From an uncultured bacterium (lineage in GTDB: Bacteria; Chlamydiota; Chlamydiia; Chlamydiales; JAAKFR01), in assembly GCA_964588495.1 (NCBI GenBank), contig CAZPPS010000009.1, forward strand, positions 9,833 through 73,832: a DNA stretch of 64,000 nucleotides. The letters are read 5' to 3'. This document shows, piece after piece, positions 1-64,000 of the stretch. Made by a program: the position numbers and the translations under genes. The notes beneath the pieces were generated by a model. It was not told where the DNA came from. It worked only from the letters and a program-made list of their open reading frames with translations, and made no database searches. Within the stretch, counting starts at the first letter, position 1. Each line of letters opens with the position of its first letter.

Positions 1-675
1 GACACAGCAGATTCATATGGACCCGAAGTTTCTGAAAACTACATCGCGCAAGCTCTTTATCCTTATCCCAAAGAGCTCATCATTGCCACCAAAGGGGGAA
101 TTTTGCGACCAGGACCTGATATGTGGGTCCCTTGCGGAAAACCTGAATATATCATTCAGTGTGTTGAAATGAGTTTACGCAGATTGCGTTTGGATCAGAT
201 CGATTTGTATCAACTCCACGCAATTGATCCAGAAATCCCTCTAGAAGAAACTCTTGAGGCGCTTAAATTGATGCAGAAACAAGGAAAAATTCGTTTTATC
301 GGACTTTCAAACGTTTCTGTTTCTGAAATTGAAAGGGCGCAAAAAATTGTCAAAATTGTCTCTGTCCAAAACAGATACAATATTGGAGAGCGTCAATCAG
401 AAGACGTGTTGAAGTATTGTGAAAACCATCATTTGGCGTTTATTCCCTGGTTTCCGATTGCCAGCGGCAATTTGGCACGCGCGGGTGGCCCATTAGAAAA
501 AGTGGCCAAAAGTAAAGGCGTTACACAATCGCAAGTCGCGTTGGCATGGCTTCTGAATCATTCTAAAGTGTGTATCCCAATTCCTGGAACATCTCACGTA
601 GAACATCTTGAAGAGAATATTGCGGCTTCGTCGCTGAAATTAACCGAAGAGGAGATGCGTCATTTGGGAGGGTAG
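1..675 (+). CDS. aldo/keto reductase family oxidoreductase (5' end outside window)
   Basis: The frame is open from base 1 (DTADSYGPEVSENYIAQAL...). AKR-like motifs are present (DTADSYG, IDLYQLH, IGLSN, IPGTSHVEHLEEN). The track start at 103 is an internal TTG. Confidence 0.85.
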   Translation, partial: DTADSYGPEVSENYIAQALYPYPKELIIATKGGILRPGPDMWVPCGKPEYIIQCVEMSLRRLRLDQIDLYQLHAIDPEIPLEETLEALKLMQKQGKIRFIGLSNVSVSEIERAQKIVKIVSVQNRYNIGERQSEDVLKYCENHHLAFIPWFPIASGNLARAGGPLEKVAKSKGVTQSQVALAWLLNHSKVCIPIPGTSHVEHLEENIAASSLKLTEEEMRHLGG

Positions 676-693
676 ACTATTTACCGAACAATC

Positions 694-706
694 GAGCACG
701 GGCACG
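694..706. repeat. half-copy of the GTGCCC-hexamer hairpin family (GAGCACGGGCACG)
   Basis: It has the same terminal motif CACGGGCACGT as the right ends of the copies at 32792 and 50427. It lies between convergent stop codons (675 and 710). Confidence 0.4.
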
Positions 707-709
707 TTT

Positions 710-1264
710 TTAAGCATGGCAATTGTTGCCAATATTCTTCATGATAAAATCCACGCGGTCCTCAACCGTGGTTTTGGGAAGCTCTAAAAGCTCAAAACCA
801 TATTCGGCATAAACTTTGACAATTCCCTGATAGACAGTGATTGCCTCTTCAAAGGTTTGTTTTCTTTCGTTGTCATTGCAAAAAATTTCCTCCCAAGGAG
901 GCGTTACAAACACTTTTTTGTTGTAGGAAAGCATGCGGACAGCTTCATGAAGCTCTTCAGAACGCTCTGATTTTGTGCGCCTCTCGTAAGCAATCAAATC
1001 AAAAATGCTCCGATCGAAAAAAGTCACAAAGTCACTCTGAATCACTGCTTGTCTATAAGAGGCAAGGGCATGCTCAAGCAAAAGTTCCCGGTAAACCGCG
1101 ATATTATTCCAGGGAACAGCATCCCCGCCAGAGCGCATTTGTTGCTGGATGATTGAACGCGCTCCTTCTTCGACACAGACGAAGCCCATTTTTCTCAAAG
1201 CTTCGATCACAGTTGTTTTTCCGCCACCCGGTCCACCTGTGATGATATAGAAATTCTCACCCAT
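710..1264 (-). CDS. P-loop ATPase (AAA_28 / NadR-like predicted ATPase)
   Basis: N-terminal Walker A IITGGPGGGKTT, ~184 aa, ATG at 1264. Family assignment rests on motif and size only. Confidence 0.65.
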   Translation of the reverse strand: MGENFYIITGGPGGGKTTVIEALRKMGFVCVEEGARSIIQQQMRSGGDAVPWNNIAVYRELLLEHALASYRQAVIQSDFVTFFDRSIFDLIAYERRTKSERSEELHEAVRMLSYNKKVFVTPPWEEIFCNDNERKQTFEEAITVYQGIVKVYAEYGFELLELPKTTVEDRVDFIMKNIGNNCHA

Positions 1265-1336
1265 TAAAGCTATCTCTTAATTTACCTCCATTAATATAAG
1301 CGGAAACGGGAGTTTTGGTCTAGAAACCTGATGGCC

Positions 1337-3136
1337 CTATAAATCAGTAGAAGTTTTTTCAAACTCAATCTTGGTTTTTTCAAACAATTCATAAAGTTCG
1401 TAGAGCTTAGCTTCCAGATCCTCGATCTGCTTTTGCCTGAGCCCAAAAGTTTTCAAAAAAATGGGCGCAACTTCCCCTGTTTCCAAAAGCGTCTGGTCCT
1501 TTTTTTGCTCCGCTTCGAGAGCAGCCAACTCTTTTTCACACGAATTGATTTGAGTCTGAACCGGTTTTAAAGCAGCAGATCTTGCAGCTACCCATTCTGC
1601 TCTTTCTCTCCGGTTATTTTTTGAACTTTCTTTGATCTCTTTCCCTTTTTTCTCCTCTTCCCAGCCTATTTTTTCCAAAAATGTATCGTAATCATAAGAA
1701 ATAGCTGTCTGGGTCGATTCATTGCACAAAATGAGCGTGTCAAAGCCCAGGCGTCTTAAAATCAGCTCACTATGCGTCACAATGATAATAGCGCCAGAAA
1801 AAGCTTCTAGCGCGTCAATCAACGCTTCAATAGATTCTATATCCAAATGATGTGTGGGCTCGTCCAAAAGGAGCAAATTGCAAGGTTTTGCCAAAATTTT
1901 TCCGAGAAGAACACGACTTTTTTCTCCTCCCGAAAGCGTGCCGATTTTCTTTTCAGAAAGAGGGCCGCTAAATAGCATCAAACCGGCAATCGCCTTTACA
2001 TCGGAATAGCTTAAGTCACCCCCTCCAAGAGCAATTTCCTGTTCAATGGTATGATCATTTTGGAGCCGTGAGACATGTGTTTGCCCAAAATAGCCGATGT
2101 TGAGTTGTCCAGCCGGAATCACTTCCCCAACTTTTGGTAAAAGATCACCGCCGAGCAAACGTAAAAGGGTTGATTTTCCTCTTCCGTTTTTGCCAATGAT
2201 CGCAATTCTCTCCCCTTTTTGCACTTCCAGTGAAAAATTGCGAATCAAGGGAGCTTCTGTGTATGAAAAAGAGAGGTTTTTGGCTTCCAGCAACTTTTTC
2301 CCGGCAAATGGGGCTTCCTGAAAAGCAAAAGACAGCGACAAAAGCGCGTTGAGTTTTTCCAAAACAGGTTCTTTGGCAAGCAGCTTCATTTTGGACCTTG
2401 CTTGGGTCGCTTTTGTGGCTTTTGCCCCAAAACGCTCCACAAACTGCTCTACACGTTCTTTTTTCTTATCTTGCTTCAAGCGTGTTTTTTCATGGACCTC
2501 TTCTTCCAAAAGAATCTGCTGGAAAAAAGCGATCGAGGAACCCTTCATCTTCCTGACTTTTTGCCGATGAATGCCAATCGTGTGCGTTGTGAGATTGTCC
2601 ATAAAATCGCGATCGTGAGAAACTAAGATGAACTCTCCTTGCCACTTACGTAAGAATTGGGTCAACCAACGCAGCGAAAGTATGTCAAGATAGTTAGCAG
2701 GCTCATCCAAAAGAAGGCAATCGGGCTCGGAAATTAAGACTTTTGCTAAATGTAAACGTAAATGAAAACCTCCTGAAAAGGTATTTGGAGGCATTTGAAG
2801 ATCTTTGTCTGTAAAGCCCAAGCCGAACAGAATTTTTTCAGCCTTGTAGACATGATCTTTTTCTTGTGGCGGAAGCGCCAAAAGAGCTTCTTCTAGCAAC
2901 GTATTTTGCGTAAATTTGATATGTTGCTGCAAAAACCCCAGTTTATAATTTTTGGGTACAGTGATCGTTCCCTTATCGGGTTGCATCTCCCCATCGAGAA
3001 GGCGCAAGATGGTCGATTTACCCGAACCATTACGCCCGATCAGGCCACATTTTTCCCCTTTTTGGATCGAAAACGAGACATCTTCAAAAAGGGGATGGCC
3101 CAAAAAGGCTAAAAAAACTTCATCAAATTGGATCAT
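1337..3136 (-). CDS. ABC-F family ATPase (two fused ABC cassettes, no TM domain; Uup/YheS-like)
   Basis: Two Walker A motifs (GRNGSGKST, GKNGRGKST), two signature motifs (FSGGFHLRL, LSGGEKSRV) and two Walker B motifs (LLLDEP). The C-terminal tail is a charged coiled coil. Confidence 0.9.
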   Translation of the reverse strand: MIQFDEVFLAFLGHPLFEDVSFSIQKGEKCGLIGRNGSGKSTILRLLDGEMQPDKGTITVPKNYKLGFLQQHIKFTQNTLLEEALLALPPQEKDHVYKAEKILFGLGFTDKDLQMPPNTFSGGFHLRLHLAKVLISEPDCLLLDEPANYLDILSLRWLTQFLRKWQGEFILVSHDRDFMDNLTTHTIGIHRQKVRKMKGSSIAFFQQILLEEEVHEKTRLKQDKKKERVEQFVERFGAKATKATQARSKMKLLAKEPVLEKLNALLSLSFAFQEAPFAGKKLLEAKNLSFSYTEAPLIRNFSLEVQKGERIAIIGKNGRGKSTLLRLLGGDLLPKVGEVIPAGQLNIGYFGQTHVSRLQNDHTIEQEIALGGGDLSYSDVKAIAGLMLFSGPLSEKKIGTLSGGEKSRVLLGKILAKPCNLLLLDEPTHHLDIESIEALIDALEAFSGAIIIVTHSELILRRLGFDTLILCNESTQTAISYDYDTFLEKIGWEEEKKGKEIKESSKNNRRERAEWVAARSAALKPVQTQINSCEKELAALEAEQKKDQTLLETGEVAPIFLKTFGLRQKQIEDLEAKLYELYELFEKTKIEFEKTSTDL

Positions 3137-3897
3137 TGATTTACTAGATATTGAAAAACTGAGGCATGCTGAAAGAACGTTTTAAGCGTCGATTCTGCAT
3201 AGCAGACATAAAGATGCCCATCTTTTTCAATAAAGTCCAAAAAAAGTGCTCGCTCGCTTGCATTTTGTGCAAAACCATGTGTGGGATCTTCGACTTGAGA
3301 TGAGCGCTTTCCGCGGCACAAATAAGCTTTTCGATCTTTTGAAACATTCAATTCTTCGAAACGGCCATCCAGGATGTTGAGATGGGCTGAAATGATCTCA
3401 TCCACACTTAAGGCGCTGAGTTCAAAGGCTCGTACATCCAGATAAAACGGGAGGCCCAGTTCTGTTTCGCCTAAGTAAAGGCGCTTTAAAATCTTAAAAG
3501 GCGCGACCCGCTCACTCTCTGTGCCGCAAATGCACAAAACATTGTAGAGTTGGTCAGGAAAAGCAAAAGGAATGGAGCCTTGAAGGGGCAAAAGTTTGTT
3601 CATTAACAGAGCTGTCAGCTCCCCTTCTGAGATCCCGTTGAGATTTTTACAGAGCGCGCGCACTCTTTCAATATCGCGCACAATTTCAAGGGCTCCCCCC
3701 TGCACTTTAGGCTGGACGTGGAGCCATGGGTTCTGCTGAGTGATCAGAACGGGGGCGGGCACATCTGGTTTGACATGTGTTTGATGGCTAACTGTATTTT
3801 TTTGAGTGACAGCTACCCAGCGCAGCACAATAAATGAGAGTGCGCAGACCAAAAAACAAAGGGATTGAACTTTTTTTCGTTGCGATACAGTTTTCAC
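3133..3897 (-). CDS. hypothetical protein with N-terminal membrane anchor
   Basis: GTG start overlaps the upstream stop (GTGA) and its own stop overlaps the ABC-F ATG (ATGA), implying translational coupling. Hydrophobic segment LCFLVCALSFIVLRWVAV. No family recognised. Confidence 0.55.
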   Translation of the reverse strand: MKTVSQRKKVQSLCFLVCALSFIVLRWVAVTQKNTVSHQTHVKPDVPAPVLITQQNPWLHVQPKVQGGALEIVRDIERVRALCKNLNGISEGELTALLMNKLLPLQGSIPFAFPDQLYNVLCICGTESERVAPFKILKRLYLGETELGLPFYLDVRAFELSALSVDEIISAHLNILDGRFEELNVSKDRKAYLCRGKRSSQVEDPTHGFAQNASERALFLDFIEKDGHLYVCYAESTLKTFFQHASVFQYLVNQ

Positions 3898-5210
3898 ATA
3901 ACCTCGGCAGCTAAAGCGGCAAGTGGGGAGCGCTCTGTTTTTTCCATAAATACATGTCCATATAGCTTGGATTCCTTGAATTTCGCAACTACATAGGTGA
4001 GGCCGTTGGAATTTTTATCCAAATAGGGATTGTCAATCTGCGTAGGATCCCCTGTAAGAACGACTTTAGTATCGGTTCCTGCTCGTGAAATAATCGTTTT
4101 GACCTCATGAGGAGTCAAATTTTGCGCTTCATCGATGATCATAAACATCTTGGGCAAAGATCTACCGCGGATATAAGTGACAGCTTCCATCTCCAACTTC
4201 TTGCTTTCAGTTACCCAGCGGAGCGTTTCATTGGGATCGTGGGCTGCCGATTCACACAAAAACTCCAGATTGTCATAAATGGGCTGCATCCAGTGGATCA
4301 ATTTTTCTTCCTTTAGGCCAGGCAGATATCCAATGTCCCTACCAAGAGGAACAATCGGGCGGCTCACGAGTATCCGATTGTAGATATTTTCGTCAAAAAC
4401 CTTCCGCAAAGCAGCTGCTAAGGCAAGCAACGTTTTTCCTGTCCCTGCAGGACCTATGAGCGTAATGAGCTTCACATCATCGCGCAAGAGCAAATCCAGG
4501 GCACATCTTTGTTCCACATTGAGAGGATTAATCCCCCAGACAGACGGTGGAAGGGGTAACAAGGAGACAACTTGCTTGAGCTTGGGATCATATTTGCCCA
4601 CTGCAGACGAATGGTACTCTGAGGTCATCAGACAGTATTCGTTAGGGAAAAATGGCTCAACCCCGTTTAGGGAAAGATCGACTTTGCCATCTTTAAAAAA
4701 CAGATCAATTGAGTGTTTGTCAAGCTCGAGTTTGCGGTAACCCCTATAGAGAAGATCGTAGTTATATTTTAGATTTTCATAATCTTCTGAAGCCATACCC
4801 ATGGCCTGGGCTTTGATGCGCATGGCCAGATCTTTTGAGACAAAAACCACTTTTTCACCTTTGTCGAAAAGGAAAAAAGCGGCCATGAGAATACGGTAGG
4901 AAATACTAGAGAGATTCAATGCAAAATTTGGGCTGAAATGGCTTTTAATTTCGATTTGAATGCGGATTGTGCATCCAGTGGGCAACGTAACCCCTGTATG
5001 CAGGTCTCCTGAGCCCATTTTTTTCAGAGAATCAAAATAGGCAAGAACACTCCGGGCATTTTTTCCCCGCTCATCGCGAAAACGCTTGATCTCGGCAAGC
5101 TCTTCAAAAACTCCAAGAGGGATAACAACGTCATTATCACCAAAAGCTTCGGGTGCTGCTGGATCATGTAGCAAAACGTTCGTGTCGATTACAAAGGTTT
5201 TTCTGGTCAT
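3894..5210 (-). CDS. phoH: PhoH-like ATPase with N-terminal PIN domain (YlaK-type)
   Basis: PIN-like N-terminus (FVIDTNVLLHDP), Walker A GPAGTGKT, Walker B MIIDEAQN, and the PhoH C-terminal block GDPTQID. Confidence 0.85.
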   Translation of the reverse strand: MTRKTFVIDTNVLLHDPAAPEAFGDNDVVIPLGVFEELAEIKRFRDERGKNARSVLAYFDSLKKMGSGDLHTGVTLPTGCTIRIQIEIKSHFSPNFALNLSSISYRILMAAFFLFDKGEKVVFVSKDLAMRIKAQAMGMASEDYENLKYNYDLLYRGYRKLELDKHSIDLFFKDGKVDLSLNGVEPFFPNEYCLMTSEYHSSAVGKYDPKLKQVVSLLPLPPSVWGINPLNVEQRCALDLLLRDDVKLITLIGPAGTGKTLLALAAALRKVFDENIYNRILVSRPIVPLGRDIGYLPGLKEEKLIHWMQPIYDNLEFLCESAAHDPNETLRWVTESKKLEMEAVTYIRGRSLPKMFMIIDEAQNLTPHEVKTIISRAGTDTKVVLTGDPTQIDNPYLDKNSNGLTYVVAKFKESKLYGHVFMEKTERSPLAALAAEVM

Positions 5211-5382
5211 TAGCGCTCTCTTTTTATTCCAATATCGCCTATATATGATTTCTTGGAAAAAAGAGGCAATTGAATAAAATTAGCAGTCGAAGATTTCGAA
5301 TGCTAAAAAGAGGTTGCCCAAAATCAAGCATTTTTAGTACACTATTGTATAGATTCTTGAAACAACAGAAGAGTTGGCTACC

Positions 5383-6141
5383 ATGAAAGTAAAAATTGAT
5401 GAAAAATTAATTTGTATTCCTCCTTATATTTCGACAACTTGGGAGCAAGTCATATTTCTTCAATCCGAAGAAGATGACCAAACCCACCTTTTCACCTTAA
5501 TTCTTCATTTAACGGATGGTAAAGAAGTCCGCATTCCTAGCCTTGACTCCTCTCTGGTCGATATCGCCTTTGCCGCCCACATAAAGTCTTTGGAAAGAAA
5601 AGGAGCGCCCGCATCTGCTGCACGTAATCCTGATAATTCAAAAGCTTTAGGCAATATACTCCAGCAGCTTACCGGCCTTTCAAGCGATCAAATCGCCAAT
5701 ATGCCCATCAAATTTGGAATTGCTGGCATGGAAGGCTTGCCCGGCATGGAAGTTCTTCAACACACTCAAAATCAGTCTGACTCGCCTGAAATGCCCGCTG
5801 AAGTAGTAGAGAAAATTTCAGGCATGATCAAGATGATGACAAATGGCGATGTTGCCTCATTTCCAAAGCCAGAGCCTCATTGCAACTGCCCCCATTGCCA
5901 GGTTGCTAGATCCATACATGGCATTTCAAAAATGGAAACTCCACAAGAGCCCGAAGTTGCTATCTCGGAAGAAGATTTAAGATTCCGCGACTGGGATATT
6001 ACACAAAAAGCGGACCAACTCTATTGCGTCACCAATCCTTTGGATCCGCAAGAGCAGTACAATGTCTTTTTGGGAACTCCTGTGGGATGTACTTGTGGGA
6101 CCGCTCATTGTGAGCACATAAAAGCAGTTCTGTATAGCTGA
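5383..6141 (+). CDS. hypothetical protein with C-terminal SWIM-like zinc-finger motif
   Basis: ATG at 5383 is preferred over the track's TTG at 5374. The C-terminus GCTCGTAHCEHIKAVL resembles CxC...CxH (SWIM) with a short spacer, and there is an additional CNCPHC. Confidence 0.55.
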   Translation: MKVKIDEKLICIPPYISTTWEQVIFLQSEEDDQTHLFTLILHLTDGKEVRIPSLDSSLVDIAFAAHIKSLERKGAPASAARNPDNSKALGNILQQLTGLSSDQIANMPIKFGIAGMEGLPGMEVLQHTQNQSDSPEMPAEVVEKISGMIKMMTNGDVASFPKPEPHCNCPHCQVARSIHGISKMETPQEPEVAISEEDLRFRDWDITQKADQLYCVTNPLDPQEQYNVFLGTPVGCTCGTAHCEHIKAVLYS

Positions 6142-6142
6142 T

Positions 6143-6185
6143 CCCGTGCCCGTGCCCGCCCGTTTCCCGATCGGGCCCGGGCACG
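6143..6185. repeat. GTGCCC-hexamer GC-rich hairpin (family copy)
   Basis: CCCGTGCCCGTGCCCGCCCG-TTTCCCGATC-GGGCCCGGGCACG starts 2 nt after the stop at 6141. Confidence 0.7.
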
Positions 6186-6276
6186 AGATTGTTGTTATGA
6201 CGACATTTCCCTTGACCAAATTCGAAATGTCGCTTAAAAACGTGGGTAAAAACTCTTTCTCCAGGAGAAATTACCT

Positions 6277-7416
6277 ATGTTCAAGCATCCTTTGTTGCTT
6301 TCTATATTTTTTCTAACAGCTTCTTTGCACATTCAGGCTCAGGATATCGGGGCCTATGAAAACAACCTTCCCTTCACAGGCGCTGTCAAAGCTTCTAAAG
6401 TGAGAATGCGTGTGGCTCCCAATCTTGATGGCCATGTCGTGCGCGAAACAGCAAATGGAGAGATGTTTATTGTCACATCCGAGATCAATGACTACTACTC
6501 TATCATTCCGCCGAAAGATGCTAAGGGATTCGTTTTTAGAACTTTCATTTTAGATGGAACTGTAGAAGCCGAGCGTGTCAATGTGCGCCTTTATCCCGAT
6601 ATTGACGCTCCTGTTGTAGGCCAATTCAACACAGGCGATAAAGTGACATGCGTTGTGAGCGATGTGAATAACAAATGGCTGGAAGTGAACCTTCCGGAAA
6701 ACAGCCGTTTCTATATTGCAAAGGAATACATTGAACATAAAGGACCTGTGGAACTTTTTGCAGCCACAGAAAAAAAGAGAGCCGAAGCGATTCATTGCCT
6801 AAGCGCAGCCTCTTTATTTGCACAGGCAGAAATTCAAAAGCCCTTTGAGCAAATCGATCTTGAACGTGTCACGGAAAGATTCCACCAAATCGAAAGAGAT
6901 TACCATGAATTACCATCGATTGTGGCTCAAGTGCGCGAAGCAACACAAGTGATTCAAGATGTTTATGTTCAGAAAAAAATTGCCTTCATCGAAGGGAAAA
7001 CCAGTTTTGGCAGAGCAGGCCTTGAAAAATTGAGCCAATACAACGAAGAGGGAACGACCGCTACTATTTTTGACGAACAGGACGTTACAGACAAAATGAA
7101 TGCCTGGCAGCCTCTGGAAGAATCTTTTTATCACCTTTGGGTTGCTGTCAATGGCGAGAAGGGATTGAACGAATTTTATGCAGATGCAGAGCAGTCTGCG
7201 ACGGTATTAACAGGCGTTGTAGAGCCATATACCCGTCCTGTTAAAAATAGACCGGGCGATTTTATTTTGAAGGTGGGCTCCCTTCCTGTGGCGTTTCTCT
7301 ACAGCACACGGGTTAATTTGGAGAAAATGGTAGGGCAAAAGATTACCGTTTTAGCCACTCCCCGTCCCAACCATAATTTCGCCTTCCCCGCCTATTTTGT
7401 CATCTCTGTCGAGTAA
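6277..7416 (+). CDS. secreted protein with SH3b-like repeats
   Basis: Signal peptide MFKHPLLLSIFFLTASLHIQAQD. Two repeats of the bacterial SH3 pattern (VRMRVAPNLDGHVV..GEMF.V; VNVRLYPDIDAPVVGQFNTGDKV). SD GGAG lies upstream. Confidence 0.65.
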   Translation: MFKHPLLLSIFFLTASLHIQAQDIGAYENNLPFTGAVKASKVRMRVAPNLDGHVVRETANGEMFIVTSEINDYYSIIPPKDAKGFVFRTFILDGTVEAERVNVRLYPDIDAPVVGQFNTGDKVTCVVSDVNNKWLEVNLPENSRFYIAKEYIEHKGPVELFAATEKKRAEAIHCLSAASLFAQAEIQKPFEQIDLERVTERFHQIERDYHELPSIVAQVREATQVIQDVYVQKKIAFIEGKTSFGRAGLEKLSQYNEEGTTATIFDEQDVTDKMNAWQPLEESFYHLWVAVNGEKGLNEFYADAEQSATVLTGVVEPYTRPVKNRPGDFILKVGSLPVAFLYSTRVNLEKMVGQKITVLATPRPNHNFAFPAYFVISVE

Positions 7417-7427
7417 CCTTAAACTAA

Positions 7428-7459
7428 TCCCAGGCCTTCTTTAGGCCTGGGATAATTTT
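7428..7459 (+). terminator. rho-independent terminator candidate
   Basis: 10-bp stem TCCCAGGCCT / AGGCCTGGGA with loop TCTTT, followed by TAATTTTG. It sits 12 nt after the stop at 7416. Confidence 0.55.
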
Positions 7460-7463
7460 GCTT

Positions 7464-8906
7464 ATGCCATTTGTTCGCCTTTTTTCTGCCGCTTTTGTAG
7501 GTCTGGAAGCACTTCCGGTGGAGGTAGAGGTCGATCTTGAGCCAAAAGTTGGCATGGTGCGCATTGTGGGACTTCCCGATGCCGCTGTCAAAGAGTCGAA
7601 AGACCGTGTTTTGCATGCAATTAAGAATAGCAACTATAGCGTCGATGAAATCACATGCACGATTCACCTTGCGCCTGCTGAAATCAAAAAAGTGGGGGCA
7701 TTTTACGACCTTCCCATCGCTTTGGGCATCTTACAAGGAATCCGAGCTTTCCACTCCAGCACTCTCGATCAGTACTTAATCGGGGGAGAACTTGGGCTAG
7801 ATGGAGAAATTCGCCCCATTTTTGGGAGTTTATCTTTGAGTTTGCTTGCCCAACAGTTGGGCAAAAAAGGAGTCGTGCTTCCACTTGCTAATGCCAAAGA
7901 GGCAGCTCTTGTCCCCGGTTTAGAAATCATTGGACTTCAAAATTTAAAAGAGGCAATCACCTTTTTTAAACTGGGACATGCCCCCAAATATGCACCCGAA
8001 CCAATTGAATTTAAAGAAGCCCAATGCTTAGTGGATATGAAAGATATTCGGGGGCAGATTCACGCCAAAAGAGCTCTTGAAATCGCAGCGGTTGGAAATC
8101 ACAATGTGCTGATGCAAGGGGCACCAGGTTCTGGCAAATCGATGCTGTCAAAGGCTTTCATTGGGATTTTGCCTCCCCTCACGCTCAATGAGGCTCTTGA
8201 GGTCACAAATATCTACTCTCTATCGGGCAATGGAAGTGATTTGATCAAAACGCGCCCTTTGCGCTCCCCACACCACACGATCAGTTATGCTGGAATGGTA
8301 GGTGGAGGCTCTTATCCAAAACCGGGAGAGATTTCACTTGCCCATAGAGGTGTTCTTTTTCTTGATGAGCTCTGTGAATTTTCAAGGGCAACTCTTGAAG
8401 TTTTAAGACAGCCCCTCGAAGATAAAGTCATTACGGTGAGCCGCGCAGGACAAAAAATCACTTTCCCCACAGATTTTATCTGCATTGCGGCGATGAATCC
8501 CTGTCCTTGCGGCTTTTTAGGCCACCCTGAGAAGGTTTGCCGGGATAGCCAAAAACAAATCGACCAATACCGGAGAAAAATCTCAGGCCCATTCCTGGAC
8601 AGAATTGACATTCAACTCGACGTCTCACCTGTTGCCTATGAAGACATCATGAGCTCTTCCCAAGCCGAAACCTCAGAAACCATCCGCAAACGGGTAGAGC
8701 ATGCCCAAGCAATCCGTTCCTCTATCTCAAGAGAGCTGGATGAACCCTGCAGGCTGCTCATGAAAGAAGCCTTCGATACTCTCAGTATCTCCGCACGCGC
8801 CTTCAACCGTATTGTCAATGTGGCCCAAAGCATCGCCGCCCTCGACAATAGCGCCACCATTTGTGATGCTCACCTCCTCGAGGCCCTCTCTTACAGAAAG
8901 CAATAG
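7464..8906 (+). CDS. comM: Mg-chelatase-like ATPase ComM/YifB
   Basis: N-terminal Lon-like domain (LPVEVEVDL..GLPDAAVKESKDRV), Walker A GAPGSGKS, Walker B LFLDEL, and the zinc cluster NPCPCG typical of YifB. ATG at 7464 is preferred over TTG at 7458. Confidence 0.9.
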   Translation: MPFVRLFSAAFVGLEALPVEVEVDLEPKVGMVRIVGLPDAAVKESKDRVLHAIKNSNYSVDEITCTIHLAPAEIKKVGAFYDLPIALGILQGIRAFHSSTLDQYLIGGELGLDGEIRPIFGSLSLSLLAQQLGKKGVVLPLANAKEAALVPGLEIIGLQNLKEAITFFKLGHAPKYAPEPIEFKEAQCLVDMKDIRGQIHAKRALEIAAVGNHNVLMQGAPGSGKSMLSKAFIGILPPLTLNEALEVTNIYSLSGNGSDLIKTRPLRSPHHTISYAGMVGGGSYPKPGEISLAHRGVLFLDELCEFSRATLEVLRQPLEDKVITVSRAGQKITFPTDFICIAAMNPCPCGFLGHPEKVCRDSQKQIDQYRRKISGPFLDRIDIQLDVSPVAYEDIMSSSQAETSETIRKRVEHAQAIRSSISRELDEPCRLLMKEAFDTLSISARAFNRIVNVAQSIAALDNSATICDAHLLEALSYRKQ

Positions 8907-8920
8907 TCCCAACCTTCCGT

Positions 8921-8938
8921 CCCCGTGCCCGTGCCCGG
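8921..8938. repeat. degenerate half-copy of GTGCCC-hexamer family
   Basis: CCCCGTGCCCGTGCCCGGG lies between the convergent stops of comM (8906) and cydB (8952). Confidence 0.45.
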
Positions 8939-8951
8939 GAAGTAAATGGGC

Positions 8952-9977
8952 CTAATAACTCATCTTGTCGAGTTTGACTTTGCCGCGGAAAAGACGGTAG
9001 ATGAAGATGCTGTAGCCAAAAACAGCTGGCAGGCCAATCGCCACGATAATTGCGAGGACTATGAGAGTTTTTTCGGAAGCAGCAGCGGTCACGATAGAGA
9101 TGCTATTTTGCTCAGGAAGGTATGAGGAGCGGATCAGCTGCGGAAAAGTGCCGATTGCAAAAAGAACCAGCAATAAAGCAATGTTTAGGCAAGAGCCGAT
9201 GAAAGCAAAGCCATAACGTTTGTGGTGTATTTCGCGGGGAATATTTGCAATCACAAACATGTTGGCAAGGGCAATTAACAAAAGGTAGGGTCGCTCACGG
9301 ATATTGACCACCATATGTTCCTGATAAATGAGCGTGACCACTGTAGTGATGGCGTAGGTCATGATGAAAAAAATCATGCAAGGTCTGACCCAATCGATAA
9401 CCTTGGCCTGTAAATCCCCTTCTGTTTTCATCACGAGATAGATCGTCCCATGCATCATAAAAAGAGCCAGTGTTAAAATGCCGACAATGACCGGATAGGG
9501 GCGAAAAAAAGTAGAGACGAGAGTCCCAATGTAGTTGTGATCACTATCCAAAGGGATTCCCTGGATCAAATTGCCAAGGGCTGCACCCACAGAAACTGCA
9601 ATCCCAACACTTGCGAGGAAAAACAAGACATCCCAGCTGCTGCGCCACCAAAGCATAGGTCTTTTGCTCCGAAATTCGATGGCAACTGCCCGGAAAATGA
9701 GGGCAAAAATCAGAAGTGTCAGAGGGATATAAAACGAAGATAACAAAGTCGCATAGGCCAAAGGAAAGCCCGCGAGCAAGCCCCCAATTAAGACGACAAG
9801 CCATACTTCATTGCCATCCCAAACAGGGCCGATGGCATTCAAGAAAAGCCTGCGCTCTTCATCTTTTCGGGCAAACAAATGGAGCGCTCCTACTCCCAAA
9901 TCAAAGCCATCGAGCATGGCATAACAGATGACTGACGCAATAATGATCACATACCAAAATACGATTAAAGAACTCAT
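8952..9977 (-). CDS. cydB: cytochrome bd ubiquinol oxidase subunit II
   Basis: Polytopic membrane protein of 341 aa with the typical CydB N-terminus (...DGFDLGVG...GPVWDGNEVWL). ATGA overlap with cydA. Confidence 0.9.
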   Translation of the reverse strand: MSSLIVFWYVIIIASVICYAMLDGFDLGVGALHLFARKDEERRLFLNAIGPVWDGNEVWLVVLIGGLLAGFPLAYATLLSSFYIPLTLLIFALIFRAVAIEFRSKRPMLWWRSSWDVLFFLASVGIAVSVGAALGNLIQGIPLDSDHNYIGTLVSTFFRPYPVIVGILTLALFMMHGTIYLVMKTEGDLQAKVIDWVRPCMIFFIMTYAITTVVTLIYQEHMVVNIRERPYLLLIALANMFVIANIPREIHHKRYGFAFIGSCLNIALLLVLFAIGTFPQLIRSSYLPEQNSISIVTAAASEKTLIVLAIIVAIGLPAVFGYSIFIYRLFRGKVKLDKMSY

Positions 9978-11344
9978 GATGTCTGCTCACTTATGTACCG
10001 ATCTTGATTCCGGTATTCCTCCGAATCTCCAACTTCAGGCCCATCTTTGATTTTTCGATCGAGCAAATAAATGAACAAAATGAAAATCAGCAAATAGATC
10101 AAGGAGAAAAGGGCTAACGAAAAAATGACCTGTCCCGGTTGGATATTTGGCGAAACACCCTCTTTTGTTAAAAGGACATTATGGACAACCCAAGGCTGTC
10201 TTCCAATTTCTGCAGAATCCCATCCCAGCTGATTGCCAATTTCGGGGAAAATGACGGAAATGACCAAAAAACGGAGTGTCCATTTGCTCTCAAGGATTTT
10301 TTTCCTCTTCCAGGCAACGAGTCCAAAAACGACACCTAGAAGCATTAAGCCCCACATGAAAATCATCCCGTGATAGGTCTGGAAGACGATTGGGACATTG
10401 GGCCATAGCTCTCTAGGAAATTGATCGAGCCCAGGAACCGGTTCACGAAAATTGCGGAAGGTTAAGAATGAAAGGAGCCCCGGAATTTGGATTCCCCAAA
10501 CTTTTTTCTCCTTCGCATTCACGGCGCCAATGACCCACATCGGAGTAGGCGTCTCGGTTGTGTAAACACCTTCAAAGGCAGCCAATTTGATGGGTTGATT
10601 GACCGCCACACCACGGGCGGTTGAATCTCCAGAAAAGCCCTGAAGGATGATACAAACGGCAGCTACAACCATTCCCATTTTAAAGCAACGCGTTGCAACA
10701 TCGAGATGGATTTTTTTTATTAGATAGTAAGCGCTCACACTAAGAACAAGAAAAGCTCCTGTAAGCCAGGCTGCGACAATTACGTGGACGAGCCTATCTT
10801 GCGAGGAAGGATTATTGAGCACAGCCCAAAAATTTTCGATTACCGCATGACGGGCAGCTCCTTCCCCCTCGATGGCATGTCCTGCTGGGGTTTGCATCCA
10901 GGAATTTGCAATCACGATCCAGACACCGCTGAAGTGAGCGCCAACAGTGACCATCACCGTTGCAAAAAAATGCATTTTAGGGCCCACACGGTTCCAGCCG
11001 AAAAGAAGGATTCCTAAAAAGCCCGATTCTAAAAAGAAGGCAAAAATCCCTTCAGCCCCCAGAATGCTCCCAAAAACGTTTCCCACAAAACGGGAAAACG
11101 TGGCCCAATTGGTTCCAAAACCAAAAATCTGCACAAGTCCCGTGGCGACTCCCACTGCAAAAATGAGGGCAAAGATTTTTACCCAAAAATGGGTCATTCT
11201 TTCATAGACAGGATTTTTCGTGACAAGATAGGCCCCTTCCATAATGACAAGCATCAGCCCCAAACCAATGCTCAGCGGAGGAAAAAGATAATGGAAAGAG
11301 ATATTCAAACCAAACTGTATACGAGAGAGTAGTAAGGCATCCAT
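9974..11344 (-). CDS. cydA: cytochrome bd ubiquinol oxidase subunit I
   Basis: CydA motifs LSRIQFG..FH..F and the Q-loop/periplasmic region [12 protein letters not shown]. Confidence 0.9.
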
Positions 11345-11410
11345 AGCTTCATTTCCATCTTATAAAAAAGGGTACTATGGGACAGAAATGAAAAAAAAAC
11401 AACAGTATCC

Positions 11411-12259
11411 ATGAAGATATTGTCAACAAGTCAGCCTGCCAATACAATTCCCGCAAACGACTCGCAAGAGAAAAACATGACTTTTCTACACACGCTTATT
11501 CCTTTGATCGAAGTGATCATCATCTGGGTCATGTTTAACTATCTGCTCAAGTTTTTTTGGGGAACCCGGGCGATGGATGTCGTTTTGGGCTTCTTGGCCT
11601 TTCTTTTTATTTTTTTCCTCGCCAGCTGGTTTGCCTTTCCGGTCCTTGAAAAACTCCTCATTGGGATCATTAACGTCCTTGTTTTGGCAGTCATCATCAT
11701 TTTCCAACCCGAATTACGCCTTGCCCTTTCAAAATTGCGTATACGAGGAAAAAAATACCGAGAAATTCATGAGTTTGACAACTTTTTAGAAGGTCTTGTC
11801 AATTCCGTTTACAAACTCTCTGAAAAGCAGATCGGCGCCTTGATTGTTCTCGAAAATCAAGATTCTTATGAAGAATACTCAAGCTCTGCAGTGCAGATGA
11901 ACGCTGCTTTTTCACCCGAGCTTTTGGAAACAATCTTCATGACAACAACCCCTTTGCACGATGGAGCCGTTGTCATTAGAGGAACAACGATTGTGGCAGC
12001 CGGCACCATTTTACCCCTTGCGCAAGAGACAGCTCAACTTGCAAAATCGATGGGAACCAGGCATAGAGCAGCTCTTGGAGCCTCTCAAAAAACAGATGCT
12101 TTGATCATTGTGGTTTCAGAAGAAACGGGAAAGGTTTCCATTGCACGCGACGGCATTCTTACACGGGGCATTAAAATCGACCGTTTCAGGGGCATTGTCC
12201 GTAGCATTTTCACACCGCCCGACTTGACCCGGCGCTTTAAACTATGGGGATGGCGGTAA
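11411..12259 (+). CDS. dacA: diadenylate cyclase (c-di-AMP synthase, CdaA/DacA type)
   Basis: N-terminal TM helices plus a DisA_N domain with DGA (PLHDGAVVI) and RHRAA (GTRHRAALG) motifs. An alternative start is ATG 11477. Confidence 0.9.
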   Translation: MKILSTSQPANTIPANDSQEKNMTFLHTLIPLIEVIIIWVMFNYLLKFFWGTRAMDVVLGFLAFLFIFFLASWFAFPVLEKLLIGIINVLVLAVIIIFQPELRLALSKLRIRGKKYREIHEFDNFLEGLVNSVYKLSEKQIGALIVLENQDSYEEYSSSAVQMNAAFSPELLETIFMTTTPLHDGAVVIRGTTIVAAGTILPLAQETAQLAKSMGTRHRAALGASQKTDALIIVVSEETGKVSIARDGILTRGIKIDRFRGIVRSIFTPPDLTRRFKLWGWR

Positions 12260-13491
12260 TGAGAGCTATTTTAACACGCATTTTCATCAAACATTGGCCA
12301 CGAAAGCTTGTCGCGCTCACCACCGCAATTATTGTGTGGTTTTTGGTCAACCAAACCATCACAGTCACCCGCACTATCGCAGATGTGCCCGTCAGAGTGA
12401 TCAATCTTCCTCCCGATAAAACAGTTTTAGGCCTCCTTCCTAATGGGCTTTTAAATAAACGGATTGCCATTACAGTTTCAGGAAAAAAATCGACAATCAC
12501 CGATTTACATCCTACAGATCTCGAAGTGACCATCAATGCTGAAGGGCATAAAGAGAGCTGGATTGCATCAATTTCAAAAAGAAACCTGGTCAGTTTGAAT
12601 CCCGCTTTCGATCTTAATAAAGATATTTCTGAAATGAGCGCCAACGACATCTTTATTAAATTGAGCAAACTGGTCACTGACGACATTCCTGTGACCATCA
12701 CCAAGCCTGTGGGTGATCCTCCAAAGGGATACCAGTTTCTTGAAATCTGGCCGCGGTATTTAACTCAAAAGGTGAGTGGCCCTGAAGAGCAAATCCGTGA
12801 GCTCAAACAAAAGGGCATTGAGCTTACTTTTAACCTGAATAGGATCGCTCAAACAGACCTGGACACTCTCTATGAAAGGCACAAAAGAGATGAAATTTAC
12901 TTTTTGGTCCCCGATGCCTGGAAAAAAGTGGCCATTCCATTTAAAGATAATGCCCTAGAGCCCCTGAATGATCCAAGAGCCGATTTGCTCCGTATTGATT
13001 TCCTTAAAAAGGAACTCATTTTCTTGGGAGCCGATATGCCCATTACCATTTTCTTTCCCATCAAATATAGCCAAACAATCAACCCCCAAACCTACTCTTT
13101 GGCAGCAGCTGATATAATCCAGAAGAGAAATGGACTTAAAAGACTGACAGTTCCCCTTTATGTACGTGATGTATCGACTCTCTTTCTCGATGTTGTCCGC
13201 GATAATCTCCTTCTCGTGATTGTGGCAGCTCCCAAAAACGTCCAGGAGACTCTTTATTGGTCGATACAAGTGATCGATACCAAAAACCTTGAGGATGCCT
13301 TTGTCAAAGCCTCCTTTGAGCAGGCAGATGAAAAATACACTGAAGAGAGCTTCACCAAATATAGCGAGCAAGCCATCCGCTATCGATTCCGGGAATATGT
13401 CAATAAACTGGTTGTATTCACTGAGGATGGTAAACCTTTCCAAATGAAAGCAGAGCTGGATGCCAACACAGTCAACCTCATTTTGGAGTAA
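12244..13491 (+). CDS. ybbR: YbbR-domain protein (CdaR-like partner of the cyclase)
   Basis: Overlaps the dacA stop (a TAATG start at 12259 is also possible). It has an N-terminal TM helix and repeated beta-rich YbbR-like modules. Position next to dacA matches other bacteria. Confidence 0.7.
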   Translation: MGMAVMRAILTRIFIKHWPRKLVALTTAIIVWFLVNQTITVTRTIADVPVRVINLPPDKTVLGLLPNGLLNKRIAITVSGKKSTITDLHPTDLEVTINAEGHKESWIASISKRNLVSLNPAFDLNKDISEMSANDIFIKLSKLVTDDIPVTITKPVGDPPKGYQFLEIWPRYLTQKVSGPEEQIRELKQKGIELTFNLNRIAQTDLDTLYERHKRDEIYFLVPDAWKKVAIPFKDNALEPLNDPRADLLRIDFLKKELIFLGADMPITIFFPIKYSQTINPQTYSLAAADIIQKRNGLKRLTVPLYVRDVSTLFLDVVRDNLLLVIVAAPKNVQETLYWSIQVIDTKNLEDAFVKASFEQADEKYTEESFTKYSEQAIRYRFREYVNKLVVFTEDGKPFQMKAELDANTVNLILE

Positions 13492-13530
13492 TTTGTATCC
13501 TTGGCGACTCTGACGGCACAAACTTGCTTA

Positions 13531-13745
13531 TTTTTAAACACAAAGACACAAAGGCACAAAGAAATAGTATTCTTTCCCTCTCTGTGTTCTCTGTGTCCTC
13601 TGTGGTTTTATAAATTCCCCCCGCAGTGTTTTTGCAAATAAGGTTTCGGGAAAAATAAAAAACCACAGAGAACACAGAGAACACAGATAAGAAAAAAACT
13701 ATCTCTTTCTATCTTCGTGTCTTTGTGTCTTTGTGTTTAAAAAAA
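13531..13745. repeat. ~215-bp nested-palindrome element, copy A (MITE-like)
   Basis: Outer arms are TTTTTAAACACAAAGACACAAAGGCACAAAG / CTTCGTGTCTTTGTGTCTTTGTGTTTAAAAA. Inner arms are CTCTGTGTTCTCTGTGTCCTCTGTGGTTTT / AAAAACCACAGAGAACACAGAGAACACAG. They surround a ~50-nt core. Confidence 0.85.
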
Positions 13746-13790
13746 GCGCAGACTTAGGTCGCGTACGCTAGTTACGACGGAAAAACAATA

Positions 13791-14891
13791 ATGAAAGTCA
13801 CATTTTTAAAGAGTAGAGCCAACTTTCGAGGGGGGCTGGAAAAGTATACGCGGCAGCTGATTCAGGCTTTTGTTGAAAAAGGGTGCGAGGTTACCTTGTT
13901 GACAACCGGAGAGCCTCCGCAGATCCCTAAGATGCGTGTCCACTCCCTTGCTCCCAATTCGAAGCTGGCCGTCTTCCACCTCAGCCGCTTTGACACACTT
14001 TGCAGAAAGTGGCTCCAAGAGCATCCTCAAGATGTGATTTTTGGGATGGAGCGGACAAGCCTCCAAACTCATTACCGCGCAGGAAGTGGTGTGCACGCGA
14101 TTTATCTGCAAAGACGGGCACTTGTGGATTCTTTTTGGAAAAAATGCACGTTTGCCCTCAATCCTCTCCATCGGAAAGTCCTCTCTATTGAGAAAAAAAC
14201 CTTCGAAGACCCTAATCTGAGAGTGTTATTTACCAATTCTCACATGGTCAAAAATGAAATCCTAACGACCTACAAGACAGATCCTTCCAAAATTGAAGTG
14301 GTCCATAACGGCGTAGAGTGGCACAAATGGCAAACCCCCTTTGAAGAAACTTTTGCTCAAAAAAGAGGATCTCAAATCGAACTTCTTTTCATCGGCAACG
14401 GCTACAAGAGAAAAGGACTTCTTTTTTTGCTCAATGCTTTGGCCCACATCCCCGAAGATTTCCATCTGACAGTCGCAGGTAAAGACAAAAACCCTGCCTT
14501 TTTTGAAGAAACAGCAACCCGATTGGGACTCCAAAGAAAGGTCTCATTCATTGGCTCCCAACAAAATTTGCTTCCCGCCTATCAGAAAGCAGATATCCTT
14601 GTGATTCCTTCCCTCTATGATCCGTTTGCCAATGTGACAGTGGAGGCCTTAGCGATGGGCCTTTATGTGGTCTCCTCCCCCTTTAACGGAGGCTCTGAAG
14701 TGCTCCAGGAGTTTTCAGGGACTGTGATAGAAGATCTTTTTTCAACAGAGAGCGTCACTTCAGCCTTAAAAAAAGCTTTTGCCCACCCTAAAACTGAAGA
14801 GAGTGCGCGGAAAATACGAGAGAGTATTAAAGAGTTGGATTTTTCGAACCAATTAGATAAAATCGTTCTCAAAACTCTCCAAACCATTTAA
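13791..14891 (+). CDS. glycosyltransferase, GT-B fold family 4 (group 1)
   Basis: 366 aa with C-terminal signature LVIPSLYDPFANVTVEALAMGLYVVSS..GGSEV (an EX7E-type region). Confidence 0.85.
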   Translation: MKVTFLKSRANFRGGLEKYTRQLIQAFVEKGCEVTLLTTGEPPQIPKMRVHSLAPNSKLAVFHLSRFDTLCRKWLQEHPQDVIFGMERTSLQTHYRAGSGVHAIYLQRRALVDSFWKKCTFALNPLHRKVLSIEKKTFEDPNLRVLFTNSHMVKNEILTTYKTDPSKIEVVHNGVEWHKWQTPFEETFAQKRGSQIELLFIGNGYKRKGLLFLLNALAHIPEDFHLTVAGKDKNPAFFEETATRLGLQRKVSFIGSQQNLLPAYQKADILVIPSLYDPFANVTVEALAMGLYVVSSPFNGGSEVLQEFSGTVIEDLFSTESVTSALKKAFAHPKTEESARKIRESIKELDFSNQLDKIVLKTLQTI

Positions 14892-14902
14892 TCTTTGTAT
14901 AT

Positions 14903-15122
14903 TTTTAAACACAAAGACACGAAGACACAAAGGCACAAAGAGAAAGAAATAAAATAACCCTTCTCTCTGTTCTCTGTGTCCTCTGTGGTTTTTTATTTTT
15001 TCTCGGGACACTATTTCTCAAATAGCTTGCGTGAATTTCGAAAAACCACAGAGGACACAGAGAACACAGCGAAGAAAAATGAAATTTCTATCTCTTCTTT
15101 CCATTGTGTCTTTGTGTTTAAT
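14903..15122. repeat. ~215-bp nested-palindrome element, copy B (core inverted relative to copy A)
   Basis: It has the same outer (AAACACAAAGACAC...) and inner (CTCTGTGTCCTCTGTGGTTTT / AAAACCACAGAGGACACAGAGAACACAG) arms as copy A. The central ~50 nt aligns to the reverse complement of copy A's core. Confidence 0.85.
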
Positions 15123-15146
15123 AAAAGATTTGCAGCTCAGACAACC

Positions 15147-16397
15147 ATGATTTATTTTTTTAACTATTGCATCTTTCGGATTTTTGGCTTTTTTGTGTCT
15201 CTGCTTTCTTACAAGATGCTCCACCGCGTGGGGAATATCGCAGGAATTTGCGCCTTTTACCTCCATAAACCCTACCGCAAAAAGGCTCTCATTAACCTTG
15301 CCATTGCTTTTGGGGAGACAAAAACGGAAAAAGAGCGCCTTGCGATTGCCAAAAAGTCTTTCCAGAATTTAATGATTACCTGTCTGGAATTTTTCCGTCT
15401 CAAAAAAAGCTACAAAAAAACTTCTGAAATTGCCAGCCTGACAGAGGCTCCCGAGCTCACAAAGCTTCTTGAAAACAAGCAGGGGATCGTTTTTTTGAGC
15501 GCCCATCAGGCCAACTGGGAAGTTCCCTTTATTGCCCTAACAGAAAAATATCGAGGCGTTGCGATCGGTCGCCCTGTCAAAAATAAACGACTCTACCGCT
15601 ATGTGCTTTCGGTGCGCGAAATGCACGGTGGAAAAATTGTCACTCCTAAAAATGCAATCAAGGCTAGTCTTAAAGCGTTAAAAGGAGGAGAATTTTTGGG
15701 TATTGTTGGGGATCAAGCCTACCAGGATAGCCCCTACCATTACCCATTTTTTGGAACAAGGGCTTGGACCGCTTCCACTCCTGCCCTCTTGGCGTACAAA
15801 ACCGGCTGTCCTCTGGTTGTGGGAACCACTAAACGCATCAACGACCACTATTACATAAAAGCTGCAAAACCTATCTGGCCTGATCTTGCCGCCCCTATCA
15901 AAGATGAGGTGCCCAAGATGATGGATGAAGCCATGCATTATCTTGAAAAAAGCATCAATGAGATTCCTGAACAGTGGATGTGGATCCATAACAGGTGGAA
16001 ACAGCCACGCGTTAATCACCTCAAAAGGAAATACCGGCACAATTTTGTGTTAATCGTGCTTCCACCAAATCCAAAGCCCTTTTTGGAGACTCTGCCCCTC
16101 ATCAGGAATCTTTTTCCCGAAGGCTTTTTGACCTTTTTTGTTCCCAAAGGAGCTACAATTTCTGTTTCAGATTGCACGGTGAAAGAATATGAAAAAGAAG
16201 AGGATCTTTTTATCCGAGACTGGCGCTTTCAATTGGTAATCGATTTTTACGATTCGAGCAAACTGCGCCGCCATTTCTTGAAGATGGGAGCTTATCACGC
16301 CCTCTCTTTGCCAAATATGAAGCCGCAAAAAACCCTTTCAGAAACCCTTAAACACCATTTGGTAAGGCCTGAATGCCACACGACCGCTTTTATTTAA
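15147..16397 (+). CDS. lpxL: lipid A biosynthesis (lauroyl/late) acyltransferase LpxL/HtrB family, with C-terminal extension
   Basis: N-terminal TM helix, HX4E acyltransferase motif (SAHQANWE), and the LpxL-type end WMWIHNRWK followed by ~115 extra residues. ATG at 15147 was chosen because the track start at 14976 lies inside repeat copy B. Confidence 0.8.
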   Translation: MIYFFNYCIFRIFGFFVSLLSYKMLHRVGNIAGICAFYLHKPYRKKALINLAIAFGETKTEKERLAIAKKSFQNLMITCLEFFRLKKSYKKTSEIASLTEAPELTKLLENKQGIVFLSAHQANWEVPFIALTEKYRGVAIGRPVKNKRLYRYVLSVREMHGGKIVTPKNAIKASLKALKGGEFLGIVGDQAYQDSPYHYPFFGTRAWTASTPALLAYKTGCPLVVGTTKRINDHYYIKAAKPIWPDLAAPIKDEVPKMMDEAMHYLEKSINEIPEQWMWIHNRWKQPRVNHLKRKYRHNFVLIVLPPNPKPFLETLPLIRNLFPEGFLTFFVPKGATISVSDCTVKEYEKEEDLFIRDWRFQLVIDFYDSSKLRRHFLKMGAYHALSLPNMKPQKTLSETLKHHLVRPECHTTAFI

Positions 16398-17080
16398 ATT
16401 CTCAGTTTCAAAAAGAAGCTGAAGTTGAGCTCTCTGGAGAAGAGGCCCATCATTTGCAAGTCATGCGCAAGCGAGAGGGTGAAATCATTGAGCTTGTTAA
16501 CGGTCAAAATCAACTGGCAAGGGCAAAAATCCTCTCTTTTGGGAAAAAGCAAATCGCCCTTCAAGTGCTTGGGATCACACACAAAGAGCCTTCAAAAAAC
16601 AAAATCATCCTCTGCCAGGCCCTCTGCCGTCCCAATCGTCTTGATACCATCGTCGAAAAAGGGACAGAGCTTGGAATGGATGAGCTTTGGCTTTTTCCCG
16701 GCCAGCTCAGCGAAAAAAAAGAGCTCACCCCTAATCAACTCGAAAGGCTCCATACCATCACAATTGCCGCGATGAAGCAGTGTGGCCGTTTGGATCTCCC
16801 TAAGATTATTGTGAAAGAGCCTTTGCTGAAGTGGCAAAAACTGCCCGAAAATATGATTTTTTACTTTGGAGACACCGATGAGAAGGCTCCTTGGATCCAA
16901 AATTGTGTCAAAAAAGCTACACAATGTGTCGTGATGATAGGCCCAGAGGCGGGCTTTTCGGATGCCGAAACGGAATTTTTAAGAAATGCAGGGGCACAAG
17001 GTGTGCGCCTGCATTCCAATATTTTGCGCACTGAGACAGCAGCTATTGCCGCTTTGGTACTAGTCTCGGTTAGTTTTTAG
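16373..17080 (+). CDS. rsmE: 16S rRNA (uracil1498-N3)-methyltransferase RsmE
   Basis: N-terminal PUA-like region (RFYL...L.GEEAHHL.V.R...GE) and a C-terminal SPOUT block (IGPEAGFS..E......G...V.L...ILRTETA). Confidence 0.85.
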   Translation: MPHDRFYLNSQFQKEAEVELSGEEAHHLQVMRKREGEIIELVNGQNQLARAKILSFGKKQIALQVLGITHKEPSKNKIILCQALCRPNRLDTIVEKGTELGMDELWLFPGQLSEKKELTPNQLERLHTITIAAMKQCGRLDLPKIIVKEPLLKWQKLPENMIFYFGDTDEKAPWIQNCVKKATQCVVMIGPEAGFSDAETEFLRNAGAQGVRLHSNILRTETAAIAALVLVSVSF

Positions 17081-17803
17081 GTAGTTAATCCATTCCTTTA
17101 TTGCTGCCAATTCCCACTTGGTTTCAGCAAGTTCCAGTTCTAGATTACGTACTTTGCTCTCCACATGCACCAAGTCATTGCGCCAGTTAGAAATAGCTAC
17201 AGTGAGGTTTTTAGATTCGCACTCTCCAGGATGCCAGCCGTTATGAAGCAACCTGGAATTTTCCACCAGAAAGCCCCTTATTGCTGTATGTATACTGTAT
17301 ATCTCATCTGCGAGCTTTTTTGGAAACGCGAGATCCTCCATTTTTTTTGCAATAGGTGGCAAATCAGACGTACAAATCGAAACAAGCTCCATCACTTTAT
17401 CGTATTCAGGATCATGCTCTCCTGGATAAATGCCCTCATGTTTGAAATTTTTGTCTATGATCGTCATGATCTCTTTTCTAATAGAAAGAAGGTCACTTGA
17501 AAGTTCTGAAAATTCTTCCTTCTGAACACCTTTTTCAAAATCACAGGTTTTTTGTCTTACTTTTTCTAAGTCAGTACTTAATAATTTCATAACTGGATGG
17601 ATCTTTGAATATCCAGGGCAAACTTCTACAGGGCACCCTCCACTATAGAAGAAGAAATTTTTGTTTATGATGTCTATTGCCTTTTGTTGAAAGTCATGAA
17701 GTTCTTTTGACAATTTTGGCGAGGTGGCTTGGCTGCAGCACGCTTTAACTGCAGGTTGCATGAAATGGCTTGATTTTACGCTGGTGGTTTTTCCTACAAA
17801 CAT
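17060..17803 (-). CDS. hypothetical protein with three internal ~58-aa repeats and C-terminal coiled coil
   Basis: SD GGAGA lies before the ATG. The repeats are IDIINKNFFFYSGGCPVEVCPGY..., IMTIIDKNFKHEGIYPGEHDPEY... and IHTAIRGFLVENSRLLHNGWHPGECES.... No family recognised. Confidence 0.6.
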   Translation of the reverse strand: MFVGKTTSVKSSHFMQPAVKACCSQATSPKLSKELHDFQQKAIDIINKNFFFYSGGCPVEVCPGYSKIHPVMKLLSTDLEKVRQKTCDFEKGVQKEEFSELSSDLLSIRKEIMTIIDKNFKHEGIYPGEHDPEYDKVMELVSICTSDLPPIAKKMEDLAFPKKLADEIYSIHTAIRGFLVENSRLLHNGWHPGECESKNLTVAISNWRNDLVHVESKVRNLELELAETKWELAAIKEWINYLKTNRD

Positions 17804-17957
17804 GTTATCTCCATGAGTTTAAAAGAGGTGAGACGGTAGCATCTATTTTAAGATTAAGTCAACACCAGAAAAAAAGCTCCCATCTCACAAAAAAGAGCTA
17901 TTGGTCTAGACTAAAAGTGTGAAGAAAGGTTAAAAGTAAGGAAAAAATTTTTTAAAC

Positions 17958-20690
17958 ATGCAGGGATTGTTAAAAGACGAGATTCGAAAAGCTCTCATAA
18001 CCTATCCAAAGGTTTTTGATACCCGTTTACAAGCTGGCTTAAAACGTTTGATCGCCAATTCCCAAATCGATTTTATCCCTTTACGCTCTAATGCCCATAT
18101 CCGAAAACTGCTCCTTGTCCAATATTTCCTCCAAAGGAAAATGGAAAAAGTAATGGGGGATATTAAAGAGCAAAAACCTCTTTTTTTAAAGCTTTTTCTG
18201 CATGAATCGAGGATTTGCTGTTCGGTCATTTTCCCTTCTTCTTACGATTTCAATCGGGAACAGCTTCTCAGCATTTTCAATACGCTACTCCCCGGAATAC
18301 AAGACATCCCCAACTCTCTCTATCGCTGGTACCATCCCGAATATGCTTATCAATATTGTTATGTTGAGCTTGAAAAGTTAAGGGGAAGGGCGCTCACGAC
18401 TGCAGATCTGAAACATATTGAAAAAGCCTTGAGAGAGCAGCTTCTGGCCATTCCACCTCTCACTCCCGCTCTTTTCTGGCCCTACAACGAAGAAGAATCT
18501 TTCAGACAGATTCAGCTGTTGCGCAAAGAGATGCAAAACCCAAGAGAGCTGCCCCACATTTCTATTCTCTTTCAGGAACAGACACTCACTTCTCTTGAAT
18601 TTATGGTCCACTATGTAAGACCTAAAGCTGAAAGCAAAGCGGGCAAAGGCTTAACTCAAACGCCTTTTGATCTGTTCTGGCGCTTCCAAAAAACCCTCTC
18701 ACACCCTTTTCCGATTGAAATCGGAGCTTTTTCCATAAAGGTTCCTTCCTCAGTTTTTGATGTCAAAGGCTCGATCAATCTGCTTTACGCAAGGCGCTTT
18801 ATTTCCAAAAATCTGGAAACCATTTTTGGACCATTCCGAGACTACAATGGGGGGCTTTTTGAAAAGCAGCAGTACTATTTCGAATTTATCAGAGTCAATC
18901 TGTGTGACAAGATCCCCCTCTTTGATCTGTTTGCAGAAAAAGTGTTTTACGCTCTCCATCCTGTCGAGGCAAGGCTCGCTCTTTCGTTAGATGATGCGGA
19001 AAATTTATTACTCGCCTTTTCAGAAACTCTGCAAAACCAGCAGCCTGTGGCGTGTGCACAAAAAGGGACAAATGTCACTGTGATCAAAAATCCAAGTGGT
19101 GCTGAATCTCTAGCTTCATTTAGTGAGATCGATGATCAAAACGAAATCCATGCCTACCTGACTGTGGGCAATGCCGATTATTTATGTTGTATTGGTGAAA
19201 ATAGCCGTAGACAGATCCTGAACCTTTTAGCAACCAAGCAGCGGACACAAAAAAAACTTAAAAAACTCGATTTAAGCTTTCAAGAAGGAGCTCCTCCCTC
19301 TTTAAATCCCCATCTTTCTTCCAGTGATATGCGCTGCCGCATACTCAGCAAGCTCCTGTTTGAGGGGTTAATGCGCTTAAATAGAAACGGGCAGCCTGAA
19401 TGTGCCGGTGCTTTGGAATATGAATGTCTAGAAGGGGGTTTGAGCTACATTTTCAAACTGCGCTCTTGCTATTGGTCTAACGGAGAAAAAGTCACTGCCA
19501 TCGATTATGTCACCAGCTGGCAAAGAGCTTTAAGAGAGCATATCAGCCATCCCGAACAGCTATTCATTATCAAAAATGGACGCCTTTTTAAAGAATATAA
19601 GTGTGATGGAAAAAAATTAGGAATCCGCGCCCTGAATCCTCAAACACTTGAAATTGAACTGGAGCGGCCAGATCCCCGTTTTTTACACAAACTGGCGCAA
19701 CCCTTCTTTTTCCCCCTTTTCGGCTCTATGCGTGAGCCCAAGTGGTTTAATGGTCCCTATTTGATCCGAAACCGCTCTCAGGAAGGGCTCCTTCTCGAGA
19801 AAAACCCTTATTTTTGGGAGAAAAACAACCCCTTTTTCGAGCAGATCGAAATCAAGTGGCAAAATGATGTCGACAAGATCTATCAGCTCTTCCAGGAAGG
19901 GAAAACGGATTGGATCGGAGATCCTTTAAGTACTCTCTCAACATCGCTCATCGAGGCTCTCGAAAACCAGGGAAGATTGATCAAACGGAAAGTGAATCGA
20001 CGCTTTTCTGTCCATTTCAATACCCAATTTTATCCCCTCTCTTCTCCTTCGATTCGGCATGCATTAAGTCTTGTCATTGACCGCCCTTTAATTGCAGAAA
20101 CCATATTCCCCCCAAGCGCGCCCTTAAAGCACCCTCTATATCAGGAAAGTGAGGCCGTGGCGCTATTTGATAAAGGGCTGAAAGAACTTGGACTCACCAA
20201 AGAGACTTTTCCCCCACTCACATTTAGCTATTCCCACCAAACAGGAAGGGAAAAGCTGGGTCTCTATCTCAAAAATGTGTGGGAAAAAAAGTTGGGCATT
20301 ACAGTTCACTTACAAAAAAATGAATGGAATCTTTTCCGCAACAAATTGGAAAAGGGGGAATTTGAGATCACAGCAACCATTCATGAAACACTCGAAGAGG
20401 CTCCCCTTGAATTTTTAGAAAGGTTTGAGGGGTCTAGTTCCTGGAATTTTTCCCAATGGAAACAACCGGCTTACCGTGATTGGCTTCTAAAAGCTCAAGA
20501 AAGTCACGATCCTAAAGTACGCTACGAATGCATTAAAAATGCTGAAACCATTTTGCACGAAGAGGCCCCGTTTACACCCCTTTTTGGGTGTATACACCTT
20601 TTTGCACACCATCCCGACTTAAAAGATTATTTTTTTGATCCGGAAGGGTGCGTTGATTTTTGCCATGCACGTCTTGAAAAAGAGGAGTAA
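17958..20690 (+). CDS. family-5 solute-binding (OppA-like) domain fused to a ~435-aa N-terminal domain of unknown function; no signal peptide seen
   Basis: Residues ~437-910 are paralogous to the downstream OppA-like protein (LSFQEGAPPSLNPH vs INFQEGDLPSLHPH; PYFWEK vs PYYWDH; NFSQW in both). No match was recognised for the N-terminal half. Confidence 0.75.
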   Translation: MQGLLKDEIRKALITYPKVFDTRLQAGLKRLIANSQIDFIPLRSNAHIRKLLLVQYFLQRKMEKVMGDIKEQKPLFLKLFLHESRICCSVIFPSSYDFNREQLLSIFNTLLPGIQDIPNSLYRWYHPEYAYQYCYVELEKLRGRALTTADLKHIEKALREQLLAIPPLTPALFWPYNEEESFRQIQLLRKEMQNPRELPHISILFQEQTLTSLEFMVHYVRPKAESKAGKGLTQTPFDLFWRFQKTLSHPFPIEIGAFSIKVPSSVFDVKGSINLLYARRFISKNLETIFGPFRDYNGGLFEKQQYYFEFIRVNLCDKIPLFDLFAEKVFYALHPVEARLALSLDDAENLLLAFSETLQNQQPVACAQKGTNVTVIKNPSGAESLASFSEIDDQNEIHAYLTVGNADYLCCIGENSRRQILNLLATKQRTQKKLKKLDLSFQEGAPPSLNPHLSSSDMRCRILSKLLFEGLMRLNRNGQPECAGALEYECLEGGLSYIFKLRSCYWSNGEKVTAIDYVTSWQRALREHISHPEQLFIIKNGRLFKEYKCDGKKLGIRALNPQTLEIELERPDPRFLHKLAQPFFFPLFGSMREPKWFNGPYLIRNRSQEGLLLEKNPYFWEKNNPFFEQIEIKWQNDVDKIYQLFQEGKTDWIGDPLSTLSTSLIEALENQGRLIKRKVNRRFSVHFNTQFYPLSSPSIRHALSLVIDRPLIAETIFPPSAPLKHPLYQESEAVALFDKGLKELGLTKETFPPLTFSYSHQTGREKLGLYLKNVWEKKLGITVHLQKNEWNLFRNKLEKGEFEITATIHETLEEAPLEFLERFEGSSSWNFSQWKQPAYRDWLLKAQESHDPKVRYECIKNAETILHEEAPFTPLFGCIHLFAHHPDLKDYFFDPEGCVDFCHARLEKEE

Positions 20691-20693
20691 ACG

Positions 20694-22241
20694 ATGAAAA
20701 AAATCCTTTTGATTATTTTATTAATCATGACCCCAACAGCTTGCCAGAAGAAAGAGGCAAGAGTTGAAAAAACTCTGCGCATTAATTTTCAAGAAGGAGA
20801 TCTTCCTTCGTTACACCCTCACGATCTTGTGATTTACCTCAGAGGCCTATCTCTTGCAAAAGTGTTGTATGAGCCTCTGACCCGTTTGGGTGCCACAGGA
20901 GAAATTGAGATGGCGGGGGCAAAAAGTGTCTACCTCTCATCGGACCAGCTCACTTATACTTTTATCCTCCGCGATAATTTATGGTCCGATGGATCAGCTG
21001 TGACTGCTTTCCAATACGAATCTGCGTGGAAAATGGCGTTGAGTCCAACATCCACCTGTTCGCGGGCTGATTTGTTTTACTGCATCAAAAACGGGGAATC
21101 GGCCAAAAAAGGGAAAGTAGGACTCGATAAAGTTGGTGTCCATGCCCTTGATGCTAAAACGCTCGTTGTCGATCTGGAATACCCCTCTCCCCACTTTTTA
21201 GAGCTGGTTTCACAGGCAATTGCTTGCCCTTTAGCCTCTGATAATAAGGAAATCGAAATCTTTAATGGACCTTTTGTAGTCTCTGAATGGAAAAAAGGAA
21301 ATTCCCTTCATCTCAAGCCCAACCCCTATTATTGGGATCATAAACATGTAGAGCTGCATGGGATCGATATTTCCTTCGTAGAAGATGCCCATACCGTATA
21401 TTCCCTTTATGAAAAAGGGGATCTGGATTGGGTAGGAGTCCCTTTGTGTCCCCTATCTTCTGAAACCATTCAACACCTTGCAGAAGAAGAGGCGATCCAA
21501 TCAAAAGCCATTGGGAGATCTTTCTGGGTCTTTTTGAATACCAAACACCCAGCTCTTACATCTGCCACGATCCGCAATGCCTTAAGCCTAGCAATTGATA
21601 GAGAAGCTGTCACACAACATGTGCTTGTGGGGGCGGAGCCCTCAACCAAAGCCCTTGCTTGCGAACTTCTTCCAGGGACAACAACCACTTCCCTTAAAGA
21701 AAACCTCGACGAGGCTAAACATTTGTTTGAGCAAGGTTTAGAAGAGATGGGTCTCACTTATGACACCTTCCCCCTTTTAGAGATCAGCTATTCTCAACAA
21801 GCGAATCGAAAACAGCTTGCAGAATACCTGCAAGAAAGATGGCACACTGTCTTTGGAATTGATGTACGCCTGAAAGCTGAAGAATGGAATGTCTTGCGCA
21901 GTAACCTGGAAAAAGGACTATTCACTGTGAGCATGGCCTATGAGGGCTCTTTTTATAACGATCCCTTGGAGCTTCTCGAGCGCTATGCCAGTGATAATCC
22001 TGGCAACTTTTCCCAATGGGAAGAGCCTCATTTTGGAGAAAAAATTCAACTTGCCAAAGCGGAAAAAGATGAAGATATCCGGATGAAACTGCTCGAAGAG
22101 GCAGAAGAGATCTTGATGAAACAAATGCCTTTCATCCCCATTTGCAGCGACCGTCTGTTCTTCGCTCACTGCCCAGAACTGGATGGTTACGTTTTGGATT
22201 CGCTTGGCGCTATCGACTTCTCCACCGCCTCTTTAGAATAA
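20694..22241 (+). CDS. oppA: oligopeptide-type ABC transporter substrate-binding lipoprotein (SBP family 5)
   Basis: Lipoprotein signal MKKILLIILLIMTPTAC plus SBP_bac_5-like motifs along its length. Confidence 0.85.
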   Translation: MKKILLIILLIMTPTACQKKEARVEKTLRINFQEGDLPSLHPHDLVIYLRGLSLAKVLYEPLTRLGATGEIEMAGAKSVYLSSDQLTYTFILRDNLWSDGSAVTAFQYESAWKMALSPTSTCSRADLFYCIKNGESAKKGKVGLDKVGVHALDAKTLVVDLEYPSPHFLELVSQAIACPLASDNKEIEIFNGPFVVSEWKKGNSLHLKPNPYYWDHKHVELHGIDISFVEDAHTVYSLYEKGDLDWVGVPLCPLSSETIQHLAEEEAIQSKAIGRSFWVFLNTKHPALTSATIRNALSLAIDREAVTQHVLVGAEPSTKALACELLPGTTTTSLKENLDEAKHLFEQGLEEMGLTYDTFPLLEISYSQQANRKQLAEYLQERWHTVFGIDVRLKAEEWNVLRSNLEKGLFTVSMAYEGSFYNDPLELLERYASDNPGNFSQWEEPHFGEKIQLAKAEKDEDIRMKLLEEAEEILMKQMPFIPICSDRLFFAHCPELDGYVLDSLGAIDFSTASLE

Positions 22242-22246
22242 TCCCC

Positions 22247-22304
22247 TGCCTGTGCCCGTGCCCGCCCGTGATCCGGGAAAGGGGCGGGCACGGGCACAGG
22301 CAGT
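22247..22304. repeat. GTGCCC-hexamer hairpin, perfect 22-bp stem (likely bidirectional terminator)
   Basis: CTGCCTGTGCCCGTGCCCGCCC, a 14-nt loop, then GGGCGGGCACGGGCACAGGCAG. It lies between convergent oppA (stop 22241) and pyk (stop 22308). Confidence 0.8.
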
Positions 22305-22307
22305 GAA

Positions 22308-24065
22308 TTAAATGACGCCCTTGTAGATGACAGCCTGAGAGGGGTCTAGCGTCACCAATTGCTCGTTACGCAGCACTTCGCTGGCGCCTTCTACACGCAA
22401 AATGGCCGGCAATTTGAGCTGTTTGGCCATTTTTCTTAAGTATTTCTCCGATTCGGTGTCGTCGATGTGGTTTTGCAAGATCACGCCCGCTGCATTTTGA
22501 AGAAGCGGCAGATAACTTTCATCGCATGTGTTGATGACGATGATTTGGCCCCGCACCGAGTAGTCTTTGCTTTCAGGTGAGGGGTGAAGGAGTACTTTGC
22601 CATGGATTTTAGAGCCGATCCCTTCTGCGCCCCTTACAAGAACATCCCCAATGCTATCTACAATCATCATATTGGTGGTCCCAGGAAGGCCAAAAGGGGT
22701 TCCTGCAGTAATCACAACCAGATCGCCATATTGGACAAGCCCCCTTTCCAGAGCAAAATTGCTAATCATTTTTTTTGCCTCTTCCACTGTGTGGGCATCC
22801 TTACACAAAATAGGTGTCACGCCCCAGTGAAGGGCCAGCTGGTGGTACACTTTTTCATTGGGAGTCAGCGCAAGAATAGGCATTTCAGGACGCAGGCGCG
22901 CAAGAAGCCGGGCAGTTGTTCCTCCCGTTGTGAAAGCAAAAATAGCCTTGGCATTCGCATTATAGGCAGTATTGATACTCGCCCCTGCAACAGATGAAGG
23001 GACATCAAAAAAGGCTTTGCGGGAAAGGTGTCTGAAAAAATCGTAGTAGGCAAAATCGCTCTCCGCCTCTTCAATGATCGCTTTCATCACTTTGACAACC
23101 TGGATGGGATAGCGCCCCACAGAGGTTTCGCCGGAGAGCATCACAGCTGATGTGCTATCATAAATGGCATTAGCAACATCTGAAGTTTCTGCCCGTGTAG
23201 GACGTGGATTAACAATCATTGATTCGAGCATTTGAGTGGCCGTGATACTGGGCTTGGCAGCGGAAATACTTTTCCGAATCATCATTTTCTGAAGACGGGG
23301 GACTTGTGTTAAAGGCAGTTCCACCCCCAAATCTCCACGTGCCACCATGATCCCATCGGCTACCTGGACGATGCTATCAAAATTTTGAACGCCTTGCCGG
23401 TTTTCAATTTTTGCAATCACAGAAATATCAGATCTATTCTGTTCTTCAAGCAATTTTTTGATGGCGATCACATGCTCCGCAGAACGGATAAACGAAGCCG
23501 CAATCCAATCGACATCCTGTTCGCAGCCAAAGCGGATATCTGCCACATCTTTTTCTGTCATCGGCGGCAGTTCAATATCGGCCCCTGGAATATTCACTCC
23601 CCGGTTTGATTTGATCACTCCGCCATGATTGACCTCAACTTTAACCCCTCGCTCCCCGATTTCGACCACATGGGTAATGATGTAGCCATCATCGAGAAGG
23701 ACAAACATATCCTTTTTCAGGCAATCCAGAACCATGGGAGGCGTAAGTGTAATTTGTTCTTCATCGCCGATCACATTTTCTTTCACAAGCCAGAGCTGTT
23801 GCCCCTCTTTGAGAGTGAGCTGATCGTCTTTTAGCTTCCCCAAGCGGATCTCCGGCCCTTTTGTATCGAGCATGATCGCCAAAGGGACCTTTAACTTTTC
23901 CCGCGCTTGTTTTAAATAATTGATTATTTTTCCATGCTCTTCATGGTTACCATGACTAAAATTGAGCCTGGCCACATTCATGCCGGCATCAATCAGGGCT
24001 TCGATTTTTTCAGGGCTTGCCACTGCAGGACCCATTGTGCAAACAATTTTTGAGCGTGTCATCAT
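22308..24065 (-). CDS. pyk: pyruvate kinase with extra C-terminal PEP-utilizer-like domain
   Basis: Canonical PK N-terminus (KIVCTMGPA..NVARLNFSHG) and motif MVARGDLGVE. At 585 aa it is ~100 aa longer than minimal PKs. The tail resembles the mobile domain of Bacillus-type PKs. Confidence 0.92.
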   Translation of the reverse strand: MMTRSKIVCTMGPAVASPEKIEALIDAGMNVARLNFSHGNHEEHGKIINYLKQAREKLKVPLAIMLDTKGPEIRLGKLKDDQLTLKEGQQLWLVKENVIGDEEQITLTPPMVLDCLKKDMFVLLDDGYIITHVVEIGERGVKVEVNHGGVIKSNRGVNIPGADIELPPMTEKDVADIRFGCEQDVDWIAASFIRSAEHVIAIKKLLEEQNRSDISVIAKIENRQGVQNFDSIVQVADGIMVARGDLGVELPLTQVPRLQKMMIRKSISAAKPSITATQMLESMIVNPRPTRAETSDVANAIYDSTSAVMLSGETSVGRYPIQVVKVMKAIIEEAESDFAYYDFFRHLSRKAFFDVPSSVAGASINTAYNANAKAIFAFTTGGTTARLLARLRPEMPILALTPNEKVYHQLALHWGVTPILCKDAHTVEEAKKMISNFALERGLVQYGDLVVITAGTPFGLPGTTNMMIVDSIGDVLVRGAEGIGSKIHGKVLLHPSPESKDYSVRGQIIVINTCDESYLPLLQNAAGVILQNHIDDTESEKYLRKMAKQLKLPAILRVEGASEVLRNEQLVTLDPSQAVIYKGVI

Positions 24066-24127
24066 AGAAGCTGTGATAGCAAGTTTAGTGAATATTTTCC
24101 AGTGTTCATACTATAATCAGTGGTCAA

Positions 24128-27100
24128 ATGGAAAAACACCCTATAGTTCTTAAAAAAGTGAATGTTCATAATCTCAAGGGAATTGATATTACCCTTCAGA
24201 CGAATGAATTGATAGTCTTTACAGGCGTCTCAGGATCAGGCAAATCCTCCCTTGCTTTTGACACCCTTTTTGTTGAAGGACAAAGAAGGTATATCGAATC
24301 CCTTTCCACGTTTGCCCGCAGATATCTGGGCGATCTGGTCAAACCCGATGTTGAGTATACCTCAGGGCTTGCTCCCACAATTTCAATCGAGCAAAAAAGC
24401 GCCTCCCAAAATCCAAGGTCCACTGTTGGGACCATGACAGAGATCTACGATTACTTACGTGTTTTATTTGCGCGCGTTGGAACGCCCCACTGCCCTGTCA
24501 GCGGCGAAGCTGTCAGCCCCCAGAGTAAAGAACGGATCATCAAAACCATTCAGGCCCTTCCTGAAAAGACAAAAATCATGGTCATGGCCCCCGTTGCCAA
24601 GGATAAGAAGGGGGAATTCAAAGACGATTTCAAACAATTTTTGCGTAAAGGTTATACACGGGCCCGTGTCGACGGGAAAATTGCAGATCTCAGCGAAGAG
24701 ATCAGTCTGGAAAAAAATATTGCCCACACCATCGATCTGATTATCGATAGACTCTCTGTAACAGAAGAAAATCATTCCCGAATTGCCGAATCTGTGATCG
24801 CAGCCCTTGAGCTCGGTTCTGGTGTTGTCAGCATTTTTAACACAGAAACTGAAGAAGAAAAACTTTTTTCTACCCTTGCCTGGTCCCACAAATCGGGCCT
24901 TTCCTACGCTTCTTTAGAGCCACACGATTTTTCCTTTAATAGCCCAACGGGGATGTGCCCTAAGTGTAGCGGCCTTGGATTTATACAAGAATTTGATTTG
25001 GAAAAGGTGATCGATCCTGAAAAAAGCATCGAAGAAGACTGCTGCAGCATCGCTAGCTCGTTTCAAACAGTGCGCTACGGCAATATTTACCGCAATCTTG
25101 CCGAAATTTTTGGATTTGATCTTTCGACTCCTTGGAAAGACCTCTCAGAAGAGGCTAAAAGGTTATTTTTATATGGGAGTGACAAAAAGTGGATCCAAAT
25201 GCATTTTGTCCATCCAGACAGACCCCAAAGCTGGACAGATTATGTCCACTGGAGCGGCGTTTTAAATGAAGCCCACCGCCGTTTCATGGAGGCGACAAGC
25301 GCCAACTATCGAAAAAAAATGCAGGCGCTCATGCATGAAGGAGTTTGTCCAGAATGTCACGGAACACGCCTCCGCCCTTATCCTGCTGCCACAATTCTTG
25401 GAGGTTTAAAAATCCATGAAATTTGCCAAAAAGACATCGCAGGTATCCTCCAATTTTTCCAAAATCTCCACCTCGATCCCACAGAAGAAATCATCGCTGA
25501 AGAGCTTTTGAAAGAGATCGAAAGAAGACTCCAATTTCTCATCGCTGTGGGGCTCCATTATTTAACTCTTGAGCGAACAGCCCCTACCCTTTCAGGCGGT
25601 GAAGCCCAGCGTGTGCGGCTAGCTTCTCAGGTGGGATCTGGTCTCGTTGGAGTGACCTACATTCTTGATGAGCCCTCCATTGGTTTACATCCACGGGATA
25701 ACAAGAAGCTGATTGCTACCTTAAAAGAGCTCCGAGATGTGGGCAACACTGTGATTGTTGTCGAACATGATGAGGAAACCATTTGGGAAGCTGACCGTGT
25801 TGTTGACTTTGGACCGGGCCCAGGAGAGCTTGGTGGAAAGATTCTTGTGAATGGATCTCTTAAAGAGCTTCTCGAAAACCCTGATTCTGTGACGGGCGCC
25901 TATCTAAGCGGTAAAAAAACAATCCCGATCCCCAAAAAAAGGCGCAAAATCGATAAAGACGAAGCCATCGTTATCAAGGGAGCTTCCCACAATAACCTCA
26001 AAAATATCGATGTGTCCTTCCCTCTTGGGGTCATGATCGCAGTCACCGGAGTGTCCGGTTCGGGCAAATCCTCTTTAATCACCGACACGCTCTATCCGGC
26101 CCTTTCTAATCACCTGCACAATGCAGAACATGCGATTGGCAAACACAAAAAAATGAGCGGAATCGACAAAATCGACAAAGTTATTGCCATCGATCAAGCC
26201 CCTATTGGACGTACGCCAAGATCTAACCCTGCCACCTACATCAAATTCTTCGATGAAATTCGGGATTTGTTTGCACAAGTGCCCGAAAGTGTGGCTAAAG
26301 GGTTTTTGCCGGGAAGATTCAGCTTCAATGTCCGCGATGGAAGCTGTCCTCAGTGTCACGGCATGGGAATGCTCAAAATCGACATGGATTTCTTGGAAGA
26401 TCAATGGGTGGTCTGCCAAACCTGTCAAAACAAACGTTTTGATCATGAAACGCTCTCCATCCACTATAAAGGGAAAAACATTCACGATGTCTTGGAGATG
26501 ACAGTTGCCGATGCCCAAAATTTCTTCGCCAATATTCCCACTTTGAAGCGGAAGCTTGAGACCGTTGCTAAAGTGGGGATGGAATATATTCGCTTAGGGC
26601 AACCTTCCACAACCCTTTCTGGCGGGGAAGCGCAGCGGATCAAATTGGCCAAAGAGCTTGTCCGCCCAGGCACTGGACGGACTCTTTATATCCTTGATGA
26701 GCCGACAACCGGACTTCACTTCCATGATATCGCAGCTCTTTTGAAAGTGCTCCATGAGCTAGTTGAGCGGGGCAATACGGTTTTAGTCATCGAACATAAC
26801 ATGGACGTTGTCAAAACGGCCGACTGGATTATTGATCTTGGAACGGAAGGGGGAGCAGGAGGTGGGCAACTCGTCGCCACAGGCACTCCTGAGACCCTTT
26901 TGAAAATGGATACTCCCACTGGAAACGCCCTCAAAGAAACTTTTTTTCCAAAAAAACATGCGCTCACTAAAAAAAGAGAAGCTGGCGCGGAAATTCAGGA
27001 AATTATTGTCCAAGGAGCTGAGCAAAACAACCTAAAACGGCTCGACATCTCCATTCCGCGGGGTAAACTCACAATCTGCACAGGACCATCCGGTTCGGGC

Positions 27101-29719
27101 AAAAGCTCTTTTGCATTTGACACGATCTATGCAGAAGGACAAAGACGGTATATTGAGTCCTTGTCTCCTTATGCGCGCCAATTTGTCCGTCAATGCCCCA
27201 AGCCCAAGATCTCCCAAATCGACGGGCTCTCTCCGGCAATTGCCATCGAACAAAAAGCAGCTGCGGGAAATCCACGATCCACAGTCGGGACTATGACTGA
27301 GATCTACGATTATTTGCGCATTCTTTTTGCACAAATTGGGACAGCTTATGACCCTGAAACACAAGAAGAAATCAAATCGATCACCAAAGAATCCGTCGTA
27401 GAAAATATCCTCTCTTTCCCTGAAGGGGAAAAAATCACCGTGCTCGCCCCTTTGGTTCTGCAAAAAAACGAAAAAATTGAGGATCTTAAGTCCCGTTTGA
27501 TCCGTTTAGGATTTTTGCGCATCCGGATCAACCAACAGATCTATGAACTGGACGAGACCATCGAATTTGACAGGAAGCGGAAAAACGAAATTGCTTTAGT
27601 CATCGATCGGATCAAGGTGTCTAAAGAGGGTGAGGGGCGTCTTTTTGAGGCCATTTCCACAGCGGCTCACATTGGCAATCAAAAAATCATCGTGATGAGA
27701 GAAAACAAAGATGTGTTTTTCAATCTCGCGTTTGCCGTTGAAAGTACAGGCAAATCCTTCCCAGAAATTACTCCACACACATTTTCTTTTAATAGCCAGG
27801 AAGGGATGTGCCCCGATTGTTTAGGCCTTGGAATCAGTTATGGGGCCAATTTGACCCATAACTGGGAGATCATGCAACTCTCTGTCATTGGTCTTTTGCG
27901 TTCTTTATGGACAACCACAGAAATTCCCCTTTTTGAGAAGTTTTTGAAAGAAGTTGGAATTAATCCCCACACAACCCTGGAAGACTTAAATAATGATCAG
28001 CTACAGCTTCTTCTCAACGGCTCAATCGGGGAAAAATGGTTTTCGACAAAAGAGGGCTTCCGTTTCCGCTGGCTCGGAATCCAGCCTATTTTGGCAAAAG
28101 CGGGCAAAAGCGCTTATAACGAAATCAAATCCCCTTTAATTCCCCTTCTGGATGAAATTGAATGTGTTTCCTGCCAGGGAGCACGTCTTCATCCCCTTGC
28201 GCGCAACGTGCGCATTAAAAACCATTCAATTGCTTCTTTGTGTCAGCTTCCTATCGAGAAATCCCTCAACTTTTTAGAAAAACTTGAAATTCCGAAGAAA
28301 AAAGTCAAAGTGCTCGAAGATGTGATGAAACAGATCGTCGAACGGCTCGGATTTTTGGTAGAAATTGGGTTGAACTATTTAAGTCTGGATCGGAGAGCCC
28401 CTACTTTGAGTAATGGGGAAGCACAGCGGATACGTCTTGCAAGACAACTTGGCAGTAAACTCACAGGCGTTCTCTACGTTTTGGATGAACCCACAATTGG
28501 ACTTCACCCTCAAGACAATGCCCGTTTAAACGGAGCCCTACAAAATCTCAAAGATCTTGGGAACACGCTCGTGATGGTAGAGCACGACCCACAAACCATT
28601 AAAACTGCTGACTATATCCTCGATTTTGGGCCAGGCTCTGGCCTTCAAGGGGGACATGTGACGGCAGAGGGCACCTACAAGCAGATTTTGAAGAACAAAA
28701 AATCCCTCACAGGGGGTTATCTTTCGGGAAGAGAAAAAATTGAGATCCCTAAGAAAAGACGGGAGGCCAAAGGGTATTTTACAATTGAGAAAGCCACCCA
28801 AAACAATCTGAAAAATCTCACGTTCAATTTACCAATGGGCGTCATGAGCTGTTTGACGGGTCTTTCCGGCTCAGGAAAATCGACTTTGATGCACGATGTG
28901 ATCAAACAAAAGGCCCTCCCTTTAATTGATAAAGAAGAGCCTTTTAACAAACTCATCCTCATCGATCAAAACCCGATTGGCCATACTGTCCGCTCCGATG
29001 TGGGAACTTATTCTGAGGTTCTTAATGTGTTGCGAGAATTTTACGCAGCCTTGGGTGGATCAAGGGTCAAAGGACTTCAACCCAGACATTTCAGTTACAA
29101 CCACCGCAAAGGGATGTGCACCCATTGCTGGGGACTTGGCTACAAAAAAATCGAGATGCTTTTCCTCCCGGCTGTTAAAGTAATGTGCGATCAATGCCGG
29201 GGAATGAGACTGAATCCCCTCTCTTTGAGCGTCCAATATGAGGGGAAACATTTTGGGCAGCTCCTTGAAATGACAGTGGATGAGGCAAGGGAGCAGTTTT
29301 CTATATTACCCAAAGCGTGCCGGATACTCGACACATTGATCGCTGTGGGATTAGGATATCTGAAGCTAGGGCAAGAGATGGTTTCTTTGTCTGGAGGCGA
29401 AGCGCAGCGGATTAAGTTATCAAGGGAGCTTTCAAAAAGGGGAACCGGCAAGACTTTATATCTTTTGGATGAGCCGACAACAGGTTTGCATCCTGAGGAC
29501 ATTAAAAAATTGCTGATTTTGCTCCACAAACTGGTCGACAAAGGAAATACGATGGTTATTATCGAACATAATCTCGATATTATCCAGAATGCCGATTTTG
29601 TGGTGGATTTGGGACCTGGAGCTGGGGACTTGGGGGGAAAAATTGTGGCTATGGGGAGTCCGGAGGAGATTGCACTTGACCCCAAATCGGTGACGGGAAA
29701 ATATCTATTCAAGAATTAG
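24128..29719 (+). CDS. uvrA: excinuclease ABC subunit A, tandemly duplicated (UvrA-UvrA fusion)
   Basis: Two complete UvrA units are present, with the second starting near nt 26990. There are four Walker A sites (GVSGSGKSS x2, [18 protein letters not shown]), four LSGGE signatures and zinc-module cysteines in both halves. Confidence 0.95.
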   Translation: [1863 protein letters not shown]

Positions 29720-29727
29720 GGTATTTT

Positions 29728-29838
29728 CCGTGCGTGACCGTGACCGTTTCCGTGTCCGTGACCGAACCGTGTTCCGAGCGCCGAGCATCGTTCGGAAATC
29801 GGCGCTCGGAACACGGTTCGGTCACGGACACGCACGGG
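29728..29838. repeat. large GC-rich hairpin, GTGACC/GTGTCC variant, perfect 34-bp stem
   Basis: 29751-29784 (CGTGTCCGTGACCGAACCGTGTTCCGAGCGCCGA) is the exact reverse complement of 29799-29832, with a 14-nt loop. An outer CCGTGCG/CGCACGG pairing has a 16-nt bulge. It lies between the uvrA stop and the pknD start. Confidence 0.85.
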
Positions 29839-29854
29839 TAATTAAAAAGTTTTT

Positions 29855-32695
29855 ATGGAACAAATCGGACAATACAAAACCTTAAAAGTGATTGGCAAAG
29901 GCGGAATGGGAGAAGTCCTTCTAGCCCGCGATCCTGTTTGTGATCGCAATGTGGCCATCAAACGGATCCGCCCCGATTTGACACAGCACGCAGCTTTGAA
30001 AAACCGCTTTTTGCGAGAAGCAAAAATCACAGCAAGCTTGACACACCCCGGGATCATCTCGATTTACTCCATTCATCATGAAGGAGATGAGACCTATTAC
30101 ACAATGCCCTATATCGAAGGGAAAACGCTTAGGCAAATTATCAAAGATGCCCTTCAAAATGCCAAAACATCGAAAAATGAACATTCTATTCCCGCCCTTC
30201 TCCCCATTTTCAAAAGCATTTGTCAAACGGTGAGCTACTCCCATTCAAAAGGGGTTCTACACCGTGACTTGAAACCGGAAAATATTCTGGTGGGAACCTT
30301 TGGCGAGGTGATTGTATTTGATTGGGGCCTGGCTCACATTATCACCGAAACGCCCCAAGAGATGGATGAGGTAGATGTTGAAACTCCCCCCGAACTTACA
30401 CGTCCAGGAAAGCTTGTCGGAACGGTCGCTTATATGGCCCCTGAGCGGGCTTTAGGAGAGCCTGCGACTGTCCAAACAGACATTTACGCTTTGGGAGTGA
30501 TGCTCTATCAGATTTTAACCCTCCATCTCCCCTTCAATCGTCACTCGCTCAAAGAATTCCGCAAAGCCTATAAACATGAAAAGCTGATCGACCCAGAGGA
30601 GATGGCCCCTTACCGCGATGTCCCTCCAAGACTGTCTAGAATCGTTAAAAAATGCCTCAACAAAGACCCAGCGAAGCGCTATCTCACCACAGAGGCCCTT
30701 GTCCACGATCTGATGAGCCACATGGAGGGAAGATCTGACTGGTTTGAGAGCACACGATTAAATGTGGCCCACAAAAAAGATTGGGAATTCCAAGAAAACG
30801 TGATGATCTCAAAGCATATGGCCATCACTCGGGGAACTGAAGCTGCTGAATGGGTCAACATCATGGTCTCGCAGGCAGCTTTTGCCGAAAACACGCGGCT
30901 GCACACACGGATCATGTTAGAAGAGACAGGCGCTGGGATTGGCTTATTGCTCGCAGTCCCTGAAGCTGCGCAGCGGACAAATCCTCTCGAGGGGTATTGT
31001 CTATGGATCGGTTCAGAAAGTGCTCCTGGAGTGCAACTTTTCCGAAATACCGTTCAAGTGATGCAGCTTCCCGATGTTTTTTTGAAAAAACAGACCTGGC
31101 ACACTTTGTCTTTGGAAAAAATCGATAACAATATCCATTTCAGCTTGGATGGGCAGCTTATCTTGACCTATTTGAGCTACCTTCCCCTTTTTGGCACGCA
31201 TGTCGGACTACTTGCAAGAGACGATGACTTTGAAATGGATGAAATGATTGTCTCCGTGGGCTCTCAGAACTTAACCATCAGCTGCCTTTCGATTCCCGAT
31301 GCCTTTTTAGCTGACAAAGACTACGACAAAGCCCTCGCAGAATATAGGCGGATTGGCTATTCCTTCCCTGGACATGCCGAAGGAAGAGAGGCTCTTTTTA
31401 GAGCAGGGATCACCCTTCTCGAGCAAGCCAAAGGGGCCAAGTTAAAAGAAACAGAAGAATGCTACTCGCTAGCTCTGGAAGAATTTGGCAAACTCCACCA
31501 CACACCAGGAGCCCCTTTGGAATATCTTGGGAAAGCTTTGGTTTACCAATCGACGCGGGATCATGCCGAAGAGATCAAATGCCTGGAGCTTGGTTTAAGA
31601 AGATATTTCGACCATCCACTTGTGAGTCCCATCAAAGAACAGATCCTCTACAGAATGCATGAATCAACGCAGACCAATCGCAGATCTGCCTACCAGCTGA
31701 TTTTGATTGTGCTGAGACTTTTGCCCGATGTGGTCAAAAGCGCCGATTTTCACAGATTATCGAAACATTTGATCAAAAATTGGGAGCGCCTCCCCTTTTT
31801 GGAAACGTCCATTGAGCCCTCACTTCTCGGAAAAGATAAAATCCAGCAGGTCCGTTTTTCAATTCCTCTCGCCTTTTGGCTGGGAGCCCCCTATATCCTT
31901 CTTGAGATGTATCAGGAACTGATCAGAATCAAACCTTTCGATGTCTCTTTGTGCGGGGATATTATCTTTTCTCTCTATGAGCTTGGTTCTTTTGAATTGG
32001 CACATCAGCTCATGGAAGAGGTCAAAGGACACAAAGGGGAGCTTAGCGCTGAAGAGATTCAGGATCTCGATCAATGCCTGACTGAAATGGAATCCCTTTA
32101 TCTTTGCCATACCGATTCCTTGGAGACAGCCATTCATCACTTCTTCGGAAAGAAAAAAGAAGGGATTGGCCTTCGGGAATTTCGAACCATTACTTACCTT
32201 CTCAAACAGACTCTTGGTAGCGGCCCCTTGCACTTTGTCGATTTTATTGCCCGTAAAATTGCTTCGTTTCCCCTCTCCCACGAAGATCGGGTTCTTTTGG
32301 ATAGTTACCGGATCTGGGCTTACCTTTTGGAAGATAACATTCACGCGGCCGAAGAAATTTTTGATACCTATCCCTTCGAGTTGTTGAACCAGGAAGGAAC
32401 TCTTTTACATCCTCTATTTGGCTGTTTTCTATACGCAACCGAGGGGGAAGAGATCGCCTCGATTCATTTTGCGGGAGTGATCGACACCCCATTTCCGCGA
32501 TCATGGGCCCTTTTAGGCCATGAACTCACCAATAAAATTTTAGAGTCTTCTACCTGGTATAACACCTCGTTTATGTGGGAAAGAAGGAGCTTATATCAAC
32601 AGCTGAGTCTTTTTTACCACTGCAGCAAAAACCCCGAACTTGCAGCTTATTACCGGTACCTCGAGCAGCAGGAGTATATTCGGGTTTCGGAGTAA
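29855..32695 (+). CDS. pknD: Ser/Thr protein kinase, PknD-like (kinase domain plus long C-terminal domain)
   Basis: Hanks kinase motifs GKGGMGEV, AIK, HRDLKPEN, DWG and APE. The 946-aa length and position next to valS match chlamydial PknD. Confidence 0.9.
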   Translation: MEQIGQYKTLKVIGKGGMGEVLLARDPVCDRNVAIKRIRPDLTQHAALKNRFLREAKITASLTHPGIISIYSIHHEGDETYYTMPYIEGKTLRQIIKDALQNAKTSKNEHSIPALLPIFKSICQTVSYSHSKGVLHRDLKPENILVGTFGEVIVFDWGLAHIITETPQEMDEVDVETPPELTRPGKLVGTVAYMAPERALGEPATVQTDIYALGVMLYQILTLHLPFNRHSLKEFRKAYKHEKLIDPEEMAPYRDVPPRLSRIVKKCLNKDPAKRYLTTEALVHDLMSHMEGRSDWFESTRLNVAHKKDWEFQENVMISKHMAITRGTEAAEWVNIMVSQAAFAENTRLHTRIMLEETGAGIGLLLAVPEAAQRTNPLEGYCLWIGSESAPGVQLFRNTVQVMQLPDVFLKKQTWHTLSLEKIDNNIHFSLDGQLILTYLSYLPLFGTHVGLLARDDDFEMDEMIVSVGSQNLTISCLSIPDAFLADKDYDKALAEYRRIGYSFPGHAEGREALFRAGITLLEQAKGAKLKETEECYSLALEEFGKLHHTPGAPLEYLGKALVYQSTRDHAEEIKCLELGLRRYFDHPLVSPIKEQILYRMHESTQTNRRSAYQLILIVLRLLPDVVKSADFHRLSKHLIKNWERLPFLETSIEPSLLGKDKIQQVRFSIPLAFWLGAPYILLEMYQELIRIKPFDVSLCGDIIFSLYELGSFELAHQLMEEVKGHKGELSAEEIQDLDQCLTEMESLYLCHTDSLETAIHHFFGKKKEGIGLREFRTITYLLKQTLGSGPLHFVDFIARKIASFPLSHEDRVLLDSYRIWAYLLEDNIHAAEEIFDTYPFELLNQEGTLLHPLFGCFLYATEGEEIASIHFAGVIDTPFPRSWALLGHELTNKILESSTWYNTSFMWERRSLYQQLSLFYHCSKNPELAAYYRYLEQQEYIRVSE

Positions 32696-32714
32696 AAGCT
32701 GTTTTGGTATCTTA

Positions 32715-32792
32715 TCCGTGCCCGTGCCCGTGAGCGTGACCGTGCCCGCCCTTCCCCGATCGGGCACGGGCACGCTCACGGGCACGGGCACG
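32715..32792. repeat. GTGCCC-hexamer hairpin, ~31-bp stem
   Basis: CGTGCCCGTGCCCGTGAGCGTG(A)CCGTGCCCG ... CGGGCACGGGCACGCTCACGGGCACGGGCACG around the core CCCTTCCCCGAT. It lies between the pknD stop and the valS start. Confidence 0.85.
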
Positions 32793-32809
32793 TTTAAAAA
32801 GGAACCTGC

Positions 32810-35620
32810 ATGCAAGACCTCCCAAAAGCCTACGATCCCAAAATTACCGAAGAAAAATGGACCGATTTCTGGGAACAAAACCAATTTTTTAAAGCTAACG
32901 CTTCTTCCGATAAGCCTCCTTACACCATCGTCATTCCCCCTCCCAATGTGACAGGCGTCTTGCACATGGGACATGCCCTTGTCAACACGTTGCAAGACAT
33001 TTTGATCCGTTGGAAACGGATGAGTGGTTTTGAAGCGCTCTGGATTCCAGGAACAGACCACGCAGGAATTGCAACCCAAACCGTTGTTGAAAGACACCTC
33101 ATGAAAACCGAAAACAAGCGGAGATCTGATTTTAGCCGGGAAGAATTCCTTAAAATAGTCTGGGCATGGAAAGAAAAAAGTGAAAATACCATTTTGTCAC
33201 AGCTCAAAAGGCTAGGCTGCTCCTGTGATTGGTCACGGCTCCACTTTACGATGGATGAAGATTGCTCACGAGCCGTTAGCACCATTTTCAAGCGTCTTTT
33301 TGATGAGGGATTGATCTACCGGGGTAACTATCTTGTCAACTGGGATCCCATTACACAAACCGCCCTTGCAGATGATGAAGTGGAATATGAGGAAAGGGAT
33401 TCGTGGCTCTGGTATTTCAAATACCATCTTGTAGATAGCTCTGAGTATGTCCACATCGCCACAACACGTCCAGAAACCATGCTGGGAGATACAGCAGTGG
33501 CCGTTTCTCCAAAAGATCCGAGATATTCCCATTTGATTGGCAAAAAAGTACGCCTCCCCATTTTAGGACGGGAAATTCCGATTATCGCAGATCACCACAT
33601 CGATCCCAATTTTGGAAGTGGCGTCGTCAAAATCACTCCAGCCCATGATCTCAACGACTACAGAATGGGCAAGGAGCACAACCTTGAATTCATCAACATC
33701 CTGACTCCTGATGGCTTCATCAATGAAAACGGAGGCCCTTTCAAGGGTTTAAGCCGTGAATCTGCACGCGATGCCGTTGTGAAGCACATGCAGGAGCTCG
33801 GACTTGTTGAAAAAATTGAGAGACACAAGCTCCGGATTGGGGTTTCTTACCGCTCAAAGGCAGTGATTGAGCCCTATCTTTCGCAACAATGGTTTGTGAA
33901 AATGGAGCCCTTTATCAAAAAATTGCAGGAAGCTGTCCATTCCGGAAAAGTGAAGATTTTGCCTAAAACTTGGGAGACCACTTATTTCCATTGGATTGAC
34001 AATCTGCGCGATTGGTGCATCAGCCGTCAACTTTGGTGGGGGCATCGTATCCCTGTTTGGTACCGGAAAGACGATCCTACGCAGATGATCTGTTATGACA
34101 AACCCGGAATTCCCCCCGAAGTTGAACAAGATCCCGAAGCCTGGAGCCAGGATCCTGACGTTTTAGATACCTGGTTCTCCTCAGCCCTTTGGCCCTTCAG
34201 CACCCTCGGCTGGCCCAACCAGACAGAAGATTTGAAGAAATTTTACCCTACAAGCGTTTTGGTAACAGGTCACGATATCCTCTTTTTCTGGGTGGCCCGA
34301 ATGATTTTAATGGGTGAGTATGCCCTCTCGGAAGTTCCTTTCCCAGAAACCTTTTTGCATGGGCTTATCTACGGCAAATCGTACTGGAAAAACAACAAAG
34401 ATGGGACTATCGCTTATCTTTCCCCTGAAGAGAAAAAAGAATACGACATGGGCAAGCCTGTCCCCGCTAATGTCCATTCCAAATGGGAAAAGCTCTCAAA
34501 GTCCAAGGGAAATGTGATCGATCCCCTCGATATGATTGCAGAATATGGGACAGATGCAGTCCGAATGTCTCTCTGCTCTTGCGCGAATCAATCGCCCCAA
34601 ATCGATCTTGACCGGCGCCGTTTTGAAGAATTTAAGAACTTTGCCAACAAAATCTGGAACGGAGCCCGCTTTGTTTTCATGAATCTGGAAGATCTTTCTT
34701 CTGAGGAGCTCTCTTCTGGCCTCGATGAGAACTTATTATGTTTGGAAGACAAATGGATTTTGTCTGCCCTCAACAGAGTCAACCGCGAAATCAACCAACA
34801 CTTGAAAGTCTACTCATTTGATCAAGCAGCGGTCATCTCCTACGATTTTTTCTGGAAAGAATTTTGTGCCTATTATGTGGAGATGAGTAAAGCCTATCTT
34901 TTTGGAAAAACAGGGACACCTCAAGACAGGAAAAATAAGCAGAAAATTTTAGTGATTGTCCTTTGTAATACAATCCGGCTCCTCCATCCGATGGCTCCCT
35001 TTATCACCGAGGAGTTGTTCCAGCTCTTGAAAGAGCGTTTTGCGGATGCTGTGATCCAAAAAGAGGCCGATCCCTATACCCAAATCACGGTTAAAGCTCT
35101 CAACACCTCCTGCTGCGCTTTGGCGCCTTACCCTGACCTTGTCCGTGAAACTGATATTCACCCCGAAATCGAGCAACGGTTTGCCCATCTGGAAGCGATT
35201 GTCTACACGATCCGCAATATCCGTGGAGAGATGAGTATTCCACCCAATATGGCAACCGATGTCTATCTGGTTGGCGAATTTAATGAAAATCCCGAGCTGA
35301 TCCGCGCTTTTATCAAAGCTGAGAAGATCGAAATCGTTGAAAAAGCTCCACAGTTTCATTTGAGCGCAGAGGGGCTCGTGGGTTCGTTAAAAATTATCGT
35401 CCCACTCCCCCAAGAGCTCGCGCAAAAAGAGAAACTGCGCCTTGAAAAGGAGCAACAACGGTGTGGTGAACAGATTGAGAAATTAAATCAACTCCTTGCT
35501 AACCCTGATTTTCATGAAAAGGCAAGCCCGGAACTTGTGCAAAAACAAAAAAGTGCTCTCGAACAAGCCCTTTTTCAACAAAAAACTATAGTAGAAAAAC
35601 TTGCAATTCTTAATTCTTAA
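32810..35620 (+). CDS. valS: valine--tRNA ligase
   Basis: Class I HIGH (PNVTGVLHMGHA) and KMSKS (KLSKSKGN) motifs, CP1 editing domain and a C-terminal coiled coil. 936 aa. Confidence 0.95.
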   Translation: MQDLPKAYDPKITEEKWTDFWEQNQFFKANASSDKPPYTIVIPPPNVTGVLHMGHALVNTLQDILIRWKRMSGFEALWIPGTDHAGIATQTVVERHLMKTENKRRSDFSREEFLKIVWAWKEKSENTILSQLKRLGCSCDWSRLHFTMDEDCSRAVSTIFKRLFDEGLIYRGNYLVNWDPITQTALADDEVEYEERDSWLWYFKYHLVDSSEYVHIATTRPETMLGDTAVAVSPKDPRYSHLIGKKVRLPILGREIPIIADHHIDPNFGSGVVKITPAHDLNDYRMGKEHNLEFINILTPDGFINENGGPFKGLSRESARDAVVKHMQELGLVEKIERHKLRIGVSYRSKAVIEPYLSQQWFVKMEPFIKKLQEAVHSGKVKILPKTWETTYFHWIDNLRDWCISRQLWWGHRIPVWYRKDDPTQMICYDKPGIPPEVEQDPEAWSQDPDVLDTWFSSALWPFSTLGWPNQTEDLKKFYPTSVLVTGHDILFFWVARMILMGEYALSEVPFPETFLHGLIYGKSYWKNNKDGTIAYLSPEEKKEYDMGKPVPANVHSKWEKLSKSKGNVIDPLDMIAEYGTDAVRMSLCSCANQSPQIDLDRRRFEEFKNFANKIWNGARFVFMNLEDLSSEELSSGLDENLLCLEDKWILSALNRVNREINQHLKVYSFDQAAVISYDFFWKEFCAYYVEMSKAYLFGKTGTPQDRKNKQKILVIVLCNTIRLLHPMAPFITEELFQLLKERFADAVIQKEADPYTQITVKALNTSCCALAPYPDLVRETDIHPEIEQRFAHLEAIVYTIRNIRGEMSIPPNMATDVYLVGEFNENPELIRAFIKAEKIEIVEKAPQFHLSAEGLVGSLKIIVPLPQELAQKEKLRLEKEQQRCGEQIEKLNQLLANPDFHEKASPELVQKQKSALEQALFQQKTIVEKLAILNS

Positions 35621-35670
35621 TTAAACATTAATGCTGTATAATTATAATTAAGAAAAAATGAGGTGTAATT

Positions 35671-36054
35671 ATGCTTTCCTTAGCTTTTGATGGTACCAGA
35701 CGACTCTTTCCTAATACTCCAACTTACGTTGATAAAGCTAACTTCATTGCAGGAGAAGCTGACAAATATCTTCCATGGGTAGAACTGGCCATTGGAATCA
35801 TCCTCGTGATCCTCGGAGGCGTCGCCCTCAACCACGGCGTGATGATGGAAGCCTTCGCAGCCAAATGGCTCATTGGGGTCGGCTCCGTCGAGATGCTCGC
35901 CGTCATCTTCCGCGGCTGCTTTAATTGCGGCCAAAAGTACTACCCTACCGGCATGAGCCTTTGGCAGGGCGGCCTAGACTCTCTGCAGAACGCCTTTGCT
36001 GATGTTGGGGGCGCTTTCGGTAACATTATGGGCCGCGGCCTTGACCCTGATTGA
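35671..36054 (+). CDS. small membrane protein with two closely spaced hydrophobic helices (Inc-like topology), unknown family
   Basis: SD GAGGTG lies before the ATG in a very AT-rich leader. The hydrophobic segments are LPWVELAIGIILVILGGVAL and WLIGVGSVEMLAVIF. By eye, third-position GC is higher than in the neighbours. Confidence 0.55.
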   Translation: MLSLAFDGTRRLFPNTPTYVDKANFIAGEADKYLPWVELAIGIILVILGGVALNHGVMMEAFAAKWLIGVGSVEMLAVIFRGCFNCGQKYYPTGMSLWQGGLDSLQNAFADVGGAFGNIMGRGLDPD

Positions 36055-36083
36055 CCCCTAAGACTTTTTCCCGTAACGCTCAA

Positions 36084-36111
36084 GCAAGATAAGCAGGATC
36101 GCGTTTATCTT
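36084..36111. terminator. weak hairpin between convergent genes
   Basis: 8-bp stem CAAGATAA / TTATCTTG with a 12-nt loop and no clear U-tract. Confidence 0.3.
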
Positions 36112-36141
36112 GTTATGAGGCTACGATTCGGAACGTCCCCA

Positions 36142-42709: not shown

Positions 42710-44626
42710 CTAATCTATTTTTAAAATTGAAAGTGGATTAAATTTCTTTCCGCCCCCTTCGAAGCTATAGTGATACCACTCAATAAAATTAAGTCGCAAG
42801 CCGTGAATCACTCCCCCCATTAAAGCGAGGGTAAAATTGATCGTATGGCCTGCTAAGATCACAAATATTCCGAAATAGAAGGGCATTTTTGACGCCATAT
42901 CGTTAAAGGTCTCTGCCATGATCATGCCCGCTAAAGAAAGGGCATAAATACGGAGATAGGACATCACATCTGCAAAAACCTGAATGACATGCATAATCTC
43001 AGCCAAACCTTTCAGCTTGCGCTGGATCACAGCTAAAACCGCGGCAAGGCCTAAGCCCCCATAGACAAGATATTTCCCCAAAAGAGCTCCTGACTCATAG
43101 GGAATATTGAAAATATAGTGGATCAGTGATGTGGCATTGAGAATCGACGGGAAGTACAGATACCCTCCCACCATAAAAATGATCCAACCGATGCCCGACC
43201 AGTTTTTATCGAGATACCGGATAAAAGAGAACATAATGTGGAGCGTCCCGATGAAAATCACCAGCTCAAACAACACATTATCTTGGAAATTGCTATAGAT
43301 CGCATAGGGCTTTGAACTTCCTTCACGGTGCACGCTCGTTAGAAAGGCCTGAGGAGTTGTCGCATCTTTCAATTGGGGATACTCATGCACAAGCGCCTGA
43401 TAGGCACTTGGCTTTTGAGTAATGAAGTATTCGGCTTTTTTCTTAATCATCCAATTGATGAGAGAAACGTCTTGTAATTTATTTTCAGGGCCAATTTCAA
43501 TGCCAAAAAAAGAGGGAACCATTAAACCCCAAATGATGCATCCCACAGATAGGGCCATGGAAAGGGTTGTGAAACGTTTGAGAAATCCCCCTTTCTTCTT
43601 CCCATATTTAAAATAAAGCCACATAGAGATTCCCAGCATGATCAGACCATAGCCAGCATCTGCAATGATCATGGCAAAAAAGAGGCCAAAGGCAATCAAT
43701 ACCCAAATCGAAGGGTCCCGGTCTGCAATCGAGGGAGTGTCATAGATATTAATGAGATCCTCTCCCAAGCGAGCAGCTCCCTCATTTTCCAGTTGGGTGG
43801 GGATCCTATCTGTTTTTTCCACAGAGATCGGCTCGACATAAAGATTGAGCTCCGATGCCAAGCCCTCTAAAAGCTTAATCTTGTTCTTGGGAACCCATCC
43901 CTCAATTGCAAAAGCATCTCCTTCAAGAACCGCTTGAACTCTCTCTTTTGAATCTTCAAGATTATAACGGTTTAATGTGTTGATCAAGCCCTGCTTGAGA
44001 AGTGTTTTTTTATGGGCAAGGGTTGCAAGCTCTGTTTCATACATATCGATGTGCCGGCGTGCATGGGCAAGCTCCTCTTTCCATTCGCCAATGGGCTTTT
44101 CGACATACATTTCGATCAGTTTGTCATAGTGTTTCCGCTCGTTGTTGATCGCCACAAAGTAATTCATTCCATGGGCTTCCCCTACGAAGATGACCTCCGG
44201 TCTCTTGGCTGCCTCAGCATCTACGGTGTTTTTGCAGAAAAAAAACTGAATGATGCGCCCTGAGAGCCTTTCTGTTTCATGAAGATCGGCTGCAGAAAAG
44301 TCTCCAAAAATGGCCACTCTCGAAATTTCGCTTTCCGCAATACGGACATGTTCTCGCAATCTTTCAAGCTCGTGAGAGCGCTCCACAACATGCCTTGCAA
44401 GCACGTTGGCAGACAGATAATCGTCTGTAGGCTCCTGCTTCACAGGAACCATTTGACGGAGAACATGAAGGGCATCGATAAAATTCTGGATTTCGGGAGG
44501 TGTCTCTAGAGGTGTGGGCGTTTTTCTTAAAAATTCGACAATGCCAAGCTCCTGTACCCGTCTAAAAAAGACATCACGGGTACTTTCCGGACCAATCACC
44601 AAATATTTTTTAACGTCGACTCTCAT
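42710..44626 (-). CDS. atpI: V-type ATP synthase subunit I
   Basis: 638 aa with a soluble N-terminal half and a polytopic C-terminal half ending in the conserved ...GLRLNFIEWYHYSFEGGGKKFNP. Confidence 0.88.
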   Translation of the reverse strand: MRVDVKKYLVIGPESTRDVFFRRVQELGIVEFLRKTPTPLETPPEIQNFIDALHVLRQMVPVKQEPTDDYLSANVLARHVVERSHELERLREHVRIAESEISRVAIFGDFSAADLHETERLSGRIIQFFFCKNTVDAEAAKRPEVIFVGEAHGMNYFVAINNERKHYDKLIEMYVEKPIGEWKEELAHARRHIDMYETELATLAHKKTLLKQGLINTLNRYNLEDSKERVQAVLEGDAFAIEGWVPKNKIKLLEGLASELNLYVEPISVEKTDRIPTQLENEGAARLGEDLINIYDTPSIADRDPSIWVLIAFGLFFAMIIADAGYGLIMLGISMWLYFKYGKKKGGFLKRFTTLSMALSVGCIIWGLMVPSFFGIEIGPENKLQDVSLINWMIKKKAEYFITQKPSAYQALVHEYPQLKDATTPQAFLTSVHREGSSKPYAIYSNFQDNVLFELVIFIGTLHIMFSFIRYLDKNWSGIGWIIFMVGGYLYFPSILNATSLIHYIFNIPYESGALLGKYLVYGGLGLAAVLAVIQRKLKGLAEIMHVIQVFADVMSYLRIYALSLAGMIMAETFNDMASKMPFYFGIFVILAGHTINFTLALMGGVIHGLRLNFIEWYHYSFEGGGKKFNPLSILKID

Positions 44627-45261
44627 CTTACTTTTTCTGCGAGTTTTTTTTGTTTTTTGCGCATCTCGATTTTAGCTTTAGCAACTTTGGCTTGCGCAAC
44701 AGCCGCCAGCTCCTGGTCACCCAAAAAAATCTTGATCCGCTTGATGTGTTGTTGTGCCTTCGGGATCAAGTTTTTCTCAAAAAGATTCACCCGAATGGAA
44801 ACCTCACGCAGCTCTTTTTCTAGAGCCTTTTTCTTTTCTTCTGCCACAAGGACCTTAGCACGGGCAATGGCGAGCTTGCGCAAATCGCCTACTGCTGCAT
44901 CGAGCCAGGCAGGCGACGTAAAAAGGGGGTAGTCAAAAGGCTCAAAAGCCACCTTTTCAAAAAAAGGGACATCCACACCTGCGATATTTTCATACCGCTT
45001 TTCAATTTCTTTTATTTTGGCAGAACGGGTCAAATCGAGCCCCACCTGTTCACTCAAAAGGCTGCTGCTATGGGAAACAATCAACCGGAATTGGTGAAAT
45101 TCATCTTCCAGCGTTTGAATTTCAGAGCGCACCTCATTGACTTCGAGCTGCAGCATGGCCTTTTTCAGCTGAAGTGTAGGCAAATACTTCGAAAGCTGAG
45201 AAAGACGGAGCTGTTGGACACGCAGTTCTGTTTTTGTGAGCTTCATTGCTATCCTGGCCAA
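44623..45261 (-). CDS. atpD: V-type ATP synthase subunit D
   Basis: 212-aa coiled-coil protein ([10 protein letters not shown]..., LFEKNLIPK) with ATGA overlap with atpI. Confidence 0.85.
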
Positions 45262-46547
45262 TATTTTTCGATCAGAGCGTGCTTTAAACCCACTTCATGC
45301 CGTTGGAAACACTCAGACAAAAGGCGCCAGCCCAAATCAAGGGCCTCTTCCAGGGTGATATTCACTGAAAGATTCATCATATTCTCTTCAAAAAGACCGG
45401 AAAAGTTGAGGAGTTTTTCATCCCAACGGGAAATCTTAAAACCCATCGATTGCCGCTCTTTTGCCTTTTTAGAGTCGGCATAGAGGCGAATCAATCCGTT
45501 TGCGATATCGCCATGGTCTTCACGCGTCACTTTACCAATCACCTGCTGTTTTAGACGGGAAAGAGAACCAAAAGGATCAATAGAACCTCCATGGAGATAA
45601 AATTGTCCTTCCGTGATGTAGCCTGTGTTATCAGGAATTGGGTGTGTGACGTCATCTCCTGGCATCGTTGTCACACTGATGAGAGTAATGGAGCCGCTCC
45701 CCTCAATATCGACCGCTTTTTCATAACGGGAAGCAAGATCAGAATATAAAGAGCCAGGATAACCTCTGTTTGAAGGCACTTGGTCCATCGTGATCGCAAT
45801 TTCTTTGATGGCATCGGCAAAAGCTGTCATGTCTGTGAGAAGGACCAGAACATCTTTTCCTTCTGTTGCAAATTTTTCAGCACAGGCCAAAGCCATATCA
45901 GGAGCCAGCAAACACTCCACCGCAGGATCTGTGGCTCTATGGATAAACATCACAGTTTTTGAAATAGAGCCCGCCTCTTCTGCGTTGTCGATAAAGGCTT
46001 GGTAATCGGCAAAGGTCAGCCCCATTCCCGCAATCACAACCACTTCCGCATCGGTTTGGTTGGCAATCCGCATGAGAAGCTTGTTATAAGGCTCCCCCGC
46101 AACTGAAAAAATGGGGATTTTTTGCGATTTCACAAGACAGTTGAAAACATCGATCATGGGAATATTGGTGCGCACCATCTGTCTGGGAATAATACGGCGC
46201 ACAGGATTAAACGAGGGCATCGCAATCGGAATTTGTTCACCCTCAATTTGAGGGCCACCGTCAATGGGGACACCCGCCCCGGAGAGACGCCTTCCTAAGA
46301 GGGAATTTCCAAAGGTCGCGAGCATCTGCCGCTTAAGAAAAACCACTTTATCCCCGGTTGAGATCCCGCGCGTTCCTCCAAAGACTTGAAGGGTCACTTC
46401 CGATCCTTCGAAGCGCAAAACCGAAGCGTAGGTTGAGATGCCCCCCTTCCTGTCAATACGGGCAAGCTCTCCCAAACTCACATCGTCTGCTGTCACGGTA
46501 ATCAAGTTACCGCGCATGTCGTTGATTCTTTCGTAGACTTTTTTCAT
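45249..46547 (-). CDS. atpB: V-type ATP synthase subunit B
   Basis: Non-catalytic A/V-type B subunit pattern (PGRRGYPGYLYSDLA-like: [14 protein letters not shown]). 432 aa. Confidence 0.92.
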
Positions 46548-48313
46548 AGTTTTCTTGCCGTTTCGATGTTTTCTTGGATCGTGTCAAATAATTTTACATA
46601 ATCTTCTGATTCAAAGGGCGTTGAGTTCAAGGTTTTAATCTTACCCTGGAGCGTGAGGAAAAATTCACGAGCTCGATCGCGCGATTGAAAGTCAAAAGGT
46701 GTCACAAAAATGTGGTTGATCAAACGGAAAAGGGGGATTTGTCTTTCTAGCGGACAATAAGAATCCACTTTATCGAAAGCATTTTGCTGCAGATAGCAAA
46801 AATCGTAGGCTTCTGCTTTTAGATGGATGATCAAGTCAGCTAAAGAAACCCCTTCCTCGCCCACAACTTCCATCCGCTTGCCAATCTCATCTCCCAATTT
46901 TAGAAAATCATCGGCCCTTCTCACCATATCGCCCCATCCGGGTGCTTCTGTCTCAAGCTGCCGTGCGACATCATCCACATATTTGGACCAGGAAATAAGC
47001 TGATCAATGGCAGGATAGCGGCGCGCATCCGAACGGGCCCGTGAAAGGGCGCAGAAAGAGCCCACAACTGCCAGAGTGGCCTGTGTGACCGGCTCTTCAA
47101 AGCTTCCACCTGCAGGAGAAACGGCTCCACAAATCGTGACAGAGCCTTTCTTACCATTTTTAAGGGAAACATTGCCGCCACGTTCATAAAAAGAGGCAAT
47201 TCGGGAGGCAAGATAGGCGGGGAAAGCTTCTTCTCCCGGAATTTCTTCCAGTCTTCCTGACATTTCCCTTAAAGCCTGCGCCCAGCGGGAAGTGGAGTCA
47301 GCAAGTAAAAGGACATCGAGACCCATTTGCCGGTAATATTCTGCAATGGTCATCCCCATATAAATGGAAGATTCACGGGCAGCTACAGGCATCGAAGAAG
47401 TGTTGCAGATAATGCAAGTGCGGTTAATTAAGGGCTCGTCAGTGTGTGGATCGATCAGCTCTGGAAATTCGCGCAAGATTTCCACAACCTCACCGGCACG
47501 CTCGCCGCACGCTGTCACAATGACAATGTCTACAGCTGCATACTTAGAAAGGTGGTGCTGAATGACTGTTTTGCCTGCGCCAAACGGGCCTGGAGTGCAA
47601 AAAGTTCCTCCCTTCATGATGGGGTTTTGGGTATCGAGTGTACGCAAACCTGTATCCATCATCCGTGAGGGCTTCACTTTCAGTCCTTGGAAAAGCCCCA
47701 TTTTAATGGGCCACTTCTGCACCATTGTAAAGGCAATTTCCTGTCCAGATTCTGTTTTGCCGCGGGCGATGATGGTATCGACAGTGTATTTTCCAGCAGA
47801 AATTGCCCATGTCAGAGTCACTTTGCCAAAAAACGAGAAAGGAACCATGATATGGTGCTCATAACGTCCTTCCATAGTCGTGCCAAGAGTGTCCCCTCTT
47901 TCCAGTGTGTCCCCCACTTTTGCAAAAGGAAGATAGTCCCATTCAGTTTCCCGATCAATGGGTGGGACATAAATGCCACGAGGCAAATAAAGACCGGAGA
48001 TTTGGGCAACCTCTTCCAGACGATTCTGCAGACCATCAAAAATAGATTTTAAAAGACCAGGCCCAAGCTCTGCTTCCAAAAGATCACCGGTAAACCTGAC
48101 CGGCGTCCCCAGCTTGATCCCCCGAGTATCTTCATAAACCTGAATTTTGACCTCATTGCCGACAATTTCGATCACTTCTGATTTTAGATGTGTACCTTCA
48201 AGATCGACATAAGCCACCTCTCCCTGGCGGACATTGCCCTCAAATTTAACTTGGAGGAGGTTTCCAAAAGCTTTGACAACCTCTCCTTTGGCATGTTGTG
48301 ACTCATGATTCAT
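46544..48313 (-). CDS. atpA: V-type ATP synthase subunit A (catalytic)
   Basis: Walker [10 protein letters not shown], the non-homologous insert typical of A subunits, and ...[17 protein letters not shown]. Confidence 0.95.
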
Positions 48314-49104
48314 GTGATTTCCTTTTCGATGGTATCCACAATATTAATTCCTTTTTGAACATCCAGCTCAAGCCACCTTTCCACAAGTAAAAGGCGGGCC
48401 ATGTAGTTCAAAATACGGTCTAAACTGAAAATTTCCCCACCCCAAAGCTCAATAATGTGATTAAATTGATATTCCACAAGTGCCTTATGCAATTCCAATG
48501 GGGAATCAGAAAATGTCTCAAAAATGGGTCTCAACTCCTTATATTCAAAAGGAGGCTCATATAGCGGGGTGTCTTTTTGAGCTAAAATCTGGGCCACAAT
48601 GGGATCTGATGGATCCTCATATTGTAATTCTACTGTGACATCTCGATCCATTTTTTTGGATCTGAAACCGAGCATCACGAGGCGCAAATCTCTTTGGAAG
48701 GCAAAAAAATCTCTGATGAAACCTGTTTCTGTTTCAATTTTATAGCTGAAAAAATGGGACATAAGCTCTGCAAAGTGAGCGACCCGTTCTTCATCTGTGT
48801 GATATTTATCGAGATAATCAATCAAAAAATCTTCCAAGGGATCTCCCCAAGGCCATTTCTGATCATTAAGCACAAACTCAAGTTGCTCTTTATTGAGATT
48901 TCCGCGCGGATCCAAAGGCTCTTTTGCCCAAAGTGCCCGCAAATTCTCCATATCGATCAAAGAAAGAAATTTGCGTGTTCGGTAAAGGTCTTTACTTGTG
49001 AGGTTTGTATCGAGAATGATTTTAAGCTCTTCAAACCCTAAAGCGGGCATGTGGCCAATCTCTAGAGGAGGAAATGAACTTGTAAGAAAGTAGTATTCAG
49101 TCAT
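48310..49104 (-). CDS. conserved hypothetical protein of chlamydial V-ATPase operons (DUF2764-like, possible C-subunit analogue)
   Basis: It lies between atpE and atpA with ATGA coupling to atpA. The family name is recalled from chlamydial genomes and was not searched. Confidence 0.6.
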   Translation of the reverse strand: MTEYYFLTSSFPPLEIGHMPALGFEELKIILDTNLTSKDLYRTRKFLSLIDMENLRALWAKEPLDPRGNLNKEQLEFVLNDQKWPWGDPLEDFLIDYLDKYHTDEERVAHFAELMSHFFSYKIETETGFIRDFFAFQRDLRLVMLGFRSKKMDRDVTVELQYEDPSDPIVAQILAQKDTPLYEPPFEYKELRPIFETFSDSPLELHKALVEYQFNHIIELWGGEIFSLDRILNYMARLLLVERWLELDVQKGINIVDTIEKEIT

Positions 49105-49113
49105 TAATTTCGT

Positions 49114-49740
49114 TTACGCCTTAAATAGCAATTCACGGAAATCTTTTCGGATATACTGTCCGATCAATTCTTTCAATGCGGCATCGCTTAAATCAAGCGT
49201 CATATTCCGGTCATGCAATTTTAACTGCACGCCGCCGTTAAATTCTCCCACAACCACTGATTTTTCCCGCAATTTTTCCATAATTCCTTTGAGCAAAAGG
49301 ATATTTACTTTTTCAGCAGGCACTGTTGCTGGGATAACTGCTGAAAAATCTGCGCTAATCCCCTCTTTTTCGACCGCTTCTACAAGGGCTGAGATCAGTT
49401 TGGCAGCAATATTTGGATCGGGAGTTTGCTGTTTTAACCAATCTGTGAGCTCCGAATTGAGAAGCTTCTGTTCAATTTCCTGTCGTAAAGATTCAAGCCC
49501 CTGACGGCAGGCTTGCGTGATGGAGCTTTCAAATAACTCGCGCTCTTTTCCCATTTTTTGCTTGGCCTGACTGATCATTTCGGCAGCTTTTGACTCTGCA
49601 TCGCGAATGATATTCCGCGCTTCCTGTTCTGCGACCTCTAAAATTTTTTGAGCCTCTTCTTTAGCAGGCAGAATCGTCTCATTTTTAAGGATCTCGCAGA
49701 TCTTTTTGATTTTGTCTTTGCCAGTATCTAGATTCTCCAT
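49114..49740 (-). CDS. atpE: V-type ATP synthase subunit E
   Basis: 208 aa with a long charged N-terminal helix (EEAQKILEVAEQEARNIIRDAESKAAEMI). First gene of the operon. Confidence 0.85.
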   Translation of the reverse strand: MENLDTGKDKIKKICEILKNETILPAKEEAQKILEVAEQEARNIIRDAESKAAEMISQAKQKMGKERELFESSITQACRQGLESLRQEIEQKLLNSELTDWLKQQTPDPNIAAKLISALVEAVEKEGISADFSAVIPATVPAEKVNILLLKGIMEKLREKSVVVGEFNGGVQLKLHDRNMTLDLSDAALKELIGQYIRKDFRELLFKA

Positions 49741-49870
49741 TATTCTGAGCCCTTACTTGAATTGGATCTAAAAAATTGAAAATATCAGCTTAAGCTTAAT
49801 TGCCGAAACAAAACTTTAAGCGAAGGGCGAAAGCTTGGCAAAATAAGGTTTATAAATCAAGGGTTTTTAA

Positions 49871-50359
49871 ATGTTTAAATTCATTTTATTTTTTCTAAGC
49901 AGCTCCCTTTTTTTCTCGGTTGCGCAGGGTGAAGAAGTCAGTATTCAATCTCCTCCTAAAGGTTGGGAGTGCATTACAGATCAAGCGCAACTGCCGCAAA
50001 AAATCAAACTGATCTACATCGGCAAACCAACAGCTGCAAATCCTTTCAACCCCTCGATGAATGTCGCTTGCGAAGAGACACCTTTAAATCTTGCAGACTA
50101 TGTGAAATCGGCAAAAGCCTATCATGAAAGCCAACCGGAGACCAAATGCGCCCTGCTTGGCAAAATTAATACGGCAGCCGGTCCTGCCGAAATTTTGCAA
50201 CTTGACCGCACCATGCAATGGGGAATTGTCCGCTTCATCCAGGCTGTCATGATTCGCAATGGCCATGCCTATGTTGTGACCACAACGTGTATCAAAGAAG
50301 AGTTCAGCGCACTGTCTCCGCAGCTTTTTAAAGCGATTCAGTCTTTTACGATTAGATAA
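49871..50359 (+). CDS. secreted hypothetical protein
   Basis: Signal peptide MFKFILFFLSSSLFFSVAQG. 162 aa. No family recognised with confidence. Confidence 0.6.
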   Translation: MFKFILFFLSSSLFFSVAQGEEVSIQSPPKGWECITDQAQLPQKIKLIYIGKPTAANPFNPSMNVACEETPLNLADYVKSAKAYHESQPETKCALLGKINTAAGPAEILQLDRTMQWGIVRFIQAVMIRNGHAYVVTTTCIKEEFSALSPQLFKAIQSFTIR

Positions 50360-50374
50360 CTTAAATCGAAATCT

Positions 50375-50427
50375 ACGTGCCCGTGCCCGATCCGAAATTT
50401 CGGACAGGGGCACGCTCACGGGCACGT
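50375..50427. repeat. GTGCCC-hexamer hairpin (imperfect copy)
   Basis: ACGTGCCCGTGCCCGATCCGAAA / TTTCGGACAGGGGCACGCTCACGGGCACGT, 16 nt after the stop at 50359. Confidence 0.7.
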
Positions 50428-50499
50428 AAAGAAATTCAAAAATTTGCACCTTGCAAAAAAAATAATTAATTTGTTATGTCTGTGCAAAAGGAGATCGTT

Positions 50500-50808
50500 A
50501 TGAAGAAATTGATTTCGACATTGTGTGTAGTTTTGATGATTTTTGCTGCAAAAGCGCCAAGCCTTTACGGTTCTTGTGGTGCCCCTTGTGGAGAACCATG
50601 CCAAACAACATATTGTGATGCACCTTGTGCAGCACCTTGCGCACCTTATGCACCTTATGCACCCTGTGACGCTCCATGCGCCCCATGTGCACCTGCTGCT
50701 GGAACTTGCTGTGGAACTTCGTGGATACCTTTAATTGTTGCTGCTGGTGCAATTGCAGTTGGCGTAGCTTTTGTTGTATCACACAACCGTGGTCACCACG
50801 GACACTAA
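50500..50808 (+). CDS. small Cys/Pro/Ala-rich protein with signal peptide, C-terminal TM anchor and His-rich tail (paralog A)
   Basis: SD AAGGAG before ATG 50500. Signal MKKLISTLCVVLMIFAAKA. About 11 Cys occur in (A/P)PC repeats. The TM anchor is IPLIVAAGAIAVGVAFVV and the tail is SHNRGHHGH. Confidence 0.75.
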   Translation: MKKLISTLCVVLMIFAAKAPSLYGSCGAPCGEPCQTTYCDAPCAAPCAPYAPYAPCDAPCAPCAPAAGTCCGTSWIPLIVAAGAIAVGVAFVVSHNRGHHGH

Positions 50809-50900
50809 GAACTGAAACGTAACAAATACGTTAACCAGTTATCGAAAATATTATCAGAGATGCTGTCTAAAGGCAGCATTTCTGACATTATAGTTTAACA

Positions 50901-50958
50901 AAAGTTTTTGTACTTTTGGCCGCTTCAAAGTCCCGCGGTTAAAAGTACAAAAACCTTT
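50901..50958. promoter_or_regulatory. 23-bp imperfect inverted repeat upstream of Cys-rich paralog B
   Basis: AAAGTTTTTGTACTTTTGGCCGC (50901-50923) pairs with GCGGTTAAAAGTACAAAAACCTTT (50935-50958). It ends 25 nt before ATG 50984. Confidence 0.45.
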
Positions 50959-50983
50959 GTCAAGCTGTGCGAGGAGACTTTGA

Positions 50984-51280
50984 ATGAAAAAAACGGTTGC
51001 TGTATTTTGTATTATCTTAGCTGTAATGTTTGGTTTTCCTGGATCTCAAGCGACAGCTGCTGCCCCTTGCGGTCCCAATACTTGCCAGGTTGATTCTTCT
51101 ATTCCATATTGCGAGCCTTGCGCTCCTTATCCTGCTCCCTGCGGACCACCTTGTGCTCCCGCTTGCGGCGCTAATTGCGGCGTTTCATTATGTGCCGTTG
51201 GAGTTGCTGTTGCAGCTGTGATCGCAGCTGGTGCAATTATTTTGCTTGCCGGCAAAACCGAACATGCGCATTCTCATTAG
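50984..51280 (+). CDS. small Cys/Pro/Ala-rich anchored protein (paralog B)
   Basis: SD GAGGAG. It has a signal peptide, a region APCGPNTCQ...YCEPCAPYPAPCGPPCAPACGANCGVSL, a TM anchor and the tail KTEHAHSH. Confidence 0.75.
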   Translation: MKKTVAVFCIILAVMFGFPGSQATAAAPCGPNTCQVDSSIPYCEPCAPYPAPCGPPCAPACGANCGVSLCAVGVAVAAVIAAGAIILLAGKTEHAHSH

Positions 51281-51312
51281 TCTGATTTAAGAAAAATTAT
51301 TCGGAGTAGTGG

Positions 51313-51783
51313 ATGAAACGGCTGACTGCAATTGTTGTACTTTTGACTTTTTGGATTTCCCCTTTACGGGCTGCCTCAGATACCTTTGTTGATTATCAAA
51401 ACTACAATCACGGCTACTGCCCTGAATGTGGAAGTTTTCCTTGCAGATGTGGCGAAAGAGCTGCCGGTAATAATCTTGCCCCTGAAGAGGCACCTGTTCC
51501 ACCACCCCCTCCTGCAGGCCCTGGTTTTTCCTACGGTGGTCCACCAGCCCCTGCTCCCAACGGCCGTGTTCCTCCACCACCACCAGGTGTCGCTGCAAAA
51601 ACGCCACCTCCTCCTGCTCCTCCAACGCCTGCTTGCAAAAAACCAGAGCCCTGTGCCCCAGCTGCAGTGTGTGCCACAAATTGCGGCGTAAGACTAATCT
51701 GGGTAGGGCTTGGAATTGTGGTTCTGGCAACAGGAGCTGCCATCATCATTAGCTCCAACAACGGCGCCGCTCCCTTCCATTAA
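51313..51783 (+). CDS. Cys- and Pro-rich anchored protein (paralog C)
   Basis: It has a signal peptide, CPECGSFPCRCG, polyproline tracts (PVPPPPPAGPG, PPPPPG, PPPPAPPTP), the shared CATNCGVRL motif, a TM anchor and ends in FH. Confidence 0.7.
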   Translation: MKRLTAIVVLLTFWISPLRAASDTFVDYQNYNHGYCPECGSFPCRCGERAAGNNLAPEEAPVPPPPPAGPGFSYGGPPAPAPNGRVPPPPPGVAAKTPPPPAPPTPACKKPEPCAPAAVCATNCGVRLIWVGLGIVVLATGAAIIISSNNGAAPFH

Positions 51784-51818
51784 CAGTTGCTCATTAAATG
51801 TTACGAGCCCATGCACAC

Positions 51819-51915
51819 AAACTCTCCTGGATTGCGGCCTTTCTTCGCCGCTCTTCAATTGCCAAGAAGACTTTATGCCTATTGCATAGCGGCGAAGGAT
51901 CGCCGCCCTTCAGAG
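51819..51915. repeat. double-hairpin palindromic element (family 3), copy 2
   Basis: AAACTCTCCTGGATTGCGGCCTTTCTTCGCCGC...GCGGCGAAGGATCGCCGCCC aligns to the reverse complement of copy 1, including the central CAATTGCCAA(A/G)(C/A)AG(T/A)CTTTA. Confidence 0.8.
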
Positions 51916-52010
51916 GCAGTTCCAAAACTCATTTGCCCGGCAAAATCGCTCTTTTGAAGCCATTTGCATCCATTTTCCTCGGCCAGCTCAACGAAGGCCG
52001 CCCTCGTCAA

Positions 52011-52541
52011 ATGGAACGTGGCAGCTTTACTGCCTCTTGCAACTGGACGCAAAATAATCAATTTTTCCGGGCAAAGCAGTTTTGCAACTACCTCTCTAGG
52101 AAGGCTGTCTGTATTATAACGCTGCTTCTCCTTGTGTTTAGCCTTACAGGATGCAGAGGAAAAGGTTGGTTTTATAGCGATGTCAAATCAGATTGCGCAC
52201 GGTTTAACTCGGCTCTTTTAAGCCATTGCTCCCCTGAGGCATTTAATGGAATTGAACTGCAGCTTTTAAGAGGTGAATTTGGGATACTGGCTTTTCTCAA
52301 TATTAGTTCGGGATCTCTGAACTCTCCCACTGCCGCTTTAGAAATTGAGGGGATACGCTATTTGTACACCGCGCATGTGATGCAGGGAGGGCAAAGGGTG
52401 CTTCTGCCTCCAGAAGCCGCTGATTTTATCATCACTTCTTTACTCAACGGTCTAAACGTAAAAATCTGTTTAAACGGCTATATGAGCGAGTTTTTCCCTG
52501 AAAACTTTGCACGCAAATACAAGTGCTTTAGCCGGCAATAA
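52011..52541 (+). CDS. putative lipoprotein, unknown family (start uncertain: 52011 or 51798)
   Basis: Hydrophobic stretch with lipobox LVFSLTGC. The track start at 51798 would translate through repeat family 3, and ATG 52011 avoids it. Confidence 0.5.
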   Translation: MERGSFTASCNWTQNNQFFRAKQFCNYLSRKAVCIITLLLLVFSLTGCRGKGWFYSDVKSDCARFNSALLSHCSPEAFNGIELQLLRGEFGILAFLNISSGSLNSPTAALEIEGIRYLYTAHVMQGGQRVLLPPEAADFIITSLLNGLNVKICLNGYMSEFFPENFARKYKCFSRQ

Positions 52542-52908
52542 GCGATTCTGGGACATCCTTCAGGGGCTCAACCCTGAACAAAATCTCCATTTTCTTGCCG
52601 TTGATATTCAAGTCAAGCACAGAACTTAACCGTGTTAGCAATATATTGAAGGGCACTTTCACATGATGATTGCCCACATCTATTGCAATGGCAGAGCTGC
52701 CCAGAATTTCTTCTGAGGCATAAATTTGATGGCATAACGCTTCAAATTGGGTCAGGTGTCTTAACAAAGTGTCATCATCAAAGGCATATTTTCGCCTGCA
52801 ACTAGGGCAGGGAACAATTTTATGAAAATGCTTCCGGTCAAGCACCGAAAACAAAATGGGGGCATCACATTCTTGACAGTGAAACTGTAATTTGTGTCCG
52901 TTCTGCAT
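52528..52908 (-). CDS. hypothetical zinc-ribbon protein
   Basis: N-terminal CQEC...(19)...CPSC four-Cys ribbon. 126 aa. Its 3' end overlaps the convergent lipoprotein ORF by 14 nt. Confidence 0.5.
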   Translation of the reverse strand: MQNGHKLQFHCQECDAPILFSVLDRKHFHKIVPCPSCRRKYAFDDDTLLRHLTQFEALCHQIYASEEILGSSAIAIDVGNHHVKVPFNILLTRLSSVLDLNINGKKMEILFRVEPLKDVPESLIAG

Positions 52909-52983
52909 CGTATCAATCCTTCGGTTAACTGACTCTTATAACAAAAGATTCTGCAAAAAACAACATGTAGATTGCCGAAATCA

Positions 52984-64000: not shown

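Follow-up and report, generated by a model that had tools for sequence, protein, structure and literature searches.

In the 64,000-nucleotide stretch of chlamydial DNA analysed here (the window, 64 kb), a GT4 glycosyltransferase gene (GT) lies between a ybbR-like gene and the lipid A acyltransferase gene lpxL, and each of its two junctions is occupied by a large nested palindrome. We consider it probable (roughly 0.65), from sequence comparison alone, that the GT is old and vertically inherited within the order folP-dacA-ybbR-GT-lpxL-rsmE, and that the two palindromes, elements A and B, were inserted secondarily at its junctions. According to this reading, element A would have entered the ybbR-GT junction and element B the GT-lpxL junction in this lineage, both as selfish or near-neutral insertions. 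The genes concerned are the following:

11411-12259, cdaA/dacA, upstream of the ybbR-like gene, with CdaA identified by profile matches
12244-13491, plus strand, ybbR-like gene of 415 aa, identified as an ORF with syntenic homologs that are 67-79% identical
13791-14891, plus strand, intact GT4 glycosyltransferase gene of 366 aa (Pfam Glycos_transf_1 and Glyco_transf_4, NCBIfam)
14976-15146, plus strand, spurious N-terminal extension of lpxL, whose frame runs across the right half of element B
15147-16397, plus strand, lpxL/htrB lipid A acyltransferase gene of 416 aa, identified by profile matches
16373-17080, rsmE, after lpxL

The length of the ybbR product falls within the range of its relatives (410-418 aa), in which the syntenic homologs give a faint YbbR Pfam match. 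The GT has more than 1500 homologs, the best of them in environmental Chlamydiales, and it covers 100% of its homologs. The ORF that contains lpxL runs from 14976 to 16397 and would encode 473 aa, with the inner arm of the right half of element B appearing in this frame as TTEDTENT; translation from the ATG at 15147 gives a product that matches the 415-416 aa of the relatives. The suggestion of the initial annotation that the right-hand palindrome creates a spurious extension of lpxL is thereby borne out, and lpxL should be annotated to start at 15147.

Inverted-arm, word-count and fold analyses define the two palindromes, for neither of which a strand is assigned, as follows:

13531-13743, element A, nested palindrome of 213 nt
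13536-13561 and 13713-13738, outer arms of element A, CACAAAG units with an 8-nt period
13579-13609 and 13659-13687, inner arms of element A, CACAGAG units with a 9-nt period
13610-13658, core of element A
14902-15124, element B, 223 nt, with the same architecture as element A
14907-14940 (four units) and 15103-15119 (two units), outer arms of element B
14962-14992 and 15042-15069, inner arms of element B
14993-15041, core of element B

Each element is a CACAAAG outer hairpin with a CACAGAG hairpin nested in its loop. The composite inverted arms span 74 nt with 70% complementarity in element A and 77 nt with 81% in element B, and the words from which they are built exceed expectation: the outer-arm word AAACACAAAGACAC occurs five times in the window (0.06 expected), as does a 21-mer of the inner arm (0.00 expected). 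Both elements are predicted to fold as RNA into a single long hairpin, at -105.1 kcal/mol for element A (z = -15.4; -65.5 kcal/mol and z = -14.0 as DNA) and at -96.8 kcal/mol for element B (z = -12.8). They sit exactly between the stop codon of one gene and the start codon of the next on either side of the GT, and neither of them contains a long ORF of its own. Small, non-coding and bounded by terminal inverted repeats, these elements fairly carry the label MITE-like that had been given to them together with a correct description of two nested palindromes of about 215 bp with composite inverted arms, flanking exactly one gene.

That one copy is inverted with respect to the other, as first proposed, is only weakly supported. 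Over the whole element, identity is 74% direct and 76% inverted; with one placement of the core boundaries the alignment scores are 11.5 inverted and 4.5 direct, and a comparison by segments gives 60% core identity in either sense. As each copy is itself a palindrome, the comparison hardly distinguishes the two orientations, and for the same reason A and B have homology to one another in the direct as well as the inverted sense, with longest exact common words of 25 nt and 28 nt, respectively. The arms are conserved at 80-94% between the copies, whereas linkers and cores reach 45-67%.

Besides these two composite copies, which lie 1.4 kb from each other, the window has a partial copy of the inner arm and two further short-period modules:

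8913-8939, no strand assigned, a single A-less periodic module of CGTGCC units with a 6-nt period, in the intergenic gap of comM-like and cydB, two convergent genes
52984-53035, no strand assigned, a hairpin of CTTGCC units with a 6-nt period, shortly downstream of an hsp20 gene
63515-63590, minus strand, the partial inner-arm copy within a smaller hairpin (fold -39.1 kcal/mol, z = -5.7), judged from the sequence to stand between two minus-strand genes, probably rpoB and rpoC

A metagenome scan for the combination of outer and inner arm returned one loosely similar, non-chlamydial site only, and an Rfam scan of the region gave generic miRNA-precursor models only, all far below threshold (best 49.6 bits, gathering threshold 83). 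DnaA boxes, attC core sites, T3/T7-type promoters, CsrA or Hfq binding sites and Rho rut sites were considered as identities for the repeats and dropped on inspection of the sequence, as none of them agrees with sequence and orientation data alike.

The history of the locus is best read from its relatives. The GT comes after ybbR in each of the nine relatives compared (49-72% GT identity), and in seven of them it lies directly before lpxL, the other two (L122 and L360) carrying extra genes after the GT; the A or B of the window is present in none. Little or no space separates the GT from either neighbour in L120, L128 and L129: the overlap of ybbR with GT is 4 nt in L120, L122 and L360 and longer in L129, and the gap between GT and lpxL measures 0-10 nt in L120, L128 and L129, while in L125 these two genes overlap. 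GT identity (58-72%) orders the relatives as ybbR (67-79%) and lpxL (56-72%) do, and the GC content of the gene is the same as that of its neighbours. Judged by this synteny and divergence, environmental chlamydiae have inherited the GT vertically as a conserved companion of lpxL, and it is not a mobile cassette.

The initial annotation had read the GT as a cassette delivered or mobilised by the repeats, which would make it akin to a composite transposon or an integron gene cassette. The repeats do flank exactly one gene, an inner-arm module marks the 5' boundary of inserted small genes in one phage family, and in L122 a related module lies beside a two-gene insertion at the GT-lpxL junction. 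However, this reading is refuted, under a condition that the initial annotation had itself set, because the GT holds its place in all nine relatives, and its divergence in step with the neighbouring genes and its normal GC content also speak against it. Nor do the parts of either system fit: for a composite transposon the elements are non-coding and the cargo is ancestral, and for an integron cassette the gene is fixed and has palindromes on both sides. Among the approximately 35 ORFs of the window, none matched a Pfam family of transposases or integrases. We therefore leave the cassette next to no probability.

Neither GT junction carries a module or hairpin in four of the nine relatives; the other five have hairpins, modules or extra genes. 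A related CGCAGAG hairpin (-50.6 kcal/mol) occupies the GT-lpxL junction of L124, an unrelated hairpin with 45-nt arms (-57.3 kcal/mol) the ybbR-GT junction of L125, and a common CACGGGC-type module the GT-lpxL junction of L127 and L122; extra genes stand at that junction in L360 too. On this comparison the ybbR-GT and GT-lpxL junctions are recurrent insertion points. The inner hairpin of A and B is found alone in the chlamydiae L062, L076 and L128, and in L128 a CACAGAG-type hairpin lies at the comM-like/cydB junction, where the window has its CGTGCC module.

Insertion of this kind would not be without consequence for the operon. The elements may be tolerated because they are exactly intergenic and their arms lack stop codons, but they would separate genes that abut or overlap in the relatives, and translational coupling would thereby be broken. 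They would also put hairpins of about 100 kcal/mol into the polycistronic mRNA, which may act as sites of transcription attenuation or RNase III processing, and such attenuation or processing could shift the expression of GT relative to lpxL.

Such effects lead to the question of whether the hairpins are themselves selected regulatory structures, serving as bidirectional terminators or attenuators, RNase III sites or mRNA stabilisers. Terminator or promoter structures had been among the alternatives of the initial annotation, as had loss or inversion of the gene by recombination. Known hairpins of this type include the REP/BIME stabilisers and the Correia and ERIC elements, which undergo processing in mRNA. 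The extreme stability of the hairpins, their exact placement between stop and start codons on both sides of the GT, and the independent hairpins at the same junctions of L124 and L125 are all consistent with regulation, and the stronger conservation of the arms than of the cores could also reflect function instead of selfish spread. Against this, a hairpin is not required, because four relatives have tight junctions without one; the U-tract typical of intrinsic terminators is absent after the stems, and a promoter scan of the region found no consensus promoter-like site. The terminator scan gave two matches, no more than expected by chance and outside the elements, with a loop limit of 3-8 nt that excludes the hairpins of A and B. 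A selected regulatory role is thus unlikely as a full explanation. It overlaps with the preferred one, and in it the GT would form its own expression unit within the operon.

The same pair of repeats could in principle serve as recombination substrates, so that reversible inversion or loss of the GT would act as a phase-variation-like switch of the lipooligosaccharide. The copies bracket a single surface-glycan gene and offer exact words in both senses, and an inverton might be suspected from the 28-nt exact inverted homology. Yet these exact words barely reach the length needed for RecA-dependent exchange, the copies as a whole are only about 75% identical, a search of the window for a recombinase or invertase gene found none, and the GT is intact and in its ancestral orientation. 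An inversion would moreover have no obvious effect as an expression switch, since the scan detected no promoter. We regard such a switch as improbable. Still less credit is due to the idea that the palindromes are artefacts of a metagenome-assembled contig: the contig has no close relative in the databases and chimeric reads can yield palindromes, but each copy is imperfect, about 25% of the sequence distinguishes one from the other, both stand between intact genes away from the contig ends, and the inner hairpin recurs in independent chlamydial assemblies as well as in many isolate and long-read genomes.

Returning to A and B as secondary insertions, their closest analogues may be sought among the known families of small repeats. 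Bacterial MITEs such as Correia/NEMIS of Neisseria insert between co-transcribed genes, and their RNA hairpin can be processed. A and B resemble them in being small, non-coding and intergenic, with long terminal inverted repeats that form a long hairpin. They differ in that only two adjacent copies are seen, in arms made of tandem 8- or 9-nt units with one hairpin nested in the loop of another, in the lack of a related transposase or insertion sequence in the window and of an autonomous partner element, for which none was found, and in their ends. Element A runs from TTTTTAAAC to GTTTAAAAA and element B from TTTTTAAAC to GTTTAATAA, the AT runs being inverted repeats in their own right, and no target-site duplication is identifiable because the ends fall in palindromic TTTTTAAA/TTTAAAAA runs; beyond these terminal runs no direct repeat is visible, in a comparison whose nearest relative has only 72% GT identity. 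To our knowledge, no named MITE spans many phyla as the inner arm alone does.

Rickettsia palindromic elements (RPE) are reportedly 100-150 nt long and confined to Rickettsia. The likeness lies in palindromic selfish DNA of an obligate intracellular bacterium that occurs between genes and in frame inside ORFs, as does the phage form of the module described below, an in-frame insertion; unlike RPE, the elements of the window are intergenic and not in frame, and there is no sequence relationship. For Nostoc, small hairpin-forming mobile repeats (SDR) alongside tandem heptamer repeats have reportedly been found, the SDR being described only in cyanobacteria. These repeats, 21-27 nt long and nesting in each other, in tandem repeats and in MITEs, are alike by description only, and the inner-arm module is present in plasmids of Nostoc and Anabaena. 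The PeSL cassettes of T4-type phages are said to consist of an early promoter plus stem-loop between genes. With these and with integron attC sites the module shares the property that a short conserved sequence bounds variable inserted ORFs, here in phages, but unlike PeSL it stands just past the start codon and is translated, and unlike attC it has no defined core sites and no integrase is seen here.

REP, BIME and REPIN sequences are likewise short extragenic palindromes, often at gene ends, in which the arms and not the loops are conserved (PMC3733652, PMC3116915), and they too occur singly or paired in either orientation. A REP/REPIN is defined as a 20-40-nt palindrome with a GTAG or CGTC tetranucleotide at one end (PMC3733652), whereas the arms here end in AACCAC/GTGGTT or AAACAC/GTGTTT without such a tag. 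The arms are moreover tandem 9-mers of about 27 nt, compared with REP stems of 6-13 bp, and REP families are largely limited to one or a few species, in contrast to the inner-arm motif with its many phyla and phages. Neither the window nor the surroundings of the module loci listed below yielded a RAYT-like gene.

Pattern scans place the inner-arm module AACCACAGAG-RACACAGAG-nnCACAGAG at no fewer than 119 genome loci in many phyla, including Acidobacteriota, Planctomycetota, Cyanobacteria, Nitrospirota, Chloroflexota, Bacteroidota and Chlamydiota, and in at least 120 viral contigs, many of them from phages. A third unit, which lies outside the search pattern, is conserved at 60-70%. No shared protein family recurs within 4 kb on either side of the 119 loci listed, the biggest cluster covering nine of them; ORF-based placement and orientation of the module proved too noisy owing to spurious ORFs in high-GC DNA. 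BLAST against cultured phages and plasmids gave few matches, all unannotated, in human-gut phage contigs and the cyanobacterial plasmids. A literature search found no description of the module as DNA or as peptide motif, nor is it described in the literature on MITEs or palindromic repeats in chlamydiae or on REP in Planctomycetes and Acidobacteria. The canonical units and the outer arms of the window are T-free on one strand, with an occasional T in the 2-nt spacers, and both are accordingly free of stop codons and of ATG in all six frames. This pattern places the arms of A and B in a very widespread class of T-poor/A-poor modules of short period.

The behaviour of the module is clearest in one phage family, where it is a present-or-absent in-frame segment of 36-45 nt with two or three units. 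One junction of that family is empty in 11 cases, filled in 9 and filled with an extra ORF in 6, and the module heads at least four unrelated inserted small genes. The filled and empty sites indicate that it is an optional, insertable segment. It is possible, and we suggest it only tentatively, that the inner arm TT-AACCACAGAG-RACACAGAG-nnCAC(A/G)GAG belongs to a pan-bacterial class, also carried by phages, of very small insertable DNA modules that has yet to be described, and of which the chlamydial elements would be nested derivatives. Such a class may also include CGCAGAG, CACGGAG, CACAAAG, CACGAAG and CACGGGC units; its members would insert at gene boundaries or in frame just past start codons, change length in steps of one 9-nt unit, pair into hairpins and nest, and in phages they would stand at the 5' border of accessory ORFs that were recently inserted. 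The class would then have natural landing sites in the GT-lpxL and ybbR-GT junctions.

If the module is truly a mobile or recombinogenic mini-element, at about 27 nt of tandem 9-mers it would be among the smallest and most widely distributed known, and it would provide a handle on the entry of accessory genes into phage and bacterial genomes. For the locus itself the result is mostly corrective with respect to the GT. For the chlamydiae, it suggests that large hairpins can be inserted at operon junctions, where they may re-tune the expression of lipooligosaccharide genes.

Elements A and B are secondary insertions at gene boundaries that form extreme hairpins and leave the neighbouring genes intact. 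As the initial annotation had it, two nested-palindrome copies flank exactly one gene, the GT4 glycosyltransferase gene (GT) at 13791-14891, which stands alone between them.

13531-13743: element A, nested palindrome (sequence and repeat finder)
14902-15124: element B, nested palindrome (sequence and repeat finder)
13579-13609, 13659-13687, 14962-14992 and 15042-15069: copies of the inner-arm module

In both elements the outer arm TTTTTAAACACAAAGACACAAAGGCACAAAG consists of CACAAAG units repeated every 8 nt and the inner arm CTCTGTGTTCTCTGTGTCCTCTGTGGTTTT / AAAACCACAGAGRACACAGAGAACACAG of CACAGAG units repeated every 9 nt, and a core of about 49 nt separates the inner arms. An outer-arm 14-mer and an inner-arm 21-mer each occur five times in the window (0.06 and 0.00 expected, respectively). 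As RNA, element A is predicted to fold into a single continuous hairpin of -105.1 kcal/mol (z = -15.4), and element B likewise into one of -96.8 kcal/mol (z = -12.8); the predicted fold of A as DNA has -65.5 kcal/mol. The arms of A and B are 80-94% identical, against 45-67% for linkers and cores, and the arms vary by whole units, A carrying three outer units per side and B four on its left side but two on its right. Both elements are richer in AT than GT and its neighbours, and an assembly artefact as their source is effectively excluded. The proposed mutual inversion of the copies stands for one choice of core boundaries (11.5 inverted against 4.5 direct) but is lost when the cores are compared by segment (60% either way) or the elements as wholes (74% direct, 76% inverted). 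The spurious N-terminal extension of lpxL is real, as a 473-aa ORF (14976-16397) runs through the right half of B; from the ATG at 15147, LpxL has 416 aa, equal in length to the LpxL of relatives.

The gene order in the window is cydBA (minus strand), cdaA/dacA, ybbR-like, A, GT4, B, lpxL, and rsmE, and GT had been suggested to be a cassette delivered or mobilised by the repeats. This origin is effectively excluded by synteny: GT occupies the same place in relatives that lack the window's elements, a finding that the annotation itself had named as contrary. Among the more than 1500 homologs of GT, the closest are in environmental Chlamydiales (49-72% identity), and the genomic context was retrieved for nine of these relatives. 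The order dacA-ybbR-GT-lpxL-rsmE without A or B is found in L120/L121, L125, L128, and L129, while L360 (55%) and L361 (49%) retain ybbR followed by GT. Both GT junctions are tight in L120 (ybbR/GT overlap of 4 nt, GT-lpxL gap of 10 nt), L128, and L129 (GT-lpxL gap of 0-4 nt in the latter two); in L125 GT and lpxL overlap, and in the closest relative, L127, the ybbR-GT gap is 9 nt. Seven relatives rank alike whether by identity of GT (72, 66, 65, 64, 64, 60, and 58%), of ybbR (79 to 67%) or of lpxL (72 to 56%), and the GC content of GT (0.43-0.49) is similar to that of neighbouring genes. The presence of GT in relatives without the elements argues that the gene cluster is old and that A and B were inserted later, at two of its intercistronic junctions. 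Synteny also rules out an integron and a composite transposon. Roughly 35 ORFs from across the window yielded no domain of a transposase, integrase or recombinase.

Insertions recur at the ybbR-GT and GT-lpxL junctions, and relatives have the following inserts there.

L124, 7115-7205: GT-lpxL gap, related CGCAGAG-type hairpin TTTTGACCGCAGAGGACGCAAAG...CTCTGTGTCCTCTGCGGTCAAAA, -50.6 kcal/mol
L125, 5890-6003: ybbR-GT gap, unrelated hairpin with 45-nt arms, -57.3 kcal/mol
L127, 2765-2800: GT-lpxL junction, CACGGGC-type periodic module, common to L122
L122, about 8000-8060: GT-lpxL junction, CACGGGC-type module in the orientation opposite to L127, alongside two inserted small ORFs
L360, 5041-6123: GT-lpxL junction, extra CBAH-family gene

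Further periodic modules or hairpins lie elsewhere in the window and in other chlamydiae, among them a Parachlamydiaceae MAG (L062, L076) that has the inner hairpin alone, with its GGTT end loop-side as in the window.

Window, 8913-8939: convergent comM-like/cydB junction, different periodic module of CGTGCC units
L128, 650-715: comM-cydB junction, CACAGAG-type inner hairpin alone
Window, 52984-53035: CTTGCC-unit hairpin, 6-nt period, just downstream of hsp20 (53050-53574, minus strand)
Window, 63515-63590: partial or degenerate CACAGAG hairpin between two long minus-strand genes, -39.1 kcal/mol, z = -5.7

The comM-cydB junction thus carries different module types by lineage. The genes on either side of the hairpin at 63515-63590 look like rpoB and rpoC, so that a third operon junction in the window has the motif. 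Apart from these modules, the window holds a 438-aa fusion of a PIN domain and a PhoH-like ATPase (3894-5210) that adjoins an ABC-F type ATPase, and a very long UvrA-like ORF of 1863 aa (24128-29719). Repeated matches along this ORF to ABC/AAA-type ATPase families and the UvrA interaction domain suggest that UvrA is duplicated or fused here.

The inner-arm module is not specific to chlamydiae. An exact scan of 596 Gb, with one genome per species, for the inner-arm 19-mer AACCACAGAGRACACAGAG returned at least 119 genome loci, where by our own arithmetic roughly nine matches are expected by chance. Among the matches listed are Acidobacteriota, Planctomycetota, Verrucomicrobiota, Gemmatimonadota, Nitrospirota, Chloroflexota, Cyanobacteria, Bacteroidota, and Thermodesulfobacteriota, as well as several Proteobacteria, one Firmicute, and one Parachlamydiaceae MAG. 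Outside the search pattern, the module is preceded by a T-rich edge and followed by a third unit, CACAGAG, with a per-base conservation of 60-70%. Of 142 genomic modules among the matches listed, 80 are single, and the others have an inverted partner downstream (43), upstream as in the window (16) or on both sides (3), paired head-to-head or tail-to-tail. Within a genome (e.g., L104) the arms of copies are conserved and the loops are not; the units also vary, for example to CGCAGAG, CACGGAG, CACAAAG or CACGAAG, and some loci (e.g., L005, L026, L012, and L114) have modules of 8- and 9-nt period side by side. Among the matches listed from these loci, the 4 kb on either side of the module share no recurring protein family. 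One strand lacks T, and the other therefore A, both in the canonical units and in the outer arms of the window, so that neither a stop codon nor an ATG is possible in six frames; the outer arm was found to have zero stops in all six, and some 2-nt spacers between units do contain T. Two loci have arrays of their own: a Chitinophagales MAG (L067:7800-8000) carries small hairpins head-to-tail, each starting with TTAACCACAGAG, ending with CTTTGTGGTT and joined by TCAAAAA(C)TT, and in an Acidobacteriota MAG (L009:100-700) the module is part of a directly repeated unit of about 187 nt, with at least three tandem copies and conserved flanks.

Viral contigs in IMG/VR have the same 19-mer too, at least 120 of them. 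Among the matches listed, the viral module is single in 121 of 128 cases and followed by a third unit CAC(A/G)GAG in 107 of 128; it often lies 6-9 nt past an ATG or GTG, in the frame M-x-L-T-T-E-D-T-E-x-T-E, heading different genes. Contigs retrieved by the conserved upstream-gene end ATGGAGGTGGCGGCRTGA, irrespective of module presence, gave 26 members of one phage family with three states of a junction between what we take, from sequence, to be an AAA_24/Sak4-like ATPase and a DUF2800/Cas4-like nuclease.

Empty, 11 contigs (e.g., L250, L251, L264): 335-aa downstream gene begins directly, GTGA and, across the boundary, TCAAGGAAATC (MIKEISPSSLPKLAECAL...)
Filled, 9 contigs (e.g., L140, L172, L257, L221): in-frame insertion GCGGATTAACCACAGAGGACACAGAGGTCACAGAGTTGGTGGTA in the 335-aa gene
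Filled with extra ORF, 6 contigs (L134, L188, L159, L351, L199, L211): module heads an extra ORF of 59-92 aa between the two genes

In eight contigs of the second state the insertion has three units (45 nt), and in L221 it has two (36 nt). The extra ORFs of the third state belong to at least four unrelated families, and the downstream gene there starts without a module. In this phage family the module is therefore optional, changes length in 9-nt steps, and marks where inserted accessory ORFs begin at their 5' side, which is evidence for an insertable segment.

A and B are a new form of palindromic intergenic repeat, a class already known. In the way they work they resemble bacterial MITEs (e.g., Correia elements), REP/BIME elements and Rickettsia palindromic elements. 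Membership in the MITEs is not established: no target-site duplication is visible at A or B, because the AT runs in which the elements end form inverted repeats of their own, and no cognate transposase was found among the window ORFs. Membership in REP/REPIN fails, as these are defined by a GTAG/CGTC tag (PMC3733652) that A and B lack. An Rfam scan returned no matching family for either element. In concept, the module appears closest to the very small dispersed repeats that Elhai in 2008 reportedly described in Nostoc, and to PeSL, the boundary cassettes of T4-type phages. We found no description of the motif in the literature, with most subscription journals outside coverage, and an earlier description is possible.

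A and B may be selfish or near-neutral DNA, tolerated because they are placed exactly between genes. They would uncouple genes that abut or overlap in relatives, and as hairpins in a polycistronic RNA they would probably attenuate transcription or undergo cutting by RNase III, either of which probably shifts the GT:lpxL expression ratio. A selected regulatory role is a rival that need not exclude selfish origin. A recombination switch, by deletion or inversion, is possible but unsupported; homologous exchange between A and B is conceivable from their longest common exact words (25 nt direct, 28 nt inverted), but should be inefficient. The locus itself is of modest interest, which is raised by an arm module that is cross-phylum and phage-borne and has clear filled and empty states.

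Follow-up and report, generated by a model that had tools for sequence, protein, structure and literature searches.

Small cysteine-rich, membrane-anchored proteins of uncultured chlamydiae, a possible new component of the disulfide-linked envelope

RESULTS

The 64,000-nucleotide stretch of DNA analyzed here (the window) carries an array of three small genes, ORF1 to ORF3, located between a gene for a secreted protein and a lipoprotein gene. The features of the locus are listed below; Shine-Dalgarno sites were read directly from the sequence.

49871–50359, + strand: upstream neighbor, a 162–amino acid (aa) secreted protein with 4 Cys, which adjoins the array in every related locus
50374–50428, + strand: GC-rich hairpin 3′ of the upstream gene, a member of a repeated palindrome family
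50452–50481, + strand: candidate promoter of ORF1, of the sigma-66 type (TTGCAA and TATGTC separated by 18 nt that include an extended −10 TG)
50488–50494, + strand: Shine-Dalgarno site of ORF1, AAGGAGA
50500–50808, + strand: ORF1, 102 aa
50722–50778: transmembrane (TM) helix of ORF1, about W75 to V93
50848–50968, + strand: two strong hairpins between ORF1 and ORF2
50971–50976: Shine-Dalgarno site of ORF2, GAGGAG
50984–51280, + strand: ORF2, 98 aa
51182–51253: TM helix of ORF2, about V67 to G90
51303–51306: Shine-Dalgarno site of ORF3, GGAG
51313–51783, + strand: ORF3, 156 aa
51379–51450, + strand: N-terminal knuckle of ORF3, DTFVDYQNYNHGYCPECGSFPCRC, residues 23 to 46
51649–51696, + strand: juxtamembrane motif of ORF3, PCAPAAVCATNCGVRL, residues 113 to 128
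51694–51756, + strand: TM helix of ORF3, residues 128 to 148, rich in Ala, Gly, Ile, and Val (Kyte-Doolittle mean of 2.58)
52011–52541, + strand: downstream neighbor, a conserved lipoprotein with the lipobox LTGC

The boundaries of the three ORFs are those of the original prediction and were borne out. ORF1 starts at ATG 50500, as had been proposed, and not at the upstream ATG 50476, since the AAGGAGA site lies 6 nt ahead of 50500. A wrong frame had been named as a possible refutation, but the frame is right: in four close orthologue pairs (L003/L004; dS of ~1), dN/dS in the ORF frame is 0.03 to 0.14, and relatives of ORF1 to ORF3 are under strong purifying selection in the same frame. That the ORFs are not genes but chance or wrong frames in low-complexity GC-rich DNA, where other frames are likewise open across the region, can be dismissed with near certainty: this noncoding explanation is refuted by the dN/dS values, by the peptide motifs kept among relatives at 30 to 60% identity, and by conserved synteny, and Shine-Dalgarno sites precede all three ORFs. 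The composition profile of the region reveals no island, and the higher GC content of ORF3 is due to its proline codons.

A consensus promoter scan returned no site before ORF1 or ORF2. At least seven related loci have the element TTG(C/T)TA(T/C) ahead of their first array gene, compared to a background of 0.27 per kb. The hairpin at 50374–50428 is probably a terminator that separates the upstream gene from ORF1. The two hairpins between ORF1 and ORF2 [minimum free energy (MFE) of −70 kcal/mol, z = −8.9] have a 14-bp stem at 50854–50885 and a ~33-bp stem at 50889–50968; Rfam gave only sub-threshold miRNA-like matches for them, consistent with generic hairpins. Their presence suggests a transcript of ORF1 separate from that of ORF2 and ORF3. 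Near-tandem DNA repeats had also been predicted within ORF1. Repeats are indeed present at 50618–50719, but they are modest: Tandem Repeats Finder reports four rows (period 9, 3.6 copies, 50632–50663; period 12, 2.0 copies, 50620–50643; period 39, 2.0 copies with 78% matches, 50618–50694; and period 12, 2.1 copies, 50694–50719), three of which overlap, over 50618–50694.

Sequence inspection and Kyte-Doolittle analysis revealed, as predicted, a signal peptide and a single C-terminal hydrophobic segment in each protein. The signal peptidase I sites are predicted to be of the AxA type, with cleavage between AKA and PS in ORF1 (signal peptide at residues 1 to 19), SQA and TA in ORF2 (residues 1 to 23), and LRA and AS in ORF3 (residues 1 to 20). 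The hydrophobic stretch is one segment of about 22 to 30 residues (28 to 34 residues lie above the Kyte-Doolittle threshold), with a 19-residue mean of 2.5 to 2.75. Excluding the signal peptides, ORF1, ORF2, and ORF3 contain 11, 9, and 8 Cys, the same numbers as counted before. Cys makes up 10 to 12% of ORF1 and ORF2 and 5% of ORF3, compared to 1.22% for the window's 36 long ORFs. The predicted motifs (CGANCGVSL, CATNCGVRL, and, in ORF1, CCGTSW) and the His-containing tails are likewise present.

In ORF1, the signal peptide is followed by (A/D)PC repeats, CCGTSW, the TM helix, and the tail SHNRGHHGH. This protein is a short member of the family described below and belongs to a divergent “CG..W” subtype, grouping with L012_5705, L002_6496, and L018_2627. 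ORF2, which ends in the tail KTEHAHSH, is without an N-terminal knuckle; its juxtamembrane motif is PCAPACGANCGVSL, its C-terminal module resembles subtype B, and it groups with L007_3466 and L020_5588. ORF3 belongs to subtype A. Its signal peptide leads into the knuckle, which begins three residues past the predicted cleavage site; a polyproline spacer then connects to the juxtamembrane motif and the TM helix, and the protein ends in the tail SSNNGAAPFH. AlphaFold2 modeling of ORF3 from a 13-sequence alignment yielded two helices only, at a mean pLDDT of 62.6, with no folded ectodomain; the TM helix spans 21 residues (pLDDT of ~85 for residues 131 to 150). ORF2 is paralogous to ORF3 (E = 5e-7) and to ORF1 (E = 0.002), and the family hidden Markov model (HMM) recovers all three (E = 5.7e-22, 1.3e-20, and 5.1e-35 for ORF1, ORF2, and ORF3, respectively).

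The original prediction was that the three proteins share one layout. This was confirmed, and the layout recurs with conserved motifs in ~120 nonredundant relatives, which is why it lies far beyond chance. When 1.84 billion representatives were searched exhaustively with the family profile, 70 clusters matched at E ≤ 1e-3, 34 of them at E ≤ 1e-10, and all 70 matches are small low-complexity proteins of 80 to 199 aa. ORF3 has homologues at E = 1e-33 to 1e-12. Relatives were reached by ORF3 and profile queries and not by a word-indexed search with ORF2, which returned ORF2 itself and ORF1 only; ORF2 had no exact match in the contig index. Cluster look-ups of 30 family members gave no informative name, all being unnamed or “hypothetical.” Neither Pfam nor NCBIfam has a family for ORF1 to ORF3, none of the 75 members scanned has a significant Pfam match, and the family profile has no match among Protein Data Bank (PDB) sequences. 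Judging by these searches, the family appears to be undescribed and lineage-specific; its members, small bitopic envelope proteins, are known to date solely from uncultured chlamydiae.

The family plan comprises a Sec signal peptide, an optional N-terminal knuckle, a low-complexity spacer, the juxtamembrane motif, an Ala/Gly-rich TM helix, and a Ser/Gly/Asn tail. The knuckle (consensus DYQNYNHGYCPxCxCxPCxC, Cys5/His) is near-invariant in 74 members and missing in 48 of 122. The juxtamembrane consensus is PCAP(V)CGTxCG(I/V)S, and the wider pattern that defines the family is P-x-A-P-(V/A/I)-(C)-G-T-x-(C)-G-(I/V/L)-S, ORF1 to ORF3 conforming to the plan by their matches to the family HMM; in 116 C-terminal modules, the column counts are P108, A109, C97, G97, C104, and G109. 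The 20 residues ahead of the TM helix are 20% Cys, 18% Pro, 8% Asp/Glu, and 2% Lys/Arg. Conservation is confined to the knuckle and the membrane module. Spacers differ in composition from member to member (polyproline, acidic, PC repeats, or PY/Q/G) and range from 5 to 242 aa, with repeat expansions, so that length variation is real across the family. Tails are composed of 29% S, 15% H, 14% G, and 11% N; at least one His is present in the tails of 114 of 122 members, one aligned position being His in 98 of 104, and 21 of the 122 tails contain Lys or Arg. Paralogues without any Cys (L003_5594, L004_5479, and L015_5165) retain PSAPVxGT, the TM helix, and the His tail; the module is thus more than generic Cys-richness. 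The knuckle of ORF3, the near-universal tail His, the fixed locus, and the Cys-less paralogues had not been remarked on before.

The array lies in the core chromosome. The genome is chlamydial, as had been assumed: the neighboring genes are 63 to 68% identical to those of Chlamydiales metagenome-assembled genomes, with the same gene order. One to four family members are present in 17 of 17 loci having sequence downstream of the conserved upstream gene, and the window shares its gene order with all 17. The array is placed between a gene next to atpE of the V-ATPase operon and genes for a lipoprotein, a Zn-ribbon protein, HSP20, and transaldolase. Homologues of the 162-aa upstream neighbor, itself without a Pfam or PDB match, occupy the same position at 35 to 59% identity. 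The downstream lipoprotein probably starts at ATG 52011, the listed ORF from 51798 being over-extended. In a neighbor-joining tree, the subtypes are orthologous across genomes. Ten loci carry subtype A, with a single gene per genome that is always last in the array; in 8 of the 10, this gene abuts the one before it, overlaps it slightly, or starts no more than 32 nt past its stop. No other ORF carrying the module was found in the window or in 20 related loci (~280 kb).

DISCUSSION

Chlamydiae largely swap the rigid peptidoglycan wall for a disulfide-cross-linked protein network. To our knowledge, its Cys-rich parts described so far (OmcA, OmcB, and porins) are all associated with the outer membrane, and they vary widely between chlamydial families. 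Infectious forms owe their rigidity to disulfide-linked Cys-rich envelope proteins, which become oxidized late in the developmental cycle (PMC6752827). From sequence only, we infer a role for the ORF1 to ORF3 family in either disulfide cross-linking or metal binding.

We tentatively favor the first, in the form of small bitopic proteins that are anchored in the inner membrane and cross-linked, as hetero-oligomers, into the chlamydial disulfide envelope. Signal peptidase I would cleave the signal peptide and the C-terminal helix would stop transfer, leaving an inner-membrane protein whose Cys-rich part faces the periplasm and whose His tail faces the cytoplasm. Through their small-residue TM helices, co-expressed paralogues would then assemble as hetero-oligomers. 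Last, the periplasmic Cys would form intra- and intermolecular disulfides and so tie the inner membrane to the cross-linked envelope of infectious forms, with the membrane helix taking the place of the lipid anchor used by OmcA.

This topology is predicted because a cleaved Sec signal peptide is combined with a single alpha-helical stop-transfer segment; the stretch ahead of the TM helix, richer in Asp/Glu than in Lys/Arg, agrees with it. It also makes the “surface layer” of the original prediction probably wrong, since the Cys-rich part is expected on the periplasmic side of the inner membrane. The predicted topology is not secure, since Lys and Arg are rare in the tails, which is atypical for the cytoplasmic flank of a stop-transfer segment. 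The spread in spacer length argues against a bridge of fixed length across the periplasm. The paralogues devoid of Cys count against cross-linking; as they retain the membrane module, they speak for a module that oligomerizes independently of Cys.

The near-invariant Cys spacing of the knuckle and its conserved His are as compatible with metal binding as with disulfides. With metal binding, the proteins would be membrane-anchored metal binders or sensors, in which reduced Cys of the knuckle and of a juxtamembrane CxxCxxxCxxxC bind periplasmic Zn(II) or Cu(I) and the conserved cytoplasmic His tail passes on the metal or a signal, making up a buffering or an uptake/sensing device. CxC and CxxC patterns, as in the invariant CxxCxCxxCxC of the knuckle, are typical of metallothioneins; the near-universal tail His agrees with this explanation, and the small-residue helices could pack as an oligomer. 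However, no metallothionein or other metal-binding family is among the Pfam matches of ORF1 to ORF3 or those listed for the 75 members, and in none of the loci does the array have a linked gene for a metal transporter or regulator. The knuckle is missing from 48 of 122 members, and some members have no Cys at all. Moreover, the chlamydial periplasm has an active oxidizing pair, DsbA/DsbB (PMC6752827). Overall, we consider a metal-binding function rather unlikely.

Alternatively, the motif, TM helix, and tail could work like the LPXTG, PEP-CTERM, MYXO-CTERM, or GlyGly-CTERM sorting signals at protein C termini. In that case, PCAPVCGTxCG would be the cleavage site of a dedicated intramembrane protease, and the Cys-rich peptide would move on to the outer membrane or surface, perhaps Cys-lipidated. 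The tripartite layout is as expected, and even Cys-less paralogues keep the PxAPVxGT core, as a recognition site should be kept. Gly/Ala-rich helices are typical substrates of intramembrane proteases. In spite of this, no NCBIfam sorting-signal model matches at E ≤ 1, the tails lack the typical basic cluster, no sortase-like gene adjoins the array in related loci, and the module is never found on other cargo in the 70 library matches or the ~280 kb of related loci. A generic sorting tag is thus rejected, and we regard a sorting function as improbable.

More speculative, and in our estimate quite improbable, is a hetero-oligomeric single-pass complex that acts as a minimal redox or metal switch coupling envelope oxidation to the developmental cycle. 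The Cys/His knuckles in the periplasm would serve as sensors or carriers of redox equivalents or metal ions, and packed small-residue helices together with cytoplasmic His tails would relay across the inner membrane, a design comparable to the C-terminal HCH tail of CTR1.

Export toward the host is very improbable. As inclusion-membrane or host-membrane proteins, family members would engage host SH3/WW/EVH1-type domains through their Pro-rich spacers in an ActA-like manner. Polyproline and PY-rich spacers do occur in ORF3, L005_5720, and L006_6015, and the proline-rich region of ORF3 accounts for a weak match of this protein to BimA. We take the gene neighboring the array to occupy the position of CT311 in C. 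trachomatis. CT311 is a Sec-dependent secreted protein (PMC3662721). Yet the signal peptide is of the classical cleavable Sec type and not type III, there is one hydrophobic segment in place of the bilobed 40- to 60-residue domain of Inc proteins, and the composition of the spacer is not what is conserved. An Inc protein is rejected on the first two grounds. A phage coat protein is rejected as well: weak Inovirus_capsid matches stem from the Ala-rich helix, and the locus is chromosomal.

To return to the favored cross-linking function, the family may be a new component of the disulfide-linked chlamydial envelope. A helix-anchored Cys-rich family, probably of the inner membrane, would be a missing layer in the picture of this envelope: it would either connect the inner membrane to the cross-linked network or act in the periplasm as a redox or metal element. 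It would also mean that environmental chlamydiae drew on lineage-specific parts to build their envelopes. At 20 near-invariant residues, the knuckle is small enough for synthetic-peptide biochemistry, for example as the peptide ASDTFVDYQNYNHGYCPECGSFPCRCG, and the family is a clean marker of an uncultured chlamydial clade.

Among known systems, OmcA is the closest in kind: both are small, secreted, chlamydial, and membrane-tethered, with ~10 to 15% Cys, and plausibly both belong to a disulfide-linked envelope. The original prediction that the proteins do not resemble OmcA or OmcB holds. Neither OmcA (Chlam_OMP3) nor OmcB is among the Pfam families listed for 75 members, and ORF1 to ORF3 have no Chlam_OMP3 match at E ≤ 1. 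A rule-based search for [LVI][ASTVI][GAS]C where the hydrophobic region ends found no lipobox in ORF1 to ORF3. A lipoprotein is rejected, as is an OmcA homologue. In contrast to OmcA, the family has a signal peptidase I site and a C-terminal TM tether, which predicts the inner rather than the outer membrane, and its knuckle, variable spacer, and His tail are absent from OmcA. The array also does not lie next to omcB but is neighbored by the V-ATPase operon and the genes for the 162-aa secreted protein, lipoprotein, and Zn-ribbon protein.

The planctomycetal YTV-domain proteins, from the same PVC superphylum, are Cys-rich envelope proteins as well; they are found in cell-wall preparations, and their genes are reported only in Planctomycetales (PMC8567305). 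Family members are far smaller and have a TM anchor, and Pfam scans of ORF1 to ORF3 and of 75 members detected no YTV domain. The C-terminal sorting signals share the order of motif, hydrophobic helix, and short tail; unlike them, the family has a Ser/Gly/Asn/His-rich tail that is not basic, occurs on one kind of small protein, and is not linked to a sortase gene. The resemblance to eukaryotic CYSTM/CYYR1 proteins, which are also small and of Pro/Tyr-rich low complexity, with a Cys cluster near or within a single TM helix, is one of design and not descent. In CYSTM, the helix itself contains the Cys and a signal peptide is lacking, whereas in the family Cys lie ahead of the helix and a signal peptide is present; CYSTM has no Pfam match in ORF1 to ORF3 or in 75 members, of which one matches CYYR1 at E = 0.026 only. 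Last, TonB and TolA resemble the family in design only, combining one TM anchor with an extended, Pro-rich spacer and a small head at the end that could extend to the outer layers; in the family, the anchor is C-terminal, giving the opposite polarity, there is no TonB/TolA domain, and spacer length is not conserved.

Three neighboring genes encode small Cys-rich proteins

The three ORFs proposed in the original prediction were confirmed in the window:

50500-50808 (+): ORF1, 102 amino acids (aa)
50984-51280 (+): ORF2, 98 aa
51313-51783 (+): ORF3, 156 aa

In a mechanical ORF list, ORF1 begins at ATG 50476. The start chosen originally, ATG 50500, is preferable, since AAGGAGA (50488-50494) lies 6 nt ahead of it and the resulting product begins with MKK. 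GAGGAG (50971-50976) and GGAG (51303-51306) precede ORF2 and ORF3, respectively. Since other reading frames are also open across this DNA, the frame was checked on relatives. In four orthologue pairs from two related genomes with four family members each (loci L003 and L004), dS was 0.98-1.62, dN was 0.03-0.14, and dN/dS was 0.03-0.14; dN/dS was 0.11 for ORF3 versus its orthologue at locus L011. Family peptide motifs are kept between proteins with only 30-60% identity. The objection, foreseen in the original prediction, that the ORFs are not genes or are read in the wrong frame therefore fails, and a noncoding artefact is excluded.

The proteins contain 12 (ORF1), 10 (ORF2), and 8 (ORF3) Cys residues; without the signal peptides, the numbers are 11, 9, and 8, as first counted. 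Cys content is thus 10-12% in ORF1 and ORF2 and 5% in ORF3, compared to 1.22% in the 36 window ORFs of at least 200 aa. The anticipated plan of a signal peptide and a C-terminal anchor was recovered as well: each protein has an N-terminal hydrophobic segment with a small-x-small end (AKA↓PS in ORF1, SQA↓TA in ORF2, and LRA↓AS in ORF3) and a single strongly hydrophobic C-terminal segment, and the motifs and His-containing tails are present as quoted in all three. In AlphaFold2 modeling of ORF3 with an input of 13 homologues, the only confident helices were the signal peptide and residues 128-148; between them, the ORF3 model is low-confidence coil (mean pLDDT of 62.6). Of the DNA repeats predicted in ORF1, short arrays were found and nothing beyond them: Tandem Repeats Finder reported three overlapping rows over 50618-50694 (period 9, 3.6 copies; period 12, 2.0 copies; period 39, 2.0 copies with 78% matches) and a fourth at 50694-50719 (period 12, 2.1 copies).

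The genes belong to an undescribed family

No Pfam or NCBIfam model matched ORF1-ORF3 at E ≤ 1. A word-indexed search with ORF2 returned only ORF2 itself and ORF1, and ORF3 retrieved ten homologues (E = 1e-33 to 1e-12). A search of 1.84 billion representatives with a family profile built from 13 sequences gave 70 clusters at E ≤ 1e-3, all 80-199 aa long; 34 of them reached E ≤ 1e-10, and 10 reached E ≤ 1e-30. The relatives that the original prediction proposed to look for thus exist, and the genes form a family rather than three oddities. All 30 of the clusters that were looked up are singletons from metagenomes or metagenome-assembled genomes (MAGs), carrying no name or "hypothetical protein" and, as the sole organism label, "Chlamydiales bacterium." A third homologue search added two labeled proteins, one from a Chlamydiales MAG and one from a "Verrucomicrobia" MAG; the latter label is probably wrong, since that locus (L014) has the complete chlamydial gene order. 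A Pfam scan of all 75 aligned members gave no significant match, with Chlam_OMP3 (OmcA), OmcB, CYSTM, metallothionein, and YTV absent among the Pfam families listed for them, and a PDB sequence search was empty. The family to which the three genes belong is clean, conserved, and undescribed, and uncultured organisms are its only known source.

Across about 120 non-redundant members, a Sec-type signal peptide with a signal peptidase I site is followed within a few residues, in 74 members including ORF3, by a conserved Cys/His motif, the N-knuckle, with the consensus (S/D)(N/D)TF(I/L/V)-D-Y-Q-N-Y-N-H-G-Y-C-P-x-C-x-C-x-P-C-x-C; at 14 positions, 64 or more of these 74 members share the same residue. 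The spacer that follows ranges from 5 to 242 aa (median 54) and is free in composition:

Polyproline: ORF3 and family members P0005 and P0006
Acidic: P0009, P0010, and P0016
(A/D)PC or CPPP repeats: ORF1, P0004, P0023, and P0068
Long Tyr/Pro/Gln/Gly tandem repeats: L005 5720-6649 (-), L005_5720, 309 aa
Long Tyr/Pro/Gln/Gly tandem repeats: L006 6015-6713 (-), L006_6015, 232 aa

The repeat units of the last two are GQPYPxQPYNG and NGNYPP. Next comes a juxtamembrane motif, (D)PC(D)PCAP(V)CGTxCG(I/V/L)S, for which the column counts over 116 modules are P108, A109, C97, G97, C104, and G109. Ala, Gly, Ile, Val, and Leu make up nearly all of the transmembrane (TM) helix, which has small residues at i and i+4 (mean Kyte-Doolittle value of 2.64). 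The tail (median 10 aa; S 29%, H 15%, G 14%, N 11%) contains at least one His in 114 of 122 cases and Lys or Arg in only 21 of 122; one aligned tail position is His in 98 of 104. Pre-helix residues are 20% Cys and 18% Pro, with 8% Asp/Glu versus 2% Lys/Arg. Several paralogues (L003_5594, L004_5479, and L015_5165) have lost all Cys and still have PSAPVxGT along with the helix and His tail, so the membrane-proximal module is conserved beyond its thiols.

The array occupies a fixed locus

Related loci were sought through the neighboring V-ATPase operon gene that encodes DUF2764. It retrieved ten loci from Chlamydiales MAGs (63-68% identity), and ten more came from contig look-ups and a metagenome scan. 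Wherever sequence extends far enough (17 loci and the window), a single gene order is seen, except that in a few loci the lipoprotein and HSP20 genes were not among the BLAST matches:

V-ATPase operon ending in atpE, opposite strand
Secreted protein, 155-236 aa; window 49871-50359 (+), 162 aa, 4 Cys
Family members, 1-4 per locus
Lipoprotein, about 125-175 aa; window 52011-52541 (+), lipobox LTGC
Zn-ribbon protein, opposite strand to the array; window 52528-52908 (-)
HSP20, then transaldolase, with rpoC further on

The listed window ORF 51798-52541 (247 aa) is over-extended, the lipobox Cys being residue 119, and the lipoprotein gene probably starts at ATG 52011. The spurious 5′ part contains an imperfect 43-nt inverted repeat (51827-51913). 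The 52528-52908 gene shares 14 nt with the lipoprotein gene 3′ end; its 126-aa product, with two CxxC pairs and weak Zn-ribbon matches, is the best-conserved array neighbor (61-88% identity across loci). An AAA_14 + DUF4143 ATPase gene, 39452-40657 (-), lies between housekeeping genes and the V-ATPase operon.

Homologues of the upstream secreted-protein gene lie beside atpE in every related locus (35-59% identity); in the L011 homologue, 236 aa, the signal peptide is followed by a basic stretch, PKRKK. If the order in Chlamydia trachomatis is atpE (CT310), CT311, CT312, tal (CT313), and rpoC (CT314), the array is inserted in a syntenic block shared across the phylum, with the upstream gene, a possible CT311 homologue, in the place of CT311. 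The CT311 protein is 236 aa long and secreted in a Sec-dependent manner, and it is reported to pass into the host cell and reach the host nucleus (PMC3662721).

A neighbor-joining tree of C-terminal modules recovered orthologous subtypes across genomes:

Subtype A: ...CATNCGISLW.IGL...SSNNG, including ORF3
Subtype B: DPCAPVCGTECGISICAIGV...SGNGSS.H
Short subtypes: no knuckle, including ORF2 and ORF1

Subtype A is present as one copy per genome in its 10 loci and is always the final array gene. In 8 of the 10, it adjoins or slightly overlaps the gene before it or begins no more than 32 nt past that gene's stop (32 nt in the window, from ORF2 to ORF3), which argues for co-transcription and matched dosage. 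At L016 (642-1869), three tandem family genes are nearly identical, as are their upstream regions; the array has expanded there very recently.

Strong hairpins suggest that the upstream gene, ORF1, and ORF2-ORF3 are transcribed as three separate units. One hairpin (50374-50428) follows the upstream gene. The ORF1-ORF2 spacer (50809-50990), an element occurring once in the window, folds unusually strongly (MFE of -70 kcal/mol, z = -8.9), forming a 14-bp hairpin (50854-50885) and a near-perfect 33-bp one (50889-50968) that ends just ahead of the ORF2 ribosome-binding site. A terminator combined with a regulatory or mobile palindrome is one possible reading; Rfam gave only sub-threshold miRNA-like matches for the intergenic hairpins. 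A GC-rich palindrome, CGTGCCCGTGCCCG(A), has 13 copies in the window at ≤3 mismatches (0.12 expected), at 692, 6143/6171, 8916/8922, 29749/29818, 32715/32760/32778, 39433, and 50374/50412. Most form inverted pairs, the last directly past a gene end, and the set looks like REP-like or terminator hairpins. A TTG(C/T)TA(T/C) element, often ATTTGCTAT, lies 20-60 nt 5′ of non-coupled family start codons in at least 7 loci (background, 0.27 per kb). Found at 50471-50477 in the window and before the first array genes of L003, L004, L005, L006, L011, L016, L018, and L020, it is a possible extended -10 promoter element.

Possible functions

These are selected genes for small modular proteins, an orthologous paralogue set at a fixed locus, each product consisting of a signal peptide, then a disordered middle rich in Cys and Pro, and a single C-terminal helix. 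Signal peptidase I cleavage and stop-transfer would yield a bitopic inner-membrane protein with the Cys-rich part in the periplasm and the His tail in the cytoplasm. The acidic pre-helix residues fit this topology; the atypical shortage of basic tail residues leaves it uncertain. With such an anchor, the "surface layer" of the original prediction is unlikely. The small-residue helices, retention of distinct subtypes, tight gene spacing, and Cys-less paralogues point to hetero-oligomers that the paralogues may form. Chlamydial infectious forms depend on envelope Cys-rich proteins cross-linked by disulfides via a DsbA/DsbB pair (PMC6752827). A periplasmic segment of 20% Cys and 18% Pro would be a natural partner in such cross-linking, and we tentatively favor an inner-membrane-anchored contributor to the cross-linked envelope.

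Metal binding or sensing, the main rival, would account for the invariant spacing of H...CxxCxCxxCxC and for the conservation of the His tail; we consider it rather unlikely, as the loci contain no metal-related neighbor gene and some members lack the knuckle or all Cys. That motif, helix, and tail form a C-terminal sorting signal is improbable, given the non-basic tail, a single kind of cargo, and no linked protease. Host-directed effectors are very unlikely in view of the Sec signal and single hydrophobic segment. The rest of the probability belongs to other functions.

Comparison with known systems

A relative, L001, encodes at 9120-9569 (-) an unrelated 149-aa secreted protein (14% Cys; Tyr/Lys/Glu-rich, with motifs such as EYYTVKCC) that has no Pfam match and is another uncharacterised Cys-rich envelope candidate.

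OmcA would be nearest to the family in role. However, family members fail to match the OmcA model, lack the lipobox that OmcA has at the cleavage site, and have a C-terminal TM helix that OmcA lacks, and their array is not beside omcB, whereas the OmcA gene is. By every defining feature tested, the proteins are thus not OmcA, and they are new, as originally proposed. Within the PVC superphylum, the planctomycetal Cys-rich YTV wall proteins offer a parallel without being related (PMC8567305). Likeness to C-terminal sorting signals, eukaryotic CYSTM/CYYR1 proteins, and TonB-like proline spacers is limited to design. Therefore, this conserved, undescribed family, with its striking invariant peptide, is best filed with the Cys-rich chlamydial envelope proteins, as a new architecture with no detectable homology.
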